In this document: positions 1 through 64,000 of the stretch, one piece after another | Position numbering within the stretch: the first letter of the stretch is position 1 | How the letters are laid out: every line of letters begins with the position of its first letter | Origin: a virus | Virus record (IMG/VR): IMGVR_UViG_3300028783_000001 | Coordinates: 96,001 to 160,000 of that record | Strand: one strand, 5' to 3' | Length of the DNA: 64,000 nt | Program-made: the position numbers and the translations under genes | The notes under the pieces: model-generated | Told to the model about the DNA's origin: nothing | Databases searched by the model: none | What the model saw: the letters and a program-made list of their open reading frames with translations, nothing else

Positions 1-1
1 C

Positions 2-952
2 CCAGGAATAGATTGGTGGGAGTGTTGAAGAGAGCCCTCCTAGTAACATATTTTGATATATATTCACAAATAGATAGTTTGTCAGATTTGCAGATAATCC
101 TCCCCACAACAGATTCAATCCTGTATAACCAAATATGGATACTGGGCCAGATGCATTATAACCACCACAGGCGCTAACGCACAGTGGAGTGGTGGCAGTT
201 ATGTTTTGCGTCAAGATACTCAGAGTTGGGCTTGTAGATGGCAACGTGGTCGGATTACCATTTGCATCAGAAGGTCCTGACAAGATAGTCTGGAGTGATG
301 GTGCAGCGTTAATAGGTAATGCTTGAAATGTTGCATCAGCTCCAAGGAACATTCTTGCGGCACTGGAACCAGCAGGTGGAGCAGGAACCAATCCTGCTGC
401 ACCACCACCGCCTGCATCACCTATAGCTATAGGCACAGTTGTCCATCTACCACTAGCACCGAGCATTGCATTTGACACTGAGGAACCAGCAGGTGGAGCA
501 GGAACCAATCCCGCTGCACCACCAGCGCCTGCATCACCTATAAAATCTGTTAGTAGGGCCATCACCTCAGGCATAGTGAGATCAGCCACATTAGCTATTG
601 AACCAGTATCGTTACCCTTTAGTGTATTCGGCGGAGCTAGCGCAAGGCTTGCATTGGTTACCACATTCTCTTGTATTGTAGTTATGTTAGACCCAACGGC
701 GAGCGCCACATCCCCAACCAGTTCAGGCATTACCAAGATTGGGATATTTGTAGATAAATCACTAGCTAGTGATTCTTTTAGAAACTGAATGGTTTGCACG
801 TCCGCATCACATGCAAGCCGATCCGTATGTACATTGGCTGTCTCCGCAGCGGCAGCTAGAACCTGTGCCAGAATTACTCCAAGGCTAGCGGGTACATACC
901 CGACAACTACGGCAGTATTGCTATTGGTGTTGACGATTGATGTTACTGTCAT
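2..952 (-). CDS. Tail fibre / fibre-like protein, partial (runs off the window start)
   Basis: ATG at 952 after AAGGA; I saw no stop down to the window edge, so it is absent from the ORF track. Translation MTVTSIVNTN... contains fibre-type motifs (GDVAL..TTIQENVVTNASLA..NTLKGNDTG; two GDAG.GGAAGLVPAPPAGS units). Confidence 0.7.
   Translation of the reverse strand, partial: MTVTSIVNTNSNTAVVVGYVPASLGVILAQVLAAAAETANVHTDRLACDADVQTIQFLKESLASDLSTNIPILVMPELVGDVALAVGSNITTIQENVVTNASLALAPPNTLKGNDTGSIANVADLTMPEVMALLTDFIGDAGAGGAAGLVPAPPAGSSVSNAMLGASGRWTTVPIAIGDAGGGGAAGLVPAPPAGSSAARMFLGADATFQALPINAAPSLQTILSGPSDANGNPTTLPSTSPTLSILTQNITATTPLCVSACGGYNASGPVSIFGYTGLNLLWGGLSANLTNYLFVNIYQNMLLGGLSSTLPPIYSW
365..543. 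repeat. Two copies of a ~60 bp unit encoding IGDAG(A/G)GGAAGLVPAPPAGS
   Basis: ggaaccagcaggtggagcaggaaccaatc(c/t).gctgcaccacca.cgcctgcatcacctata at ~365-424 and ~482-542. Confidence 0.9.
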
Positions 953-964
953 ATTTGTAATTCC

Positions 965-1351
965 TTATGTCAGTGACATGGTTCCGATCATGCACGTCTT
1001 CGTTATTCCATCACCAGCAGCGACGCAGCGAAAGTCTAATGAAGCTGGAGCATTGGCCAACTTTGCCATCATATAGGATGGCACAGCCCATCCTAACACA
1101 GAGTTTGTTCCTGACGTTGGATTGCCAACCAGGTTGGGTCCAATACTAGCATAATCAGCTGTAGAAAACGTTTGTACCGGCATAGCTCCTTCAGAATATT
1201 TTATATATAATTTAAACGTGAATATAATTCCATCAAGGGCAATCTCAGTAACCCCATCACTGTAGAAGTACTGAAACCCCTCCACCCAGGTATCACCTCT
1301 AGGATTTATCATTGTTATAGTGATATCGGGAAGGACAAGTATTGAAGTCAT
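965..1351 (-). CDS. Small beta-rich fibre/baseplate accessory protein (BppU N-terminal-like)
   Basis: N-terminal I.I.PRGDTW motif and C-terminal G.M.L strand typical of this Ig-like family; lies among fibre genes. Confidence 0.5.
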   Translation of the reverse strand: MTSILVLPDITITMINPRGDTWVEGFQYFYSDGVTEIALDGIIFTFKLYIKYSEGAMPVQTFSTADYASIGPNLVGNPTSGTNSVLGWAVPSYMMAKLANAPASLDFRCVAAGDGITKTCMIGTMSLT

Positions 1352-1417
1352 TAGACACCACCTCTGTCTTGACCGAATCTACGTTAGCATTAATGCAGGC
1401 CGTTATTATACTGATAA

Positions 1418-1969
1418 TCAAGTTTCTGGACTACCTCGGCCGAGAGTTGGCATATGTGGCCATGGTAGTGAGTTGATTTGTGCCTCTGTAGTGATAGTGC
1501 CGTTATCAGCGCCCATGAGCGCATCCGCGTGCGCGGCATAGACCGCGCCAGAATGCTCCTCGTGTGCTATCTTTAGAATATCGACCTCATGCTTGTTCAG
1601 AATTTCTCGGAAGCCAAATCCAGTAATTAGGGTCACATTACGATCTGGATGGGTTGCAAGAAAATTCCAAGCGAGCGTTACACGGGAATAGCAAGCGATG
1701 TCCGAACACATACGGACGAAGCGCGGGGCTTCCTTAGTCCCGACGTTGACGCGGATTCCCGCGTTTTCGTAGGTGTCGAGAAGAACGTTTGCATAATGCT
1801 TCAGCGTCTCTCTATTGGACGAGTACAGAGGGAATCGCTTTTCAAGATGCTCGACGCTTGCCGGCTCTGGCGACGATATATGCTCGTCTTCCTGAGCGAC
1901 ATAATCTGGGTGAACGGTTCGCCACGAAAGCCCTGTCGTCGCGTGGTGCGTGTAGCAATAAGTTGGCAT
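1418..1969 (-). CDS. Tail fibre assembly chaperone-like protein (DUF4376-like)
   Basis: Directly downstream of the 812 aa fibre; C-terminal GTITTEAQINSLPWP motif typical of these chaperones. Confidence 0.55.
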   Translation of the reverse strand: MPTYCYTHHATTGLSWRTVHPDYVAQEDEHISSPEPASVEHLEKRFPLYSSNRETLKHYANVLLDTYENAGIRVNVGTKEAPRFVRMCSDIACYSRVTLAWNFLATHPDRNVTLITGFGFREILNKHEVDILKIAHEEHSGAVYAAHADALMGADNGTITTEAQINSLPWPHMPTLGRGSPET

Positions 1970-1983
1970 AGCAAAACCTCTCC

Positions 1984-4422
1984 TCAGATGTTAATCTGTC
2001 CACCTTCGACGCCTACATAACTAGAACCGGCTTGCAGGGCGACAAACACTGTCTGAACCTGTTCGAGAATTACTCTACCACGCCCAGGAGCACCGCTGTT
2101 AGGGCCAGCCAATGCCATATAAGGTAACCAGTTACTATTTGGCGACAACGAACAGACCGCCGCCGAACCAGAGAAAGTGTAGAGGTAGAAGTCTACAGCG
2201 ACAGACTTAACTGGGACGACGCCAGCAAGAGAGACGGTTGCTGGTAACCAAGCGTTCCAGTTTGACTCAGAGCCAATCGGACCAGATGCCACGACGGGAA
2301 ACGCAATCGTGTTTCCAGACGATTGTAAGAAATGCTGCCACTGATCGTTGACCTGCCTAATATTGTAGAGATTCTTAGACGAGTCGGTACGCCGCCAGCC
2401 ACAGCGCATATAAATGCTGTAGCCGCTCGGCACGGTCGGTGCGTTACCCTCGATTGTCAACCACGCGGTCTGCATCGATGTCGCCGAATTATATCCGACA
2501 TAAATATCATATGTGGCTGATGCTGATATAGTTCCAGTATCAATTCCACCAGCACCAACTGACGCGGTATTGATCGTTGCTGAAAATCCAGTGACCCCCA
2601 TGATTGAATCAGCAGTTATGTTAATTACGCTATTTGGCACACCAGACGAATTAACAATGAGTAGGTTGCTATATCGTGAAGCAGCACCGAGTGGAAGGGT
2701 TGGTACGGCTTTTAGTGGATTACTAGGAAGCCCATTACCAGTTATAGTAGTTCCATCCGAAACAATAGCAGGTTTCCACTGCGCTAGCGACGCGGGTGTT
2801 ACCCATGGAAACAGAAAAGATGTCTGACTAACACCAAGATTGACCTCAGCATTGGTCGCAGCCCTACCGTCACCTAGAGCTATAGAGGTAGCGTTTGAAA
2901 TTCCATAATCGACGCCGTTAAAAGTTATTGGTGCTATTGCACCTGGGATAGCATTTGCGATAGGCAAGCCGCCGATTGCGGCAGCAATCATCGTTGCCAC
3001 ACCTGCTGGCGTCGCGGCCTTTACGTGCGTGTAAGGTGGTGTGAGATAATCAGCGTCGCCGGCCAGCTCAAACATATCAACGAGCAAGGTATTAGAGTTC
3101 ATTGCAGTACCAACAACCCAGCGCGTGGATGACCCGACCGGTGTAATTTTTCCGGCATTTGTTCCAGTGTTGGCAAAATAGAGCGAACCTGATGTAAGAG
3201 GTATCGGCCAAGCAGTTGTCGACGGAATAGTTAGGATTCCGAAAAAGACGACATGGGTCATCGTGCTGTCAAGCACGCCTGTAGGTCGATGAGCAAGGTA
3301 TGTGTTCTGGTCTGCTATGAGCATAGGATCAGCAGCACGCCATACACGCCCTACGCTCATATCGAGGTAGACGACGTCACCTGGAACCAAACCTGGTGCA
3401 ATTCCATCACTACCTATTAGCCAACCGATATTCTCTTGTGTATAGCCTACGTTGATATTGAGACCACCAGCCATTGATATGAATATATCAGTAGTATTAG
3501 TAGCGAATCCAGCAGGGTTACCATTGTTTACAGTGGTAAGATTTCCAACATTGGGTCCGGTACCTACATAATAAACAGTTCCTGGAACTAATGGTGTTGA
3601 CAGTCCGCATGCTGCAGCTGATACCATCCCAGACATAGTAATCTCGTATGGGCTAGTACGTACACCTATACCTTGTGTAAGCGTGGACCCGCCGTCTGCT
3701 GGAAAGAATGTATTGGTGTTAGTATTGAGATAGCATGCATAGCCGACTAGCGCAGTTGAATCAAACATATCTAGCTGACACGCAATAACGTTTATTCCCT
3801 GATTTGGCCATACGTGATGGGGTGCAAACATCCACGCACCATTGTTACGAACCGCAATGACAGGCTCGCCTATATGCGTGTGGTTGTCAACCAAGTAGGT
3901 GTTGAAGGGGGTAGTGCTTGCATTTGGTAAATCATTTTCAGTAGCAACTTCCGGTAAACTAGCAGAAAGGCTTTCGATAATCGTCAGGTTTATTAGTCCT
4001 GCTGCGTTTGCAAGGTGCATGACGATGTTATAAAATGTAGTATTACCCACGACGGTCGGTGGGTTTGATGCATACTTGGCTGACTGGCCAGGCAGTACAG
4101 TCTTGCAGAATAACGTCCCACCCTCAAGCACGATACCGATATTACCAACTTCGAAGTTTCCGATGCTAGGATCTAACCGAATACGCCAGATGATTGTATC
4201 CTGATCGACCTGACTATAGGTCATCATCGATGTATCGTTTGAATAAATGTAACCATCGACATCGGTATCCGTCTCTAATGCTACACTACCTTCAGCAGCA
4301 CTCTGGGTTCCTATACGGAACCCAGCAACATTTATCTGAGGTCCGGTAATTCCTGCCTCGATTGCCGCTGACATTCCTGCCAGGGTTATAACTCCTGATA
4401 CGGAGTAGGTAATGTTAGCCAT
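1984..4422 (-). CDS. Tail fibre protein with N-terminal baseplate-attachment (tail-collar) domain
   Basis: N-terminus ITLAGMSA...IGNFEVGNIGIVLEGGTLF resembles the P2 gpH-type attachment domain; repeated G..YY..G.LT fibre modules. Confidence 0.75.
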   Translation of the reverse strand: MANITYSVSGVITLAGMSAAIEAGITGPQINVAGFRIGTQSAAEGSVALETDTDVDGYIYSNDTSMMTYSQVDQDTIIWRIRLDPSIGNFEVGNIGIVLEGGTLFCKTVLPGQSAKYASNPPTVVGNTTFYNIVMHLANAAGLINLTIIESLSASLPEVATENDLPNASTTPFNTYLVDNHTHIGEPVIAVRNNGAWMFAPHHVWPNQGINVIACQLDMFDSTALVGYACYLNTNTNTFFPADGGSTLTQGIGVRTSPYEITMSGMVSAAACGLSTPLVPGTVYYVGTGPNVGNLTTVNNGNPAGFATNTTDIFISMAGGLNINVGYTQENIGWLIGSDGIAPGLVPGDVVYLDMSVGRVWRAADPMLIADQNTYLAHRPTGVLDSTMTHVVFFGILTIPSTTAWPIPLTSGSLYFANTGTNAGKITPVGSSTRWVVGTAMNSNTLLVDMFELAGDADYLTPPYTHVKAATPAGVATMIAAAIGGLPIANAIPGAIAPITFNGVDYGISNATSIALGDGRAATNAEVNLGVSQTSFLFPWVTPASLAQWKPAIVSDGTTITGNGLPSNPLKAVPTLPLGAASRYSNLLIVNSSGVPNSVINITADSIMGVTGFSATINTASVGAGGIDTGTISASATYDIYVGYNSATSMQTAWLTIEGNAPTVPSGYSIYMRCGWRRTDSSKNLYNIRQVNDQWQHFLQSSGNTIAFPVVASGPIGSESNWNAWLPATVSLAGVVPVKSVAVDFYLYTFSGSAAVCSLSPNSNWLPYMALAGPNSGAPGRGRVILEQVQTVFVALQAGSSYVGVEGGQINI

Positions 4423-4442
4423 AAGGATTTCCTCTACATATA

Positions 4443-5711
4443 CTAGGCTACTGGGCTAGAGCCAATTGGATTAGATGCCATCGTTCCACCAGAACTTACT
4501 GCAACAATGGAAACCGTACCGACAGAAGCTACGCAGGCTGCGCTACCAGCTGCGACGAAGAAAGATACGGAACTGTTCACAGATGCATTGATGTTGATAC
4601 CTTGGATTACATTAGATTTAAGGTTAGCACCAACTCCAACTACCGACGCTGCAGCTACACTAATTGTAGGTAGTATGAAATCTGAAGCATTAGGCGAACC
4701 TATTGTAGCCAGCGCTGATATCTGAACTATTCCGATTACAGGTCCAGCGGATAAAATAGCAGCCACAGTAGCTGCTGTAGCGTTTGGTATTCCAAATCCC
4801 CACGTAAAGGAAAGATAAGATGCTACGGTTGCTGTCGCATTGACGATATTTAATGCGGATGTTCCAGGAACGAATAATTCAGGCTCTCCTACAGTTGCCG
4901 TAGTAACTGCAGTTAGCGGGGATAATAAAAGTTCCCACGTAGTTGTGCCAACCAACGCCGTTACAGTAGTGGGTGCAATAGTTGTATAGGAAATTAATGG
5001 TAGTAAACCAATTGCTGCATTAACAGCGATAGATAGTGGGGAAGCATAATTTATAGTCGATAGCGGCTTTGCTAATGCAGATGAAAATACGGGCGGATTT
5101 ACATATATTGTGGTATTACCCCCACTTGATATGATGATAAGTTGCCCAGATATAATTGCAAATAGAGAGCCTAGTGTTGCAGTGGCAGTGGCTCCATGAG
5201 TGAGGTGTGCATTTCCCGAAATAAATTGTGAACAAAATCTTGCACTAGCATATGATAGCGCTGGAGGAGCTATTAGCTGCACATTCTTTTCATAGAGCGA
5301 GGCATCTAGTGCTGGGAATATTGGTGACTGTACTTGGTAGACCCTATCAAACGGTCCTAGCGGAACTGTGGTCCAGTATTGTATTAGGACAGGTGTGACA
5401 ACGATATAGTTTAAGATAGTGGTGGAGTATGGGGCTAATACAAACTGGTTAGCACCGATCAAATCCCATGACGTACCAAGGTTAACCTGATGGTTGCCTT
5501 CCTGGTCCTGTTGGAAGCGCATATAACCACGCTTACCAACAGTGGCTATGTTGGCTTGTGGGTTTGCAAGAGTAGTGGGCCCCGCCAATAATATGGGCCC
5601 CCAATTAAATCCATCTGATCTAAGATCTATGGTAATGGGTGACGATAGTGGAACAGACCACTCCACAATCTCATCTTCCCATGGATGGCCCAAATAAGGA
5701 TTAACAGCCAT
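4443..5711 (-). CDS. Putative virion structural/fibre-associated protein
   Basis: 422 aa, Ala/Thr/Ser/Val-rich; N-terminal TTLANP..GKRGYMRFQQDQEGNHQV..GTSW module seen in fibre proteins. Confidence 0.5.
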   Translation of the reverse strand: MAVNPYLGHPWEDEIVEWSVPLSSPITIDLRSDGFNWGPILLAGPTTLANPQANIATVGKRGYMRFQQDQEGNHQVNLGTSWDLIGANQFVLAPYSTTILNYIVVTPVLIQYWTTVPLGPFDRVYQVQSPIFPALDASLYEKNVQLIAPPALSYASARFCSQFISGNAHLTHGATATATLGSLFAIISGQLIIISSGGNTTIYVNPPVFSSALAKPLSTINYASPLSIAVNAAIGLLPLISYTTIAPTTVTALVGTTTWELLLSPLTAVTTATVGEPELFVPGTSALNIVNATATVASYLSFTWGFGIPNATAATVAAILSAGPVIGIVQISALATIGSPNASDFILPTISVAAASVVGVGANLKSNVIQGININASVNSSVSFFVAAGSAACVASVGTVSIVAVSSGGTMASNPIGSSPVA

Positions 5712-5716
5712 CGTGG

Positions 5717-6319
5717 CTAATCCACATGAACTGAGACGAAGGCAGATGATGATAACGCATATAATTGCACCCGCCCTTTAAATGTAGTTGACGTCCATAT
5801 AGTTCCTGAGCTCCCAGATCCAGAGCCAAATCCTAATGAAATTATTGAAGGATTTACCGGCGGTGCACCAGGCAGCGCAGTACCATCATCAAGTAGGGCG
5901 ATGACAAGCGCACCAGATGTGTTTTGGATCGTTATACTAGCACGAGACATATTCTTTGGAATAGTATTGAGCAGAAGGAAATTGCCGTATGGAGCGGACG
6001 AGTTGAATCCTGATCCGACGTTTGGAAGTGTCGGAGCATTTATACTAAAATCTACACCAACTGAGCTAGTGGGGAAATCATATATTGCAATAAGTACGTC
6101 AGCAGCGCTCTGCGATGACGTATCATACTGTAGCGTTACCAACGAGCCTGCTACACTAGAGGCACCTAGATTTGGTGTTACTGGATCGTAGATCATAGCA
6201 CGAGATGTAGCGTTTATGATTGCTAGGAGACGGTTAATTATAAAGTTGTCGACGCTCGCAAAACTTACAGCCCCTGTTGCCGGATTGAACGAGTTTGGAA
6301 TTACTATTTGTTTTGTCAT
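5717..6319 (-). CDS. Putative virion structural protein
   Basis: 200 aa in the tail operon; beta-rich C-domain (RASITIQNTSG). Confidence 0.5.
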   Translation of the reverse strand: MTKQIVIPNSFNPATGAVSFASVDNFIINRLLAIINATSRAMIYDPVTPNLGASSVAGSLVTLQYDTSSQSAADVLIAIYDFPTSSVGVDFSINAPTLPNVGSGFNSSAPYGNFLLLNTIPKNMSRASITIQNTSGALVIALLDDGTALPGAPPVNPSIISLGFGSGSGSSGTIWTSTTFKGRVQLYALSSSAFVSVHVD

Positions 6320-6324
6320 TGTTG

Positions 6325-6795
6325 TTATCCGTAGATCAAGGCACTAACTAGTGCGTTTACAGATGGAGCCACAGTAATGGTAAGTGGGTTTACAGTCGCT
6401 GAGATATCATCATACCCAATATCGATGTAGAATGTACGGATATTTCCTAATGTATTTGGTAGTGAATTTGCAATCTTAGATCCAGCACCAGGAAAAGATG
6501 CGAGAGCGATCAGATTTGAGTTTGAATCAAACAAACCAATCGTGCCAATCGTAAATGTACCAATCGTCGCATCCATCGGAAGCGCAAAGCGCAGCACGTT
6601 TGGACCGGGAGAGTAGATCAGTAACTGCGGCGTGGTCATCCGAAATACGTTTGTGGGGAGGCTCGTCTCGTCGCCGCTACACGCAAGGACCTGATCAGTA
6701 ATAATTGCCGTTGTAATATTCACAGTTGTACCAGCCGTCATTGCGGCAAGCAATACATTGCGTCCCGTCTTTGTTAATACAGCAGCCTGTGCCAT
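6325..6795 (-). CDS. Stand-alone tail-collar / fibre-attachment domain protein
   Basis: LTKTGR...IGTFTIGTIGLFDSNSNLIALASFP..K is paralogous to the N-terminus of 1984-4422. Confidence 0.65.
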   Translation of the reverse strand: MAQAAVLTKTGRNVLLAAMTAGTTVNITTAIITDQVLACSGDETSLPTNVFRMTTPQLLIYSPGPNVLRFALPMDATIGTFTIGTIGLFDSNSNLIALASFPGAGSKIANSLPNTLGNIRTFYIDIGYDDISATVNPLTITVAPSVNALVSALIYG

Positions 6796-6819
6796 CTAGT
6801 GTCCTTTATATCTGAAACA

Positions 6820-6827
6820 AAATTGGT
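6820..6827 (-). promoter_or_regulatory. ACCAATTT motif (candidate phage late promoter); further copies at 24712, 29656, 33001 and 52552
   Basis: Identical 8-mer in five minus-strand intergenic gaps. Confidence 0.5.
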
Positions 6828-6834
6828 CGCGTAG

Positions 6835-8889
6835 CTACGCTGGTGGATTAAAGAGCCACGTCATCACAGCATCTGTCGGAAGTTCGGTATTCTGATTGAA
6901 TCCGTTTACGATGACGCGCTGCAACGTCCATTGACTAGTTACCGGTGCGTTATGAGGGTGTAAGATATTGCAGAAGGCGAAACCCGTGGGTATAGGCACC
7001 AAGAGGTCTTCATACCACCAATCAACATAGAGGCGTATTGTCTGAGTTGTTGAGTTTAATCTAAATCCAAAACACAGAGATGACGCTGCGTAGGCTATTA
7101 CTGGTGAAATAACTGTTGTAGTAACCCCAGAACCAACTACCTGGAAGCGAACAAGGTTGTCGCTGCTAATCCAGGCGATGATACGATCACCTAGCCGGTT
7201 ACGGAAGTCGAATAAAGTCTGATCTGATAATGACCACTCGGCAAACGATGGCATCGCTTGTATAAGCGCAAAACTAAATGGATAATTTAACTGAGTACCG
7301 TTACCAAGATCGAATGTGCTTTGGGCGTGAAGTATCGGAACGGTTGCTCCAGATAGAAAAGGTACGCTCGGAAATACAGAGTTTTCTACCTGTAAATTAT
7401 ACCACCATATAGTGTTGGTAGCGGTGCTGGTTCCGATCAGATCGTTGCCCCATGATGGGTAGATGGTAATATCACCACCAGTCATGACGGCCCAGATGGT
7501 TACAAATCCATCACCCATCATTTCAACGCCACACGCTACACCATTACTAGGATGAGCAACCCCAGAAACTAAATCGACGATTACCGAATCTACCCCCCGC
7601 TGTAGAGCAACATATTCTGACCCAGAACCAACCACGAGAGCTAGTGTCCAGGTAACCACATTTGTTCCAGTGATTACACCGGTCGTGTATATGGGTGCTT
7701 GATTAGTTGTGGTAAGAGTATACAAAAACTCTCCTGCCCACGAGGCCGCTCCAATTACTGTATTATTCGTCTTCGTCCATGATAGCGCTAGGGGATTGCT
7801 ACTGTTTGGCACATAGCCGTAGCGCGCAGGATTTATCAAGGCGCCATACTGACCTGGTAACCACCCAATGTAGTCTGAACAAGGCTCAGTAACAAAAGCG
7901 ACGTTGTTGTTTAGTGTGCTACCAACGATTGTCTGGTTTGATCCTACTGAAACCAACCCACCATCTGGTGCAGACACGAGCGGGCTCCAATCGACGTAGG
8001 GGCGTGCTGTAAATGCAAACTCCTCATCCACCTCACAACCAGCTACCATCATATTGACGGGCAACTCGCGCTGCGGGGCGTCGGGGAATAACAGTAACAC
8101 GTCCTCACTACGCTCGTATGGAAGCGGGCACAGCAGCAGCGTCATGACCTTGTCAGACGTCTGTATCGTGTCCTCGCTAGTCTCAAAGAACTGTAGGGAC
8201 ATGTAGAGTGGCCCTACGCGCAGCGTAACCTCTGTGGCGATCCACTCAAGCACGAGGTTGATTGGGGCCAGCTTGTAGAACACGTCGCGCAGTTCATTAA
8301 GGTCTACCGCCGCAACGTTTTTGGCAAACTCCTCGTAGAGCAGGCCGACGTGCGACGTGGGATAGTATGGACCAGGCGGCGAATCCCATAGCGACTTATT
8401 CTTGTTTGGAATCCAGTCCTGCGGATCAAACTCCTCATAGTCTTTTGTCCATAGTGGGATCATCTCCATCGGGACGCCGAGCGCGTAGCCGATGAAGCGC
8501 ACGAAGTCTTGAGGCCCATGGTTCTGCTCATAGAGCGAGATTGAGTAGAGTAGACGGTTGTAGTCGTCGTCAGTTAGATTTGTCGACCTCCAGTCGAGTC
8601 CCATCATCTTAAGTGTGATGACCTTCAAGACGGTGGAGATGTTTTCAGGTGAACGCGATAGCTCAAATGCGATTCGGTACTGCTCGAAGTAGTTGTAGAG
8701 GACTTGGCTTGTTACCGTAGCCATGTCATTCCAGGCCGGCCTGCTAGCCATGGATTCGGACAGCAGGTCGACTAGATTGAACCCCGCAGGGACGCCCTCT
8801 GGAACAACCACATCGATCCCATCGATAGGCAGCAACCCCTCCAAGTTTATGTCTGCACTAAATGGTGGATTAAAAGGGGAGCTGGTCAT
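6835..8889 (-). CDS. Baseplate wedge protein (gpI/gp7-like) with C-terminal lectin-like extension
   Basis: Likely start ATG 8889 (GAGGA RBS). N-half has MMGLDW...YNRLL..YEQNHG..FYKLAPINLVL, typical of wedge subunits downstream of baseplate J. Confidence 0.6.
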   Translation of the reverse strand: MTSSPFNPPFSADINLEGLLPIDGIDVVVPEGVPAGFNLVDLLSESMASRPAWNDMATVTSQVLYNYFEQYRIAFELSRSPENISTVLKVITLKMMGLDWRSTNLTDDDYNRLLYSISLYEQNHGPQDFVRFIGYALGVPMEMIPLWTKDYEEFDPQDWIPNKNKSLWDSPPGPYYPTSHVGLLYEEFAKNVAAVDLNELRDVFYKLAPINLVLEWIATEVTLRVGPLYMSLQFFETSEDTIQTSDKVMTLLLCPLPYERSEDVLLLFPDAPQRELPVNMMVAGCEVDEEFAFTARPYVDWSPLVSAPDGGLVSVGSNQTIVGSTLNNNVAFVTEPCSDYIGWLPGQYGALINPARYGYVPNSSNPLALSWTKTNNTVIGAASWAGEFLYTLTTTNQAPIYTTGVITGTNVVTWTLALVVGSGSEYVALQRGVDSVIVDLVSGVAHPSNGVACGVEMMGDGFVTIWAVMTGGDITIYPSWGNDLIGTSTATNTIWWYNLQVENSVFPSVPFLSGATVPILHAQSTFDLGNGTQLNYPFSFALIQAMPSFAEWSLSDQTLFDFRNRLGDRIIAWISSDNLVRFQVVGSGVTTTVISPVIAYAASSLCFGFRLNSTTQTIRLYVDWWYEDLLVPIPTGFAFCNILHPHNAPVTSQWTLQRVIVNGFNQNTELPTDAVMTWLFNPPA

Positions 8890-8899
8890 GATGTTATCC

Positions 8900-10783
8900 T
8901 CACGCCTTAATGCTGCCACCTAGTGCGGCAAATTCGGCTTCCATTTTGGACCAGTTGAGACCATAAGTTTCCTCAGCTAGTCCGCTGGCAATGGCGTCTT
9001 TTGAGATGCACGTCCACAGCTCTCCACCTACGGAGTTTGCACAATACTCCTCGACGGCTGCCCACGTGATGGTGCCAATAATGCCCCACGTGTCGATGAT
9101 GATTCCGACGTCGTTGTATCCGAGCCCTACGAAGCAGTTATGAACAAATACTCCTGCTGATAAAGCGAAGTTGTGATGTCCTATTACAGTCATATCATAA
9201 ACATCTTGCTTACCTGCTGGTACTACTGATAAAACTTTATGGTTTCGATATTCTTTGGCCGCTCGTGCTAATTTAATGTTATTTCGTCTAGCTTTTCGTT
9301 GCTCTTCTGTTACAGGTAGTTTTGCAGCAGCTATTGATCCTTTTTTAGCGTTTGCTACTAGAGTTGCACGATATTCTGGATCAGAGTCAATCTTGCGTCT
9401 TAACCCATCTGCAGCTTTGTATTTATTCGCTTCTATAAAAGCTGGGTCCTTACATAGTTTGGCCAACTTCTTACCATTTTTTCGCTGCATCTTTTTCAAC
9501 TTGTCAGGATCCATTCCTGGGAAGCCACCACCATTTTCAATATTCCTCTTACCACGTGCGCTAGCGGTGGACCTCAGCCGGGCGGTTTGTACCGCGCGCC
9601 ACTCTGGATCAGCCCATAGATTCTTCATCAATTCGCTGCTCTTTTTTCTGCCTTTGTCGCTTTTGGCGTAAGACTTGAGAACTCCAGCTGTCTGCTGATG
9701 TAAAATAGAGTGCTCCTCACGAGACATGATTACTAGATTGCTGGGATCATTGTTGTTCTTGTCAAAATCCCAGTGGTGGATGTCCATACCCTTCGGAGGA
9801 TTATAGACTTTCTTGGCCACTCTAATGTAGGTCTTACCCCACTTACCGTTTGCCGGATTGTAGAACCTTTCATAACCTCTCTCATTGTACTCGCGATACA
9901 GCGGCATCAGACTAGTACCTGGTGTCATCTCAGAGGCTTTGATATAAGTCTTGTCGCGTAGCATGAACAAGTGATCTGGTGTACATTTAATCACCTCACC
10001 ATTGTCTAGCGTTACCTTTACGATATCAGCACGACTGCGCGTCTTTCTTACACTATGTGCTAGACCAGGTACCACGTTGCCTTTGTCGTCACAGCTATAT
10101 ACCCAGAATTTGTCACCATATTTTCCTGTTGCGAGTTCTTTGAACGACACCTCATTACCATTCAGTAGCGAGACCTTCGTATCTGATGTAAAACAGTGAC
10201 CGTTATTTTCGTCTGCATTGCCGGCTACGTCCCACGTAAACCCATCAGCTTCTGGGAATGGCTTGATCCACTCGTCTGGCATCTCAACACCAAAATAGAC
10301 GTTGCCGAATAGAGCGATTGCCTGCTTAATCTCCACGATATTTCTAGAGTTTACAGCCATAAACCCGGCGATCTTATGCGACGCATCCGCGAGCAAGCCA
10401 TTATTCTTCCAGAAGTTTAATACCTCCTGCTCATCCCCACCCTGATCGGTACTAGCGTCGCCAGGAACATAGCCAGTCGATGCAGAGTAGAATGGTATGT
10501 ACTGGGCGTCGGTCCAGAGGATTGTTCCGCCCGCATTCATGATCAGTGATCCAGCTATGTGAAATGCGCCGGCGGTGGTACAATCACTCAAAACGTCGTT
10601 GCCCAGCACCTGTGCGAGCATTGTCTTGCAACACTTCGTATAGTCTACAGCGGCCGGTGGTGGTGGCAAAATTTCAGCAGGCTCAGATAGGAAGTTGTAT
10701 AGGTGAAGGCGAGGCTTCTTGACCAATGGGCGAACGCGACCCATCTTGAAAGTTTGTCCTGTGGAATTTGTGATGATCTTCAT
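8900..10783 (-). CDS. Papain-like cysteine peptidase containing an intein (about 274 aa after splicing)
   Basis: GND..SDCTTAG (catalytic Cys); spliced GH|CFVGLGYND..IIIDTWG matches the catalytic His and downstream strand of papain-fold proteases. Confidence 0.75.
   Translation of the reverse strand: MKIITNSTGQTFKMGRVRPLVKKPRLHLYNFLSEPAEILPPPPAAVDYTKCCKTMLAQVLGNDVLSDCTTAGAFHIAGSLIMNAGGTILWTDAQYIPFYSASTGYVPGDASTDQGGDEQEVLNFWKNNGLLADASHKIAGFMAVNSRNIVEIKQAIALFGNVYFGVEMPDEWIKPFPEADGFTWDVAGNADENNGHCFTSDTKVSLLNGNEVSFKELATGKYGDKFWVYSCDDKGNVVPGLAHSVRKTRSRADIVKVTLDNGEVIKCTPDHLFMLRDKTYIKASEMTPGTSLMPLYREYNERGYERFYNPANGKWGKTYIRVAKKVYNPPKGMDIHHWDFDKNNNDPSNLVIMSREEHSILHQQTAGVLKSYAKSDKGRKKSSELMKNLWADPEWRAVQTARLRSTASARGKRNIENGGGFPGMDPDKLKKMQRKNGKKLAKLCKDPAFIEANKYKAADGLRRKIDSDPEYRATLVANAKKGSIAAAKLPVTEEQRKARRNNIKLARAAKEYRNHKVLSVVPAGKQDVYDMTVIGHHNFALSAGVFVHNCFVGLGYNDVGIIIDTWGIIGTITWAAVEEYCANSVGGELWTCISKDAIASGLAEETYGLNWSKMEAEFAALGGSIKA
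9137..10195 (-). mobile_element. Intein (353 aa) with HNH homing endonuclease
   Basis: Block A CFTSDTKVSLLNG; block B CTPDHLF; block F DVYDMTV..HHNF; terminal VHN followed by +1 Cys; HNH motif DIHHWDFDKNNNDPSNL..MSREEHSILH. Confidence 0.95.
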
Positions 10784-10793
10784 GGTGTGCTCC

Positions 10794-12314
10794 TTAGCTA
10801 CGTGGATTTGATGGGGAGATTATAGGTTGACCAACTATTACATCCAGCGACGCGGCGCTACTCTTCCTCGTAGTGTAGGCGGCGGTAATTGGGCATGAAT
10901 CTAGCACGAAGTATTGCGTGGGCGCGAGGGTGATTGCATCAGCGGGGCAGCTAACCGTATCGAGCAGCGGTCCCGTTTCATTTGGCGCTGCCTGGTAGGT
11001 GCATGCCTCCATCACAGCGACGATTATATCCGAGTATGCATAGCTACCGCCTAGCGACCCAGCCTGTACCGCGAAGAATGCCGTTACCGCTGCCTGCGTC
11101 AGACTGGTTACCGAGTTTAGGTCGGCAATGGACAGCGCAGCAATGGAGACCGGCAGGGTTATGTGCACCGGCGTCGGATCGAGCCTGACGAGCCAGAACC
11201 CAGCGCACGTGCGTTCCGACTCCATGAAGTTTTTGAAGTTTAGCCACTGCAAGGGAGACCACGGCGTAGTCGTTATCAGCGTAACGGTGAGCACGTTCAT
11301 CCACCGCAGATCGCTCGGGTTAATCTCTGCCTGTCCCTGAAACAGAGCGTCGACCACGCCGGGATACTGAAGGGCCTCGGCACGACAGTCATCGCGCGTC
11401 ACCGCACGCTGGTTGTTGGCTGCACCTCCTGGACCGATGGCCTTATAAAATGATGGCGGCGGAGCATCTTGGTTTGCCGTGGGAAATGATGAACTCGTTA
11501 CCGTCGCCACGACGGCATAGCCAGCTGCAGTGGCGGTGGAACCGACTGGGGGTGGCGTAGACGTCTTCTGCGCTGTATCAAGAACCGTATAACCAAACGT
11601 GAGCGTCCCTGCGGCTGGGAGCCCAGCATAGTTGCCGTCACCAAACTTACACTCCACTCGTCCGTCTGGAATTGTACTGGCAAAGAAGGTAGTGGATCCA
11701 GACGGCTCGCGCCAGAGCCCTGTAGTTATTGGGGTCCACGTTACTCCGCTGGAGTCGACCATCCACAAATCGTCGTTGCTTATGTTCCACAATCCAGATG
11801 ATCCGAGGATGAACGACTGGAATGCGGAGCCATCGCTAGTATGCGTCTCGGTGGTAACAAGCCCACGATTTAGCGTTGTGGATACCGCCGCGCCTGATGC
11901 CGATAGGGTAAACGCCACACGGTTTACAAATGGCTGACCGTTGATGTTCCACTGAGTGTAGGCGGGAATGGCGAGCGAATTTAGCGACGAGTCGGTTCGC
12001 GTTACCGATAGCTGAATCTGACCAGCCCGCGCGCGAATTGGGTTGATTCCCTGTAACCGTGCTGCACGAAGGATTGCACTGGGCGACCTCGCCGTGTCTG
12101 GGTAGTTTTCCTGCAGTGAACGTGCCAGCGCACCCTGGTTCATGGAACCTACGCTGGCAATCCATCGTATGATTGCTGACCCGGTTCCTGCGGGAGCGAG
12201 GTTCGTCCAGCTACCAGACGGTGCAGCGATTAGATCAGACTCTAATGCGGCTTGAATGCCGTAGTAGTCGGTTACGATTGGACTCAAGACTAGTGGTGGA
12301 GGTGTGCTTGCCAT
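10794..12314 (-). CDS. Baseplate J / T4 gp6-like wedge protein
   Basis: DTARSPSAILRAARLQG, CKFGDGNYAGLP, NQRAVTRDD...YPGV motifs. Confidence 0.85.
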   Translation of the reverse strand: MASTPPPLVLSPIVTDYYGIQAALESDLIAAPSGSWTNLAPAGTGSAIIRWIASVGSMNQGALARSLQENYPDTARSPSAILRAARLQGINPIRARAGQIQLSVTRTDSSLNSLAIPAYTQWNINGQPFVNRVAFTLSASGAAVSTTLNRGLVTTETHTSDGSAFQSFILGSSGLWNISNDDLWMVDSSGVTWTPITTGLWREPSGSTTFFASTIPDGRVECKFGDGNYAGLPAAGTLTFGYTVLDTAQKTSTPPPVGSTATAAGYAVVATVTSSSFPTANQDAPPPSFYKAIGPGGAANNQRAVTRDDCRAEALQYPGVVDALFQGQAEINPSDLRWMNVLTVTLITTTPWSPLQWLNFKNFMESERTCAGFWLVRLDPTPVHITLPVSIAALSIADLNSVTSLTQAAVTAFFAVQAGSLGGSYAYSDIIVAVMEACTYQAAPNETGPLLDTVSCPADAITLAPTQYFVLDSCPITAAYTTRKSSAASLDVIVGQPIISPSNPRS

Positions 12315-12326
12315 GTGAGATACCTC

Positions 12327-12731
12327 TTATGAAAAATTGATCTCCACGGGAATCACGCGCCCGTTGATTATCACGCCAACAGAGATGCCTATTATGCGGT
12401 TAGCTGATGACACGAACACGTGGGAGTTTGGAAGAGACATCTGGAACTGTGGTATGTTGGCCTTAAACGCGTTGAACACGTCTAGGAGACATAGCTGCTC
12501 GACGGCCTCAGTGAATAGCGAAAATACATACTTCTGCAGGTTCGATCCATAGGTGGGGTTTCCAGGCTCATCCCCAATAAACGTTGTCAAAACATTATAG
12601 ACGTCACCGATGATAACCGCCTCAGCCTCTGATATGATTATGTCCGACGATCCAAACGAGTAGCTGTAGTTGATGTCGGTAAGTCGATTTAGTGACGGGA
12701 TTAGAGGTAGTGCGCCGAGGTCAGCTGCCAT
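12327..12731 (-). CDS. Baseplate wedge subunit, gp25/gpW-like
   Basis: NVLTTFIGDEPGNPTYGSNLQKYVF motif, 134 aa, adjacent to gp6-like gene. Confidence 0.85.
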   Translation of the reverse strand: MAADLGALPLIPSLNRLTDINYSYSFGSSDIIISEAEAVIIGDVYNVLTTFIGDEPGNPTYGSNLQKYVFSLFTEAVEQLCLLDVFNAFKANIPQFQMSLPNSHVFVSSANRIIGISVGVIINGRVIPVEINFS

Positions 12732-12750
12732 GATAATCTCCTACGTTTTG

Positions 12751-13950
12751 TTATCCTGAAGATCCACCACTAGAGCCGCCACTTGCCCCACTACCGGAAC
12801 CGCTGGATCCATCCTCAGTCTCTGGTGGATCTTTCGCCTGAGATAGCGTTGGACGAGTCCCCTGCTCAGGTGCCTTCTGCGACTTGAAATCGGCTGATGC
12901 CTTGCTAGGCTGTCCACCACCACCGAGCACTATCGCAACGCTGGATGTAATATTTGGCGCGGCAATCTTGACGGCTGATCCGCCGATAAGGTTCAGCGTT
13001 CCCTTCGCTGATACCGTCACATCTGAACCGCCGACGACACTTAGCTTGTCCTTGCTCTGCACCGTCATTGCACCACCCGACGCGACGTTGGCCTTACCTT
13101 TGGCAACTACTGATAGATCACCACCAACACTTGCAGTGAAGTTGCCGTCGACGTAGAGCGTATGGTCACCAAACACAACCATGGTGAAGCCCTTTGGCCA
13201 CTTAGACTTTGCGTCCTGACTACCCTGCGTCTTGGTTCCACCGTTAACGAGGAAGTAGACGTTGCCTTCGCCGTCAATCTGGTATGTGCCGCGCCCGCAG
13301 TGAGTGCGCTCTATACAGTCAGTCTTGTTGTCGACGCCCCAGAAGTTTCCAGATGGATCGACCTTACCCCACGCCTGCGGATACGACTTCTCATATGCTC
13401 CACCGCTACTGCCAGTTTTGCATGAGCTACCAAAGGCCCAACCAGGAAGCTGCTGGTTGCTACCAGACCCCGAACTTGAGCTGGAACTAGAGGAATCGCT
13501 ACTGGAAGATCCTGATGTAGAGGAGCTACCTGAGCCTGATCCACCACCAGAACTCGTCATATCTCCGCTGCTCGTATTCTTACTGTCCCACTTGGTAAAG
13601 TCGGGCATCTTGGTATTTTGGTTTTGCACACCACCAATATAGCGTCCGTGGTATCGTGAGTCATCCTCGAAGTGAACCCATACCTTGGTGCCTACTGGAG
13701 GGATAGCGCCGTGGAAGCCGACATTGTTGGTGCCGCCGTACTGCGGTAAGTTTCCCGGTTCATACCAGGGGAGGTCATTATCGCTCTCTATATCATCATC
13801 CAGGTCAGGGATGCGAACCTTGATGCGCTGCTGCTCCTGATTGACCTTTTCCTGATCCTGCGAGTCGTCATTGTTGACTACGAATCCCTGTAGACGCGTG
13901 CCGGCGAGGTTACGACCGGAGAGTAGACGTGTTGGGTTTGCGAAGCTCAT
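12751..13950 (-). CDS. Baseplate central spike, gp5/gpV-like
   Basis: OB-fold motif GFVVNNDD...RIKVRIPDL..LPW..PPVGTKVWVHFEDD; C-terminal beta-helix repeats. Confidence 0.85.
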   Translation of the reverse strand: MSFANPTRLLSGRNLAGTRLQGFVVNNDDSQDQEKVNQEQQRIKVRIPDLDDDIESDNDLPWYEPGNLPQYGGTNNVGFHGAIPPVGTKVWVHFEDDSRYHGRYIGGVQNQNTKMPDFTKWDSKNTSSGDMTSSGGGSGSGSSSTSGSSSSDSSSSSSSSGSGSNQQLPGWAFGSSCKTGSSGGAYEKSYPQAWGKVDPSGNFWGVDNKTDCIERTHCGRGTYQIDGEGNVYFLVNGGTKTQGSQDAKSKWPKGFTMVVFGDHTLYVDGNFTASVGGDLSVVAKGKANVASGGAMTVQSKDKLSVVGGSDVTVSAKGTLNLIGGSAVKIAAPNITSSVAIVLGGGGQPSKASADFKSQKAPEQGTRPTLSQAKDPPETEDGSSGSGSGASGGSSGGSSG

Positions 13951-13951
13951 T

Positions 13952-15085
13952 CTATGCTCCCGTAAACTGAGCGTTTATGCCCTGGCTGATTAGCACAAAC
14001 TTCTCCCGATAGCTGCCCTTAGACATGTGCCTCGATATTGAGCTGACCTTATACATACCGCTATAGGCGGTGTTAATCGTTCCATCGCTCTGCGCAAGAG
14101 TTACCTTCACGTCATCCAACAACTTGTAAGTCGTTTGCTGACCCGTCATAGCATGTACCGTGGTCGTAAACGCCGCCTGCGCCTTGAGGTTGTTGTGAGC
14201 GGCCTGCGCGTAGTTTGCGTGCGTATTACCCACGTTTGGCGGATGATAGAGCGAGCGGACTAGACCTACGGCCGAAGATGCAGCTGAGCTAATTCCGATA
14301 TTGGATGTCTGGGATGTAATGTTCATTCCGAGAAATCTGTTGAGCGTCCCGTCTAGCTGTTCCTGCATTACCTTGTAGCCGTAGTTGACCCACGTGTTGA
14401 AGAACATCGCATCGGAGTGAGCACGATAGTCGTAGATTAGTATGTCACCTGTCGCAGCGAATGGTAGCGAGGCCATCGGTGTTCCACTACTTCCCTGCTT
14501 TAGAATATCCTTCATGCGCAGCTGCCACTGGCCATTTTGACTAGTGACAGCTAGCATTGGAGAGGCCCCTGAACCCATCCATGAGTGGTCTTGAAGGTCG
14601 CGCGCGAACTGATGCAGCGTCTTGCTGTTTGGCAACCACGTCATCTTATCCTGGGTTGCGTCGATGTCAGTAAGATTGATTCCACCGGCCTGGGCTAGCT
14701 GAGGCAGCACGTCGGATACGTTGCCGATAAAACGCTTGGTGTTAATCTTGGAGATCCACGGAAGCACGTCTGCCACGCCCGATATGGTAGCTGTCTCTCC
14801 AGCGACGTTTGCGGCGGAGTCTGCAAGCGACCACTGTAGGAAGTTGTAGGTCACGGGGGCGTTATGACCATCGCCCATGATCACCTGTATCTTCGAGCCG
14901 TCGGTAAACGCCCCAGCGGCGACCGCCTTGCGTCGCGCGTCTAAAAACGTCATTGATACGGTTGGCGCGGCGGACGTGGTATTGTCGATGATCGTGCACG
15001 ACTTTAGACCGTCTGATCCCAGCAACATATCCATGCCATTGATGAGCAGTCCAAATTCCCCCGTGTCGACGTTGCGAAAAGTCAT
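13952..15085 (-). CDS. Baseplate hub protein (gp27/gpD-like)
   Basis: Size and position between spike and gp53-like gene; C-terminal YSGMYKVSSISRH motif. Confidence 0.7.
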   Translation of the reverse strand: MTFRNVDTGEFGLLINGMDMLLGSDGLKSCTIIDNTTSAAPTVSMTFLDARRKAVAAGAFTDGSKIQVIMGDGHNAPVTYNFLQWSLADSAANVAGETATISGVADVLPWISKINTKRFIGNVSDVLPQLAQAGGINLTDIDATQDKMTWLPNSKTLHQFARDLQDHSWMGSGASPMLAVTSQNGQWQLRMKDILKQGSSGTPMASLPFAATGDILIYDYRAHSDAMFFNTWVNYGYKVMQEQLDGTLNRFLGMNITSQTSNIGISSAASSAVGLVRSLYHPPNVGNTHANYAQAAHNNLKAQAAFTTTVHAMTGQQTTYKLLDDVKVTLAQSDGTINTAYSGMYKVSSISRHMSKGSYREKFVLISQGINAQFTGA

Positions 15086-15095
15086 TTGTAGCGCC

Positions 15096-15500
15096 TCATA
15101 TCGTGATCACGGTACCGATCTGAACACCGGCGGGCGGAACCAGCGTCTTCAGATAGGCATCGATTGCGGTCTTCTGCGGTAGGCGCAAAAACATCCCTGG
15201 ACGTAGCTGCATCGGCGACGATAGCCCGTTGTAGGCAAGCAGGATCAGCCACATGTTCTGCACCCCATAGTGGGTGTAGCAAAACGTCGTAATCTTTCCG
15301 CCGCGCCACACCACAGGAGTCCATGAGGTGAGGCTCTGCAGCAGGTCGAGGAAGCGCTGGTCCAACGCGTCTACTAGCCAGTTGGTGGTTCCGGGGCGAA
15401 TCAGTTCATCCATTGGGGTTGTCGCATCTACAGTCGCGACTATCGACGATAGCTCGTAGGTGGGATCATAGCCCGGTGGAAGGGGAGTCTTATATGCCAT
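15096..15500 (-). CDS. Baseplate wedge gp53-like (LysM-related) protein
   Basis: YTHYG..NMWLILLAYNGLSSPMQLRPGMFLRLP. Confidence 0.8.
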   Translation of the reverse strand: MAYKTPLPPGYDPTYELSSIVATVDATTPMDELIRPGTTNWLVDALDQRFLDLLQSLTSWTPVVWRGGKITTFCYTHYGVQNMWLILLAYNGLSSPMQLRPGMFLRLPQKTAIDAYLKTLVPPAGVQIGTVITI

Positions 15501-15512
15501 CGTGAGCCTCCC

Positions 15513-16202
15513 TTACGTTGCGCCAGCTGACGGCTGAACACCAGCCGCTAGCTTGAAGTAGGATAGAATTTCTGTTTGGTCAGGGATCGTATAGCTCATC
15601 AGTCCGACGTTTACGTTTGCCGCAACAGGATAACCACTCGTCTCAAACCTATTCTCAAACTCCCAGTCAAGCGTCGTCGGCACTAGACCGGTGATTATCA
15701 TTAGCTTTCCTACCGCTATGGTAATCATACCGCGAGCACTGTTTCCAGAGTTCCAGTATTCTAGCGGAGTAGGTCCTGGAGGCATCATGAATAGCGATCC
15801 GATAATGCTGGTGCCGATACTGTCACCAGTTCCCCGCATCGGTGAGTACATCTGTATCAAATTCTCTACTGGTGCTAGGACGTCGTTGGCCGGATTGTCC
15901 CATGCATCGAATCGCAGGCTCAAGTTTATGTCCAGCCCATTTGATCCACGCCACACGTGCGACGTGAGGAAGTTTGGTAGGAAGTTGTTACCTGAGAATA
16001 TCTGGCCTAAGTTGGCGGCGTTTGCGAGTGCGGAACCAACGACTCCACTATCACCTGATATTCCAATGGCCTCTAGGATGTTGACCCAGCGGTTGTCAAT
16101 CTTCAGCGTCAGCTTCGCCTGCGCGTTTGCCTGAACTGTGAGCCCAGATCCATTCTGCTGGATAGTGATTAAATATGAAGCATTCTGTCCTAATGCGGCC
16201 AT
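15513..16202 (-). CDS. Tube initiator / baseplate-tube junction protein (gp48/gp54-like)
   Basis: Tube-fold pattern (VWRGS..INLSLRF...ITIAVG..GYPVAANVNV) and synteny. Confidence 0.65.
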   Translation of the reverse strand: MAALGQNASYLITIQQNGSGLTVQANAQAKLTLKIDNRWVNILEAIGISGDSGVVGSALANAANLGQIFSGNNFLPNFLTSHVWRGSNGLDINLSLRFDAWDNPANDVLAPVENLIQMYSPMRGTGDSIGTSIIGSLFMMPPGPTPLEYWNSGNSARGMITIAVGKLMIITGLVPTTLDWEFENRFETSGYPVAANVNVGLMSYTIPDQTEILSYFKLAAGVQPSAGAT

Positions 16203-16220
16203 GTGATGAGTATCCTGTTA

Positions 16221-18668
16221 TCATCTCTCAAACTGAGAGCCCATGCAGATAAGGCCAGCGGTGTTGCCGTTATTACGGTTGTTGCTATTCACGAAGAAAT
16301 CTGATGATCCCTGACCACTACCACCGTCATTGCTTGGGAACGCGGACCCACCACCATCATTCCCATTACCCTGGCTCGGAGAGCCACTAGGGGTAGTTGC
16401 AGGCAGCGGCCGGTCGGCAGCCACGACCGGAGGTTCTGATACGGCCTGCGCGCTAGCACCATCGCTCTGCTGTATCGGCTGGGGCGACGTAAGTGGTTGG
16501 GCGGCAGGTGATGTGGTAGCTGTTGGGATTGCTGGGAAGTTGCGCTCATCAGCACGCATGTCAATACTGCCGTGACTAGGCTGGGTCCCCATTTGCTTGT
16601 GCATAAAAGGATAGTTCTCGGTGGAAACCGATCCTGGAGTTGCTCCTTTCGCATTTGGACTAGAGTAGACACCGGCAGTGGTTGGTGCGGGCTGTTGTCC
16701 TATTGGGGTAGTGAAGATGTTGGTATTGGAGTATCCTGGACGCTGAGCACTACCAGAAGATCCCTGTATGTTTCGAACATAACCACCGACCGTGCTTGTC
16801 GCCGCCGCGTCGTTTGCACGAACGGCCTTGGGATTGTCGGCTGGTGGCTTCGGCGAGCGCGAAGAAAACTCAACGCTCTTACCGCTACCAATTGCTGGAT
16901 CGGGCTTTGCACCATACGACGTGATAGGTGGGGATATAAACGGCATTGCTGAATTTGATGCAACTGCCGACCCTGATGGGGCAGCTGGTGTAGGAGCCGA
17001 AGGTGTGGGTGGTATAGTAACAGGTGTGATGGTTGTAGTTGGGCTCGCCCTACTCGCCGTCGCCTGCTCAGCCTTCATCTCTTTGAAGCCCTTGCGAGCC
17101 TCTGGCATGTATTCGGGATTGTCCTTGAGACCTTCCCAGCGACCGAGCTTCGGTCCAGTAGTTGCAGCTTTGGCTCCTAGAGCATCCTGCGTAGCCTTAT
17201 CCATCTTCGTCTTGTCTGGATCCATACCAAGTTTTTGTGCCATCTCTGCAGTAGTCGTACCAGTCATCTGATAACGACCAGTAGCTGAAGACGTTTTGTT
17301 CCACGAAACGTGCCCACCCTGCTTGTTGGAAGCCATTGCTTGGGCCTTACGGCGCTCTACACCGTCAGCGATAGCCTCATTAATCGTCATCTGCGTTATT
17401 GGTGTATCCGACTTTCCATACTTTCCATTGCCAAATACAGAGTCGTACTCGTGGCCACCACCTCCAGCAGCGGTTCCCTCCGACTTGGATATAGCATCTA
17501 ACATGCGAGCGCTACCGTGCGGAGTCTCAGAGCCAGAGGCACCATGGGGAACGACAGTTCCTGATTTCGGTGGAACGAATACCGCTGGACCACTAGAGTT
17601 TATGCCCTGTGCTGAACTACTGCCAGCTGGCTTAAACTTTTCGCCGCCACGCTCGTTTACGACGTAGGGTTGGCCCTTGTTAACAGGACCTCCACCAGCA
17701 CGCGCCGGCATCGAGCCAGGTGTGGTTCCAACCACACCTGTGGCTGGGGTTGTGGGTACTGGTTTTGCCGCTGGTGTAGAAGACGGTTCAGCAGAACCAG
17801 TGGTTGCAGTTGGTGTGGCGACGGAATCATACCCGATACCAAACAGCGTCCACAACCAGTCCTTAATTGCACGCTTAGCACTCTCCCAGAAGGAGCATAC
17901 GGCATCCCTGACGCCATCAATTATGCTGGCCTTAATCTTGGAGTCGTCTGGCTTGATGTCCATGTCGGAGGACGACGGCTTAGAGTCCGACTCAAACTTC
18001 GCGGCTTGGGTAATCTCCCACTTGCCCTCTGCTTCAGCAATACCAGCGATTAGTCCGTATCCAGATTTTATGAGGCTCCACCCAGTCTTGGCAGCACCCT
18101 TGACAAAGCTTGTTACGGAATCGACGGTTACGTGAGATAATGCATCAGCTACGAGGTCATACCCATACTTGACCAGCTTCCAGGTTACTGATGCGATGCC
18201 CTCAAGCAGCTCGGTTCCCTTATTCGCTGCCCAGTCAACAATCTCCTTGGTCCTCTCACCGCCGTCGCCCTCACCATGCTCTGGTCGCTGACCAGGAATC
18301 GCGCCGTTCTTGTGCTGGTTATTATGCTGGATTGCAGCTACAGCTAGTCCAATACCAGCGCCAATGAGCGCACCAACAATGTCGCCCTTGCCGTGTAGCT
18401 TAGATCCGACCTTAGCGCGCTTTACAGCTGCGGTCTTGACCTTCTTCTGCTTGGCGACTTTTGCAGTCTTTGCCGGCGCGGCGGCGCTGCCCTTTGCTAT
18501 CGCGGCAAACGCCTTATCGAGCCTGTCAAATAGCCGACTCGACTGCAAGCGCGTGTTCGACAGGCTCGTGGTATTGTCAACAGGGATTAGTAGCGCCTCC
18601 TTTGCAGAGGGCGCGGCATTGCCACCGCTGAGGATGTCTCGGAGAAGGCGTGTAAGCGATGCCTGCAT
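16221..18668 (-). CDS. Tape-measure-related tail protein with lambda-type lysozyme domain
   Basis: ARAGGGPV..GQPYVVNERGGE..VFVPPKSGTVVP tape-measure motif; MLDAISKSEGT...YDSVFGNG...SSATGRYQ muramidase motif; low-complexity linkers. Confidence 0.7.
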   Translation of the reverse strand: MQASLTRLLRDILSGGNAAPSAKEALLIPVDNTTSLSNTRLQSSRLFDRLDKAFAAIAKGSAAAPAKTAKVAKQKKVKTAAVKRAKVGSKLHGKGDIVGALIGAGIGLAVAAIQHNNQHKNGAIPGQRPEHGEGDGGERTKEIVDWAANKGTELLEGIASVTWKLVKYGYDLVADALSHVTVDSVTSFVKGAAKTGWSLIKSGYGLIAGIAEAEGKWEITQAAKFESDSKPSSSDMDIKPDDSKIKASIIDGVRDAVCSFWESAKRAIKDWLWTLFGIGYDSVATPTATTGSAEPSSTPAAKPVPTTPATGVVGTTPGSMPARAGGGPVNKGQPYVVNERGGEKFKPAGSSSAQGINSSGPAVFVPPKSGTVVPHGASGSETPHGSARMLDAISKSEGTAAGGGGHEYDSVFGNGKYGKSDTPITQMTINEAIADGVERRKAQAMASNKQGGHVSWNKTSSATGRYQMTGTTTAEMAQKLGMDPDKTKMDKATQDALGAKAATTGPKLGRWEGLKDNPEYMPEARKGFKEMKAEQATASRASPTTTITPVTIPPTPSAPTPAAPSGSAVASNSAMPFISPPITSYGAKPDPAIGSGKSVEFSSRSPKPPADNPKAVRANDAAATSTVGGYVRNIQGSSGSAQRPGYSNTNIFTTPIGQQPAPTTAGVYSSPNAKGATPGSVSTENYPFMHKQMGTQPSHGSIDMRADERNFPAIPTATTSPAAQPLTSPQPIQQSDGASAQAVSEPPVVAADRPLPATTPSGSPSQGNGNDGGGSAFPSNDGGSGQGSSDFFVNSNNRNNGNTAGLICMGSQFER

Positions 18669-18678
18669 CAGTTCCTCC

Positions 18679-21600
18679 TCACGATAGGATTGTTAGGGCG
18701 AGCGACGTTGCACCAGCCTGTAGGCACGACGCGATGTCTGCTATACTAATGTCACCAACACCAACACCGCGTGAGGAATCAGCACTACTCGCCTTACCCT
18801 CCGACTCATTGTTTGGTGCAGGCGGTGATTGATTTGATTCCGCGAGCGACGACGGCTCGGTATCTCCCCCACCACCGCCCGACGCCGATGCTGAAGCTGT
18901 AGGAGTTGTTGTTGTAGTCGGAGTGGGCGTAGGTGCAGACGATGCGCTGGATGTAGGTGTAGCTGCCGCGCTCGGAGTGTTTGAGTTCCCCGCCGTAGCA
19001 TCTGATGGTGTAGTTGCCGACGGTGCAGAGGTCGTGCTAGAGGCCGTAGCTGTTGCGGCCGCAGGCGCAGGTGTAGCTGTAGCAGGCTCTGCACTAGCAG
19101 CTGGTGTAGTTGTGTTAGATACGTTTGCTTGCGTAGGCGTATCTGAAGAGGCAACGTCCTTAGTTGCGGGCGTAGCTGAATTTCCCCCAGCTGCCATGTT
19201 TGCTGGTGTGCCGCCCCACGTGGGATCAGCAGGGTCCGCCGCGCTCGCCTTGTTCACCGACTTAGTTGTTGCATTTGGTGCGGCCGGCTGCGCTGGTGTA
19301 GCCTGGCCCTGCTGTCCGTTGGTTGGTGTAGAACCATCCGACTTCCCAGATTTTGCTGGTGCAGCTGGATTCTGAGATGGGTCTGCATTCTTATTTCCAG
19401 AGGAGAATGCTGGGTCGAGACTGGCATTTCCGGTATCGTTTAAGCGGTGCAGGGTGTAGTTGTCGTAACCCGGTAGAATTTTGGACTGCTTTCCATCGGA
19501 TACCCAAGTTCCATTTCCGATGTAAGTCTGGATATGACCCTTTCCACTAGCATGCCCACCAGATGCAGAGACGACGTCACCAACCTTCCACTGTGACTGG
19601 TCGTGCATGTAATCCTTACCGATTGGCTGTGCATCTGCATACTTACCGCTCTTTTGCAACACACCATTGTTTGCATAGGCGTCGGCGTCACCACTGTGAG
19701 AAAACTTGGTTCCACCTGTCATGGCGGAGGCCGCACTCAGTGCTCCCTGAACGCAACCGCCGCGCATGCTCTTAGTTCCCTCCGCACCGTAGCTTGGACG
19801 CTTGGTTCCCTCAGCCCAGTCACGCTTTGCGATGTCCTTAGCGTTTGCGAGCATGGCCTCCTGGGCCTTGGGATCAATCTTTCCCTGCGGCGTCGACGCC
19901 GCTGGTTGCGCCGGCGCACCAGTCTTAGGGTCCCACGATGAGGATGCACCAGCACCACCGGCTGATCCTCCACCAGGCTTTACACCAACCCCATGTGGTG
20001 AGGATGAAACAGCCTTTGATCCATCAGGATTGTCTGCTAGCTTGCTGTAATAGTCGCCATACTTTCCTGCTAGTGCGCCGCGCTCGCGACTATTTTGACC
20101 ACCTGGCATGCGGTCTCGCGCACGCTCCCAGTGCTGAAGCCACCAGTCTGATTTCTGTTGCGACGTTCCCTTACCGTTTTTAAACTCCTCCATCTCCTTG
20201 GGAGATACCTTCGATAGGCTAGATGGCTCGTGGTTTAGGGCATAGTCGACCTGGACCTTGTGGTCATATGGATTCAGCTTGTTCTGTGCAGCGTAGTTTT
20301 TAAACGCATCCTGGCGGTCACCGTTTAACTGGAACAGGCCAAAACTACGCTCACCATGATTATTCTCAGCACTACTCTTGAACCCTTGGCTCTCGACATT
20401 AGCGTTGCCGGCAAGAGCGGCAGCAGCCGCGTGGTTGGCCCCAGACGACCGAGCAGCGTTCATTACCATTGCGGCGCGCTGGTAGTTTTCTGCAGAATAA
20501 TTGGATGTGCCTCTTGCCCAGTTAATCTTGGTAGGGTCTCCTGGAACCTGCTTTCCCCCACCCTGGTCTGGGGCGGCGGTCGACCCTGCTGGTGTAAGTG
20601 TTCCTTCCTGACGTGGGAGGTCAAGTGCACCACCTTGCTGCATGAATGCTGGCGATTGCGGCGTACCACTATAACCACCCTTTGGTGTCGGTGTCTGCGT
20701 CGCGTTGTTTTGCTGCGCACCAAACATGTCGGTGGCAGTAGTGTTCGTTCCAGCCGGACCAAAGCCAAACTGCGCTGGACCTGTTCCAATCGCCGGTTGA
20801 CCAGGAGTGGGTTTTGTAGGATCGGCTTGTGGGCCTGGGCCTACATACGCATTGGGTAGCGGAACGGTCGTCAGATCAGGTGGAAGGTTTGGCGACTTTC
20901 CCGATGGCGTGTTGGTGTATCCACCAACGCTTGGATGATGACGCTGCCCATTAAACCCCTGGGTATTCATCTTTGGTGCCGATGCACCTTCGTTACCACC
21001 AGCACCACTCTTGGCGGGCGTCTTCGAGGTAGACTCCTCACCACCAGTCCCGCCGGCCCACGTTGGCAGCTTAGACAGCACCCACTTCTTCAGCTCGCCT
21101 AACCACTCAAGTGCCAGTGACGATAGGTTATGAACGCTGATCGCTGCACGTAAATTTGTAGATACGGTATCCAGCCACGCGTTTAGGTTTGTCCCTTGCC
21201 TCGACATCCATTCGCCAATGATGGTCTTGTATTTGCTGACCGACGTCTTGATTCCTTCCCACGTCTCCTGGATCATATGACCAGCGATGGATAGTGCCTT
21301 GCCGCTGGTCACGCTCTCCCACGCCGACTTAGCACCGTCTATTACAGACTTCCCAGTATCCGCGATAAAGGATCGTGTCGACTCCCACGAACTGCTAATC
21401 TTATCTGTGGCACGGTCCCACACGCGCGTCCAGCCGCTAACAATCTTAGCACCGACGCGGCCCCAGCTAGTCTTACCGTGCTCCCATATGTCTTGCGTGG
21501 TATTTAGTAGCCAGGCCGTTCCCGCACCAGCCGCAGCACCAACTACGGCACCTGGAATACCAGCAACCATAAAACCAAACCCACCACCCATCTCTGCGGC

Positions 21601-22107
21601 GGACAACAGGCTTGTGCGACCAGTCTTACGGTGGCTGCTGTAGACTCCGTAGGCACCGTGCGCGGTAGCTAGTGGGGCGGCTATCATGCCAAGGAGCCTA
21701 CCAGCCTTGCTCAGCAACGGCTTGGCATACTTAGCAAAGAGCGCACCCTCAGCGAAGTCTAGGATGCTGCTTCCTCCTCCACCTCCACCACCACCACCGG
21801 TTGATGCGGTTGCACCATTATCACTAGTTGGGCTACTAGCGTTTGCCGCAGCGACAGCCTTGGCACGCTCGGAAGGTGCAGCTGGATCCCTGGCTGTTAT
21901 GGCGGCAGCGGTAGCGGCAGCCTTCTGCCCAGCAAGCACCTTCTCGACCGACTTGGTAAGCCGCGTCAGTCGCTGAATAACAGTTCCCACAATCAGCGTT
22001 GCACCTACGCTCTTGTTGCTTAGAACAAGAGTCGCCTCAGTGACCGGGTGCCCCTTGGCCCCCCGGTCTTTCTGCATAAAGGATGCTGCTTGTGATACTG
22101 ATATCAT
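18679..22107 (-). CDS. Tape-measure-like protein with phage-tail lysozyme and CHAP/NlpC-like domains
   Basis: Trp-periodic helical region; AAALAGNANVES..SFGLFQLNGDR lysozyme motif; GGCVQG...GDVV..GHIQTYIGNGTWVSD amidase motif; follows the tail chaperone. Confidence 0.75.
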   Translation of the reverse strand: MISVSQAASFMQKDRGAKGHPVTEATLVLSNKSVGATLIVGTVIQRLTRLTKSVEKVLAGQKAAATAAAITARDPAAPSERAKAVAAANASSPTSDNGATASTGGGGGGGGGSSILDFAEGALFAKYAKPLLSKAGRLLGMIAAPLATAHGAYGVYSSHRKTGRTSLLSAAEMGGGFGFMVAGIPGAVVGAAAGAGTAWLLNTTQDIWEHGKTSWGRVGAKIVSGWTRVWDRATDKISSSWESTRSFIADTGKSVIDGAKSAWESVTSGKALSIAGHMIQETWEGIKTSVSKYKTIIGEWMSRQGTNLNAWLDTVSTNLRAAISVHNLSSLALEWLGELKKWVLSKLPTWAGGTGGEESTSKTPAKSGAGGNEGASAPKMNTQGFNGQRHHPSVGGYTNTPSGKSPNLPPDLTTVPLPNAYVGPGPQADPTKPTPGQPAIGTGPAQFGFGPAGTNTTATDMFGAQQNNATQTPTPKGGYSGTPQSPAFMQQGGALDLPRQEGTLTPAGSTAAPDQGGGKQVPGDPTKINWARGTSNYSAENYQRAAMVMNAARSSGANHAAAAALAGNANVESQGFKSSAENNHGERSFGLFQLNGDRQDAFKNYAAQNKLNPYDHKVQVDYALNHEPSSLSKVSPKEMEEFKNGKGTSQQKSDWWLQHWERARDRMPGGQNSRERGALAGKYGDYYSKLADNPDGSKAVSSSPHGVGVKPGGGSAGGAGASSSWDPKTGAPAQPAASTPQGKIDPKAQEAMLANAKDIAKRDWAEGTKRPSYGAEGTKSMRGGCVQGALSAASAMTGGTKFSHSGDADAYANNGVLQKSGKYADAQPIGKDYMHDQSQWKVGDVVSASGGHASGKGHIQTYIGNGTWVSDGKQSKILPGYDNYTLHRLNDTGNASLDPAFSSGNKNADPSQNPAAPAKSGKSDGSTPTNGQQGQATPAQPAAPNATTKSVNKASAADPADPTWGGTPANMAAGGNSATPATKDVASSDTPTQANVSNTTTPAASAEPATATPAPAAATATASSTTSAPSATTPSDATAGNSNTPSAAATPTSSASSAPTPTPTTTTTPTASASASGGGGGDTEPSSLAESNQSPPAPNNESEGKASSADSSRGVGVGDISIADIASCLQAGATSLALTILS

Positions 22108-22111
22108 GCCG

Positions 22112-22288
22112 TTAGCGCCTCTTGGGCTTGTTCTTGTTTGTCAATGCAACGAGCCTCGCCTGTGATAGGTCCGTCTCTAGGATGTTGCTCCAATGCATGA
22201 ACCACGAGAACGGTATGCCGGTCACTGGTAGCTTCGTGTGCATCGCCACATTGTACATGCGGTTCAGCACATCCTCAAGGCTAGATAT
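22112..22288 (-). CDS. Short tail-chaperone partner ORF (possible +1 frameshift extension, or independent ATG at 22258)
   Basis: Frame overlaps the end of 22281-23327 and ends just before the tape-measure start. Confidence 0.6.
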   Translation of the reverse strand: MSSLEDVLNRMYNVAMHTKLPVTGIPFSWFMHWSNILETDLSQARLVALTNKNKPKRR

Positions 22289-23327
22289 AGGGAAACATGC
22301 TAAAGAGGTTGAAGGCCAGTGGCACCTCCTCGGCCTTAGCTTTTGGAGTTTGTCCTGCATCAATCAAGTCTTGGATGCGCTTGGCCTCTGCCAGCGATGC
22401 CTCAGAGTCTGAGTTGCGCAGAAATTCCAACGCAGCTACCGGCTCAAACTGGGTATCGATAATGGAGGCAATCTCCTGAAGGCCGAAGTTTTGATACGTC
22501 TCAGCAAACTTGTCGATGTCCTCGAAGATTTGAAACTTGGTACCCCTTCCGATTTCCTGCAGGCGGTTTATACGTGCAGTTACGGTTGGGATGCGATCAC
22601 CCTTCGACTTCAGCGCTTCAATCTCAGCAGACAGCGGAGCCGGGTCGATGAACTGCGCCCGGTCAAATAGGTACATCGTGTCCTCTTCGATGGCGTTAAT
22701 CTCGACGGTTTCTAGGTCACGTGCTGTGGGAACCGCAAACCCCTTGCTGATATCAGCCAGGTAGTCGGCACGGTTCTTGTCGAGTCGCGTCTCCTTGATG
22801 TTCGTGCTGTTGACGTTTACGTCGATTCTGTTTCCATACCAGGAGAGCCATTGCACCTTGACGCTCGTATTTGCGTAGCTGTTGCGGCGGTGCCACAGGC
22901 ACAGGGCACGGAAGTCGCCAATGGATAGCTCACGCGAGTCACGGTTGCAGGTGCTGGCGATGACGTCGAGAATCAGTGAGATGTTCTTGTGCCGCACGGC
23001 GCGAGCCAGCTTCGCCTGATCCATCGGTTCAAAACGACGGACGCTGATGCTAGACCAGTCGTAGAAGATGAAGCTCGATGGCAGGTCTACCTGTTCCCAC
23101 GACGAGTCTAGCACTACGCCCGATGCATCAAGTGGCGTAGACTCCTCAGTCGGGTTTGGGTTCTTATCTGGAACCAGCTCGACGTATGCCTGCTGTGGCG
23201 GCTGAGCGGCCTTGACAGCTAAGTGCTTACGAAACTCGGCGTTTGCCTTGTCGCGCTCTGCCTGGATCTCCGCTGCCAACTTGGCATTTGCCGGGCGACC
23301 TGGCCTGGGCGTAAATTTTGACGACAT
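22281..23327 (-). CDS. Tail/baseplate hub assembly chaperone (T4 gp26-like)
   Basis: VDLPSSFIFY..ISVRRF...ELSIGDFRALCLWHRRNSY motif; located between tube and tape measure. Confidence 0.7.
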   Translation of the reverse strand: MSSKFTPRPGRPANAKLAAEIQAERDKANAEFRKHLAVKAAQPPQQAYVELVPDKNPNPTEESTPLDASGVVLDSSWEQVDLPSSFIFYDWSSISVRRFEPMDQAKLARAVRHKNISLILDVIASTCNRDSRELSIGDFRALCLWHRRNSYANTSVKVQWLSWYGNRIDVNVNSTNIKETRLDKNRADYLADISKGFAVPTARDLETVEINAIEEDTMYLFDRAQFIDPAPLSAEIEALKSKGDRIPTVTARINRLQEIGRGTKFQIFEDIDKFAETYQNFGLQEIASIIDTQFEPVAALEFLRNSDSEASLAEAKRIQDLIDAGQTPKAKAEEVPLAFNLFSMFPYI

Positions 23328-23352
23328 GTTGTATTCCTCTTACAGGTTTAAA

Positions 23353-23913
23353 TTATCCAGTAACGGTGGTGAAGGTTGGTGTTGCCGTATTACCTAGAGT
23401 TAGTACGCCGATTGAATCTACTGCAAACGACACTGTTGGCATGATATGCTGGGTAGCAGTACCATCGAAGTCGTAACCATCAATTTTCGCAGGCATGCAG
23501 TCGGTCCAGGTAAACGTGCAATCTACCGCTCCTGTATAGTCGATTGCCTGCAGCGATATCTGCTGCTTATAACCATTGGTTCCACCGGGGAGACCAAATA
23601 CCCCATTATCAGAGACGACGATGTCAATCCACGAACGGAACGCAGACGCGACATCGTAGCTGATATCCTCCGCAAACGTCAGTGATATGTTATCGACCGA
23701 CCAGCCGGTGGGAAAGTGGCGTACACCTGCCTGAAATACGATTGGCTCGACGTCTAGATTCTTCTGAGATGCGGTTATGCGCTGCACCATAAACGATAGC
23801 TGTTGCGCCGTTACCTTACTACCAGGTATGGTAGGAAACTGCACGATAAAGCGCCACGACGGTGCTGGTGTTACACTCGTATTGATGTTTGTGTAAGATA
23901 TTCCAGCCATCAT
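23353..23913 (-). CDS. Tail tube protein paralogue 2 (gp19-like)
   Basis: RFIVQF...ISLTFAED..FRSWID..YKQQISLQ..TFTWTDCMP..TVSFAVD; same MAGI.Y start as 24133-24657. Confidence 0.8.
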   Translation of the reverse strand: MMAGISYTNINTSVTPAPSWRFIVQFPTIPGSKVTAQQLSFMVQRITASQKNLDVEPIVFQAGVRHFPTGWSVDNISLTFAEDISYDVASAFRSWIDIVVSDNGVFGLPGGTNGYKQQISLQAIDYTGAVDCTFTWTDCMPAKIDGYDFDGTATQHIMPTVSFAVDSIGVLTLGNTATPTFTTVTG

Positions 23914-24132
23914 ATGACCTCATAGACGCGCAAAACCGAGCAAGCTGCGCAATGGCAGACTAGCTCGGTCCATACGTGTGTGGTGGTGATTCTGCTCATG
24001 ACGGTGCGTCCCTTCTATGGCTGATGCCGATAGTTTTTCCGACGCAACGTAACTTACAGGTTCACAAGAGGGTTACTGCGTCGAGGTAGTGGATGCATTA
24101 CTGAATATAGCTGCAAATATGTTTGTAATGGA

Positions 24133-24657
24133 TCATATCACTGTGACGCCGTTTAGGCGCATGCGGTCAAACGTAAACGTTACCTGAACGATGAAGGGGT
24201 TGGCAGAGGAGCCGTCCAGCTGCGTCTGTGGCTTCTGGCTGGGCCACAGGTTATCAAACTGGTAGGCGAGGGCAGTCGCGCCTGTGTTGTCGAGCACGTT
24301 TAGCGTTCCGACCGTGACGTAACCAGCCTTGGCGGTCGCGCTGTCCTCAGACTCGGCACCGACGATGTTTTCCATCCACGTGGCGATGGTGCTGCTGACG
24401 ATCATGTCTGACGTCTCTACAAACGAAACTCCAAGAGCCTTGTCGTAGACGCGCCGGCCGCGATAGCTAAATTCCATACCGTGGATCTGAAGCAGCATCG
24501 GCTCAATGCTCTCTTCAGGAACTACTACCTGTTGGCAGCGCAACATGAGGTCAGCGTTGGTTCCAGTGCCGCCGATAGGGACGATCAGCAGTTGGAATCG
24601 ATCTGTCGGGATGATGTCGGGCAGTGCGTTGAATGCCGAATATGCGATGCCGGCCAT
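24133..24657 (-). CDS. Tail tube protein (gp19-like)
   Basis: RFQLLI..LRCQQVVVP..YRGRRVY..SFVET..FDNLWP..VTFTFD. Confidence 0.85.
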   Translation of the reverse strand: MAGIAYSAFNALPDIIPTDRFQLLIVPIGGTGTNADLMLRCQQVVVPEESIEPMLLQIHGMEFSYRGRRVYDKALGVSFVETSDMIVSSTIATWMENIVGAESEDSATAKAGYVTVGTLNVLDNTGATALAYQFDNLWPSQKPQTQLDGSSANPFIVQVTFTFDRMRLNGVTVI

Positions 24658-24720
24658 GGTTGTTCTCCTGGTATGGTAGTGGGCTTGGTAGCAAGCCGGA
24701 TGGCATGATCAAAATTGGTA

Positions 24721-25245
24721 CTATGGATTGCTCTCGGATTCCGGTGGGTGAACGATGCACCGCTTGTCGGCCTTCAACATCCATAGGAGTTGTGTGGGTG
24801 TAGTGATCTGATCGGCGTCTAGCATGCGGCACCACTTGACCTTGGGATTGACCAGGGAGCTGATTACCACCATGGAGCATATAAACTCCTTGGCGCAGTG
24901 GAGCGGCAACCCAAATAGTATGCCGATGGCAGCCTCGTCGTCAAATTTGGAACCTACGATACTGAATAGGTAGTTGACCCAGTTGGCGTATTGATCAGCC
25001 GTCATGGGCAGGTCAATGAATTGCTGATCGGTGGTTCCGCTGTTGTACCACTCGTTGTTTGGGTAGTGTTGCACGCCAATGTTTATGATTGACGCAACTA
25101 TCGTTCCGTCGGAAAGGACTGCCTCGGCGTGGGCGAACTGCGCACCCTGCTCCAGGACGATAAACTCTGAAAGCAGATTCTTACGACCTAGTGTAAAGCG
25201 AATCCGCGCCGTGTTCTTGGGTGGGATCTTTGCAAAAAGTGTCAT
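24721..25245 (-). CDS. Permuted papain-like (YiiX/YebB-type NlpC/P60) hydrolase
   Basis: Likely start ATG 25245 (GAGGA). His before Cys: FAHAEAV ... VGSKFD ... EFICSMVV ... ITTPTQL. Confidence 0.7.
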   Translation of the reverse strand: MTLFAKIPPKNTARIRFTLGRKNLLSEFIVLEQGAQFAHAEAVLSDGTIVASIINIGVQHYPNNEWYNSGTTDQQFIDLPMTADQYANWVNYLFSIVGSKFDDEAAIGILFGLPLHCAKEFICSMVVISSLVNPKVKWCRMLDADQITTPTQLLWMLKADKRCIVHPPESESNP

Positions 25246-25298
25246 TGCACAATCCTCAGGTAGGAGGGGCGGCTTTCTAGCCACCCCTTGTGGTCGTA

Positions 25299-27833
25299 CT
25301 AGTACATACCATTCGCGGCAGCCATTTCGATGGTGAAGGTGGCGGACTGACGCGTAACAACCACGTCTAGCTGGATGTACAAGATGCTGAGGGTCGGCTT
25401 GATCCACAACGCTACCTTACACACACGCTGGTCGATCACTTGAGGCGTGTTGTTCGTCGCGTCGCACTGGACGTAGAAGTCGGTTATCCCCATCGCGTCT
25501 TCAATTGGCTGCAGGATCGCATTCTCGACGGTCTGGATCGTGTGCCAGGTGAATGGATTGTTGGGCTCAAACACCGAGTAGGCGCAGACGTTTACGGACT
25601 CCGTAACTACGATGATGATGAGCCGAACCACCGGCACCGACTGAAGCGCACTCATCTCCTGCTGAAGCGTATACTCGCCCCAGATGGTGAAGGCTGCACC
25701 AAACTTACGGATACAGTTTACCTGCGCCGCCGACATCAGGTCGCGATCACCCTCGACGTATGTCACGCGAAGGGCTAGTGCTGTATTGATGAGACCGCGC
25801 GTGAGACCGGCTGGGGCCCACCAAGCGGCGGCGACCTTATCCGTGTAGGCGTATTGACATGCAACCAGTCCACTTGGTGGAACATAGCGGCGCGCGCCCA
25901 TTTGGGAATCGTAGATCAGGATATCTGGAGAGTAGATTGCGCCCCAGAAGCTTGATATGTTCATCACGTTTTGGCGGTAGTTTACAGCCGCTGCTGGAGT
26001 CTGCTGATCGGACGGCATGTCCAGAACAGAGATGCAATCCATGCGTGCAGCCGCGAGGTTTAGCATACACTGATGCACTTCTGGAGTGGCATAGCCGCCG
26101 TTGATCAGGATACGAACTGTGACTTGGTCGGTATTTGCAAAGTCGGCCCAGCCATTTACGACCTGTGCCGTCGATGGTAGGGAGCCGTCCGATCCACCAC
26201 CAAGGTAGCATGCGGTGTTTAGCGCGCATACTGGCTGCGTCGCGGCGTTTACCGTTCCAGAGAATAGTGGATTCACATTCACCTTCACGCGCGGCGAGGC
26301 GTTTGCACTGGTATTGATTACATACTCAAACCCAGTAGGATTGCCGAGACCGTCGATGCCGTTGGCAAAGGTGCAGGAATAGAGTTCTGTCGGCTGAGCA
26401 AACGTGAAGCTCTCATAGACCACGAAGTTGAAGCCGTTGGTGCTCGGCGTGTTGTTTAGTGTTACCGTATAGGTGATGGTAGCTTGTGTCACTCCGAGCG
26501 TAACAGCTAGAGCGGAGATGGAGAGTATTGTAGCGGAGTCTGGGGCAATGAGCGTGACGATGCGGTTACCAGACGTTCCGTTGTTGGCATTTGTTACGGC
26601 GGCAGTAGCACCAGGGAACGCTGTGGTGTAGGCTGCGCAGAGGGCAGTCAGCGTATCATTGTTGGTAGCGTTTGTAGTTCCGTCAAACGTCGCGGAGAAT
26701 GTGGTGCCATTGATCGTAGCGGTGACCACGTTGTTTATTAGCAGAGCACCAGAGAAGCTTAGCTGCACGCGCTGCGGAGTTCCAACGTCGACGTTTGTGA
26801 TTCCACATGCGATACCAGCTTGGCCGTAGGAATTTCCCTTGGCCGACCATGATCCTGGATTCTCCGCAACGACAAACGCGAGCCAGTCGGCTTCGTAAAT
26901 GTTCGAGGTTGGAGCACCCGCGCCGGTAATGACAGCTGAGATTGTCATTACAATGGCCTCAGGAGAGATTACGCGGATGATGGGATAATTTGTTCCGAGC
27001 GGAACTACATAAGCGAGCCCGCCACCGGCGAGACCGTCGAGCACGGTCTGGATCGACTGGGCTACTGCATTGATGGTCGTGTTGTGATCTGTGGCGAAGT
27101 TTACCACCGTACCAGATACGCTGTTGATCGTGATGGTGCAGACGCTACCGGAGACGAATAGGCCGGTAAACTCGATGTCCTGGACGTCGCGATTGACCTG
27201 CGTGTAGTCGTATTGCGACCCCGCTGGCATCGTAGTGAAGTTTGTGCCGGCTGCATTACCACCAATAGTGTTGTTGCTTAGCAGACCGAGACCGTAGGTA
27301 ACATCGGCAGATACCACGCGGTCCATCCAAAGGCTAGTGCTCTCCAACAGGAAGGCGTAGGCCGAGTCTAACATGTAGCCGATCTGTGGGTTTGGCAGAC
27401 CATACGTCTGAACGCCCTGATTGTAGCTCGATACGAAGTTTGGACCGATTGGCCCACGCATTGCTGCACCAACGATGGCTCCGATGCTATCATTGACGTA
27501 GGATGGCTGTAGGCTGTCGTCGATGATGCGTGGATAGCAAATGTTCAACGGGGTTCACTACGCCCCACCCGCTCTTTCGAGCTGCTGCATGTTGCCATGC
27601 AGATCAGACTATATCACGGTCCTGTAAGGACCCTCTTCGTTTCGAGCACCAATCGTTTGTGCTCTACTCCCTTGCGGGATAGTCGTTAGAGGTTTTCCGC
27701 TTTCCAGACTAGCTGGTAGGCTTCTTTCCTACGGGATTGGGTCAGTGACCGTTCCCCGTTTAGAAGAGTTTGCTGAGGTAGTTACCTACTTCAGGCGCCG
27801 ATCCTTAACGCCGGGTGACACTCTGAAAGTCAT
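25299..27833 (-). CDS. Tail sheath protein, spliced: join(27833..27808, 27537..25299), 754 aa
   Basis: Splicing gives MTFRVSPGV|YPRIIDDS (canonical SPGVY sheath start); GAAMRGPIG, YVPPSG, WWAPAGLTRG, IWGEYTL, VFEPN motifs. Confidence 0.92.
27538..27807 (-). mobile_element. Group I self-splicing intron (270 nt, no ORF, IA-like)
   Basis: P1 GGCGU/GCGCC with U.G at the 5' splice site; P3 CUCUUC/GAAGAG; AAACGGGGAAC and AAUCCCGUAGG (P4-P6); P7 GACUA/UAGUC within AACGACUA and GAUAUAGUCUG; P7.1, P7.2, P8 and P9 hairpins; terminal G; P10 GGAU/AUCC; removal restores the frame. Confidence 0.95.
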
Positions 27834-28870
27834 GAGGTTGCTCCTTGCTTGGTTAAGCCCATCGCGGAGTATTTCATCCTGACGGATTCGAGAGATGTGG
27901 TGTCTATTGGAATGAGAACTGTTCCATGCCTCTTACTAAATTGGCGGATAGCTACCTCCAACTTAGCTGGCGACATCTCACTACCACCACCTTTATAGTT
28001 GTTATCGGCAGAAGAAAGGACCTGAAGGTTTGCTGGGTGGCATAGCATGCTCCACGGAGTCTGCTTTCCATCATGTGAGTAGCCGTCGGCAACACTAATA
28101 ATATGATCGACGACGTAACCCTTCGAGTTTAAATCTTTTGCGTTGCGTATTAGATTGCCGTACTTTGATATCATGACATTAGTATAGTGTCGAACCCTCA
28201 TGCGATAGGTCGACTTGTCTAACGGCTGGTCCACAACAAGTCGGTTTGGATGAATCCACTCAACTCGTACAGGATTTGCGTGTAGCTTACGTCCGTTAGC
28301 ATAGCTTCGACTCTGCTTAGCCCGCTTGTTATTCCACATTCCATACGCAGTTAGAAGCGACTTGGCCCGTGGACATCCGGCTAGACGTTGAATCTGAATC
28401 GAGCTAAGGTCTTTTATCTGGCGTAGGTAGATCATGTAGTAGATGTTGTACCTATTTGCGCTACGCGACTGCGTCCTAATACCAACTAAGCAATCTGGTG
28501 GTATCCATAAACCATCAATTATCCGGTTTAGACGGGCCGTATTTAGGATTGGCAACTTGCGCGAGGGCCTTACCACTAAGTTGTTACTGACTAGTACATT
28601 CTGGATCTTATAAGCAACCTCGCGAGCACCGAATCCACAGGGAACACCGACCCTAGTTAGTGCAATATGTGGTGGGTCTCCTAGAACCATTCGTCGCGTA
28701 ATATAGGCAAGCTCGTCATAGGACATAAGCTGAGAGGTAGATTGTTGTGGCAATTCCGTCTGTACCGTATTTGCCCACTCAAGTACCATGTCTATTGACA
28801 CTCCCTTCAATGCGAGGGAATGTCTACACCAACGATCTGGATGCTTGATTGGATCGACCCTGAACTTCAT
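27830..28870 (-). CDS. Free-standing HNH homing endonuclease
   Basis: C-terminal YVVDHIISV..G..LCHPANLQVLSSADNNYKG HNH motif; basic N-terminal region. Confidence 0.85.
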   Translation of the reverse strand: MKFRVDPIKHPDRWCRHSLALKGVSIDMVLEWANTVQTELPQQSTSQLMSYDELAYITRRMVLGDPPHIALTRVGVPCGFGAREVAYKIQNVLVSNNLVVRPSRKLPILNTARLNRIIDGLWIPPDCLVGIRTQSRSANRYNIYYMIYLRQIKDLSSIQIQRLAGCPRAKSLLTAYGMWNNKRAKQSRSYANGRKLHANPVRVEWIHPNRLVVDQPLDKSTYRMRVRHYTNVMISKYGNLIRNAKDLNSKGYVVDHIISVADGYSHDGKQTPWSMLCHPANLQVLSSADNNYKGGGSEMSPAKLEVAIRQFSKRHGTVLIPIDTTSLESVRMKYSAMGLTKQGATS

Positions 28871-28914
28871 CTACACACGCCGGGAGAAACTCTGAAAGTC
28901 ATGGTATTGCTCCT
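28867..28914 (-). repeat. Upstream copy of the sheath RBS and first 26 nt; 11-aa mini-ORF MTFRVSPGVCR
   Basis: AGGAGCAAtacCATGACTTTCAGAGTtTCtCCCGGCGT (28914-28877) vs AGGAGCAAcctCATGACTTTCAGAGTgTCaCCCGGCGT (27845-27808), 33/38 identical. Confidence 0.95.
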
Positions 28915-28965
28915 GTATTACGTGTGGCTTGGTCTACACCAAGGCTCTCATAAGTTTTAACACCG

Positions 28966-29247
28966 TCAGCGCATGGCACCGATCTCATTGCGGAGCCTTA
29001 CCGCTTCCTCTGCACTCTTCGGCGGACGGATAGACGGCTCTGGGATTGGGCGGCTAGGTACGATGGTCGTTGGATCGATCAGCTCTGGCTTGGCATTCTT
29101 GTCGACGTGGACGCGCACGTGGTTTGGAACGTGCCAGCCAAACTTATCAGCTACCCTGACTCGCATGGCCTTAGCTGGAACGTGTACGCTATCGCCGTCA
29201 AACGACTTCAGGACAATGGCGTGGTCTTTGGGGTTTGATATGATCAT
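28966..29247 (-). CDS. Hypothetical protein (probably virion-associated)
   Basis: 93 aa ORF with AAGGA RBS upstream of the sheath gene. Confidence 0.6.
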   Translation of the reverse strand: MIISNPKDHAIVLKSFDGDSVHVPAKAMRVRVADKFGWHVPNHVRVHVDKNAKPELIDPTTIVPSRPIPEPSIRPPKSAEEAVRLRNEIGAMR

Positions 29248-29262
29248 GGTGGGTTCCTTGTT

Positions 29263-29622
29263 TCAGGATAGTGTAATTATGCGCGCGAGGGCGCTTGGGG
29301 TTCCGGTGGAGGCAGCGTTGCGGATGTATGGTGCCGCAAGAGCACTCGATACTACTGCTAGCTGGTTAACTGGAATCTCAACAGTGGCTGCAACTGGCAG
29401 GGTCTGCGTCCACCCAAGAATGAGTGATAATTTGGCGTCGCAGTCAACTACCACGGCAATACCATCTGTAGGAAGGTAGGTGATAGCACCTGGAGCAAGA
29501 CTCAATACCTGGTCCGAATAGGTCGTGCATGCCCAGTAAGCCGCGACATTACCGATTAGACGGCGCGCAAGACGCTCGGCAATCTCAATCGTGGAGCGCA
29601 TGGTAAACGTCGGTCCAGACAA
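29263..29622 (-). CDS. Hypothetical virion protein
   Basis: Likely TTG start 29622 after GAGGAG; beta-rich; the longer ORF-track start overlaps the previous gene. Confidence 0.55.
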   Translation of the reverse strand: MSGPTFTMRSTIEIAERLARRLIGNVAAYWACTTYSDQVLSLAPGAITYLPTDGIAVVVDCDAKLSLILGWTQTLPVAATVEIPVNQLAVVSSALAAPYIRNAASTGTPSALARIITLS

Positions 29623-29671
29623 GTGCAGTCTCCTCAGTAGTTGGGCTCGTACTTCAAATTGGTCGGAACTG

Positions 29672-30418
29672 CTAATACTCTGGTTCGTTGACGACCTTGG
29701 TAAAGTTTTGCTCAGCAACCACGATGCCATTCTCTGGATTCGCGATGACTTCGAGGAAGTTTTGCTCGGTGACCTTGATATTGGGCTTGAGAATATTGAC
29801 CGTATGTTCGATGACGCGGATAGATGGACAGCGCCATAGGAAGCCTGAGTATGCTTCAACCTTGAGATTGGTCGTAAGTTTGAACTGATCTGAGCCTCCA
29901 GCGCCAGGTGCTGGTGTAGGAACGGTGACAGTCTTGTCCATGGTGAGCTTAATCTTGAAACTCAGCTTCGTTGACTCAGTGGCCAGGGTAAACGCTAAAT
30001 TCTCCGTGGACATCCAGCGGTCGATCATGCGTAGCATGGTGAGGATGTCGTCGGTTAAAAACGTTGCCTGGAATGTCATCAGGACCGGAGCAACCTTAGC
30101 CATGATCCAGTAGTCGCGCGTATCGTCTACCTGCATCGGATAGCCGTGCTGACGCATGGCGGTTGGATTGAAGCTGCCAGTATTTGGCTCGACCTGCATT
30201 ATGCTCACACCGATGACGGGTAGCGCAAGCGGCTTCTCCTGCTGCAGTATCATGCGTTCCAATGCATCAGGATTCGCGACTGGAATTACCTGGATGTCCT
30301 TCGGACCGATGATCTTGCTCTGAGCAGAGTACATCTTCTTAATGACGGCGAGCACGCCCTCCCAGCTCTCCACAAATAGTGGAGCACGTTCTACGCGAGG
30401 GGTTCCCTCGGTGGTCAC
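29672..30418 (-). CDS. Tail terminator / neck protein (gp15-like)
   Basis: LALPVIGVSI..APVLMTFQATF...LKVEAY pattern; lies between capsid and sheath genes. Confidence 0.55.
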   Translation of the reverse strand: MTTEGTPRVERAPLFVESWEGVLAVIKKMYSAQSKIIGPKDIQVIPVANPDALERMILQQEKPLALPVIGVSIMQVEPNTGSFNPTAMRQHGYPMQVDDTRDYWIMAKVAPVLMTFQATFLTDDILTMLRMIDRWMSTENLAFTLATESTKLSFKIKLTMDKTVTVPTPAPGAGGSDQFKLTTNLKVEAYSGFLWRCPSIRVIEHTVNILKPNIKVTEQNFLEVIANPENGIVVAEQNFTKVVNEPEY

Positions 30419-30894
30419 GTGAACCTGCGAAAGTTTGTAATAGCGCGACGCGCAACCCGCTCAGTATCCGCAACGAAGGTGGCTATTCCGCTGGTTGCCT
30501 GGAGGTTTGGTGCACCGGCGTCTTGCTCTTCCTCTGGCTGATCCTCTACGTGGTCGTGGTCCACCAGTCCCTCATCAGCTGGGTTTGACGCATCAGAATC
30601 CTCGTCAACTGGATCTGCTGAGTCGTCATCGTAAGTTTCGTCGGGTATCTGCGGATCGACGGGTGCGCCGTCGTTGTTCAACACCTCAGGATCGTTGCCC
30701 ATCATCTCAGCGTCGTCAATCTCTTGCCGAATAGCGGCGGTCAGTGCGTTGAAGAATGGGCCCGCCTTTGGGTGCGTCAGGACCTTAATGGCCAGCTCAA
30801 CAGCCCTACCCAGCGCGGCGTCATCACCAGACGCAATGGCGGCGAGTGCTGCCTTGCGTGATACGATTAGCATGTCTGCGATTGGGTGCGGCAT
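30415..30894 (-). CDS. Acidic hypothetical protein (possible internal head protein)
   Basis: 159 aa with Asp/Glu-rich core. Confidence 0.55.
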   Translation of the reverse strand: MPHPIADMLIVSRKAALAAIASGDDAALGRAVELAIKVLTHPKAGPFFNALTAAIRQEIDDAEMMGNDPEVLNNDGAPVDPQIPDETYDDDSADPVDEDSDASNPADEGLVDHDHVEDQPEEEQDAGAPNLQATSGIATFVADTERVARRAITNFRRFT

Positions 30895-30903
30895 TATTAG
30901 TCC

Positions 30904-31866
30904 TCACTTAAGGGTATTGGCATCTTCGTTTCTAGATGTCATATAGCGAGCCCACTCGCGCTCCAACGGTGGATTTGATCCAGAAAACTCCACGACGCCG
31001 TAGGTGTTGCGCTTTAGATCGCGATGCGGGTCGAAGTCGTATTTCAAGAACATTCCCCAGCGAGCATTGTAACCACGATCAACCTTGCGACCGTGAAATG
31101 GGTGGTCAATGAGCTCGTCCACAAAGCCAATCTTCTTGTTGACCTGCGCACAGGCGCGCTCCTGCCAGGTCATAACTGCATCGTGGTAATTTTTATTCGT
31201 TCCAGGTGGCATGGACATCTCGGCGTCGCCTATTAGCCCAAGAGCCATGTGATGGTCTCCCGCACCTACACCACCGATGTCAAATAGCCCACCAATCATG
31301 TCTAGGATGCTTCGTAGCCAGCCCCATGCAAATCCGGGATGCGGATAGTCGTAGGGGCTGTTGGTCAACTGTAGCGTCTTGGTGTCAAACGTTGGAACTA
31401 CCGGATGACCAGCGTGATACTGAGATGCAAAGCTCTTGTAGCTGGCAAGCAGCTCGTTGTTTGGCCCGAGATCGTGTACGACGCTCCATGGCTGAACCAC
31501 GGGGTAGAGATCTAATGCATGGATTGTCTTGGTCGCCCAACCAGCGTTGCGCCACTTGATATCGGCGTCGGCGGTAACGATGTGCTGCGCGTCGTGAGGC
31601 AATCGGTTAATACCAAGAGTCATCAACGATTCCTTGCACCACGCCTGAGTGGTGGCTTTAACCTGAACGTAGTTTACACGCTCATGTGCGCCAAGATCGG
31701 CTAGCTCATACTCACGAGATCCGTGCGCGCATTCGACTAGCGTAACTCGGACGTTTGGCTCTCGCAGCCATGACTGGACTGCTTCACGAGCTAGGCGGAT
31801 GCGGCTCTCCCACCCAACGGGATTTGATACGACGGTGACGACATCTAAGATACAGTGGCTTGACAT
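30904..31866 (-). CDS. GT-A fold glycosyltransferase
   Basis: Likely start ATG 31866; VTLVECA, WCKESLM..G, DADI (DxD motif), HPGFAW, GGLFD..GAGD. Confidence 0.7.
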   Translation of the reverse strand: MSSHCILDVVTVVSNPVGWESRIRLAREAVQSWLREPNVRVTLVECAHGSREYELADLGAHERVNYVQVKATTQAWCKESLMTLGINRLPHDAQHIVTADADIKWRNAGWATKTIHALDLYPVVQPWSVVHDLGPNNELLASYKSFASQYHAGHPVVPTFDTKTLQLTNSPYDYPHPGFAWGWLRSILDMIGGLFDIGGVGAGDHHMALGLIGDAEMSMPPGTNKNYHDAVMTWQERACAQVNKKIGFVDELIDHPFHGRKVDRGYNARWGMFLKYDFDPHRDLKRNTYGVVEFSGSNPPLEREWARYMTSRNEDANTLK

Positions 31867-31892
31867 GCGGATTGCCCTTCTGACTAGGAATG

Positions 31893-32948
31893 CTACACGG
31901 GAAGGCCAGTAGCCAAGGCTAACTGGTATTTGTCCATCTTGATCCATTCAAGTGGAAGCTTAATGCGATGACCCTTTTGATTGTACAAGTGTATTATGAA
32001 GCGAAAGCCCTTCTTGATACACTGTCGCGCCTTAGCTTGATTCTTCTCTAGCAGATGTTCTCCAAAGAACGATCCATCGACGTCGCGATTTAGCCCCATT
32101 GTAGCAACGCCTTTGACCTCTATGATCGTGTTCCTTGACTTGATATAGAAGTCTGGTGTATAGGTCCGCCAGGTTCCCTCAAACTTGTAACGTATCTTGG
32201 GAATCTCAGCATCATGTGCAGTGACTATATCATAGAGTGGGAATCGTTCGGCGAGCTTACGCAGCGTTATTGGCTCGTGCCCCTGACACGTAAACGTCTC
32301 GCCACCTACCTCGACCTTCTTGTTGATACAGAATACGACGGGGAAGCATTTCGGGCACCTATTTAAGCCGGCAGTAAGTGACCTTGAACTTCCTTCGTAA
32401 TCGTAGCCGCACTTATGCCTGATCATTATCCTACGCACATGACCATTCTCATTTTTAATTAGACTTGTAACTTGGTAATTGTCGCTTCCGTGAACTTTGT
32501 TAACATCAGTTTGAATACCATCAATAGTGAGTTTTCCTGCACTACCAGACCCGTTGCAGTAAGGGCAACCCCTTGTTAGGTTAAATGAGTCGCGCGTTGT
32601 CCTAAACGTCTGGTCGCACGCTACATGTCTATAGGTACACTTCGACCCCTTACCTTTGACGAACCTTACTAGCTCGAAGTCGTGTCCGCGCGCGTCCAGT
32701 ATTTCTGCTCGGTGCATCTCCGGCGTCACTACCATGACGCGCTTGTGTTCACAGGGACAGTGGGCTGTGGGATTCTTGCGCATCAAATTCTCTATGCGCA
32801 CCTTGAACTCGTTTCCGCAGTTATGTCTGACTATGCGATAGCCGTCGGCTCCTACGTTGCCAACTATAATATATGTGCCTCTGCCGCGTTTGTCGTCAAG
32901 TGCGGCCTGAAGCTGGTTATTGGTACGTGGTTTTGGTCCGGTCTTCAT
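31893..32948 (-). CDS. Free-standing homing endonuclease-like protein: Zn-ribbon repeats plus PD-(D/E)xK domain
   Basis: Three H.C...CPxC repeats; C-terminal YTPDFYI..IIEVKG. Confidence 0.8.
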   Translation of the reverse strand: MKTGPKPRTNNQLQAALDDKRGRGTYIIVGNVGADGYRIVRHNCGNEFKVRIENLMRKNPTAHCPCEHKRVMVVTPEMHRAEILDARGHDFELVRFVKGKGSKCTYRHVACDQTFRTTRDSFNLTRGCPYCNGSGSAGKLTIDGIQTDVNKVHGSDNYQVTSLIKNENGHVRRIMIRHKCGYDYEGSSRSLTAGLNRCPKCFPVVFCINKKVEVGGETFTCQGHEPITLRKLAERFPLYDIVTAHDAEIPKIRYKFEGTWRTYTPDFYIKSRNTIIEVKGVATMGLNRDVDGSFFGEHLLEKNQAKARQCIKKGFRFIIHLYNQKGHRIKLPLEWIKMDKYQLALATGLPV

Positions 32949-32971
32949 TACTGATCCAATCTAGCAAGGTT

Positions 32972-32993
32972 GGTGGGGGACGTATCCCCCACC
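32972..32993. terminator. Perfect GC hairpin downstream of the capsid gene
   Basis: GGTGGGGGA-CGTA-TCCCCCACC; no clear U-tract on the minus strand. Confidence 0.5.
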
Positions 32994-33020
32994 TCTTGGT
33001 AAATTGGTAACACCCGTATC

Positions 33021-34115
33021 CTAGACGCGCATGAACTTTACAACTGACCGACTGTTCGCGACCGTCTGTGTCAATAATTCGTGAAAAAACCAACCGCGAG
33101 CAGGGATGCCATCGGGATAGGTGTCGATTGGCTTGCTGTTGACTGGACCACGATCGGTGAAGACGCCGTGGTTGACCGGGCTGGACAGGATGTAGCCCGT
33201 GTTCGATGCAACAACGCGCTGCATTGGATCGCGGAAGCCGTCGGTGGTAATGCCCATTCCGAGCAGCGTGCCGAGGAAGCCAGTCTGGACCAACTCGTAA
33301 CGTGTGACGGGATCGAACAGGTTGCCGAAGGCAGCTGCGTTGCCTGCGATGTCCGTCCAGAAGTCGGCGGCCAGGAGCAGGTTCTCGGCCGGCAGACCCC
33401 AGGTGAGGATCGCGGTGCGAGCAGCGGCGAGGTTTGAAGGAGTCATGCCGCCGGAGAGCAGGAACATTGGATTGGAAGCACCAACGCTCTTGTCGAGTAG
33501 ATTGAGATAGGAGCGATCTTCCTGGACGTTGATCTGCTCGATTGCGCGAGCATAGGTGTCGTCCATGATATCCGCAGCGCCTTGGGCAATATCACGCTCT
33601 TCAACGCGAACGTTGCCGAGGATGTAAAACTCTGGCGGATAGAGATATTTCTGGTTGACAATCTGTGGCTGCACGGTAATTGGCGAGGTAGCGACAATTG
33701 CCTGCACGTTTTGGAAGCGAAGCTGCACGCGTGGGATAGCCCCGTTTTGCAGTTCACCCTTCTCCATGAAGCGGCGCATGAAGCCCTCACGCGTTGCGGT
33801 CTCATAGAGAACCGCTCCGATGGTGGCTCCAGTTTCCGCCCACGACGCGGTGGTATGGTCGTAGTAGGAGTCCATGAGCAGCTGAGTGCGGTCTGACGCA
33901 CTCATCGTAGCCGTTTCAGCAACGTCTGGATCAACAAACTTGACGCGGCCGCTAGCGACTTCAGCCATCAGCGTGGCGAAGCTCTGCATGGCTTCGACGT
34001 TGCTGCCGGCGTTCATCTCACCGTTCCCGCCGAACCAGCGCTCGTTTGAGCCTGGACGACGCGATGCTAGGGCCGGTGTCGCCCCACCAGATTTCTTCAT
34101 GATATTGATAGTCAT
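33021..34115 (-). CDS. Major capsid protein (HK97 fold)
   Basis: 364 aa after scaffold and decoration genes; REGFMRR, YLYPPEF, IN.QEDR, TGFLGTLLG..ITTD, RGWF motifs. Confidence 0.8.
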   Translation of the reverse strand: MTINIMKKSGGATPALASRRPGSNERWFGGNGEMNAGSNVEAMQSFATLMAEVASGRVKFVDPDVAETATMSASDRTQLLMDSYYDHTTASWAETGATIGAVLYETATREGFMRRFMEKGELQNGAIPRVQLRFQNVQAIVATSPITVQPQIVNQKYLYPPEFYILGNVRVEERDIAQGAADIMDDTYARAIEQINVQEDRSYLNLLDKSVGASNPMFLLSGGMTPSNLAAARTAILTWGLPAENLLLAADFWTDIAGNAAAFGNLFDPVTRYELVQTGFLGTLLGMGITTDGFRDPMQRVVASNTGYILSSPVNHGVFTDRGPVNSKPIDTYPDGIPARGWFFHELLTQTVANSRSVVKFMRV

Positions 34116-34174
34116 AGGTCATTCTCCTTGATGGGCGCGACGCGCCGCTTACGATGTTAGCTACGCGTAGACTA

Positions 34175-34948
34175 TTAGATTAGTTCTAGGACGAGCCACG
34201 GAACTAGGAAGGTTGGGACTGCCGTAACAATTACGTTTGCAGGAACGAATCCGGCAGCGCTAGCTCCACCACCATCCGCGCTAGTGAATAGGCCATTTGC
34301 AATGCACTTGACCTTTGGGGTATTAGCAACGGACCAGTTAGCAAGCGGATCGAAGCAGTTGGTGGCAACAATACCGTTGCTGATTACACCAGTACGACCA
34401 AGCTGATCCAGCTGAGTCCAACCTGGGTATGAGTCGCCATACTTGACGGACTCTTGCGTCAGGGTCATCGTGTACTGGTAGGTAATGTTGAAGGTAACGC
34501 CAACGTGGGTCGAGTCGAAGGTTAGTGAGGTCAGGCCGGTAGCGGCGTCGGTGCCGTACTGGATATTAGTCGAAGATGCGGCAGAAGATGACACGGTAAC
34601 CATCGCGTTGGTGGCTAGGTCGAATGCGCCGATTAGCGCGGTGTTGCTTGTGGTATGCGAAAGCAGCACTACATATGGTGACGCAGGAACTACAACCTGG
34701 TCAATGAAGGTATCGATCAAAAACTCCTTCTTGGGAGCAATAGCGATGCCGTTGAACACGTCGGTGGTCGTGCCATCGGTGTACTTCACCTTGCCGACCA
34801 TTCCAGGGTAGTTTATGTCGAGGTTGCTGGTGCTCGCTTCGAGGATGCCGGCAAGTCCCATGCCTGAGCGCAGAGCAGCCTGACTTGCGGTCGCCACGTT
34901 GCGCTCAAACGAGATTGCGTGGTTGGATAGTGTCCAGTTAATGGCCAT
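34175..34948 (-). CDS. Capsid decoration / head structural protein
   Basis: Between scaffold and capsid genes; FNGIA..., TNCFDP..NW, VTAVPT..PWLVLE. Confidence 0.6.
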   Translation of the reverse strand: MAINWTLSNHAISFERNVATASQAALRSGMGLAGILEASTSNLDINYPGMVGKVKYTDGTTTDVFNGIAIAPKKEFLIDTFIDQVVVPASPYVVLLSHTTSNTALIGAFDLATNAMVTVSSSAASSTNIQYGTDAATGLTSLTFDSTHVGVTFNITYQYTMTLTQESVKYGDSYPGWTQLDQLGRTGVISNGIVATNCFDPLANWSVANTPKVKCIANGLFTSADGGGASAAGFVPANVIVTAVPTFLVPWLVLELI

Positions 34949-35013
34949 GGTATGTTCTCTCCTGATGTTTATATTTGGTGGGGTCGGTTTCTGCCGACCC
35001 CCGTCTTCACGTG

Positions 35014-37203
35014 TTACCTTCCGATGCTACGAAGTGCCAGGCGAACGCGCGAGGACGTATCCCCACTATCGGTACCTGGGCCAGCCACCACACTCGAAGT
35101 AAATGTGGTCGATGCTACCGTACGGCTGCCCTTCACGAGATTGTCAGAGAGACCGACCGACGGGTCGATGTCTCGTGACTGAAAGGCAGCCTTTGCAACA
35201 AAGTTCGCGGCCTCGTTACGGGCTGCGTCGGGTTTGGCAGCGAGTTCATCCGCATAGGCGAATACACCCGTCACCAGTTCGTCGACGCAGGACGCGAATG
35301 CCTTGTCGACGATGGTCCGGGATTCGTGAACCCCGAGCTTGGCAAGGTCTGCAACCAGACGGTCGCGGACCGGATTCTTTAATTCAGGGACAACGCCCTT
35401 GATGGCGGCGAGCAGCGTGGTGCGAAGTGCCTGCTGATGACGCTCTACCGACTTGCTAGCCAGCTTCTGAGCATTCTCGCTTGACAACTCAGACGAGCGG
35501 CGCATTGCTGTTCGGATTGCATCGGTTCCAGTAACGCGGTAGCGAGTTGGTGTGAAGCCAAACTCCTTTGCGTCGGCGGCACGCAGACCATTGCGTGCAA
35601 CGTGAAGGAATGAAGTCTCTAGTGTAGCCGTCTCCCAGATCGCGTTGACGCCTGCGGAAGCCTTGGCGCGAATCAGGCGAGCAACGGGACGCCCACCAGA
35701 TACGACCCAGCGGTCATCCGTCTGCTTTGAAGCAACCAGTTCAATCGGTGCACTACGCCAGTCGACTAGCGAGTCGCCAGACAGCTCATCGTTGTGTAGG
35801 TTCTCATCGATAGTGGTATCGGGTGGGAACTCACCATCGTCAGCTGTAAAGTCGGTGCCGGGAGTGATGCTGTCACCACCTGGGCCGAGGTTCACTTCGC
35901 CGTCGATGTCTTCGCCGGTACCTGGGGTAACGTCGTCCATGCGGTCCATGGTCACGTCGGAGTTTAAGTTGTTCTCAAGACCGAGTGGATCCACCATCTC
36001 TGCAGCGGTAGCGCTCTTGGGATACTTAATCCCACGACGTGAATACTCGTTGCGAACAAACTTGGCGAGTGCTGCAACCACCTCCTGGTCCTCACCAATG
36101 TCCTCACCCATGTCGTCATCGATTGGGGACTCACCCGCACCATCGTCAACGATGTCGTCGGCACCAGGCTCTGTTCCGATTCCATCCTCACCGAGCCCAT
36201 CGAGGTCGTCGGCTACTGCCATACGCTTGCGAATAATTCGACGTAGCTTTGATGCAGCTTCCTGGACCTCAGTATCAACATCACCATCTTCGGCATCTTC
36301 AGTAGCTGCAGCGGCTAAGCGGCGCTTGATCCGACGACGCAGAAAAGCAATGGCTGCCAAGTCCTCGTCGTCACCTACCATGTCTGGGTCGGCTGCTGGG
36401 AGATCACCCTCACCATCATCACCTAGTCCCTCATCGCCACCAGCGTCAACGTCGGCGTCGTCGCCAGTAAAGTCGGGATCGACTTCATCACCTTCGTCGC
36501 CCATATCTTCACCGTCCGCGCCGTCAATACCCTGGATCTCGTCATCGGTTCCGATGTCATTCTCTTCATCGAAGGCTACGGCGGCGCGGCGCTTGGAACG
36601 TCTCACGCTAGCTACTAGCGCAGCAACAGCGTCTTCTGTCTCTGGGGAATCTTCTTCATCATCCATCCCAGCATCCTCATCGCCTTCATCGAGGTCACCC
36701 TCATCGCCTTCATCGAGGTCACCCTCATCGTCGCCGAAGTCGGGCTCCTCATCACCTTCCTCACCACCGATGTCGTCGTCACCGTAGTCTTCATCCTCAG
36801 GAACGTCGTCTCCACCGGTGTATTCTTCTGCCAGTGCTTTGACTAGCTGCATGGTGTCAATCCTTGGTTGGAAGCTGGAGGTGCAGACCGGGCAATGGAT
36901 TTCCTCGCCGGCAGCCTCAATAACGTCGGCAAGTGATGCTGATGCTACCAGCTTCGAATGGCAGTGAGCGCAGGTTCCAACGCTAACAAATGCGTTTTTG
37001 ATCTGGCGCTGGGTGATGGTCTCCTTGCGAGAAGATGCCACTTGCATCTGTTCACCGTCTACAGGGCTAAACGGCACCTGTGAGGCCAAACTAATTAGGC
37101 GATCACCAGATTCGGTGCGGTACGCAGCAACTTCTACGGAGCCCCCAGCTGGTGCCGCGAACAGCACCGGTGTTGCAGTGCTCTTTAGATTCAATCTTGA
37201 CAT
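35014..37203 (-). CDS. Prohead scaffolding/core protein with Zn ribbon and acidic tracts
   Basis: Likely start ATG 37203 (GGAG); CAHC...CPVC; alternating D/E-rich tracts and basic helices; upstream of decoration and capsid genes. Confidence 0.7.
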   Translation of the reverse strand: MSRLNLKSTATPVLFAAPAGGSVEVAAYRTESGDRLISLASQVPFSPVDGEQMQVASSRKETITQRQIKNAFVSVGTCAHCHSKLVASASLADVIEAAGEEIHCPVCTSSFQPRIDTMQLVKALAEEYTGGDDVPEDEDYGDDDIGGEEGDEEPDFGDDEGDLDEGDEGDLDEGDEDAGMDDEEDSPETEDAVAALVASVRRSKRRAAVAFDEENDIGTDDEIQGIDGADGEDMGDEGDEVDPDFTGDDADVDAGGDEGLGDDGEGDLPAADPDMVGDDEDLAAIAFLRRRIKRRLAAAATEDAEDGDVDTEVQEAASKLRRIIRKRMAVADDLDGLGEDGIGTEPGADDIVDDGAGESPIDDDMGEDIGEDQEVVAALAKFVRNEYSRRGIKYPKSATAAEMVDPLGLENNLNSDVTMDRMDDVTPGTGEDIDGEVNLGPGGDSITPGTDFTADDGEFPPDTTIDENLHNDELSGDSLVDWRSAPIELVASKQTDDRWVVSGGRPVARLIRAKASAGVNAIWETATLETSFLHVARNGLRAADAKEFGFTPTRYRVTGTDAIRTAMRRSSELSSENAQKLASKSVERHQQALRTTLLAAIKGVVPELKNPVRDRLVADLAKLGVHESRTIVDKAFASCVDELVTGVFAYADELAAKPDAARNEAANFVAKAAFQSRDIDPSVGLSDNLVKGSRTVASTTFTSSVVAGPGTDSGDTSSRVRLALRSIGR
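36675..36730. repeat. 24-bp tandem repeat (DEGDLDEG units) in the scaffold gene
   Basis: cctcatcgccttcatcgaggtcac twice plus a partial third copy. Confidence 0.85.
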
Positions 37204-37400
37204 CAGTGCTCTCCACGGTGGTTGGCTCATTATCGAGCCTGAGTGTTCGTGTGGGTATGATCTCGTGGCAATGTAATGCCAACTGTGATTCCGTTAGGAT
37301 GCACGCGCGGCGGCTTCCATGTATTAAATTGAATCTGAACGTAATGTAGCATTTAGAGTATGCACGGTTAGTAAAGATTTATTGGATTGGGAGAGCATTA

Positions 37401-37970
37401 ATGAGAGTGATGGGCATCGACCCTGGAGTCACAAACTTTGCAGTCGTCGTAATTGACGGTCACGACGTCGTGTATGCACGGATGATACAAAACACGATCC
37501 ATTCTATGGCTCGTGCGTGTTACGAGGAGCGTGCATTGCATAGGGATTCCATGCGCAAGCTCATGAAACATACGCGTCCCGATGTGTTATTGTTGGAACA
37601 GTTTGCCGTCCGTGGATTCGGCACGCAGCTTACGGAGGTCATAAATATAATGATCGGTGGAATACAGATGCTGTGTGATTCTGAAGGAGTTGCCGAGAAT
37701 GCTGTTATGGCATCTACGTGGAAGAAGTGCTTCAAGCAGATCGGTGACCTAGATGCGCTCTACTCCCACGCCAAGCTGCTAAACATGGAGCACCACGTAG
37801 TGGACGCTCTTTGCATAGCCTTCTTTATGAAAAACAACTTTGGATTCATAAAGGCGGACTGGAGACGGATAAAGAAGGGTTTGGAGGTATGCCGCATGTG
37901 GCTACTGAAAAATTCGGTTACGCATGTGAGGATTCCCAAGCCTAAGAAAAAGAAGGCGCGCGCGAAGTGA
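37401..37970 (+). CDS. RuvC-like Holliday junction resolvase
   Basis: MRVMGIDPG..NFA, PDVLLLEQF, ASTWKK, HVVDALCIA. Confidence 0.85.
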   Translation: MRVMGIDPGVTNFAVVVIDGHDVVYARMIQNTIHSMARACYEERALHRDSMRKLMKHTRPDVLLLEQFAVRGFGTQLTEVINIMIGGIQMLCDSEGVAENAVMASTWKKCFKQIGDLDALYSHAKLLNMEHHVVDALCIAFFMKNNFGFIKADWRRIKKGLEVCRMWLLKNSVTHVRIPKPKKKKARAK

Positions 37971-38425
37971 AGTGCTTAGTAGAGCCCTTGATGGAGGTTG
38001 GTGATCCCTGTAGCATATCTAGCTGCTGGATGCACAACTCCCGCGCACTTGGCAACTGCATGATTCACGACAGTGGTCATACGGAGATTACCAAGTTTGA
38101 CATAGCACGGATAAACGGCATCAAAGAGCGCGCCGCTCAGGAGATGGTGGATGCTGGAAAGGACAAGCTGGCACTGTGGCTCAAGCTAGTAGACGCGGCC
38201 GAGTGCATCCCGTTGGGTAGTGGATGCGGAAAATGTGGCCGGGTCAATTGCGCTGGGGATGGAACCTGCCAGCGCGTCGAGAATAAAATTGTTGAAATAT
38301 CAAAACGAACACCGTTGGCGGACGTCGTGGAGATGAACGCCGAGAAGTGGCGTGGTTTGATGACAGACCACGCATTGCTACTGCAGCAGGTGCTGCGAAT
38401 GTTGGAGAGACCAGATGGTAAATGA
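37967..38425 (+). CDS. Cys-rich hypothetical protein with possible HTH
   Basis: Several Cys clusters; ITKFDIARINGI segment; overlaps neighbours at start and stop. Confidence 0.55.
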   Translation: MKCLVEPLMEVGDPCSISSCWMHNSRALGNCMIHDSGHTEITKFDIARINGIKERAAQEMVDAGKDKLALWLKLVDAAECIPLGSGCGKCGRVNCAGDGTCQRVENKIVEISKRTPLADVVEMNAEKWRGLMTDHALLLQQVLRMLERPDGK

Positions 38426-39101
38426 TACACGAGATCGTTCGGTTGCTACGAAGCATGGTCAGGGACCTGGTGCACGGCCCATTAGCGGCAAGACTCGCAT
38501 GCGCCTTGCAGACTTGGAGCTGGAAGATAGCAACAGTGTCTATGTAATGACCAAGGCAACTAAGCTGATGGGCGTTCCATCACACGTGCTATTGCCGCAC
38601 AAGTCCACGCAGGGTGGCGAGACATTCGTCATTGAGATTCCAATGACGTTTGTTCCAATCGACCTAGCTGCCTATGCACCGAAGGCAGAGCTACTACGCA
38701 ACCCCGACCTCATGCGACAGCTGAACAATGGTGTTCTCATATTGATGAGTTCAGAAGACGCCGAGCATGCACTCGACAACGACACTGCAATGCATGAGAT
38801 CGACCGCCTACAGGCCGTGCGTCAGGCCAAGCTAGTGCATACGCCGAACCACGTCGAGGACGACATGGCGTTCCGCGCCATGCATCCAGACGCTCAGGTT
38901 CCACGTGGAGCACCAGGTGAGCTTAATGTTGAGACGGCCAATGTTCAGACACCCGTGGTTGACATCATGGAGAACAAGGACTACAGCGACGATGACCGCC
39001 TTGTCATGCTTCGTAACCTGCTAGACATCATGACCGACGTCGACAAGCGCTATGTTCGTAGCAAGACGCGCGACGCTCGCATTCTTGCGATTGTGGGTTA
39101 G
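38415..39101 (+). CDS. Hypothetical protein
   Basis: 228 aa ORF, GGAG RBS. Confidence 0.7.
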   Translation: MVNDTRDRSVATKHGQGPGARPISGKTRMRLADLELEDSNSVYVMTKATKLMGVPSHVLLPHKSTQGGETFVIEIPMTFVPIDLAAYAPKAELLRNPDLMRQLNNGVLILMSSEDAEHALDNDTAMHEIDRLQAVRQAKLVHTPNHVEDDMAFRAMHPDAQVPRGAPGELNVETANVQTPVVDIMENKDYSDDDRLVMLRNLLDIMTDVDKRYVRSKTRDARILAIVG

Positions 39102-39103
39102 TA

Positions 39104-40036
39104 ATGGCTGACAAGAGCTACCCACCATGGGATCACATCTCCGTATTGGTTGATAGCGCTGACGACATAGAGGGATTCTACCGGCACAAACACAACCTGT
39201 TGCCGGTAAAAACCCCCGCGACTATTGTTGCACCATTCAAGGAAAGAAGCGTCGCGGACATATACCTCGCGATGCAGCGCGGCCTAAAGAAAACTTTGAA
39301 AGGAGAAGACATGTCAAATACAGACGTGATGGAAGAAGAGTTTAGGGAGCGAGCAGAGTGGCTCGACCGCCAGGTTGCCGCAGACATGCGCCCCGACGTG
39401 ATTCCAATTCTCGACGACGGGCGCAGTCCAAACGCGCAGATTGTCACGGGCAGGAGTAAGTTTGATACTATCAGCGATAATGATTTATCAGCGATGGTTA
39501 CTGCTGCCAAGAATCGGCGCGGCAATCCACCAGAACCTGCGACAACGCTACTCGACCAAGCAATGAAGTGGATACACGAGTGGCTAGGAGAAAAGATTGA
39601 ATCGCGAAATGTAGCACGTCACGAGGATGCCGTACGTGACTTCGTCATTGCGTCTATGACTGATGAGAAATTAACACTAACTGCACGTAGTGCAATCTTA
39701 GAGCTATCGGCGTTTGGCGCATGGGTAGAGAGTCGGTTTGGACAGCGACATTCTGCTACCGACCTGTATCACGGTGACTACTTCGTGTCCAGTACAGATT
39801 CTGTAACCGAGGTCATACACATTCGTATATGGATGGAGTTTAAGCGTACAACTCGTGAAGCATACAACGAGGGCCAATGGAACGTTGGTAGCTACATGTA
39901 TGGAGTCGGTAGCGGCATCGTAGGTTTGCGGCAGCGCCTTCGCAATCTTCCTCCGCTCTATGGACGTCCTAAAATATTCAACGAGCATACATGTGCACCA
40001 GTAGCTTCAGACCCCAACGAATCAAGCGTAATGTAG
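39104..40036 (+). CDS. Hypothetical protein
   Basis: 310 aa ORF in the plus-strand operon. Confidence 0.7.
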   Translation: MADKSYPPWDHISVLVDSADDIEGFYRHKHNLLPVKTPATIVAPFKERSVADIYLAMQRGLKKTLKGEDMSNTDVMEEEFRERAEWLDRQVAADMRPDVIPILDDGRSPNAQIVTGRSKFDTISDNDLSAMVTAAKNRRGNPPEPATTLLDQAMKWIHEWLGEKIESRNVARHEDAVRDFVIASMTDEKLTLTARSAILELSAFGAWVESRFGQRHSATDLYHGDYFVSSTDSVTEVIHIRIWMEFKRTTREAYNEGQWNVGSYMYGVGSGIVGLRQRLRNLPPLYGRPKIFNEHTCAPVASDPNESSVM

Positions 40037-40044
40037 GAGCAACT

Positions 40045-40704
40045 ATGTTTGGATTTGACAAGGCCCTCCAGTTACTGAAGGCTGGAAACCTCGTTCATAG
40101 GTCAGGGAAGTGGGACGACGACGAGTTTATCTACCTAGTCAGAGGTGGGAGCTTCATCGTTAACCGCGCACCGCTGCTGGGGATCTTCCCCAGTGGCACT
40201 ATCTGCACGTACAAGAGTCGTATAGATCGCAACGACGGTAACGGAACCCTCAGTGGTGCTGGGCTAACCGACGACGACCTACTCGCAGAGGACTGGGAGA
40301 TGACCGACGTCATGGACCGCGCGTTTATTGACCACGTCACGAAGACAGACCACGCACCCTTACCAATAGATACCGATACCGACGGGCCATTGACTTGGCC
40401 ACTCAATCTGATAAGCGATGAGCAATGCGTGGTCATTACCGACTTTAGCTTGGGCGGAATTACCAGCGCGCAAGACGACTTTGCTGTCAAGTATGGTTCT
40501 ATCGCAAGCTACATTGCAATTGGCTACAGTGATATAGCTGAGTGGGCCGAGAGCATTCCCGACTACGGCGATCACCTGGTAACAGGGACATCAGCATCTA
40601 TCATAGAGCACGGGTACCTCGGTCGGCTGCAAGGACGGGTAGCATGTACTGATGCCTACTTGCGGCCACAGCTCAGGTTCATCGAACGCAGCTTCGTCTG
40701 CTAA
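40045..40704 (+). CDS. DUF2829 / Tad2-like domain fused to a capsid-protein-like segment
   Basis: Start ATG 40045 (AGGAG). N-domain F..AL..LK.G..V.R.G.W...FIYLV...DLLAEDW; C-domain aligns without gaps to the capsid protein of this window. Confidence 0.75.
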   Translation: MFGFDKALQLLKAGNLVHRSGKWDDDEFIYLVRGGSFIVNRAPLLGIFPSGTICTYKSRIDRNDGNGTLSGAGLTDDDLLAEDWEMTDVMDRAFIDHVTKTDHAPLPIDTDTDGPLTWPLNLISDEQCVVITDFSLGGITSAQDDFAVKYGSIASYIAIGYSDIAEWAESIPDYGDHLVTGTSASIIEHGYLGRLQGRVACTDAYLRPQLRFIERSFVC

Positions 40705-40715
40705 GTGAGGTAGTA

Positions 40716-40979
40716 ATGATCAGAAGAATTGTTACTTGCAAAGGCCCACGATACTCTGGGGCGGACCTCGACGTAGCCTTCCAGCTATTCCGAGATGGGC
40801 TAGTATGTGACGGCAGCCTCGCTAGCAAGGCGAGTCGTAACTACCTAGTTGATGAGGGTTATGCCGTTCGTAAGAGCGGTTATCAAGCACTGACGGGAAA
40901 AGGCACGATTGCATTCCTAACGCATCCACGCGTTTGGCTCTACTTGTTCCGGCGTTGGAAACGTAGCTGGTGGTGTTGA
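40716..40979 (+). CDS. Hypothetical protein (possible winged helix)
   Basis: 87 aa, GAGG RBS; LVDEGYA...ALTGKG pattern. Confidence 0.55.
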   Translation: MIRRIVTCKGPRYSGADLDVAFQLFRDGLVCDGSLASKASRNYLVDEGYAVRKSGYQALTGKGTIAFLTHPRVWLYLFRRWKRSWWC

Positions 40980-41350
40980 TCATGAATGAATGGCAGGTAA
41001 TTCAGCACTGGCAGGGTGTGGTCGATGAAGTCGATATGGAGACAGGGCTCTACTACGCCGAACTGGTAGACATCACAGCAGGCCATACGCGGGCTTCAGA
41101 GCGAGTGTATGGTCTAGCAATCTCAATGCTCGATGAATGTGAACGCAAGTTTGTCGTTGTGGGAGGGATCTTCGACTGGACGATTAGCCGGCGAGATGCG
41201 CAGTTGCGCGACTCGGTTGGTGAAATTATTCCAGGGGTCGACGAGACGAAGGGTGAAATCGTGTTTCGCAAGGAACGCTGGTCGAAAGCTGATCTTGAGG
41301 CAGGACGCATTGAAGCCGAGAGACTGTTTGATGCGATTAAGTTTGAATAG
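40970..41350 (+). CDS. Hypothetical protein
   Basis: 126 aa ORF ending before the terminator. Confidence 0.6.
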   Translation: MVLIMNEWQVIQHWQGVVDEVDMETGLYYAELVDITAGHTRASERVYGLAISMLDECERKFVVVGGIFDWTISRRDAQLRDSVGEIIPGVDETKGEIVFRKERWSKADLEAGRIEAERLFDAIKFE

Positions 41351-41367
41351 GCTGAATCCAGACACAG

Positions 41368-41405
41368 AAAAACCCCGGAGACCAGTTAAGGTCTCCGGGG
41401 TTTTT
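41368..41405. terminator. Bidirectional intrinsic terminator
   Basis: AAAAACCCCGGAGACC-AGTTAA-GGTCTCCGGGGTTTTT between convergent transcription units. Confidence 0.9.
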
Positions 41406-41408
41406 GTT

Positions 41409-41484
41409 TGGAGCGGGCAGCGCGACTCGAACGCGCGACATCTGACTTGGAAGGACAGTGCTCTACCAACTGAGCTATACCCGC
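41409..41484 (-). tRNA. tRNA-Gly (TCC)
   Basis: GCGGGTATAGCTCAGTTGGTAGAGC..CTTCCAA..GTTCGAGTC..CCCGCTCCA, 76 nt, encoded CCA. Confidence 0.95.
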
Positions 41485-41491
41485 GATTGCG

Positions 41492-42160
41492 TTACATCGA
41501 GCGGATAGCCACGAGACCTGCTAGGGAGTGATGGCCTAGGTGGACGCGTCTTCCGCGCCCGTTACCGCTCAACGTCATACCGTTGCCAGCATATATCCCA
41601 GTGTGGTGTCTCCAGACTAGGACGGCACCCGGCTTTAGTTCGGAAGCGTGACCAAAGTAGCGCCAATCAATGGCGCGGTCAGACTGAACAGGAGTGCCAC
41701 CGGCCAACGCTACCCACTTGCGCATCGCTGCTGCGCACCATGGACCACGTTGATTTGTGAAGTTTCCGTAACCAATATAGTTTGACGCGACTCCCAGAAG
41801 GCTGCGAGATCCGGCATAGACCTTAAACGGGATTCGCCGCGCATATGCAAACGACCGACGCACGGGTCGAAAGAAGTGCGAATGGTAGGCGTTTGACATT
41901 CCGGTCGCTGCACGTCCGTAGACGTAAGTAGACCGGCGGTAGGCAACAGAGTAGGCGGCTTGTGGTGCGCCCGACATTCCATTGAGGAAGGAAGTTAGTG
42001 GATCCACCTCTGCTACTGGTGCCGCGACCGCCGTGTGGTAGCGGTGGCTGTAGTGGTAAGAGTAGCGATAATGGTGGTGGTGATAACCCCGCGCGAGCGA
42101 TGGCATCGTTGTCATGAGGATTGCTATTACGGCGATCCAGATTGTTTTAGCATTAGGCAT
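41492..42160 (-). CDS. Secreted CHAP/NlpC-like peptidoglycan peptidase
   Basis: Start ATG 42160 (GGAG); signal peptide; His/Tyr/Arg-rich linker; GPWCAAAM...AIDW..FG..PGAVLVWRHHTGI..LSGN. Confidence 0.75.
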   Translation of the reverse strand: MPNAKTIWIAVIAILMTTMPSLARGYHHHHYRYSYHYSHRYHTAVAAPVAEVDPLTSFLNGMSGAPQAAYSVAYRRSTYVYGRAATGMSNAYHSHFFRPVRRSFAYARRIPFKVYAGSRSLLGVASNYIGYGNFTNQRGPWCAAAMRKWVALAGGTPVQSDRAIDWRYFGHASELKPGAVLVWRHHTGIYAGNGMTLSGNGRGRRVHLGHHSLAGLVAIRSM

Positions 42161-42255
42161 GTATTCTCCATTAGGGTGCTGCGAGCCGGAGTGCTCGCGG
42201 GTTGTGAGGCTTGCGCGCTTCGTTTCTATCCTCTCTGTTACGGGCAGCAATGGGT

Positions 42256-42585
42256 TTAGACAGTCAACTTAGTGACTGCAACGGTGTGGCTCAGGGCCTC
42301 TCTGGCCTGGGCAATGGGAACGGCCGGGCCAGCGAATGGCCTCCAGCCCTTTACGAATAGCGGACTGTTTGGGTCCGCAAATAGGTGACCTAGGTGAGCG
42401 ACATGATGTTGTACGCTGGTAATAGCTGCACCTGTCGGAAGGCCATTTACGTTTGGTTGGCGTAGCCTGAGGCGGGCTAACGCAGCGCGGTCATTGTCAC
42501 CGTCCATGACGACGGGAATGAGCCCAATAGTTTGGCCAGCCTTGTCGGTGACCACGAGGTCAAATCCATATAGGGAGTCGGTCAT
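42256..42585 (-). CDS. Hypothetical protein
   Basis: Likely start ATG 42585 in a TAATG overlap with a small upstream hydrophobic ORF. Confidence 0.5.
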   Translation of the reverse strand: MTDSLYGFDLVVTDKAGQTIGLIPVVMDGDNDRAALARLRLRQPNVNGLPTGAAITSVQHHVAHLGHLFADPNSPLFVKGWRPFAGPAVPIAQAREALSHTVAVTKLTV

Positions 42586-42779
42586 TAAAATTCTCGCTGT
42601 AGGTGGTAGACGACCTTGCAGAAGAAGATGTAGAGGTAGAGGGTAGCAACTCCAACGGTCATTAATACGATGATGTAGAGACCAAACATCCAGGATGGAT
42701 CGTGCCACCTATCAAGGGGTAGTCGTGGGTGATAGCGAAGGTATTTGACAAGTGCGGAACTGGCGCGGTGCATATCAAC

Positions 42780-44807
42780 TTACCACTGATCATATTTCCC
42801 AGGAGTGTGCACCCACTTCGGCGGAGGTGATCCTGGCTTCACTGGCTTCGGTGCAGCCTTGGGAGGTGCTTTCGCGGCTGGCTTCACATGCTTCGGCAAT
42901 GGTTGCATGGAAGGTCCGCGATTGTGACCGATACCGGGGGCCTTAGCCGTTGGCTTCTGTGCTGGTTTGGCTGCTGGTTTGAGTGGGGCTACCTGCACAG
43001 GCATGGGCTGCTTGTCCATCTCTGGCTCAGGCATCGTATGACTAGGGACGCCGCCAGGACCACTTGGATAAACGTCTCCACCGCCGCGCGGCACCCAACC
43101 AGGAACTTTCAGCTTTCGCTTTCTAAACGGCGCGGCCATTATGTGCGGAAGGATGTACGACGTGATGGCAGTCGAGCCCGTCGTCTTGTCACCAGATACG
43201 TGGCCGAGCAATCCGCCAACGTTTATGGCGAGCCCCTTGATGATCTTGGACATGTCCGCACGGCTGGCCGTTTTCGGGATGTTGGCATCCTTGATCAGCT
43301 TCTCCATCATATTGCTTCCGCGAATGTTGCGGAGATTGTGGGCTGTGATCGGGATGTGAAGCTTCTTGAACCAAACGTTTATGACGCCGTTTGAAATACG
43401 TTTGCCGTTTACGACCCACGCATACTCGTCGCCCTTGCGCCCGCTAACTACGCGGTGGATAACCGCAATGACACGCTTTGCAATGTTGTTGGTGGGACTT
43501 ATCTGATGGGCCTGTAGCTTATGATCCTTGCCAGGATACGTCAACAGATAGCCACCGCTGCGTGGCTTGATCTGGTTGACCTGGAGCGTCGTTAGCCCAA
43601 ACGTATCCTCACCCTTCGTCGAGTTGCCGGGATTTCCTGCACGGCAGGCGTAGGTGTAGAGGATTTCCATCATTGCGCCGACGGTCTGCTGGAAGCGGTC
43701 CTTGGAGTTTAGCAAGGCAATCCACTTGTCGCGCATCGGCGGAACGACGTGACGCGCGTGCTCAATCTTCGCGTCCTTGTTGCCCTTGTTTGCCTGCAGC
43801 TTGCCTTCGGTGTATGCCTTGCCCTCATCCTTGGCCACCGATCCTGGGACGCGATACCAGAAAATGATTCCGTTGTCCTTCTTAGGATCGTAGCTTTCAC
43901 CTACAACATGTCCCGACGGGAGGACCGTTCCTTTAACGCGCCAATATATTGCCGAACCTGGCATTGGCATGACGTTGATACGCTTGCCTGCGCTTGTATA
44001 GAGACGGCAGTCCTCTCCAACGAATAGTCGGCCAAACGACTTGAGTGCAGGAGCATCAATGTGAGCCTTCGCCAGCGCCTGGAGAACCAGGTCGATCTTC
44101 ATCGGCTTGCCGGCACCGGCTGGATTCTTACGCACGAGCATGCGCACATAAGTCTTCCAGCTATTGGTTATGTTGCCCTCGACCTGAACCAGACGCTTGT
44201 GAACGTTTGGCTTCTTTTCTTTCAACGCGACCCGCTGCTCTGGGGTTAGAACCAGTCCCGGCTTGCCCGTCACCTGCTTGATTATATGCTTCAACTCTTC
44301 GACGTGTTGCTGCTGGTCGGGAATCTTCTCTGGGCAGAACATCGACTTGATGAAGGTATCTGGGAGAATCGCGAGCTTCGTGTCCAGCGCCTTCTCTTTG
44401 GCGTCGACGCGCTCTGCGGTCGGTGTGAACATTCCGAGGATGAGATTAGCAAGTTTACCCTCTGGCTCTGGGACGCTGGTGCTCTCCAAAAAAGTCTTCA
44501 GCGCCTTGGGCTTCGGGAACCTACCCATCGAAATCTTCGCCGCATACATCAGCTCGGCGTAGGCCGTCGTGGGCATCCCATTCTTGCCGCGCGCCTTGTT
44601 CGCCCCGATCATCGTGATGATCTTCTTGAACTGAGCGCTCGCTTCCTTACCACCAACCAACTTGATTACTTGGATCGCTGCCGATAGCTGCCCCTGCATA
44701 TGATGGGCGAGGGCCTTGCTGTTCAAGTTGCGACGATAGGCTACTACAGTTCCGGCCATCAGAGATAGCCACGCTGCCAACGCCTTTTCATCCACCTGTG
44801 ATGCCAT
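42780..44807 (-). CDS. DNA topoisomerase IB (bacterial/poxvirus type) with long N-terminal extension and Pro/Lys-rich tail
   Basis: Catalytic motifs CRAGN...TFGLTTL, YPGKD, TAHNLRN, LLGH...AITSYI. Confidence 0.8.
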   Translation of the reverse strand: MASQVDEKALAAWLSLMAGTVVAYRRNLNSKALAHHMQGQLSAAIQVIKLVGGKEASAQFKKIITMIGANKARGKNGMPTTAYAELMYAAKISMGRFPKPKALKTFLESTSVPEPEGKLANLILGMFTPTAERVDAKEKALDTKLAILPDTFIKSMFCPEKIPDQQQHVEELKHIIKQVTGKPGLVLTPEQRVALKEKKPNVHKRLVQVEGNITNSWKTYVRMLVRKNPAGAGKPMKIDLVLQALAKAHIDAPALKSFGRLFVGEDCRLYTSAGKRINVMPMPGSAIYWRVKGTVLPSGHVVGESYDPKKDNGIIFWYRVPGSVAKDEGKAYTEGKLQANKGNKDAKIEHARHVVPPMRDKWIALLNSKDRFQQTVGAMMEILYTYACRAGNPGNSTKGEDTFGLTTLQVNQIKPRSGGYLLTYPGKDHKLQAHQISPTNNIAKRVIAVIHRVVSGRKGDEYAWVVNGKRISNGVINVWFKKLHIPITAHNLRNIRGSNMMEKLIKDANIPKTASRADMSKIIKGLAINVGGLLGHVSGDKTTGSTAITSYILPHIMAAPFRKRKLKVPGWVPRGGGDVYPSGPGGVPSHTMPEPEMDKQPMPVQVAPLKPAAKPAQKPTAKAPGIGHNRGPSMQPLPKHVKPAAKAPPKAAPKPVKPGSPPPKWVHTPGKYDQW

Positions 44808-44850
44808 GATTTCTTTCCTCTATCGTTTTTATTTACTCATAGCCAAAGTC

Positions 44851-44879
44851 AGAATACTACAGGTGGAACGGGTTGTCAA
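44851..44879 (-). promoter_or_regulatory. Sigma70-type promoter upstream of topoisomerase IB
   Basis: TTGACA-N17-TATTCT on the minus strand, about 45 nt before the ATG and just after a terminator. Confidence 0.75.
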
Positions 44880-44891
44880 GTGGGCTAAATT

Positions 44892-44922
44892 AAAGGGGTG
44901 GGCGCGTGCGCCCACCCCTTTT
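44892..44922. terminator. Intrinsic terminator
   Basis: AAAGGGGTGGGCGC-GT-GCGCCCACCCCTTTT. Confidence 0.85.
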
Positions 44923-44932
44923 CCGAATCGGC

Positions 44933-45268
44933 TCAGAGAGTCTTCGTAATCCAGTTTTCATTTTCCGTAATCGCGACGCTGATTGGCGCGAGAACAGCAT
45001 GAATATGGGAAACGGTAGCAGTCGGTAGGCGCAGATCGCCAACCAAGTTTAGTAGGCCAAGTGGGAGGCTCTTAACCTCAGCAACGTGGAGCAAGAGGTC
45101 ATTTACGATTGCTGCATCGTTTGTCCCAAGGATTTGGGCGATGTAACCAACAACTTCCTTGCTGTTCCAGAAGTCGGCAGCGAGGGCGACGAGGATGCTA
45201 GGAATTGAGGCGTCGGGAACGCCAGCAGCAAGCAACTCTGCTACTAGGACGGGTTCATTTACTGCCAT
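44933..45268 (-). CDS. Hypothetical protein
   Basis: 111 aa, AAGGAG RBS. Confidence 0.65.
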   Translation of the reverse strand: MAVNEPVLVAELLAAGVPDASIPSILVALAADFWNSKEVVGYIAQILGTNDAAIVNDLLLHVAEVKSLPLGLLNLVGDLRLPTATVSHIHAVLAPISVAITENENWITKTL

Positions 45269-45515
45269 GTGCTATCTCCTTGGGTTGGTCGACTGGTACT
45301 GGGGTGATGTCAAAATAGTAGCTTGCACCGATCACGAGCTGTGCAGTAGCAGCTGGGTTGTCGATGACAAACTCGGCTAGTCCGGTTGGTGTAGCCTTGG
45401 AGAACGAAATGTCCTCCTCGACAAGCTTCGGATCGTATTCGCAGTGGAAGAATGCCTTCTGTCCAACCCACTGACGACTGATGACGTCGGCGAGACGCAT
45501 CTTCACTCTGATCAT
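45255..45515 (-). CDS. Small phage protein of unknown function
   Basis: E..SFSKATPTG..EF.IDNP.A...L..G..YYFDITP pattern, which I recognise as recurring in phages. Confidence 0.6.
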   Translation of the reverse strand: MIRVKMRLADVISRQWVGQKAFFHCEYDPKLVEEDISFSKATPTGLAEFVIDNPAATAQLVIGASYYFDITPVPVDQPKEIAHGSK

Positions 45516-45631
45516 CGGAATAAGGCCCAATTGTTGAAGTCGTACACATCAATGCCGATGGTTACGACTATGAATAGGATGGCGGCGATGCCAACCACGG
45601 TTAGGATGTTTTTGAGCATGAAGACTCCTGT

Positions 45632-45997
45632 TTACTCAGCGGCCTGCATCATCTGCGACGGCCACACGCGACCGCGATACCAGTCGTAAATGTTCTCCTC
45701 AAGCGCGCCTTGTGGGATTGCAGTTGCCTGCGCTCCACCAAACTTCAATACGTGCTTTAGGATTTCCTCCAAGTTTGGCTTCTCGTAGCAGCTCTGCTCC
45801 ATGCTCTTGTAAGCCTTGCCGCGCAGGAAGCCATAGGCTAAGAGGTTGTGCCTGGCGACATGTCGAACCACTGTTACGCGGTGATTGTGCAGATCTGCAC
45901 GCATGTTGCCGGTAAGCTTAATCTCGTTGGCGCGGATGGTCTTGGCCTCGTCAGCGAGGTTGATGATCTTTATTTTTAGCTCAACATAGCGTTTCAT
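45632..45997 (-). CDS. Phage protein of unknown function
   Basis: Start ATG 45997 (AGGAG); LKIKI..LADEA..L..HR..VVR..AR...LAYGFLRG..Y..ME pattern. Confidence 0.7.
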   Translation of the reverse strand: MKRYVELKIKIINLADEAKTIRANEIKLTGNMRADLHNHRVTVVRHVARHNLLAYGFLRGKAYKSMEQSCYEKPNLEEILKHVLKFGGAQATAIPQGALEENIYDWYRGRVWPSQMMQAAE

Positions 45998-46102
45998 TGT
46001 ACTCTCCTGTTGGTTGACTAGTGATATCAATCCATCAGGATCTACGGTGGTCCACGCGGGAGATGTAATCTAATACACGAGCTGCTCCTGGTTGTGTGGA
46101 AT

Positions 46103-46173
46103 TGGCTGCTCTCCTGGGAGGTCGAACCCAGCGGCCATAGGATTAGAAGCCCCGGACGGCACCTGCGAGAGCC
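46103..46173 (-). ncRNA. tRNA-like element lacking a D-arm (Arg TCT-like; pseudo-tRNA or atypical tRNA)
   Basis: GCTCTC/GAGAGC acceptor, GGGG-CTTCTAA-TCCT anticodon arm, CTGGG-TTCGACCT-CCCAG T-arm, 3' CCA. Confidence 0.55.
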
Positions 46174-46186
46174 ATTAACATTGGAT

Positions 46187-46492
46187 TCAGATGATAGTCT
46201 CACCAATACGTGATGGTGAACCACCCGGCCAGGTAATACGACAAAGGCTTAGACCTGGATCAATCATCGGTCCTCGCCAACCGTCGGTCGGCCACTTATA
46301 AGGATCAGCCTCAAGCTGGCAGCCGATTAGGGTAGTTCCACCGTCGACGGCGCGAATCCAGCATGTCTTGCTGAACCAGATAATCTCACGAACCCAGCCA
46401 GCATAGCGAGCAAATGCTTTTGGGCCTGGTCCTATTAATGGTCCACGCCAACCAACCGGCCACTTGTAGCCTGGATCTGTTTCCATTTTCAT
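46187..46492 (-). CDS. Trp-rich hypothetical protein with internal duplication
   Basis: AGGAG RBS; ETDPGYKWPVGWRGPLIGPG and EADPYKWPTDGWRGPMIDPG. Confidence 0.6.
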   Translation of the reverse strand: MKMETDPGYKWPVGWRGPLIGPGPKAFARYAGWVREIIWFSKTCWIRAVDGGTTLIGCQLEADPYKWPTDGWRGPMIDPGLSLCRITWPGGSPSRIGETII

Positions 46493-46667
46493 CGTAGTAC
46501 TCCTGTAGTTAGATAATGACGGGCCAGCGCAAGATTAGACGGAGAGTGGTTCTCCAGGCTTAAGGGTTATCTCACCAAAAGAAGTTCCACCGTCTCGACC
46601 AAATGACCAGAGCACCACAGGAATGTCGTGAATCTTGTTACCAATAGTGATCACTGTTGCTCTCCTA

Positions 46668-46826
46668 TCAATGTATGAGGTATGCTAATGCAATAGCAAC
46701 AACCGATATCGCTATTGCTAGTTTTAATTTACTCACCCGATTTATCCCGGTTTTGAACAGCCCGAGGTCCAACACAACGAGGGTCAGAAACGCGGTGAAG
46801 CCAAACGTAACGGCAAGCGCGGTCAC
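46668..46826 (-). CDS. Small two-TM membrane protein (52 aa)
   Basis: GTG overlaps the previous stop (GTGA); two hydrophobic segments; below the ORF-track size cutoff. Confidence 0.4.
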   Translation of the reverse strand: MTALAVTFGFTAFLTLVVLDLGLFKTGINRVSKLKLAIAISVVAIALAYLIH

Positions 46827-47278
46827 CGGATGTTTAGATTCTTGTTTGTGGATTCAGCTGGTAGCATGTTAAGCGACGCCAGCTTGGCAGCAATCAGGGG
46901 ACGTAGCTCATCACCAATCCATGCAGCGAGTTTTGGCTCGCTTGTTATAGCGTAATTCGCAGCCTGTGCAATGACCTTGTTTGCGACCGAGAGGTCGAGA
47001 GTCTTTCCATGCTCTGCATTGGCGATGGTTGCGATGGCGTAGTCGACGGCCGCGCGGACGGCCTCAGTGGTGAGATACGACTTGATCACGGCCGGTGCGT
47101 AGTTTGCGACAATCCACGAGACTACGGCGGCGAAGGTTGCGGCGGCGCTCTGCAGGATTGCAGTTAACCAGTCACCGTAGGGAATGGAAACAGTGGCGGC
47201 CTCTGGTACCGCAGCGTAGGCTGCGAGCGGAATGGCAATTGCCACAGCGATGATCAGGGTAGTTAGGTTGGGCTTCAT
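46823..47278 (-). CDS. Membrane protein, possibly holin-like
   Basis: Signal-like N-terminus, one TM segment, helical C-domain. Confidence 0.5.
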   Translation of the reverse strand: MKPNLTTLIIAVAIAIPLAAYAAVPEAATVSIPYGDWLTAILQSAAATFAAVVSWIVANYAPAVIKSYLTTEAVRAAVDYAIATIANAEHGKTLDLSVANKVIAQAANYAITSEPKLAAWIGDELRPLIAAKLASLNMLPAESTNKNLNIR

Positions 47279-47523
47279 TAAAGCGATCCTTCACTTGATT
47301 TCGGTGAATCTGCGTGTCCGCAGTCGGCGGTGATCTTCTCATTGGTTCCATGTATCTGCCCACGCGCGTCGGGACAATGATCGTGAATCCAGGCGAGGGG
47401 GTTGTCGATACAGGCTAGACCGTTTGGAGTATTGACTTCATTCTCGCAGGCAAACGCACTGGTGCTAAGGATTAGTGCGAAAACAAGTGCGAGGGAGTGG
47501 ATGATAGGAAGGTTGGGCTTCAT
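47278..47523 (-). CDS. Small secreted Cys-containing protein
   Basis: Signal peptide ending SAFA; four Cys in the mature part. Confidence 0.55.
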   Translation of the reverse strand: MKPNLPIIHSLALVFALILSTSAFACENEVNTPNGLACIDNPLAWIHDHCPDARGQIHGTNEKITADCGHADSPKSSEGSL

Positions 47524-47629
47524 GTTACATGCTCCTTATACGAGGTTGCTTACAATTTACCATCTAAGATCAGGAGTCCTGGCGCCAATATGATTCAGAC
47601 GGCTGGGCCACTGATTAGGCGACAACAGC

Positions 47630-48127
47630 TCACATGATTTGTCCGATCGAGCCTACCCAAGCTGGCGCGATGGTGACGCCATCACTAGACCATGCGAGCG
47701 TGGGGTTACCATTAACATCATTGGGGCCGATTGGGTATTGCATATAAATCGTCGCACCAAGCGATGCCGCTAGCGCCAAAAACGTCGGCTTCATCTTTGT
47801 GGTGATGATCGCGGGGTCGGCATTATGTCGAATACGAAGCCAGAGCCCTGGCGCCATCACGGCGGGAGTTATTAGGTTTGGTGGCGTGGCTGTGTCGTAG
47901 ACTGCAGGCGTTTGCACGACCGCTCCAACAACATTAATAAAGTAGTCACCATTTGCCGCTAATCCACCCGCGATAACGACTTGGCTTTGCGCGGCATTAT
48001 AATAGCCGAGCGCCTGCGCGAGTTGGACGAGAACTGCGGTCGATGGGTAATTGACGACCAGCTCTACGGCGTGGGCCGGCGTGGATAGTCCGAAGATAAC
48101 TGCTAGAACAAGAGCGAGCTTTTTCAT
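47630..48127 (-). CDS. Hypothetical protein with signal peptide
   Basis: MKKLALVLAVIFGLSTPAHA signal peptide. Confidence 0.65.
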   Translation of the reverse strand: MKKLALVLAVIFGLSTPAHAVELVVNYPSTAVLVQLAQALGYYNAAQSQVVIAGGLAANGDYFINVVGAVVQTPAVYDTATPPNLITPAVMAPGLWLRIRHNADPAIITTKMKPTFLALAASLGATIYMQYPIGPNDVNGNPTLAWSSDGVTIAPAWVGSIGQIM

Positions 48128-48128
48128 C

Positions 48129-48446
48129 TTATTTCCAAACTTTCTTTAGTTGGGCGATGGCGGCGTCGATGCCGTCGTTGAAGCCATTTGCCCCCTCGTC
48201 GTTTGAGTCGTTTGGCTCGACCTTGCAATTTTCTATTTGCTTGACAAGCTCCACCATAATTGCCTCAACAAGCTTATACCACTCGCTCACGACGTAATCC
48301 GGCTGTCTTTCGAGAGAAAATTGTGGTACATCGGAAGCGTTATCTTCTGGATCTAGTTTCCAAACGGCGTCGAGGGCATATGGACTCGGCAAATTTTCAG
48401 CGATGATCCTCGCGATGTCCACTGCGGTGAAGATGATCTGCGTCAT
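48129..48446 (-). CDS. Hypothetical protein
   Basis: 105 aa, ATGA overlap with the upstream gene. Confidence 0.6.
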   Translation of the reverse strand: MTQIIFTAVDIARIIAENLPSPYALDAVWKLDPEDNASDVPQFSLERQPDYVVSEWYKLVEAIMVELVKQIENCKVEPNDSNDEGANGFNDGIDAAIAQLKKVWK

Positions 48447-50023
48447 GAATAAGAAGCTCCTACAGTTGTCTTGGCGCGGAAGACGGCGGAGGACATAGCG
48501 GCGCTGTAGCCGCCGAGGGAACGGAGGTGGTAATTGAGACGGAAAGAACCGCCTCTGTCGCCAAATCCTATTACAGTTGAAGCCAGAAAGCTTATTGAGC
48601 CGCCATTTACTAGAGCACCACCATTAACAGATAGATATGGAACCGCAGAAATGACTTGAACACCCATCCTCGCAGGAGAACCATTCGTTAGATTTGTCGC
48701 CGCGTCATATGACCAAGCGCCGCCCGCGCTTGCAAACTGACCAGCATATTGGCCCGGAACGCCGACGGATGTGTTGCCGCGCTGAAGTTCTAGAATGTTT
48801 ACACCCTGAATACTTGCGATGATGCCATTTTCGACTACGGGGTCAAACGTCCCCTCAACAATCAACGTGCCCGTAGTGTCGCTCCAACCGAGAGCGGCGG
48901 GCGTGGCCGTTAGGGACTCGGAGGCGCGGGTTGCGCTGGCGGTTGTGGTCGGGATTGGCGAAGACTGTTGAGTTGTTTCGTTCTGGACGTATTGCACCGC
49001 GATGGCGTCGCCATTCGTGGCAAGTTTGAATCCGACCGAAGGGTTAGCGAGCGTTTGTATGGGGATAGTCTGCGAGGCCCACGAGCCTGTGATCGTGATG
49101 GCCGTCCACGTCGTTCCACCGTCCGTGGTCATGTAGACCGCGCCGGTTCCGGTGATGCGCTTCACAAGCGCGGATTGTGCGCGGGCCGACGAACCGAGGG
49201 TTATGCTCTGGAGGACCGCTCCGTTTGCTGAGGTCGCGGTGATTGAGGATGCGCCATTCGCGACGCCATCCGCGCCTGTTTGGTTCAGCGCGGCAGTGAT
49301 GTTGCTCTTTGCCCACGCCGTGTTCGTGAGGTCGTTGGAATAGAGGACGACATTCGTCGCCGCCACGGACTCAAGCAGGAGACCTGCCGCCGTGGAGTTG
49401 GGATAGTCGAAGCGCGGGCCGTAGTAAGCGGAGGCTCCCGTGACGACTTGATCGCCGGCACGGGGAGCGGCTTCGTAGGTGACGGCGGATAGCGTCGCGC
49501 CATATACATCTATAGCATCGCCGGTGGTTGACATCGTTAAATAGAAATATGATGTTCCACCGCCAACACTATATGTAGAAAACTGCTGCCAACTACTAGT
49601 TAGGGGCAGCGTAGTATTGCCACCAATACCCGGAGTCCATAAAGTTACAGCCCCGGTTCCTGTCCGTCTTCTAATCCAGATGGAGGATACTGCATTTACG
49701 CCGTTTAGACCTGTATTGGATTGGTATAATGTAGCCGAAGCTGTTGCGGTAAGTGTAGAAGCATTTGTTCCACTGAATGGGTCTGCTATACCGGAGGTAA
49801 CTGATATGGCAGTTTTTGTCCATGCGGCGTTTGTAAACGTGTTGCTATACGTTAGCAGGTTGTTCGGCGCATAGGTCAGCGTGCCCGTGCTGTCGAACAT
49901 CATTGCGTTGCCGGCGCGGGAAAAAGCTAACCACGGCGGCAACACGCTTGACTTGGTAAAGTTGTATTGCAGTAAAGGCTTAATGCCTGTGCTACTTAAT
50001 AGTGCGCGTCTGGTACCGATCAT
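48443..50023 (-). CDS. Head/tail fibre-like protein with duplicated carbohydrate-binding-like modules
   Basis: FSRA...MFDSTG, PRFDY..GLLLE..ATN, two N...YSN..TN.AW.K repeats, SSPIPTTTASATRA, lectin-like C-terminus. Confidence 0.7.
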   Translation of the reverse strand: MIGTRRALLSSTGIKPLLQYNFTKSSVLPPWLAFSRAGNAMMFDSTGTLTYAPNNLLTYSNTFTNAAWTKTAISVTSGIADPFSGTNASTLTATASATLYQSNTGLNGVNAVSSIWIRRRTGTGAVTLWTPGIGGNTTLPLTSSWQQFSTYSVGGGTSYFYLTMSTTGDAIDVYGATLSAVTYEAAPRAGDQVVTGASAYYGPRFDYPNSTAAGLLLESVAATNVVLYSNDLTNTAWAKSNITAALNQTGADGVANGASSITATSANGAVLQSITLGSSARAQSALVKRITGTGAVYMTTDGGTTWTAITITGSWASQTIPIQTLANPSVGFKLATNGDAIAVQYVQNETTQQSSPIPTTTASATRASESLTATPAALGWSDTTGTLIVEGTFDPVVENGIIASIQGVNILELQRGNTSVGVPGQYAGQFASAGGAWSYDAATNLTNGSPARMGVQVISAVPYLSVNGGALVNGGSISFLASTVIGFGDRGGSFRLNYHLRSLGGYSAAMSSAVFRAKTTVGASYS

Positions 50024-50027
50024 CCGA

Positions 50028-50534
50028 TCAACCCCACAATGTTCCAAGCGAGATGCTCATGTCGGACGTGGAGTTGAGGGCCGCCGTCGTCGCATCGGGC
50101 ACCACCACCACAAAGAGGCTCGACGACTGCCCCTGAATAGCTTTTGCGATGCCATCCATAGTGTAGATGGTGTGCGTCCCGAGGACGCTAACGCCGTTAG
50201 TGAGATGATAGATTCCGAGGAGATACGCCGTATCGCCCGAGACGATAGCTGCGGTATTGGTGTCGGTGAATGTGCCGCTGGGCGACGTGTCGAAGATTGC
50301 GACATAGAAGCCGCCCGTCTGCAAACTGCCCTTGAAGCGAAGCGTGATGCTCTCAAGCAGCGCGGAAAACGGCGTTCTAGGAAGAATGTTGGCGAACGTC
50401 ATGATGCCGCCAATGACCTTGTTCGCGGCATAGGTCGCGGCGGTGACGGTCGGCGTGACGAGGACGCGCGTGGTGGTCTGCACCAGCATTATATCTAATG
50501 GGTCTTGTGTGGAACCTGGTGAATTTGGAATCAT
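50028..50534 (-). CDS. Hypothetical beta-rich (likely virion) protein
   Basis: 168 aa; T..AYAANKVIGG motif; adjacent to the fibre-like gene. Confidence 0.55.
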   Translation of the reverse strand: MIPNSPGSTQDPLDIMLVQTTTRVLVTPTVTAATYAANKVIGGIMTFANILPRTPFSALLESITLRFKGSLQTGGFYVAIFDTSPSGTFTDTNTAAIVSGDTAYLLGIYHLTNGVSVLGTHTIYTMDGIAKAIQGQSSSLFVVVVPDATTAALNSTSDMSISLGTLWG

Positions 50535-50601
50535 CTACGTGGCCCATGGTTAATCTTTCTTTAAGGTTCACATTCAGGACTACAAAACAACGTGGGAAGA
50601 T

Positions 50602-50961
50602 TCACATAAACGCCCCGTAGCGCTGTGCTATGATCTGGACGTTTGCGCCGTAGATTGCAGACTCTGGGATTGATACCCAGTTACTAATAATACCTGCGCC
50701 ACCGCCCATGTAAGCTAGCCGATCCCCAGGAGATACGGTTAGTGATCCGGCACCTAGTGTTCCGCCACCATACGTAAATGAACCTACGACGGTGAATGAA
50801 TCATAAGCGGCAATACCCTCGGACGGGCATATTGTGATATCACCAAGAGTGGGTAGGTTTAATGCTACGGCATTGTCGGGAGCGTTTGGATCAAACGCTC
50901 CACGCGTTCTAAACGGATTGTTGTCAACGCCTGCAGACGTCCTCCATTGCATATTTGCCAC
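50602..50961 (-). CDS. Hypothetical (likely fibre-associated) protein
   Basis: RGAFDPN...GD...VSPGDRL..W pattern resembling fibre repeat modules. Confidence 0.5.
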   Translation of the reverse strand: MANMQWRTSAGVDNNPFRTRGAFDPNAPDNAVALNLPTLGDITICPSEGIAAYDSFTVVGSFTYGGGTLGAGSLTVSPGDRLAYMGGGAGIISNWVSIPESAIYGANVQIIAQRYGAFM

Positions 50962-50970
50962 GGTGACCTC

Positions 50971-51504
50971 CTATCTCAAGTGAATGGATGGTTGGGTAGG
51001 ATTCTTACCTTGTAGAATTGCCTCGATCTGGGTTTCCATTCGAGTAAGGTTTTGCTGGTATGGATTTATTGCGAGAAACCACAACCCACCAACAATCGTA
51101 CACATCAGCATCGCGGCTGATATCCACGTAGCCCACTTTGGCTTCTCTAGCTCGGCTATCCGGGTATTGATCTCATCGTCGCTGGTCTTGATTGAATCTT
51201 TGATACGATCGATTTCAATGGCTACCGCGCTTGCATAACGCTCGTGTGCCTCGTGACCCCAACTACTGGCAATCTTCTCTTCCGTTCGTTGGTGATAAGC
51301 ATTTAGCTCCACTGCCCGCTCCTCAATAGCCCCTAGTGCCACTAGTAGTGCCTTGTCTCGGTCGGCCAGCATCTGCTCAATACGAGCAAACTTCGCTGTA
51401 AATACCTCGTCAAAGTAAATCTTTAATGTGGATGTCGTCCACTGCTGTTCGTTAAGTGGTGGCATGATGTTCGCACTCTCTGTATATGACACCTCCATAG
51501 ACAC
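50971..51504 (-). CDS. Coiled-coil protein with C-terminal TM segment
   Basis: Helical N-domain followed by WATWISAAMLMCTIVGGLWFLAI. Confidence 0.6.
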   Translation of the reverse strand: MSMEVSYTESANIMPPLNEQQWTTSTLKIYFDEVFTAKFARIEQMLADRDKALLVALGAIEERAVELNAYHQRTEEKIASSWGHEAHERYASAVAIEIDRIKDSIKTSDDEINTRIAELEKPKWATWISAAMLMCTIVGGLWFLAINPYQQNLTRMETQIEAILQGKNPTQPSIHLR

Positions 51505-51520
51505 TCGAGATTACACTTGG

Positions 51521-51548
51521 AGGGTGGCGGATTAGTTTCCGCCACCCT
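51521..51548. terminator. Hairpin / probable terminator
   Basis: AGGGTGGCGGA-TTAGTT-TCCGCCACCCT. Confidence 0.6.
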
Positions 51549-51558
51549 GTTTATTAGA

Positions 51559-52497
51559 TTACCAAACCCTCGCTTGGAACCAATCGCCAACTGCATATCC
51601 GAGGATTTGCAGTTTGCTGCCCGGAGGAGACTCGGTTGGATTGGTATGAATCTCGGAAACTACCGCGACGTATTGCGCGCTAGAACCAGAGGCAACTGGA
51701 GTCGTGCCATTGTCCGTTACCCATAATACGTGGGAAGCGGTTAGCATGCTGTTATACACCTTGTAGCCATTGACGGGAGCAATGGCCAGAGTCTGCGCGG
51801 CGGGGGTCATAGTGACCGTCCACGTTGCACCAGTGCCGGCACCAGTTGTAGTGACGCCACCGAGGATGGTGGTCGATGGATACACGATACCAGAACCAGC
51901 AGTGTTAGTCGCAGTCTTTACACCAAACGAGAGGGCAAAGGTTGCACCGGTCAACGACGCGGTGCAACTACCTGGCTCGACGGTGAGGCTGGTAGGCATT
52001 ACCGTGTAGTCGCCTGCAACTGATACTACAAGCGCACCAGATATTGCACCACCAGCGATGGTCCCAGTTACCTGAAACTTAGTGCCCGTTCCGGTAGTAC
52101 CAGTACAAGTAGTAGCACCAGTAGTGCCGCCGGATCCACCAGCGGCAACTGTTGCTGAGTAGAGCTGCACGTGGGTGATGGTAAGCACGGAGTGAGTAAC
52201 TCCACCATCGGTGAGGGTCTGCGTATCACCGATAACGTAACCGCTGCCCATGACGGAGTATGCAACGCTGGCGACGTAACCAGAAACCTGACCGTCTAGG
52301 TTGGTAACAGGAAGCGTGACGTTTACTCCACCCATCGAAGGATTTGGGTATCCGTTTCCTGGTGCCGTTACTGGACCGGCTTGGTATGGTGAGTAGGTGA
52401 CAACTGGACTGACGGCGTTTGCACTGGTGGCAAGTCCGAACAGCGCGGCGGCACCGGCAACTGCACCGATCCAGCCTAGGTGATTTTTAAACTTCAT
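51559..52497 (-). CDS. Thr/Gly-rich fibre-like protein with signal peptide
   Basis: Signal ending SANA; GSGY..GD, GGSGGT.G..T.TGTTGTGTKFQ, TTTGAGTGATW motifs. Confidence 0.65.
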   Translation of the reverse strand: MKFKNHLGWIGAVAGAAALFGLATSANAVSPVVTYSPYQAGPVTAPGNGYPNPSMGGVNVTLPVTNLDGQVSGYVASVAYSVMGSGYVIGDTQTLTDGGVTHSVLTITHVQLYSATVAAGGSGGTTGATTCTGTTGTGTKFQVTGTIAGGAISGALVVSVAGDYTVMPTSLTVEPGSCTASLTGATFALSFGVKTATNTAGSGIVYPSTTILGGVTTTGAGTGATWTVTMTPAAQTLAIAPVNGYKVYNSMLTASHVLWVTDNGTTPVASGSSAQYVAVVSEIHTNPTESPPGSKLQILGYAVGDWFQARVW

Positions 52498-52561
52498 GTT
52501 TGTTTCCTCTGTTGGTTTGTATAGTCATGGAACCTGCAGGTTTCACATCCTAAATTGGTCC

Positions 52562-52873
52562 CTAATCCACAGGCTCAATTACACGCCCGCGAATCTTAAT
52601 GGGGACAACTTCTAACATATCCGTAAATAGCTTGGGTATGATTGGCAACCGGAATCGGTCTCTGAAAAAGCCAATCTCTTCATCCGGGGCGTTTAGTGGA
52701 TGAACCCACACAGAAACACCAACAAGCAGGACTGAGATTATTCCTGATGCATGAAGATTGTAAGCACGTACCTGATACAACTGACCCTTGATTAGCGATA
52801 CCGGTGTCATGCGCGGCTTGGCATCGATACATATTATTTCGGTTAATGGTGGCAGGTCTGGTGGAATCATCAC
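52562..52873 (-). CDS. Hypothetical SH3-like protein
   Basis: IICID...LIKGQLYQV...FFRDRF. Confidence 0.55.
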   Translation of the reverse strand: MMIPPDLPPLTEIICIDAKPRMTPVSLIKGQLYQVRAYNLHASGIISVLLVGVSVWVHPLNAPDEEIGFFRDRFRLPIIPKLFTDMLEVVPIKIRGRVIEPVD

Positions 52874-52890
52874 TGGCTCCTATTAACAAA

Positions 52891-53643
52891 TCACCCGATT
52901 GGCTCTGCCATTGCCCCACGCCACGCTGGTGTAGCGACGCTAGATAATTCAAAGCCGGTGCACCCACGAGCGATACGGTAGACTAGCTTATTCCCAACAC
53001 TACCAACACACACGCCACGCTTCGGATGGATGTGACCACAACCGCCCTCGCGTAGCGAGGCGTTGCATACCGAGCAGTTGTAATCGCTAACCCAACAGCC
53101 CATACTAAACCCGGAACGCCCACCCTGAACGCGTGCGGCTAGCTCAGGAAATTTGTTACGATCCCACCCGGCCAGCAGCACCACACGGTGCAAGTCGCCC
53201 ACGTAGTTTGGCACGCGCTTCATCGACGCATCGAAGATCATTCCACGCGCAATCGTGGGATCTTGGTTTGCGTGCTCCTCGTGCGTCGGCTTACCCACCC
53301 ACGTGCGGTATGAGATGCGCCCGGCGTTTGGATTCCACGCGCTCATCTCCTCAAACGGGAAGGCCGCGAGGTTTGCGTTTGGTAGGTCCGTCAGGAAGAT
53401 TGTGCAGGGAACGATGATGTAGTCGGACATCGACGCTGAGGTTCCGTAGACCTCAGACGCATAGGGCATCCAGCTATTGACGTTTAGGAGCGCGGTGGCA
53501 ACCTGGCCTTTATCCGTAACGCCGTCGGGTAGCGATCCTGTCTTGACAACTTGATGCATGTCTATAGGAGCGTCTGCTGTAGAATCCTCTGCAGCAGCAT
53601 ACTCTACGAAGCGATTTTCGTCGCTGGCCATCATTAAGTTCAT
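52891..53643 (-). CDS. Prohead (capsid maturation) serine protease with Zn ribbon
   Basis: Start ATG 53643 (AGGAG); PNAN..AF, GKPTHEEH (His), GFSMGC (Ser), CSVC..C.H, FELSSVATPA. Confidence 0.85.
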   Translation of the reverse strand: MNLMMASDENRFVEYAAAEDSTADAPIDMHQVVKTGSLPDGVTDKGQVATALLNVNSWMPYASEVYGTSASMSDYIIVPCTIFLTDLPNANLAAFPFEEMSAWNPNAGRISYRTWVGKPTHEEHANQDPTIARGMIFDASMKRVPNYVGDLHRVVLLAGWDRNKFPELAARVQGGRSGFSMGCWVSDYNCSVCNASLREGGCGHIHPKRGVCVGSVGNKLVYRIARGCTGFELSSVATPAWRGAMAEPIG

Positions 53644-53644
53644 G

Positions 53645-53935
53645 CTAATCTCCTGAATCGGAGTCAATCCATGCTTGGAATGACCCGCGTCCAAAGCGAG
53701 TGTAGCTGGCGACGTCGCCAGCCGGGTTGTAGGCAAGCCACGGATAAAACTTATCATCGTGGTCGGCACACACAATGCAGTGCCACTCCTCACCGTCGAC
53801 CATGACATCTGCGTCGAGGTCGCCATGGAGCGCGAGGGTGTTTATGATTTCATCTACCATGATCCATGTGACGTCTGTCATGCTAGAGTCTGGGTAGATG
53901 CTATAATTACCCAAGGGTCGCCAGGTATGAGTCAT
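53645..53935 (-). CDS. Hypothetical protein (CxxC)
   Basis: 96 aa, translationally coupled to neighbours. Confidence 0.5.
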   Translation of the reverse strand: MTHTWRPLGNYSIYPDSSMTDVTWIMVDEIINTLALHGDLDADVMVDGEEWHCIVCADHDDKFYPWLAYNPAGDVASYTRFGRGSFQAWIDSDSGD

Positions 53936-54381
53936 GCCTGGGCTCCGGCGGCTGTCTTTGAAAAACGATCAAGGTTGTCTGGGTCTGCATTAAACTCAAT
54001 CTTGGAAGCGTGCTCCTTACCAGCTGCGATGGCGCATGAGAACCAGCTGAGCATGATAACTTCGTCTGGTGCCTGCAGCTTGAACCGGCTGGTAAACGCG
54101 CGAGCCCACTTGCGAGCATCTGCACCAAAGCTATTGAAGTCGAAGAATGTTGAGAACTCACGGCTGCGAGCCTCTGCGGCGGTCTCATGTTCGATGAATA
54201 ATGTCTCGCGGAAGACTGTCTTGCCAACCAGATTCGACTCTTGAATGAGGAAGGACGACTCTTCATCATCTGTGCGAACCAACTCTACCACGCGGTCTGG
54301 TGTAATTCGAACTACTCTCCACAACAATCGTGAGTCGGTATTTGCAGCATCTGCCTTTACGATGTCATTGACATTCAACAT
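53932..54381 (-). CDS. Hypothetical protein
   Basis: 149 aa, GGAG RBS. Confidence 0.6.
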   Translation of the reverse strand: MLNVNDIVKADAANTDSRLLWRVVRITPDRVVELVRTDDEESSFLIQESNLVGKTVFRETLFIEHETAAEARSREFSTFFDFNSFGADARKWARAFTSRFKLQAPDEVIMLSWFSCAIAAGKEHASKIEFNADPDNLDRFSKTAAGAQA

Positions 54382-54420
54382 GAGGGTCGGCTCCGCGTTG
54401 TGGGTTTGTGTATGAGATAA

Positions 54421-54497
54421 TGGTCTGAGCAGCAGGATTCGAACCTACGACCTCCTCATTCCGAATGAGGCACGCTACCAGGCTGCGCTATGCTCAG
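54421..54497 (-). tRNA. tRNA-Pro (CGG)
   Basis: CTGAGCATAGCGCAGCCTGGTAGCG..CCTCA-TTCGGAA-TGAGG..GGTTCGAATCC..GCTCAGACCA, 77 nt. Confidence 0.95.
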
Positions 54498-54503
54498 ATA
54501 TGA

Positions 54504-54839
54504 TTAGGCAGATTTCCTCATTGGCTCGTAGTCGACTCCGTCTTTTGTGACTATAAAATTCAACTCAATGTATGGTTCTGGTTCGGGATATACACCGGCG
54601 AGCGAACCATCAGGGTGGTAATAGAACGCCATACCCTTCGGTGGATAGATGTCCGTATGCGCTACGAGATTTAGCTTGGCTTGATCCAGCTTAGGGTTGT
54701 CGTCTATATCGTCTGAGACGACCTTAAAACTAAGAATGTCACGGGCATGTTGGATGCTATCGAGAAGACAACGCAACGGGCCGCATACATGATCCGCCTT
54801 GCATGTGTGGTTTGTTTCATTTGTGGTGTCGTTCATCAC
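54504..54839 (-). CDS. Hypothetical protein
   Basis: 111 aa, GTGA overlap. Confidence 0.5.
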   Translation of the reverse strand: MMNDTTNETNHTCKADHVCGPLRCLLDSIQHARDILSFKVVSDDIDDNPKLDQAKLNLVAHTDIYPPKGMAFYYHPDGSLAGVYPEPEPYIELNFIVTKDGVDYEPMRKSA

Positions 54840-55465
54840 TGTGCATCCATTCTCGGTTGGGTGATTATTTCAGCCTGCTCATGGCCAATCCACTGCAGAG
54901 CTACAGGACCTACTTCAAGCGCGTTCCAGTAGCGCGCGCCGGTTGTCTTACCATTCCACGTCTGCGCATATGAAAACTGTAATACGTTTTGGTGAACGAC
55001 ACCACTTGCGAGTGTGAGGCTTGGAAGCAGCGCCTCAAACACAACCACTTGATACCCATTGCCTATGACGCAAAATGGTGGCCAGCTCTTTGTTGGGTTG
55101 TAGGTCGGATAGTTTGATATTATCTGACCAATGCTGATCAGGTTTCCCCACAGGATCGGGGTAGATAGCACCTCCTCCTGAACAGGTCCGAATACCGATT
55201 TTAGGAGTGCATTTTTCTGCGGATAGTCGTCACGCCACTCCTTCAACCCCAGGCTTGGATCATATTGCAGATACCAGGTGTCCAGCCATGTGCCGTTGGC
55301 ATCATAGTCTTTACACAACATGGAATCTGTTGCTAGATCATATGAGAATAGTGACGACACCGATGGGCACGTTCCCGTCGCATCCACGTAGTGGAACCAA
55401 CGTCGCTCAGTCGTCTTAAAGAATGGCCAGTAGGCAGCGACTGGGATCGTCATGTTATGCTCCAT
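54836..55465 (-). CDS. Hypothetical aromatic-rich beta protein
   Basis: 209 aa ORF coupled to neighbours. Confidence 0.65.
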   Translation of the reverse strand: MEHNMTIPVAAYWPFFKTTERRWFHYVDATGTCPSVSSLFSYDLATDSMLCKDYDANGTWLDTWYLQYDPSLGLKEWRDDYPQKNALLKSVFGPVQEEVLSTPILWGNLISIGQIISNYPTYNPTKSWPPFCVIGNGYQVVVFEALLPSLTLASGVVHQNVLQFSYAQTWNGKTTGARYWNALEVGPVALQWIGHEQAEIITQPRMDAQ

Positions 55466-55712
55466 CTAATCTAATGCGAGTGGATGGGGAATATGTTGCC
55501 TTCGGCTCCAGGTATTCAAACGCCAAACTTCCATCTGGGTTGTACATGGGACGCGTGCGCTCAATAGGCCAAGATAGTTGCTGCATCGGCCCATCACATA
55601 AATATGCAAAGGGTAGCAGCATCGACTCTTGTAGCTTGCGCTCAAAGGCAGCGATGAGCGCAAACGCATCAAACAGTTCATCAGTCGGTGTAGAAGCAAT
55701 TTCCTCAACCAT
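55455..55712 (-). CDS. Hypothetical protein
   Basis: 85 aa, TAATG overlap with the portal stop. Confidence 0.5.
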   Translation of the reverse strand: MVEEIASTPTDELFDAFALIAAFERKLQESMLLPFAYLCDGPMQQLSWPIERTRPMYNPDGSLAFEYLEPKATYSPSTRIRLDGA

Positions 55713-57649
55713 TAGAAGCCTCCCTCTGGCGCTCCCTGATACTGCAATCCATACCTCTTAATCAAGTGGGTGGTCTTCTTGGGCTCATGCTTGTCGTGCA
55801 TAAGCCAGTTCATGCGCTGCGCAACAGACGCGTTGGCTGCCGCGACGATGCGATTCTGCTTCTCACCAGTATCGTTGCGGAAGCGCTGTGTTGTGTGGTA
55901 AGAATGACCGTTGATGGAATTGCGCGGTTGGAATTTGTCGTCGCGGTCGAAGCGCTGTAGAATGCTCTTGCGTCTGAATGGAGCAAGCGCCTTGTGGGGA
56001 TCGTAGTTTCCATACTCCCCACCGCCCTGATCGTCGCCGCCACCGTCTTGCTGCTCCTGGCCGGTAACACCACCGGCCTGCTGAATGGCCTGCTTGTAGA
56101 CCGCCAACTTCGCCTGCATCTCGACGTCGTCCTGCGCGCCGTTTATGATGTCACCAATATCCTGACCACCAGCCGACGCCATCATCCTGATCGGAATCGG
56201 GACGCCGGCCTGCTGCAGCAGCATGAGCATGTCGATATAGTCTTTATCACCCTCTGGACGGATGCTGTTATGCCAGCTGATAGTTGGCGTAAGGTAGTCA
56301 CCGATGTCGACATCGCTGTCCTGCGCACGTTCAACATAGTTGTTGGTATAATGGAAGCTGCGGTCTTCTCCTAGCATGGTGCGGCGGAGACTGGTCTCCT
56401 CAAAATCGCCCATGAGCGCACGGCGGTGATTGTTGACGATGGCCGTGTATGGAAATATCTTCTCGTAGAAAACGCTTCGTGTGATGTAGTCGCGAAAGGC
56501 GCGGATCATGTTAATGAAGATCGTTAGCGTTGCGCTGACGGAGTCTAAGCTCATGTCGCCGCCAAGCAGACCGTCAGGCATGCCGAGGCCCTTGAGCTTT
56601 ATGCTCGTGAGCACATCAATATTATCTGTCCACTTCCAGAAATCTCCCGCGCCGCCAATCTCTTGTGGCATGACGCCTGCACGCGTCGTAACGACGGCAC
56701 CCAACGGATCAAGGTCGGCATCTAGAAACAACCCAGACAGCTCCTGCATCTCCTCGACAGATGGATCCCAGTTTTCGTCACCGGCAACGATGTGGAGAAC
56801 TGGGCGTTGCCTACGGTAGGCCATCTCAGTGGTCCCGCGCGCTAGCGATTTTTCCAATATATAGGTGATCATAATCTTGCGGAATAATGAGATTCCAAGC
56901 GGCTGGTGTGATAGGCCACGGCGCGGGATGTAGAGCGTGTTTTCCGGCTGCAGCTTTACGAGACCACCCTTGCGAAAATCCTCCGGCATAAACTTGAGGT
57001 ATGCCTGCATGCGTGGGTCCTTAAGACCGATATGCATCATGCGAGCCGCCTCTGGCGGAATATGGATGTCGATGACCGGAGTCGCCCCAAAGAATGGAAC
57101 TGGTGTAATTTCCGCGTGGATCAAGTCTTGCGGCATCATCGCGCTAAAGCACTTGTCCTTGTCGTCGAATATGGCGGTGCCGAGAAACGCACCGTCGACG
57201 AGGTAGGATGCCGCCAGCGTGGGTAGCAAGCTCTTGACGCGGATGCGATCCATGCCGGACAAGTAGGGCTTGAGGTGGTCCTTATCCGGCATTCCTGATA
57301 GCGAGAAGTTGCCAAACGGAACACCAACGATGGTATCTACAACGGCACCACTAATTGGATCATTGTCATACATCTCACGCGCGAGCATGATCGTCTCAAG
57401 CGGCGAGTTTACCAGTAAGCCGGCGGAGAGCGATAGGTTTGTAGGTTTTGCAAACGACCTTACCACCGTATTGTTTGGTATGCCGTTGCCCATCGTATCT
57501 GGTAATGGTATGCCAGTACCGGGCGTCATCCCGTTGTCCGAACTACCATGAGCCGTGAACCCAGACCGCTGACGCGGACGTGGGCCCATGTCACCTCTGG
57601 TCTTAAACTTTCCACCGACCATCCGGTGCCTTCCAGCTCCCTTCAACAT
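55712..57649 (-). CDS. Portal protein
   Basis: REMYDNDPISGAVVD..PF, YLVDG.F, LYIPRR..PLGISLFRK, KLKGLG.P..LLGG...SA; size and position in the head module. Confidence 0.8.
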   Translation of the reverse strand: MLKGAGRHRMVGGKFKTRGDMGPRPRQRSGFTAHGSSDNGMTPGTGIPLPDTMGNGIPNNTVVRSFAKPTNLSLSAGLLVNSPLETIMLAREMYDNDPISGAVVDTIVGVPFGNFSLSGMPDKDHLKPYLSGMDRIRVKSLLPTLAASYLVDGAFLGTAIFDDKDKCFSAMMPQDLIHAEITPVPFFGATPVIDIHIPPEAARMMHIGLKDPRMQAYLKFMPEDFRKGGLVKLQPENTLYIPRRGLSHQPLGISLFRKIMITYILEKSLARGTTEMAYRRQRPVLHIVAGDENWDPSVEEMQELSGLFLDADLDPLGAVVTTRAGVMPQEIGGAGDFWKWTDNIDVLTSIKLKGLGMPDGLLGGDMSLDSVSATLTIFINMIRAFRDYITRSVFYEKIFPYTAIVNNHRRALMGDFEETSLRRTMLGEDRSFHYTNNYVERAQDSDVDIGDYLTPTISWHNSIRPEGDKDYIDMLMLLQQAGVPIPIRMMASAGGQDIGDIINGAQDDVEMQAKLAVYKQAIQQAGGVTGQEQQDGGGDDQGGGEYGNYDPHKALAPFRRKSILQRFDRDDKFQPRNSINGHSYHTTQRFRNDTGEKQNRIVAAANASVAQRMNWLMHDKHEPKKTTHLIKRYGLQYQGAPEGGF

Positions 57650-57650
57650 A

Positions 57651-57878
57651 TTACGACTCCGTAGTCAGGGGAAAGGTAGTTCTAGTAGCTGGGTCAAATA
57701 CTACTGGGATTGGCGTGCGATATGTCGATGCGATGGTCATACGCATGAGCTTCGCCCCTGGTGTAGGTGACATTGAAATCTCGTAGGGAACACCAGCGTC
57801 TGAGGCCGGAGTTGACGCGACTTCCCGGTGTTGCATTTTCTGTTTCAAAAGTGCTATGGGGTCAACCAACTTTACCAT
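57651..57878 (-). CDS. Small hypothetical protein upstream of portal
   Basis: GAGGAG RBS; C-terminal IPVVFDPATRTTFP. Confidence 0.6.
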   Translation of the reverse strand: MVKLVDPIALLKQKMQHREVASTPASDAGVPYEISMSPTPGAKLMRMTIASTYRTPIPVVFDPATRTTFPLTTES

Positions 57879-57892
57879 GGTAATCTCCTCTA

Positions 57893-57916
57893 GAGCCTGC
57901 GCTTACGCGCAGGCTC
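57893..57916. terminator. Perfect hairpin between the helicase and the head genes
   Basis: GAGCCTGCGC-TTAC-GCGCAGGCTC. Confidence 0.55.
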
Positions 57917-57927
57917 GTGTATCTTTA

Positions 57928-60900
57928 CTAGCCGTGCACAGCCTGAACTGATGCGTCAAACTGCTTCTGATTAGCTACCACTACACCTTCCTTCATGAGC
58001 GTCTGCACGGTAGCCTTGACGGCCGCGATATTTGGTGTCATTTTAATGAGGGTAGCAGCTAGCGTCTGCGGAACCTTCTGGCAACCTATCGGCATGCTGA
58101 GCTTGGGTATGTTTCGCGCAGCAGGACACGTGTGACAGTCTGCGTAGATGTAAACCTTTCCATTCTCGACAACGCCGTAGGGACGAATCTCGCCCTTCTT
58201 TGATGCCTTCATGCGTTCCTGTTTCACCCACGCTGTATGAAAGATCCTCAGCTGGGCCTTCTTGAATGGGAAGGCTGTCTTGTGCTTCGCGTAGGCGATG
58301 GCAAACGCGTCGAGGTTGGCTTTCACGGCCGGTGGGATATAAAACTTCGTGGCCAGAAGATTTGCTAGCCGTAGGAAGCCAGCCGGATTCTTAACCTGGA
58401 CAACGATGCTCTCATTGATATGATCGAAGCCGTTGGCGAGCAGTATCTTATCCTTGGCTCCACCTGGATCTGTGATTAGGCATTCGATGCCGTTGTAGAT
58501 CATCGCCTGGAAGTCGCGTTTGTCGAGATTGGTAGCAGCCTTCTTTAGTATGCCCTTGTTACCCATAGTGATTGGCCCGTTATCATCATCCACTGGCTTC
58601 TTCACTATTACAGGCATTGGCTGCGTTCCGGGCGTCTTTGGCTGCGTAAACTTCGGCGTCATCTTCGGTGCCTTCACAGGCTCCTGCCCGGTTCCAGCGT
58701 GTCCACCACCAGGAAGCTTACCGGCCTTGGCCAGCGCCATCGCCTTAGCACGAGCTGCTGTGCGCTCCTCTAGCAACTGCGCGAGTAGCTTCTTGTGAGC
58801 TGAAGTTGGTTTTGCAATACTCTTCAGCTCCTGGATCTTCTTCCACCGTTCCTTATTAGCTGGATTCGCCTTTATGTGCTGGTGGAACAAGTCTTGAATT
58901 TCCTCTGGGCCGAGGTTTGGTCCAGAAGATATAGGCTTGGTTCCTGGTGTTGGTTTCGTCCCAGGGGTAGGCTTAGTGACCCCAGGAATTGTAATATGTT
59001 TCGGCTGCTTCACGCCCTTCGTTTTGGAGTTTGGCGTTATCTGCCCAGCCTTTACCAGCACCTTCCCCTGCGCTACTGCATCGACCACCTTCTGCGCCGG
59101 TATCAGATTGGACTTCGGCACGAGCGCGCCTTGCTGATCTATCTTCAGTACAGCTGCACCACCATTACCGTAGCTCTTTATTAGTATGATTAGAGCCTCT
59201 CTGTTGGCGGCGTCGCTTGGTGCCGTAATACTGTCGCGACGCACTAGCACCGGCTTTTCACTGAGCCCAGGAATTAACACCCAGACTAGTAGGGCATTAG
59301 ACTTCGTGGGAGGTGCAATCCAACCTGGACCAAACTCCGTCATTACCGGGTCGCCTATGACGACGTCCACGTTTACATCACCAGCCTCTAGTACATCAGG
59401 TGCACTATCTGGTTCATCCTTTACAGTCTTGGTGACCACAGGTACCAGTTCAAGCGGCGTGTTGTTCATTCCATAGAAGCCATCCGTCCACGGTACATAT
59501 CCCAGCGCGTTTAAGGCGTCACCTGGCGCAAACGACGGAGAGGTTGTAGATTGGGTTTCCATCATAGAGAGATGGCCTAGCTCGTAGTCGGCAATCGACT
59601 TGCGCTTAGGGTCTTTCTTCTGAAGGCGCGTCAGCAGCTCGGCCTTCAGCTTCTTGCGTTCGGCGGCGTACTCGGACTCCTCCCACTGCAGGAATAGCGT
59701 GTATGCAGCGAAGTGGTTGGTGAGAGCCTCGCGGCTCTGCATGTCCGACTTCTTTATGAGATTACCATCCTCATCCGTGATGTCAATGTCCTGCTCGACA
59801 ATCTTTTTGAGCATCATCGGAATGCGCTTCGCCTGCGCGAAATAGGCGGCATTCTCAGGGGAGTTCACCACCTTGGCGAGGTTTGCGTTGCTCTGGATCT
59901 CACTAACGATTGCATTCTCTAGCTTCTTACTAATCATGCGCGCCATCTTCGGCACATCGATTGATGGCTCGACAATGATCCAGTCCATGTAGATGCGGTC
60001 GCGCTTAAACTTATATTGCCCATTAGGACCTGGAACGTCTGGACGCCACAGTCGTGCCAAGGTTTGCTCTTGAGCACCTGGCGTCCACATGGTTTGCGTC
60101 CTGATAAGTCGCGAAGCGCACTGTAGGTTGTGACCTTCGCTAAGTCCGGTATTATGGACTAGTACTGGAATGCTACCACGCATGTGAGCCCCAGACGATC
60201 CCGCTACGACGAAGTAGTTGTGATCGCCCTCTACGGCTAGGTCGTACTTGTACGACCCAAGCTTGTCCTTCTTGCGAATCTCTCGGATGCGAGTTATCTT
60301 CAAGAAGTGGTTATTTACATGTGACTCAATACGAGCACGCATGTAATCTGGCTTACGTGCGGCGTCCAGTAGCAGGCACTCAATACCCTTCTCTGAATAA
60401 GCACTACGTATTCCAACCATCTCCTCCTTCGAGTGCCAGTACCCAGTGTCTGCGACTTCCACGACCTTCTTGGCTCGGAAGCTAAGTGAACGCTCCCATA
60501 ATCCGCAAGTATCGTTTGTGGGGTAAGCCTTGTTCCATAGCTTGCACTTACCATCAGCGTAGTTGGCGCACGTACCGCACTTGGTAGGGCACTTGATAAA
60601 GTCGGGGTTCTTGTTCCGGTTCTTCCCATTTACCTCCAGCGTGACGAAGTAGGAACCATCACCTGTATAGACAAGGTTATCAATGCCCATGTCAATTATG
60701 CTGGTCTCGACCTTGTTTGGACCACCCTTGTAATTCGGCGCTTCCATGAAGCGTTTTATCTGCGCGTCACGGTAAGCCTTCGGCTTTCTAGCAAAGGCGT
60801 CACTGTATATGCCAGCGTCGACGTTTGCCTGGATCTTCGCATTTCTCGCTGCAACCCTTACCGAATCGTTTTCAAAAGTAGTTCGTGCAGTGGCTATATT

Positions 60901-63900
60901 CGCAAGGCGTGCCTTGCGGTGCTTCGGATCCTGCCAGTCACGAACTAGCGTATTACTTACTGCAGATGTTACCTTATCACGCCACTCCGTAAACTCTCCA
61001 TGCACCTTGTTACGGTGCCACCGAACTTCTGCCGGATGGGCCGTAAAGTCACAATGCGGACAAGAGTTGCGCATTGCTGATGCGGTATGACGCATTGCCT
61101 CGTTTCCATGCGCTACTATTACTCCATCGTATGCATGTGCACGGTAGCGCTGTACCTTCTGACCATGGGTAATGAGCTCGTCGCCTACTACTAGGTCACG
61201 AGCGTGCACCTCTAGTCCACTGCTCTTGAATATGGCGTGGTTATCAGTAACCTCAAACGATAGAGTCAGGTTACGCTCCTCGTCGCGTACTGAAATTTCT
61301 AACCAGCGCTCATCTCCCTTGACGTCGTGCCGGACCTTCTTGTTTATCTTGCGGCGTATGATCTCCTTGTTTTCTAAATCGTAGGCGAGCACGTGTTGTA
61401 TGGAGTCAGTCTTGTAAATGTCCTCCATCGACATTGACTTACCGTAGTCGGTCAATACATGCATGTAACCTGGGAAGCACTCGTCGGCTACGAGGATACG
61501 AATTGCATCGTTGTCCCGAAACTCCTTAATCGCTTCTGGTGTGCTGGCCGTGAAGTGGATGGCCATCGCCTTATAGCTATCACTCAGATGCTCCATAATA
61601 TGGCGCGACACAACCTTGTTGTAGCCGACGATAATGATCTTGTTTGGATCTGGTGGAACTTCAATATCACCACCCTCTTGACCAGAGAGGTTGATCTTGC
61701 CGCCGTTGAAGTGCTGGCCGATCAACTTATTAATGGTTGCCATCTTTGGGGATAGAAGATCACAACCCTTGCTCTCGAAGTTTGTATTGAGCCCCTTCAT
61801 AGCCATCCAACCAGAGCTGGCCTTATCTGTAAGGTCGCTGTCTGGTGCGTTCAACCACTGTTCTAGACCTGCTAACTTCGTTTTAAGCATGGAGTCCAAG
61901 GCATCTTGCGCAGCCTCGCCCTCCTCACCACCCTTCTCTGCAGCCTCCACTAGAGAGGCAAACTTGCCGTTTTGCATCAGGAGCGCTTGCTGATTGTTTA
62001 TGTAAGCGTCGTAAAACTCCTGCTGGTTGTTGGTCATCTTGCACGCCCACACGCGCTCTACCACAGGTGGTAGCAGGTGAGCCCACTCGCGACGGCTAAC
62101 TTTTATGCGCTTCGCGAACATATCGGTACGTGTGTGTAGCTCCGGTATATCCTTCTGCTCGATAGAATCGTTTGCCTTGATCCGTTTTCCGAGGTCGCCT
62201 AGAGCCATCGGCTCTAGCTGTGCCATCTGGCCGATTAGATCTGCTGGGGTATTTTGAAGTAGGGTTCCTGTGCCGATACGCACATAACCTTCGGTTCCAT
62301 CATCATGGACAGCAGCCTCTGCAGACAAGACGGCAGTAGCCATAGTACGACCGGAGGAGAGCGTCTTGACGCGTTGTGACTCATCAAGTGCGAAGTAGTC
62401 AAAGTTTAGCTCAGCGAGGAAGGCTGCCCGTGGGAAGAACATCTCAGGGTCAGCTGCACCCATAAACACCTTTTTAGCTTCACCGCTAAGCCAGTTGTAA
62501 TCGACGACAAACAGCGTGTTCGCTGGCTGGGCCATGAGTAACTGCTTCATAGCTAGGGGACTAGACCCGACACGAATGGTGAGCAAGCGCCAGATAACGC
62601 GATTGATCAGAAACGGGCGTAGGTAGCCATTCGTAAACTTAATAACCTCATTTCCGAACTGCGCCATCAAGTTTCGAGGCATAGCAATGCCTGGGCGTTT
62701 AATCTTCCCGGCCTTTAGGAGCTTGGTAACGTCGTTGATGTAGGTCCAGCTCTTACCACCACCAGCGCTAATATCGAAGATAGCCTTGAGAGGAAACTTC
62801 CTAAGCTCTGCGTCGACACGCGCCTGGTGCGGCATGCATGTTTTACAACCCGGCATGTCGTCCAGCATCACAGGCTTCTCCTTATCTAGGATAACCTGCG
62901 CGCGGTTGTTTGCTATCGTCTCACCCAGGATCTTCGAGTAGACCAAGCGCTTCGGAGCATATACACCGAAGAGCGCGAAGTAGGGGCGGACCTGGTACTG
63001 GTTGTAGACGGGCATAGCAGACCCAGCGAGCTTCGCGTAGCACTGGGCAAACGCCAACCCCATCTCAAACAAGCCATTGTTGACCGGGTGTCCCTCGTCT
63101 AGGTGATTAAATGGGACGTCGATCATATTGTCCCACGTAAACTTCAGCGACTTATTCTTAGCGACCATCTCATCGACCATGGAGATCCAGTTCGCATGGA
63201 CGCCTACTCCAAACTTACTGCATAGCTCCAACATGCGCGCCAGCATCGCGCTATCTGGCGTGGAGTTCATGACATGGGCTATCACACCAGGAACGAGCGG
63301 GCGAGCACCAGTAAGGTCGATAACGAATGCATCACCATTATCATTGGTGATGAACATCTTAGAGATTACCCAGTCAGTAGCTATGTGCAGGCCGAGCGCG
63401 TCGGCTGATGATACCGTTCCTGTCTTGGGATTGACGCACGAGTTCAAAACGTTTTTCCAGCTAGTGGCCTTATCCGCCGGCGGTACCCAATAAATATCTC
63501 CTGTGGGAACCGTACAGAATCCTTCACCATTAACGCGTGGGCGTGGGCTCAGGTTGAAGCGCTCAGCCACGGATTTGGACATGTGAGCGTTTGCGTCTGG
63601 GTGAGCCATTCGGCCCTTCGGAACCTTCTTACCCTTAGCATCTTCCTTGCACCACCAAGCATGCAAGCGCTTTATGTTGCTCCAAAAGCTGAAGGGAATG
63701 AAGTCCTCTTCGCTCGTAGCTGACGTCGACCACATTGCATACTCAAACGGGAATACAATCTCCGCCTTGACCATGATCTCTGCGTTGAATGTATTGTGCT
63801 GGTTGATGTGTGGTGGGTGCTCATTGGTTAGATATAGGGAAGAAACTGCCAACTGTAGCTTCACGATACCCTTATATTCCTTCCACTCGGCAATGTCGAG

Positions 63901-63999
63901 TTGGCCTACACCTGGTATATTGAACCCAGCTATCTGCTCTAGGGGAAGCTCAGCAGACGATGTAGATGGGTCGAGGATTGCAACACCATCATCCCCAAT
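57928..63999 (-). CDS. Giant SNF2/SF2-like helicase with intein, 5'-partial
   Basis: MPHQ, ISAGGGKS (Walker A), LDESQ (Walker B), GTGTLLQNTP, SPKM, EGHNLQ.ASR, WTPG..EQ..ARLWR; the frame stays open from 63864 to the window end, so the true start is outside. Confidence 0.85.
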   Translation of the reverse strand: MGDDGVAILDPSTSSAELPLEQIAGFNIPGVGQLDIAEWKEYKGIVKLQLAVSSLYLTNEHPPHINQHNTFNAEIMVKAEIVFPFEYAMWSTSATSEEDFIPFSFWSNIKRLHAWWCKEDAKGKKVPKGRMAHPDANAHMSKSVAERFNLSPRPRVNGEGFCTVPTGDIYWVPPADKATSWKNVLNSCVNPKTGTVSSADALGLHIATDWVISKMFITNDNGDAFVIDLTGARPLVPGVIAHVMNSTPDSAMLARMLELCSKFGVGVHANWISMVDEMVAKNKSLKFTWDNMIDVPFNHLDEGHPVNNGLFEMGLAFAQCYAKLAGSAMPVYNQYQVRPYFALFGVYAPKRLVYSKILGETIANNRAQVILDKEKPVMLDDMPGCKTCMPHQARVDAELRKFPLKAIFDISAGGGKSWTYINDVTKLLKAGKIKRPGIAMPRNLMAQFGNEVIKFTNGYLRPFLINRVIWRLLTIRVGSSPLAMKQLLMAQPANTLFVVDYNWLSGEAKKVFMGAADPEMFFPRAAFLAELNFDYFALDESQRVKTLSSGRTMATAVLSAEAAVHDDGTEGYVRIGTGTLLQNTPADLIGQMAQLEPMALGDLGKRIKANDSIEQKDIPELHTRTDMFAKRIKVSRREWAHLLPPVVERVWACKMTNNQQEFYDAYINNQQALLMQNGKFASLVEAAEKGGEEGEAAQDALDSMLKTKLAGLEQWLNAPDSDLTDKASSGWMAMKGLNTNFESKGCDLLSPKMATINKLIGQHFNGGKINLSGQEGGDIEVPPDPNKIIIVGYNKVVSRHIMEHLSDSYKAMAIHFTASTPEAIKEFRDNDAIRILVADECFPGYMHVLTDYGKSMSMEDIYKTDSIQHVLAYDLENKEIIRRKINKKVRHDVKGDERWLEISVRDEERNLTLSFEVTDNHAIFKSSGLEVHARDLVVGDELITHGQKVQRYRAHAYDGVIVAHGNEAMRHTASAMRNSCPHCDFTAHPAEVRWHRNKVHGEFTEWRDKVTSAVSNTLVRDWQDPKHRKARLANIATARTTFENDSVRVAARNAKIQANVDAGIYSDAFARKPKAYRDAQIKRFMEAPNYKGGPNKVETSIIDMGIDNLVYTGDGSYFVTLEVNGKNRNKNPDFIKCPTKCGTCANYADGKCKLWNKAYPTNDTCGLWERSLSFRAKKVVEVADTGYWHSKEEMVGIRSAYSEKGIECLLLDAARKPDYMRARIESHVNNHFLKITRIREIRKKDKLGSYKYDLAVEGDHNYFVVAGSSGAHMRGSIPVLVHNTGLSEGHNLQCASRLIRTQTMWTPGAQEQTLARLWRPDVPGPNGQYKFKRDRIYMDWIIVEPSIDVPKMARMISKKLENAIVSEIQSNANLAKVVNSPENAAYFAQAKRIPMMLKKIVEQDIDITDEDGNLIKKSDMQSREALTNHFAAYTLFLQWEESEYAAERKKLKAELLTRLQKKDPKRKSIADYELGHLSMMETQSTTSPSFAPGDALNALGYVPWTDGFYGMNNTPLELVPVVTKTVKDEPDSAPDVLEAGDVNVDVVIGDPVMTEFGPGWIAPPTKSNALLVWVLIPGLSEKPVLVRRDSITAPSDAANREALIILIKSYGNGGAAVLKIDQQGALVPKSNLIPAQKVVDAVAQGKVLVKAGQITPNSKTKGVKQPKHITIPGVTKPTPGTKPTPGTKPISSGPNLGPEEIQDLFHQHIKANPANKERWKKIQELKSIAKPTSAHKKLLAQLLEERTAARAKAMALAKAGKLPGGGHAGTGQEPVKAPKMTPKFTQPKTPGTQPMPVIVKKPVDDDNGPITMGNKGILKKAATNLDKRDFQAMIYNGIECLITDPGGAKDKILLANGFDHINESIVVQVKNPAGFLRLANLLATKFYIPPAVKANLDAFAIAYAKHKTAFPFKKAQLRIFHTAWVKQERMKASKKGEIRPYGVVENGKVYIYADCHTCPAARNIPKLSMPIGCQKVPQTLAATLIKMTPNIAAVKATVQTLMKEGVVVANQKQFDASVQAVHG
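60151..61479 (-). mobile_element. Intein (443 aa) with non-LAGLIDADG endonuclease
   Basis: CFPGYMHVLT start, VTDNHAIF block B, KYDLAVEGDHNYFV block F, VHN end followed by +1 Thr; internal NPDF...VVEV...YWH nuclease motif and Cys clusters. Confidence 0.93.
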
Positions 64000-64000
64000 C

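Follow-up and report, generated by a model that had tools for sequence, protein, structure and literature searches.

In collaborative homing, a free-standing endonuclease and a group I intron without an open reading frame act at one site, as with F-CphI and the psbA intron of cyanophage S-PM2; other precedents are T3 gene 5.3 and phiI I-TslI at a DNA polymerase intron site, and T4 MobE with the nrdB intron (PMC3984707, PMC6083498, PMC2790892). Fungal mitochondria harbor mORF elements associated with duplicated gene termini, described for atp6 of Allomyces and for atp6, atp9, cox2 and nad3 of Glomus (PMC3630166). How endonuclease genes and ribozymes were first united in mobile introns is a long-standing question. 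To our knowledge, experimental work has covered only about three collaborative-homing pairs. The layout that we describe here is probably a new arrangement of the collaborative homing partnership, with a parallel in the fungal mitochondrial mobile-ORF elements.

The locus lies in a window of 64,000 nucleotides of viral DNA (the whole stretch that was analyzed). The virus is an uncultured large myovirus, and the insertion point in its tail sheath gene follows nucleotide 26 (codon 9). All features of the cassette were found on the same strand as the sheath gene (Table 1). The core proposal of the initial annotation, that this is a composite mobile cassette, was strongly backed by the co-occurrence of nuclease and intron, by empty loci, by the scattered placement of the carriers, by the decay of the nuclease in one carrier (L011), by the base composition of the nuclease gene and by the ends of the displaced gene start. 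We consider it likely that the insertion is one composite selfish element which spreads by collaborative (trans) homing, and that the displaced start, copy 1, feeds translation of its nuclease.

Table 1. Features of the sheath locus, with positions in the window.
Feature	Position	Strand	Remark
Upstream small gene, 93 aa	28966..29247	(-)	Adjoins the sheath gene on its left in every related locus
Copy 1: displaced sheath ribosome-binding site and first 26 coding nt	28877..28914	(-)	Ends at the intron insertion site
Mini-ORF, 11 codons, opened by copy 1 (ATG 28902)	28867..28902	(-)	Sequence reading
Nuclease-like ORF, 346 aa, free-standing putative homing endonuclease	27830..28870	(-)	ORF list
Predicted catalytic domain, residues ~215-320	27911..28228	(-)	Profile matches, alignment, AF2 model
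Copy 2: ribosome-binding site within the last codons of the nuclease, and sheath exon 1	27808..27845	(-)	ATG 27833, exon end T 27808
Group I intron without ORF, 270 nt	27538..27807	(-)	Rfam RF00028
Sheath exon 2, 745 codons and stop	25299..27537	(-)	phrog_23 tail sheath, E 2e-64
Composite insertion, 1,339 bp (junction, nuclease gene, copy 2 and intron)	27538..28876	(-)	Exactly between copy 1 exon 1 and exon 2

As in the collaborative homing pairs, a free-standing endonuclease gene adjoins a gene whose group I intron encodes no endonuclease, the intron site falls within a highly conserved motif, and the arrangement is patchy among related phages. The ribozyme is also related to the T7-group DNA polymerase introns, with ~75% identity in its 3' half. 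In contrast to those pairs, the nuclease gene of the window is located 26 nt from the intron site and upstream of the start codon of the host gene, the host is a structural gene (tail sheath), and cleavage at this locus is a prediction. A further difference is the gene start, which is doubled in four of the five carrier lineages, so that nuclease and intron form a single insertion at the intron site. In this respect the locus is closer to the mORF elements, in which a mobile endonuclease ORF brings a replacement end for the host gene, the displaced native end is kept in diverged form, and the copies differ mainly by synonymous changes that indicate a foreign origin. The mORF elements duplicate the 3' end of the host gene, whereas the window has the mirror image, a duplicated 5' end with its ribosome-binding site. 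Unlike the mORF elements, the window also belongs to a phage and not an organelle, a ribozyme is coupled to the element, and the displaced copy has a new use as a mini-ORF before the endonuclease gene. Similar to classical mobile group I introns with an internal endonuclease gene (T4 td / I-TevI type), the inserted DNA fills the intron site exactly and holds both a ribozyme and an endonuclease gene. Unlike in those introns, the endonuclease gene lies outside the ribozyme loops and remains unspliced in the predicted mRNA leader, and the host gene depends on a second start.

The doubled gene start was present as first described: a direct repeat of 38 nt, 33 of them identical, in which the two coding differences are synonymous (GTT/GTG and TCT/TCA). 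Both copies terminate in CCCGGCGT, followed in copy 2 by the intron. When one 11-nt gap was allowed, the similarity between the copies reached farther upstream, to a common ACCAAGC leader motif. Copy 1 is contiguous with the native leader and the upstream gene and is probably the native sheath start. The N-terminal ~45 aa of this upstream gene were homologous to the gene directly upstream of the sheath in L002, L003, L006-L009, L011, L012 and L015, and gene order is therefore conserved across these loci. In the empty alleles (L006-L010 and L015), exon 1 sequence runs continuously into exon 2 sequence.

Equivalents of copy 1 were observed in L003/L004, L011 and L012 but not in L002. The distance from the end of copy 1 to the intron site was 0 nt in the window and in L011, 1 nt in L012 and 5 nt in L003, with copy 1 stopping short of the site in the last two. 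The two copies in L003 had 6 nucleotide differences and no amino acid differences (synonymous bias P=1e-4), with AGY versus TCN serine codons among them, and a synonymous bias was also measured between the copies in L012 (P=0.018). Such differences suggest that the copies diverged as working sheath starts each and were later brought together, which is the pattern expected if transfer joined two alleles. A diverged duplicate of the native end with a separate ancestry is likewise the signature of an mORF-type terminal duplication, with the 5' end duplicated in this case. The leader of copy 2 in the window has the phage's own ACCAAGC motif, which points to in-genome homogenization or long residence and not to a recent arrival.

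The shortness of the repeat, and nothing else, would favor a chance repeat or an assembly artefact, with the nuclease adjoining an intron-containing gene by accident. Against this, 33 of 38 positions match within 1.8 kb, and 100% identical pieces were found in two other metagenomes (L017 and L018), spanning the 3' part of the nuclease, copy 2, the intron and exon 2 and stopping short of copy 1. The same layout also recurred in other lineages, including two assemblies from independent samples (L003 and L004) that share the architecture with copy 1 included. On the identity of L017 and L018 and the recurrence of the layout we rejected an accidental origin, whose probability we regard as negligible; the initial annotation had already thought an artefact improbable.

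The mini-ORF opened by copy 1 ends in a TGA (28869-28867) that overlaps the nuclease ATG (28870-28868) as ATGA, and the nuclease TGA (27832-27830) shares bases in the same way with the sheath ATG of copy 2 (27833-27831), both as initially annotated. The overlap of the nuclease stop with the sheath ATG was seen in all five carrier lineages and is automatic, because the sheath start is conserved as ATG-ACN. Mini-ORF lengths were 11 codons in the window, 8 in L003 and 12 in L012, and in each of these three, the lineages with both a live nuclease and a copy 1, the mini-ORF ended on or beside the nuclease start. No Shine-Dalgarno sequence (AGGAG) was observed before any nuclease ATG. The recurrent mini-ORF and the nuclease genes without a Shine-Dalgarno sequence are consistent with a translational coupling that may lead ribosomes into the nuclease. 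It had also been proposed that the nuclease hands ribosomes back to the sheath start; this step is unnecessary, since copy 2 carries a strong AGGAG of its own. The cassette in L002 lacks copy 1, which indicates that the mini-ORF, together with the left homology arm that we consider below, is dispensable for persistence of the cassette. A promoter and terminator scan of the locus gave nothing beyond chance, and the folding energies of leader hairpins were ordinary (z about -1).

The intron of the window was recognized by Rfam RF00028 at 54.2 bits (gathering score 50, E 1.6e-12), in agreement with the ORF-less group I intron first annotated. The L003 intron scored 69.3 bits against the same model, and those of L002, L011 and L012 fell under the gathering score in a batch scan, yet could be aligned throughout. 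All five lineages have a U.G pair at the 5' splice site and a terminal G, and compensatory changes were found at 29 of 73 predicted intron pairs. The model score and this pairing pattern together mark it as a genuine intron under structural selection. Joining position 27808 to 27537 gives ...SPGV|YPRIIDDS, the uninterrupted N-terminus of 12 intronless homologues; homologues of exon 2 reached up to 62% identity. A strict intron pattern recovered L011 from metagenome contigs and gave no further loci in viral contigs. Bacterial genomes yielded no match. With a looser pattern, viral contigs yielded three thymidylate synthase introns (L019-L021) of other uncultured phages, whose ribozymes share the same P3-P5 core and have an I-TevI-like GIY-YIG gene inside.

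Group I ribozymes select their 5' splice site through pairing with a guide sequence. The two copies in the window are identical across the 8 nt that form P1, and CCCGGCGT of copy 1 could pair with the internal guide sequence as well. Some transcripts might accordingly be spliced from 28877 to 27537, which would remove a 1,339-nt intron containing the nuclease ORF and copy 2 and leave the sheath to be translated from its native start. Since the coding differences between the copies are synonymous, such splicing would keep the reading frame and leave the protein unchanged. However, copy 1 is 5 nt short in L003, is without the splice-site U in L012, pairs less well in L011 and is absent from L002, and the local P1 hairpin of copy 2, at a distance of ~20 nt from the guide, should be kinetically favored over a site that lies 1.07 kb off. 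We regard alternative 5' splice sites in the window as improbable, and copy 1 as a general alternative splice site was rejected on its lack of conservation in L003, L011 and L012 and its absence from L002. The composite element, spliced at copy 2, is the reading we retain.

Homologues of the nuclease were found at the same position in L002, L003 and L012, with 42-48% identity. The ORF was intact in these and in the window (332-346 aa), with invariant catalytic residues in all four lineages. The base composition of the nuclease gene is foreign-looking, with a GC3 of 48% compared to 63.5% for the sheath gene in the window and, in each of the four lineages with an intact ORF, a value far below that of the host sheath gene. 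A search with nuclease profiles gave 539 matches, all confined to the C-terminal domain, and this large unannotated family may hold new site-specific enzymes. Residues D255 H256 ... H278 P279 x N281 ... N290 x x K293 were invariant in a 32-sequence alignment. An AF2 model of the C-terminal domain from this 32-row alignment reached a pLDDT of 90.3; a full-length model from 3 sequences was unusable (pLDDT 39.6) and was discarded.

The label "HNH" comes from the initial annotation. The top fold matches of the domain model were all HNH or His-Me nucleases and all weak (Foldseek E >= 0.018; best Z 4.2), and included in Foldseek and VIA-align comparisons the Cas9 HNH domain, the Gme HNH nickase 4h9d (Z 4.2) and the HNH protein of phage GVE2 (Z 3.4). 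However, no curated HNH model matched, and the label thus depends on the invariant motif and the weak fold similarity. Pfam and NCBIfam models gave no match to the nuclease or its profiles even at E 10, a search that serves as a criterion for naming the protein and leaves its fold aside. A sequence search of the PDB with the nuclease or its profiles matched no solved structure. Seven of the 32 nuclease relatives matched phrog_1035 ("endonuclease VII"). Compared as profiles, the nuclease and the Endonuclease_7 protein of phage Berlin showed no significant similarity. Berlin ORF19 clearly belongs to Endonuclease_7, whereas the nuclease of the window is part of an unannotated family and is not Endonuclease_7 by match. 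For isolated phages, a tblastn search of 50,697 records gave no match.

Nuclease and intron were observed together at an identical site in all five carrier lineages (window, L002, L003/L004, L011 and L012; a small sample), and six or more related loci of matching gene order were empty (L006, L007, L008, L009/L010, L015 and the P0011 contig). As would be expected of an optional gene, the nuclease gene occurred sporadically between conserved neighbors. Carriers fell in at least three separate places in a maximum likelihood tree of the sheath, in which the window is sister to the empty P0004 (99/96), L002 is sister to the empty P0011 (96/87, 78% amino acid identity), and L003 and L012 form a clade of their own. 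The nuclease of L011 is a frameshifted remnant with an internal deletion, which on its sequence represents a decay stage of the homing cycle. Three kinds of allele had been proposed for this site, namely empty, intron-only and HNH-only. Empty alleles were found, but the P0010 contig was the single possible intron-only candidate and no nuclease-only allele was seen among the loci of known context. The P0010 contig (ERZ1426850, 5,185 bp) has a gap of 645 nt ahead of its called sheath ORF, a length that would suit an intron-only allele or one with a nuclease remnant. With the sheath protein or the nuclease alignment as query, no additional loci were found in viral and metagenome contigs.

These distributions were also compared with an old, vertically inherited cassette, which would have entered once in the ancestor of the group and been lost precisely many times, with the nuclease decaying or recruited elsewhere and copy 1 left as a functionless scar. 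In its favor, nuclease identity is uniformly low at 42-48% whichever carriers are compared, including L003 and L012 with their 68% identical sheaths, and such star-like pairwise values do not demonstrate recent transfers. A sliding-window comparison of exon 2 gave no signal of a co-conversion tract, and the nuclease decay in L011 and the phage's own motif in the copy 2 leader of the window would likewise suit a long residence. We nevertheless consider this history unlikely. It does not account well for an intact nuclease ORF with invariant catalytic residues in four lineages, or for sister loci that differ in cassette presence at 78% sheath identity. It also demands several exact deletions of nuclease and intron with the frame perfectly restored, for which an intronless template is normally needed, and the synonymous-biased differences between the copies indicate alleles of separate history.

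A mobile composite element, the reading we favor, would have three parts: a free-standing gene for a His-Me/HNH-like nuclease, a replacement ribosome-binding site and exon 1 (copy 2) in and just past the 3' end of the nuclease gene, and a group I ribozyme without an ORF. At the RNA level, splicing would take out the last 270 nt alone, and the sheath would be translated from copy 2. Copy 1 would be the recipient's own gene start, stranded upstream of the insertion and now acting as a strongly initiated mini-ORF, from which termination and reinitiation would probably give a low, late translation of the nuclease. The nuclease is predicted to act on sheath alleles without the intron, nicking or cutting them at the junction of CCCGGCGT and exon 2 or next to it, in the conserved SPGVY motif. 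The ends of copy 1, at 0, 0, 1 and 5 nt before the intron site in four lineages, are indirect evidence for such cleavage. If the allele were then repaired off a carrier genome, it would gain nuclease and intron jointly. Both copies retain the left half of the target site alone, and a carrier should therefore be immune to its own nuclease. Copy 1 may in addition provide the nuclease gene with a left homology arm of conserved sheath sequence, and with such an arm the whole cassette could home as an endonuclease gene within an intron does, despite the position of the nuclease gene outside the ribozyme.

More tentatively, and with less confidence than we place in the composite element itself, the locus may represent a third route to a mobile intron. 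Its endonuclease gene would have entered the intron site next to the ribozyme and not within it, a regenerated start would repair the damage to the host gene, and the displaced start would serve both as left arm and as a reinitiation launch pad that doses the nuclease. If so, the left arm would let the nuclease gene home into any sheath allele, whatever the variable upstream gene, and the decay of copy 1 in L011, where the nuclease is dead, would reflect the loss of that selection.

The related loci provide a natural series within one gene, from empty alleles through cassettes with and without the duplicated start to a carrier whose nuclease has decayed. An essential structural gene can evidently tolerate the insertion of an endonuclease gene at its very start, provided that the element supplies a new start. 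The cassette also explains the "truncated" sheath gene calls in the annotation of this phage group.

The source record is an IMG/VR virus sequence of 168.7 kb with an estimated completeness of 66%, and across the whole record the intron and the nuclease described here are the only members of their families. Sequence reading and repeat comparison agreed throughout with the initial annotation of the tail sheath gene start. The ribosome binding site (RBS) and first coding nucleotides occur twice (33 of 38 nt identical in the window), the displaced copy (copy 1) opens an 11-codon mini-ORF whose TGA overlaps the ATG of a nuclease-like ORF, that ORF ends in the start codon of the working duplicate (copy 2), and both copies terminate in CCCGGCGT at the intron site. 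Splicing would join SPGV to YPRIIDDS, the exact N-terminus in 12 intronless homologues. At the DNA level the cassette is a single 1,339-bp insertion that occupies the intron site precisely, with exon 1 (as copy 1) on one side and exon 2 on the other, and in this it resembles an endonuclease-containing intron. A chance repeat and an assembly artefact were both excluded, in line with the initial annotation.

Features of the sheath locus and of related loci (window positions unless a locus is named)
Feature	Position	Strand	Remarks
Copy 1	28914-28877	minus	sheath RBS and first 26 coding nt
Copy 2	27845-27808	minus	sheath RBS and first 26 coding nt; ATG at 27833
Nuclease-like ORF, 346 aa	28870..27830	minus	TGA overlaps copy 2 ATG (27833)
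ORF-less group I intron, 270 nt	27807-27538	minus	RF00028, 54.2 bits, E 1.6e-12; directly 3' of copy 2
Sheath exon 2	27537-25299	minus	tail sheath phrog_23, E 2e-64; tube gene next
Whole insertion	28876-27538		
Nuclease codons 1-7	28850-28870	minus	
17-nt direct repeat	28822-28838, 28932-28948		15/17 identical
ACCAAGC/AGGAG motif sites	24665-24689, 27841-27853, 28910-28933	minus	leaders of tube gene, sheath copy 2, sheath copy 1
174-aa ORF	24721-25245	minus	between sheath and tube genes; no Pfam match
Thymidylate synthase intron loci	L019:425-2525, L021:5578-7678, L020		P3-P5 core common with sheath intron

Sheath homologues in metagenomes were 44-62% identical, while a word-indexed search for full-length nuclease homologues returned only two (45-48% identity), at locus L002 and in a lineage sampled twice independently (L003/L004). 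Both lie directly upstream of a sheath gene, with the same intron in the same sheath codon as in the window and a nuclease stop overlapping the sheath ATG. Another carrier, L011, was located through a DNA pattern derived from the intron; its nuclease is a pseudogene, of which a frameshifted N-terminal stretch of about 30 codons and a C-terminal ORF of 58 aa survive, the catalytic part being deleted. The fifth carrier, L012, has a full-length nuclease. In L012 about 170 additional nt (L012:2255-2420) separate copy 1 from the conserved nuclease region and include a 40-codon ORF resembling a helix-turn-helix segment; the contig is a 3x long-read assembly, so artefactual frameshifts are likely and the ORF structure as read is doubtful. 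Empty alleles, in which the same small upstream gene abuts an unbroken sheath gene, were found at L006, L007, L008, L009/L010, L015 and the P0011 contig. Nuclease and intron thus occur together in all five carriers. The initial annotation had envisaged empty, intron-only and nuclease-only alleles: the first were recovered, no nuclease-only allele was seen among the carrier and empty loci compared, and one contig from the window's own clade (P0010; ENA ERZ1426850) is, by spacing, a candidate intron-only or nuclease-remnant allele. Its upstream gene lies 645 nt from the sheath ORF as called, whose first codon corresponds to about residue 75. That gap exceeds by about 100 nt what spacer, exon 1 and intron would occupy, and is much smaller than a nuclease gene would require.

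Carriers fell in at least three places in a maximum-likelihood tree of the sheath. The window, within a clade of empty alleles, has P0004, itself empty, as its sister (support 99/96); L003 and L012 group together (100/100); and L002 pairs with P0011, also empty (96/87; 78% amino acid identity), with L011 next. Vertical inheritance of an old cassette, with repeated exact losses, is an unlikely alternative since many precise deletions would be required. Between carriers, nuclease proteins were 42-48% identical in every pair and introns 75-82%. Third-position GC of the nuclease fell well short of that of the host sheath gene in all four intact carriers (48 vs 63.5, 42 vs 76, 34 vs 51 and 62 vs 90).

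We propose that the nuclease would cut intronless sheath alleles at the intron site, with both half-sites in a carrier shielded from it. Copy 1 would serve as the left homology arm, given that relatives vary in the spacer and in the 3' part of the upstream gene. At the RNA level the ribozyme alone would be removed, and copy 2 would supply the working sheath start. Such a system would work like collaborative homing (PMC3984707, PMC6083498, PMC2790892), with three differences: the interrupted gene encodes a structural protein, its start is rebuilt, and a single insertion contains both the intron and the endonuclease gene, the latter located 26 nt upstream of the intron site.

Copy 1 is present in four of the five carriers. 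In the window and L011 it reaches the intron site, whereas it stops one nt short in L012 and five nt short in L003. Alternative 5' splicing from copy 1, confined to the window phage, is improbable, and such a site is not conserved in the other carriers. The junction of nuclease and copy 2 is identical in all five, the nuclease frame running through the sheath AGGAG to end in the sheath-start ATGA. Differences between the copies were biased towards synonymous changes in L003 (6 nt, no amino acid differences, P=1e-4, including two unconnected serine codon families) and L012 (8 nt, 2 amino acids, P=0.018); the window differs by 2 nt and no amino acids (P=0.07), and L011, with its dead nuclease, showed no synonymous bias (P=0.11). 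Such bias is expected if each copy had been a functional sheath start in a genome of its own while they diverged, and the two were later joined; the same pattern has been published for mORF elements of fungal mitochondria, in which gene C-termini are duplicated (PMC3630166). The simplest origin, we infer, would be that a recipient was cut at the intron site and the left end of the break was joined illegitimately before the nuclease gene of an L002-like donor.

The translational relay initially suggested is likely in its first half only. Nuclease translation is probably coupled to the mini-ORF, because AGGAG is absent ahead of the ATG in every carrier nuclease and, wherever a live nuclease occurs together with copy 1 (three lineages), the mini-ORF terminates on or adjacent to the following start codon, despite differing junction sequences. 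L002, which lacks copy 1 and has its nuclease ATG 10 nt past the stop of the upstream gene, shows the arrangement to be optional, and handing ribosomes back to the sheath start is unnecessary because copy 2 has its own strong RBS.

Other repeats were observed nearby. Codons 1-7 of the nuclease (MKFRVDP) look like the beginning of the sheath (MTFRVSP), with matches at 11 of the 18 nt that follow the ATG (P about 1e-3); the L003 and L011 homologues lack the additional KF codons, so the likeness may stem from local conversion or from a third, older duplicate of the sheath start. The 17-nt direct repeat, which joins the copy 1 leader hairpin with conserved WCRH-motif codons near the nuclease N-terminus, is probably chance. 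ACCAAGC with AGGAG no more than 20 nt downstream occurs three times in 64 kb (0.11 expected), and at each site the motif forms the 3' side of a small hairpin; folding energies of these three hairpins were ordinary (z about -1). The motif may be a late-gene leader element of the window phage.

By sequence search the nuclease had no Pfam, NCBIfam or PDB match, and 50,697 phage records searched by tblastn contained none either. An exhaustive profile search retrieved 539 relatives, all aligned to residues ~215-320 alone; helix-turn-helix domains were present in some top-ranked relatives, and 7 of 32 relatives matched phrog_1035 'endonuclease VII'. D255, H256, H278, P279, N281, N290 and K293 are invariant across an alignment of 32 sequences, an arrangement that follows the DH...N...N signature typical of His-Me fingers of the HNH/Endo VII type. 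The same domain was predicted to fold with a pLDDT of 90.3, and the best structural matches of the model, all HNH nucleases, were weak (Foldseek E >= 0.018; Z 4.2, Gme HNH nickase). From residue pattern and model we call the nuclease HNH-like, as a prediction.

The five carrier introns were alignable over their whole length, with a consensus of 73 pairs, 29 of them showing compensatory changes, and each has U.G at its 5' splice site. Over its 3' half the sheath intron shares ~75% identity with DNA polymerase gene introns of T7-group phages, and the intron of phage Berlin contains an Endonuclease_7 ORF. In Yersinia phage Berlin (L016, 12730-15868), the end of this ORF (ORF19) is the start of the intron similarity. 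Ribozymes with the same P3-P5 core lie in thymidylate synthase genes of three other uncultured phages, where they house an I-TevI-like gene with GIY-YIG, NUMOD3 and I-TevI DNA-binding domains. These relationships point to a single ribozyme lineage paired with three endonuclease types, in three layouts.

The gap between sheath and tube genes, which holds the 174-aa ORF in the window, is almost empty in L002 and L003 and contains a tRNA in L006 (7248-7319) and a 320-aa ORF with no family match in L007 (7293-8255); insertions here seem to vary from phage to phage. L002 also encodes four tRNAs and an RtcB RNA ligase (181-1720 and 1653-3143) a few kb upstream of the sheath module.

Follow-up and report, generated by a model that had tools for sequence, protein, structure and literature searches.

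An accessory phage protein joining a Tad2-like domain to a domain derived from the major capsid protein

What is a protein that combines a Tad2-like domain with an apparent piece of the phage's own major capsid protein, and what could it be for? The question is raised by P0001, a 219-aa two-domain protein encoded on the plus strand at positions 40045–40704 of the 64,000-nucleotide stretch of jumbo-phage DNA analyzed here (the window). The gene is supported by the ORF listing, independent gene calls, codon usage and an ortholog. It starts with ATG at 40045, 5 nt downstream of a ribosome-binding site read from the sequence (AGGAG, 40035–40039, plus strand), and ends with TAA at 40702–40704, in agreement with the boundaries given in an initial annotation; the upstream 310-aa ORF ends with TAG at 40034–40036, beside the ribosome-binding site. 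The identical 219-aa product was called independently on other contigs (ENA, JGI). Frame 1 gave the top codon-usage score in each third of the gene; over the last 70 codons the score was −0.09 (+0.2 to +0.27 elsewhere), with frame 1 still best. Together with the reading frame of the ortholog in a sister phage, which is open throughout (212 aa), these scores rule out that the C-terminal half is non-coding, frameshifted or a separate gene. The DNA was identical across the gene and the compared flanks in three retrieved loci, representing eight contigs with exact P0001, which leaves zero polymorphisms among these contigs. A scan for promoters and terminators returned fewer sites than in shuffles. 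P0001 is very probably a real gene of the expressed type, encoding a two-domain accessory protein in which residues 1–86 are Tad2-like and residues 87–219 stem from a duplicated internal piece of the capsid protein of the phage's own clade.

The N-terminal domain (residues 1–86; 40045–40302, plus strand) had initially been assigned to DUF2829 over about 85 residues. This assignment held in Pfam, where PF11195 (Tad2-like) matched residues 4–86 over profile positions 3–72 of 73 (E 8.8e-9, 36.2 bits with a cut-off of 25), and a six-frame search of the phage record gave the same match with 37.7 bits. The domain aligned from one end to the other with three Tad2 chains of solved structure, 8v3e, 9eib and 8sme, its 86 residues matching along the whole of the 88–90-aa solved proteins of the family (SPO1 Gp34.65, HgmTad2/AcrIIA7 and MoTad2), and it was 48% identical to P0124, a canonical stand-alone Tad2-like protein. 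It is of the short insertion type, like SPO1 Tad2 and unlike HgmTad2. P0001 differs from these proteins in an extra 133-aa domain and in both ligand motifs, as seen in the alignments to solved Tad2 and P0124. The first motif (canonical G-W-N-G-K) reads R19-S-G-K-W-D-D-D-E27 (40099–40125, plus strand), so that within K-W-D-D-D the Trp of the gcADPR-contacting W-N-G can be aligned and its Asn and Gly are both replaced by Asp. The second motif (canonical W-x-P-S-x-x-D-x-L-A-E-D-W) reads G71-A-G-L-T-D-D-D-L-L-A-E-D-W84 (40255–40296, plus strand); here A-G-L-T-D-D-D stands in place of W-x-P-S-x-x-D, with Trp and Pro gone and Ser replaced by Thr, and the last Asp and LAEDW are retained. An early caveat that the KWDDD and AGLTDDD segments might affect ligand binding was thus well placed. 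The gcADPR contacts of HgmTad2 include W21/N22/G23 (10.1101/2023.11.15.567273) and, in the second motif, W87, S90, T92 and D93, of which the W87 position is replaced in P0001. As gcADPR-contact residues have given way to acidic or small ones, sponge activity at the canonical site of P0001 is doubtful. The ortholog, P0125, has W-P-A-R in the first motif and keeps the second as W-F-P-T-Y-D-D. Tad2 proteins are established counter-defence sponges that sequester immune signals and thereby inhibit Thoeris, CBASS or Pycsar. In the literature searched, the tested functions of Tad2-family members were all anti-defence sponging, with diverse ligands (10.1101/2025.08.24.671296).

The extra domain (residues 87–219; 40303–40701, plus strand) was compared to the major capsid protein of the phage (P0002, 364 aa; 33021–34115, minus strand). 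The capsid gene was identified by its match to phrog_2522 (E 2.5e-65), and its AF2 model (pLDDT 84) gave 313 PDB matches at E ≤ 0.001 in Foldseek with HK97-fold capsids leading; by sequence, its closest relative with a solved structure is 6wkk, the Gp27 major capsid protein. The raw pairwise BLASTP match to the capsid protein gave 23.5 bits (E 0.004 for the single pair), and against all 208 ORFs of the window the capsid scored E 0.097, on a par with an unrelated ORF (E 0.081), which is chance level. That pairwise result (E ~0.1) fits a chance or convergent resemblance, with an unrelated orphan domain making up the C-terminal half, as do a phmmer search with residues 88–219 against 1.84 billion representatives, which returned the query itself only, and the low-confidence structure models of P0001: AF2 on the single sequence without an alignment was unusable (pLDDT 29), and the ESM Atlas model (pLDDT 0.49) had a best fold match of TM ≤ 0.39 and zero feature matches. 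The similarity becomes significant only through profiles and through the ortholog P0125. In hhalign, a capsid profile of 55 sequences matched the P0001 C-terminal domain with P 3.4e-5 and a score of 38.1, compared to a mean of 13.9 (SD 2.7, maximum 23.7) for 100 shuffles. The C-terminal domain of P0125 matched the capsid profile with P 4e-6 over 104 columns (capsid residues 197–303), and the signal rose further when both sequences were combined into one profile (P 9.8e-7, probability 91%).

Searches in both directions were capsid-specific in four separate target sets, in keeping with the initial claim of C-terminal capsid homology. The capsid HMM found P0001 as its sole non-self match among the 208 window ORFs (E 0.0026; next 0.42). 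Conversely, the two-sequence C-domain HMM found the phage's own capsid among the window ORFs (E 2.4e-7; next 1.9), itself and the capsid only in the 168.7-kb record, and all seven capsids among 935 ORFs of seven related loci (E 4.8e-8 to 2.7e-5; next 2.3); across the 258 kb of the PaBG genome its sole match fell within the capsid gene (E 3.2e-6). Controls with shuffled and reversed sequences and with a real protein were clean: the best E for reversed decoys was 3.2, and the negative control, the partner domain of the Tad2-like fusion of PaBG, gave P 0.31 against the capsid profile. An orthogonal language-model search also yielded capsid clusters, the nearest clusters to the ESM features of the P0125 domain being HK97 capsid and encapsulin (0.88–0.90); this proximity is taken as a lead only. 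With all of this against it, a chance resemblance is very unlikely. Scores dropped from 25 to 13 bits as the distance from the phage's own capsid grew (rho −0.61), and the domain is closer to capsids of its own clade than to distant ones, which agrees with the first description of the piece as coming from the phage's own capsid protein. A match of residues 107–148 to phrog_20655, another "major head protein" family, was too weak for use (E 0.28).

The firm core of the homology comprises residues 141–216 (40465–40692, plus strand), which in the C-domain profile search aligned without gaps to capsid residues 230–305 (33201–33428, minus strand) with 15 identities in 76 columns. The 62-aa stretch noticed at first, Y150–R211 (40492–40677), falls within this core, and recounting confirmed its 14 identities in 62 ungapped positions; the guess that an HK97 A-domain region was involved proved correct as well, as capsid residues 230–305 lie in the A-domain of the HK97 fold. 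With low mact, the hhalign alignment stretched to capsid residues 182–311, and together with the ortholog alignment this points to a weaker collinear extension of the homology to capsid residues ~182–309 (33189–33572, minus strand), in which the first ~50 residues of the C-terminal domain are placed with low confidence. According to the profile alignments and the capsid model, that segment spans the long spine helix (183–210) and the first two thirds of the A-domain, so the extension would take in part of the spine helix. The matched stretch consists of a helix, a strand, helices and a beta-hairpin in the capsid model. The most conserved motif, G190–F212 (G-[YF]-[LM]-G-R-L-x-G-x(4)-T-D-A-[YF]-x-x-P-x-x-R-F; 40612–40680, plus strand), corresponds to invariant capsid columns (G279, G282, G286, D292, P297) in the profile alignments, which in the capsid model form this hairpin (strands 280–284 and 287–291) and the following turn. 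Overall identity to the capsid is ~20–25%, mostly at Gly, Asp and Pro positions that look structural; as the shared residues appear mainly fold-determining, any mimicry of the capsid surface would be hypothetical.

The domain retains the hairpin motif G-x-x-G-x-x-x-G-x(5)-D, which is invariant in the HK97-fold capsids of the PaBG, phiRSL1 and phage G group (phrog_2522; 6wkk Gp27), and it represents only a third of the fold of that group. Counterparts exist for capsid residues ~182–309 of 364 and not for the complete HK97 fold: the domain lacks the N-arm, the E-loop, the strands of the P-domain and the final strands of the A-domain and therefore cannot be a shell subunit. Judged by its sequence, it is a capsid-derived domain and not a capsid protein. 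Duplicated capsid genes in new use are represented by the T4 vertex protein gp24 and the capsid-redirecting Ccm of PICIs, both complete subunits that still build shells; unlike these, P0001 carries an internal capsid fragment fused to an unrelated domain.

The positional ortholog P0125 (212 aa) is encoded by a sister phage whose capsid protein is 86% identical. The two fusion proteins have the same two-part layout and share 29% identity over 214 aa (E 1e-17), making the fusion gene the most diverged of its syntenic block, in which the neighbors show 41–86%. Their C-terminal domains are ~31% identical, whereas the copied capsid stretch has 4 differences in 76 positions between the two phages. 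The fusion gene belongs to a tightly packed rightward block (37401–41350, plus strand) that is divergent from the head genes, whose cluster is ~6 kb away from the fusion gene. The block encodes a RuvC-like resolvase, p152, a phrog_17686 protein, p310, the fusion protein, p87 and p126. Its portion beyond the phrog_17686 gene forms a variable slot for accessory genes, and in four more distant relatives this slot does not contain the fusion gene. The gene thus has an accessory, variable location and diverges very fast, which suggests an arms-race character. The same features, namely a capsid-derived fragment, an accessory slot and fast evolution, would suit an inter-phage weapon, in which a dominant-negative capsid fragment disrupts head assembly in co-infecting relatives or satellites, the phage's own capsid being insensitive. 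Nothing speaks directly for such a role, which leaves the Tad2-like domain unexplained, and since capsids of the clade are highly conserved in the copied stretch, discrimination between self and non-self would be hard; we regard it as scarcely probable at all.

P0001 and P0125 are the two known members of the family. Word-index searches with the whole of P0001 and with residues 1–92 gave no further match, nor did tblastn of the P0125 C-terminal domain against 50,697 phage records. No related locus was found among viral and metagenome contigs with P0001 or with the two-sequence C-domain profile (alignment A3), a degenerate DNA pattern of the hairpin motif had zero matches in viral and metagenome collections, and the A3 profile had no meaningful match in the PDB. 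The contigs of the capsid relatives P0005 and P0009 stop short of the slot. The small A3 profile can be used for mining further cases.

As to function, we infer the oligomeric state of P0001, any ligand, any partner and an anti-defence role. The leading reading, to which we assign a probability of roughly 40%, is that P0001 acts against host defence, with its capsid-derived module engaging a partner that recognizes capsid. The Tad2-like domain would probably tetramerize as do the solved Tad2 proteins, homotetramers whose ligand pockets lie where protomers meet; with the canonical gcADPR contacts replaced (W-N-G by W-D-D, and the second Trp lost), it may bind a different signal or act mainly as an oligomerizing scaffold. 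Such an oligomer would display the capsid-derived domain in several copies, and this domain could act as a protein-recognition module directed at a host factor that evolves fast and whose usual target is freshly synthesized capsid protein. A candidate would be a capsid-triggered immune sensor, for which P0001 would then be a decoy or competitor that does not activate it. Thoeris is among the systems triggered by capsid proteins (PMC12578639, PMC13728456), and in the one mapped Thoeris–capsid case ThsB1 and ThsB2 use the E-loop and P-loop of the capsid (PMC12578639). The P0001 fragment is without either loop, which, along with the replaced pocket residues and the ~20–25% capsid identity, weighs against a simple version with a capsid decoy and a sponge. 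More specifically, the self-copied capsid core and the tetramer-forming Tad2-like domain might together mimic the trigger in a multivalent, non-activating form and so blind capsid-sensing immunity, a proposal that is possible and that we put forward tentatively. If true, a self-derived trigger decoy would be a counter-defence principle not described for phages in the literature searched; a fragment engaging a capsid sensor would be the first trigger-derived decoy and a handle on which part of the capsid sensors read.

A partner of a different kind would be the phage's own capsid. Since the capsid region from which the C-terminal domain derives packs around the capsomer axis, the domain would bind the phage's capsid protein or procapsid, either tethering the Tad2-like domain there (as decoration or as packaged cargo for the next infection) or capping free monomers, thereby regulating assembly or hiding them from sensors. 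The region of the A-domain core and spine helix makes intra-capsomer contacts in HK97-fold capsids, and the homology of the domain covers the A-domain core and perhaps part of the spine helix. The ~6-kb distance of the gene from the head gene cluster would also fit. However, so conserved a partner should have kept its binder more constant than is seen, given the near-invariant capsid stretch (4/76) and the ~31% identity of the C-terminal domains, and capsid binding is therefore unlikely. If it did occur, it would show how accessory domains get targeted to heads; either way, the exaptation of a capsid fragment is documented.

Fusions of Tad2 with a further anti-defence module are frequent (10.1101/2025.07.12.664507). 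Like P0001, the fusions Tad2-Acb4 (Pasteurella phage Pm86) and Tad2-Sequestin (PF21825) place Tad2 and a second module in one polypeptide; they occur in phages and mobile elements (10.1101/2025.07.12.664507). New sponge families have already come to light through the partners of Tad2 in fusions. These known fusions join two sponge domains (10.1101/2025.07.12.664507), which, by analogy, argues for an exapted C-terminal domain in P0001 with a role unrelated to capsid recognition, as a second small-molecule sponge or binding domain or as a module for oligomerization or stability. The low capsid identity, concentrated at structural Gly, Asp and Pro, is consistent with such a role, and, given an apparently degenerate Tad2 pocket in P0001, the C-terminal domain may have taken over the activity. 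Yet the domain is acidic (pI 4.3), whereas positively charged pockets were the sponge hallmark screened for by Tal et al. (10.1101/2025.07.12.664507). The partners in Tad2-Acb4 and Tad2-Sequestin belong to sponge families, and that in P0001 matches neither and descends from a structural virion protein: residues 95–219 hit zero Pfam families, including PF13876 (Acb4) and PF21825 (Sequestin), even at E ≤ 10. To our knowledge, no HK97 A-domain is known as a nucleotide binder, which also counts against a second sponge, and we consider an exapted role of this kind doubtful.

The pairing of a Tad2-like with a capsid-derived domain was not described in the literature searched, nor was a capsid-fragment origin for any anti-defence module. 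If a decoy is the right interpretation, DSAD1 acting against DSR2 (PMC11087589) and Tad3–Tad6, which bind ThsB (PMC13728456), may be working analogies, being protein-binding anti-defence factors that block recognition of the trigger or compete with it, with no sequence relation claimed; in the sources consulted, they are not described as trigger-derived (PMC11087589, PMC13728456).

A related arrangement was found in Pseudomonas phage PaBG, whose gp163 (YP_008433492, phrog_1048-type) belongs to the same Tad2-like subclade. In gp163 the order of domains is reversed, with the Tad2-like domain at the C-terminus, and the genes are not syntenic. Its partner was ruled out as the same capsid piece in a reordered form, as it showed no likeness to the capsid profile (the P 0.31 given above) or to the C-terminal domain of P0001. 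The Tad2-like domains are 45% identical and have the F-x-V-N-R-A-P-L-L-G-I-F-P block in common, and gp163 resembles P0001 in its ~130-aa second domain, in coming from a jumbo phage with a related capsid and in a deviating first motif, W-E-N-D.

The window (bases 96001–160000) belongs to a 168.7-kb IMG/VR virus record, estimated to be 66% complete, and carries tail sheath, tube-region, head and replication genes; the source phage is a jumbo myovirus. Its major capsid protein (P0002; 33021–34115, minus strand, 364 aa, phrog_2522) shares 32–39% identity with the capsids of Pseudomonas phage PaBG, Ralstonia phiRSL1, Burkholderia BcepSaruman and Erwinia/Dickeya jumbo phages. The AF2 model has an HK97 fold (pLDDT 84; 313 PDB matches at E ≤ 0.001), and the solved structure closest by sequence is Gp27 (6wkk).

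The fusion gene P0001 (40045–40704, plus strand, 219 aa, TAA stop) starts 5 bases past an AGGAG and 8 bases past the stop of the upstream gene. Independent gene calls on the ENA and JGI contigs gave the identical 219-aa product, and codon usage preferred frame 1 in all three thirds of the gene, more weakly over the last 70 codons; no polymorphisms usable for a selection test were found in it. The N-terminal half had been assigned to the Tad2-like DUF2829 family in the initial annotation, and this assignment held: residues 4–86 matched Pfam PF11195 (Tad2-like) at 36.2 bits (cut-off 25), covering 70 of 73 profile positions, and could be aligned along their full length to the solved Tad2 chains 8v3e, 9eib and 8sme. 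The nearest phage relatives of this half are stand-alone DUF2829 proteins (44–48% identity) and gp163 of PaBG (45%). In HgmTad2, gcADPR is contacted by W21/N22/G23 and W87/S90/T92/D93, and mutation of either group abolishes binding (10.1101/2023.11.15.567273). At these places the alignment puts K-W-D-D-D and A-G-L-T-D-D-D in the fusion, the alterations of which the initial annotation had warned, with Asp at two phosphate-contacting positions and the second Trp absent. As the ligand-contact residues are replaced, canonical gcADPR binding is doubtful, and because neither ligand motif was found despite the match to the PF11195 profile, we refer to this half as Tad2-like rather than as a Tad2 sponge. 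Pockets of the family have been re-tuned to His-ADPR, N7-cADPR, cUMP/cCMP and cyclic dinucleotides, and the target is known for all but about one quarter of the homologs assayed (10.1101/2025.08.24.671296).

For the C-terminal domain, the proposed resemblance to the phage's own capsid failed on pairwise evidence and was recovered with profiles and an ortholog. Single-pair BLASTP against the capsid gave 23.5 bits (E 0.004), but in a search of all 208 window ORFs (stop to stop) the capsid reached E 0.097, which is chance level, and an unrelated ORF E 0.081; with phmmer, the domain matched only itself among 1.84 billion representatives. When a 55-sequence capsid alignment was compared to residues 88–219 using hhalign, the score was 38.1 (P 3.4e-5), against a mean of 13.9 (SD 2.7, maximum 23.7) for 100 shuffles and 15.0 for the reversed sequence. 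An HMMER capsid profile found the fusion ORF as its sole non-self match among the window ORFs (E 0.0026; next 0.42). Since the phage's own capsid ranked only 14th of 55 along the alignment, the domain matches the capsid family and is not a lucky match to a single sequence. Residues 107–148 (window 40363–40488), in the initial stretch of the domain, where the alignment is poor, also matched another "major head protein" family (phrog_20655, positions 409–450 of 534; E 0.28), which would point in the same direction as a capsid origin and is too weak to use.

The closest relative, contig L012 (capsid 86% identical), was reached by walking outward from capsid homologs in metagenomes. Straight after its phrog_17686 gene, in the position equivalent to the fusion, it encodes a 212-aa Tad2-like protein, P0125, which was thus identified via synteny and not capsid similarity. 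The family is known from these two members only; they share both halves (29% identity over 214 residues, E 1e-17), and the motif best kept between their C-terminal domains is the capsid-like one, G-[YF]-[LM]-G-R-L-x-G-x(4)-T-D-A-[YF]-x-x-P-x-x-R-F. The P0125 domain matched the capsid profile better than that of P0001 (P 4e-6), over 104 columns that extend back as far as the V-x-E-D-R in the spine helix, and a profile of both domains gave P 9.8e-7 and 91% probability. Reverse HMMER searches with a profile built from just these two domains recovered all seven capsids among 935 ORFs from seven related phage loci (E 4.8e-8 to 2.7e-5; nothing else below E 2.3), only the phage's own capsid among the window ORFs (E 2.4e-7; next 1.9), only the fusion gene and the capsid in six frames of the entire 168.7-kb record, and a single match, within the capsid gene, in the complete 258-kb PaBG genome (E 3.2e-6); the best reversed decoy had E 3.2. 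Of 120 capsid homologs, 66 were matched at E < 1e-3 (nominal database 1000), and scores fell steadily with distance from the phage's own capsid, from a mean of 25 bits for the nearest ten to 13 for the farthest (rho −0.61), which fits descent from the capsid gene of this phage's own clade. The PaBG Tad2-like fusion served as a control with a real protein: its partner domain gave no match to the capsid profile (P 0.31). By language-model features, the P0125 domain lay closest to clusters of encapsulin shell proteins and of capsids (GP7-type, P2-type, SU10 and crAss), with scores of 0.88–0.90, a lead only. The homology is thus very probably real, and a chance resemblance, for which the pairwise scores would leave room, is very unlikely.

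The window alignment with the two-domain profile comprised 76 ungapped columns pairing P0001 141–216 with capsid 230–305. In the AF2 model this core holds the end of helix 226–237, strand 243–248, helices 252–263 and 272–278 and hairpin 280–291, and by chain position it probably represents the A-domain, the domain borders being inferred from that position; the spine is the long helix 183–210. At relaxed settings the entire C-terminal domain was collinear with capsid 182–311, with, among others, D-V-M-D opposite D-I-M-D where the helix begins and G-G-x-T opposite the region of the invariant G222, but the alignment of its first 50 residues, which include a Pro-rich insertion, is of low confidence. 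Nothing in the domain corresponds to the N-arm, the E-loop, the strands of the P-domain or the last strands of the A-domain. It therefore cannot be a shell subunit: it is capsid-derived, yet no capsid protein.

The fusion lies in a compact rightward block (37401–41350, plus strand), divergent from the head genes, of a RuvC-like resolvase, p152, the phrog_17686 protein, p310, the fusion, p87 and p126. The resolvase-to-phrog_17686 module is kept in relatives and the downstream content is variable: in L012 the slot holds only the fusion, in L010 a 170-aa orphan and in L011 two small orphans, and it is empty in L002 and L015. The 310-aa ORF preceding the fusion (39104–40036, plus strand) has no Pfam or PHROG family and, being missing from L012, is a further recent insertion into this slot. 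Identity to L012 is 86% for the capsid, 56–64% for other head-side genes, 50% for the resolvase, 41% for p152, 60% for p228 and 29% for the fusion, while the copied capsid stretch is identical at all but 4 of its 76 positions. The fusion gene is thus accessory, and it evolves much more rapidly than the genes around it or its structural parent.

Beyond the two-domain composition, capsid origin, accessory location, fast divergence and altered Tad2 pocket that the analysis establishes, our leading reading, at a probability of roughly 40%, is an anti-defence protein with a capsid-derived recognition module. Since solved Tad2 proteins are tetramers (10.1101/2023.11.15.567273), the N-terminal domain would render the fusion multivalent and might still bind some signal, and the C-terminal domain would recognize a fast-evolving host factor that normally reads the capsid protein. 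Capsid proteins trigger Thoeris, and capsid mutations allow escape from several other systems (PMC12578639, PMC13728456). A decoy is disfavoured by the low capsid identity, mostly at structural residues, and by the sole mapped Thoeris case, which uses the capsid E-loop and P-loop (PMC12578639), both absent from the fragment; that the fusion embodies a new principle, a self-derived trigger mimic, is somewhat unlikely. Binding of the domain to the capsid itself is decidedly improbable and was ranked below the leading reading mainly because the capsid is frozen while the copy races, which argues for another selective partner; a weapon between phages that poisons head assembly seems extremely unlikely. 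Exaptation to a different role, for instance as a second sponge, has a precedent in the sponge–sponge fusions of Tad2 (10.1101/2025.07.12.664507), but the domain is acidic and matches no known sponge partner family (Acb4, Sequestin), and we regard this exaptation as rather unlikely.

Like the known Tad2-Acb4 and Tad2-Sequestin fusions (10.1101/2025.07.12.664507), P0001 joins a Tad2-like domain to a second module; no description of such a fusion to a capsid fragment was found in the literature searched. In the related jumbo phage PaBG, gp163 (L006:1060–1710, 216 aa) has the opposite order, an unrelated 130-aa N-terminal domain followed by a Tad2-like domain (47.4 bits), and its first ligand motif is also deviant (W-E-N-D). 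Tad2-like proteins with several domains and altered pockets may be characteristic of this group of jumbo phages.

Just downstream of the capsid gene (window 30904–32948, minus strand) lie an HNH endonuclease gene (31893–32948; phrog_559, E 3e-18) and a 347-aa orphan. In relatives this site holds DUF7487 proteins (L010, L013) or is empty (L002, L011, L014); as its content differs among them, it resembles an insertion hotspot for mobile nucleases, which, speculatively, might have promoted duplication of a capsid fragment. The variable slot of the fusion is bordered by a 675-aa protein with a eukaryote-type topoisomerase I domain (PF01028; 42780–44807, minus strand), kept in all relatives examined (L002, L011, L015). 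Intein-splicing and LAGLIDADG Pfam matches in the gene upstream of the topoisomerase-side block of L011 (1–44) add to the indications that mobile elements are abundant in the phage group. Two tRNA genes were found on the minus strand, tRNA-Gly(UCC) (41409–41484) and tRNA-Pro(CGG) (54421–54497); the former shares 91–97% identity with its tRNA-Gly counterparts in Klebsiella and Pseudomonas jumbo phages and is the region's only nucleotide-level match to any known phage.
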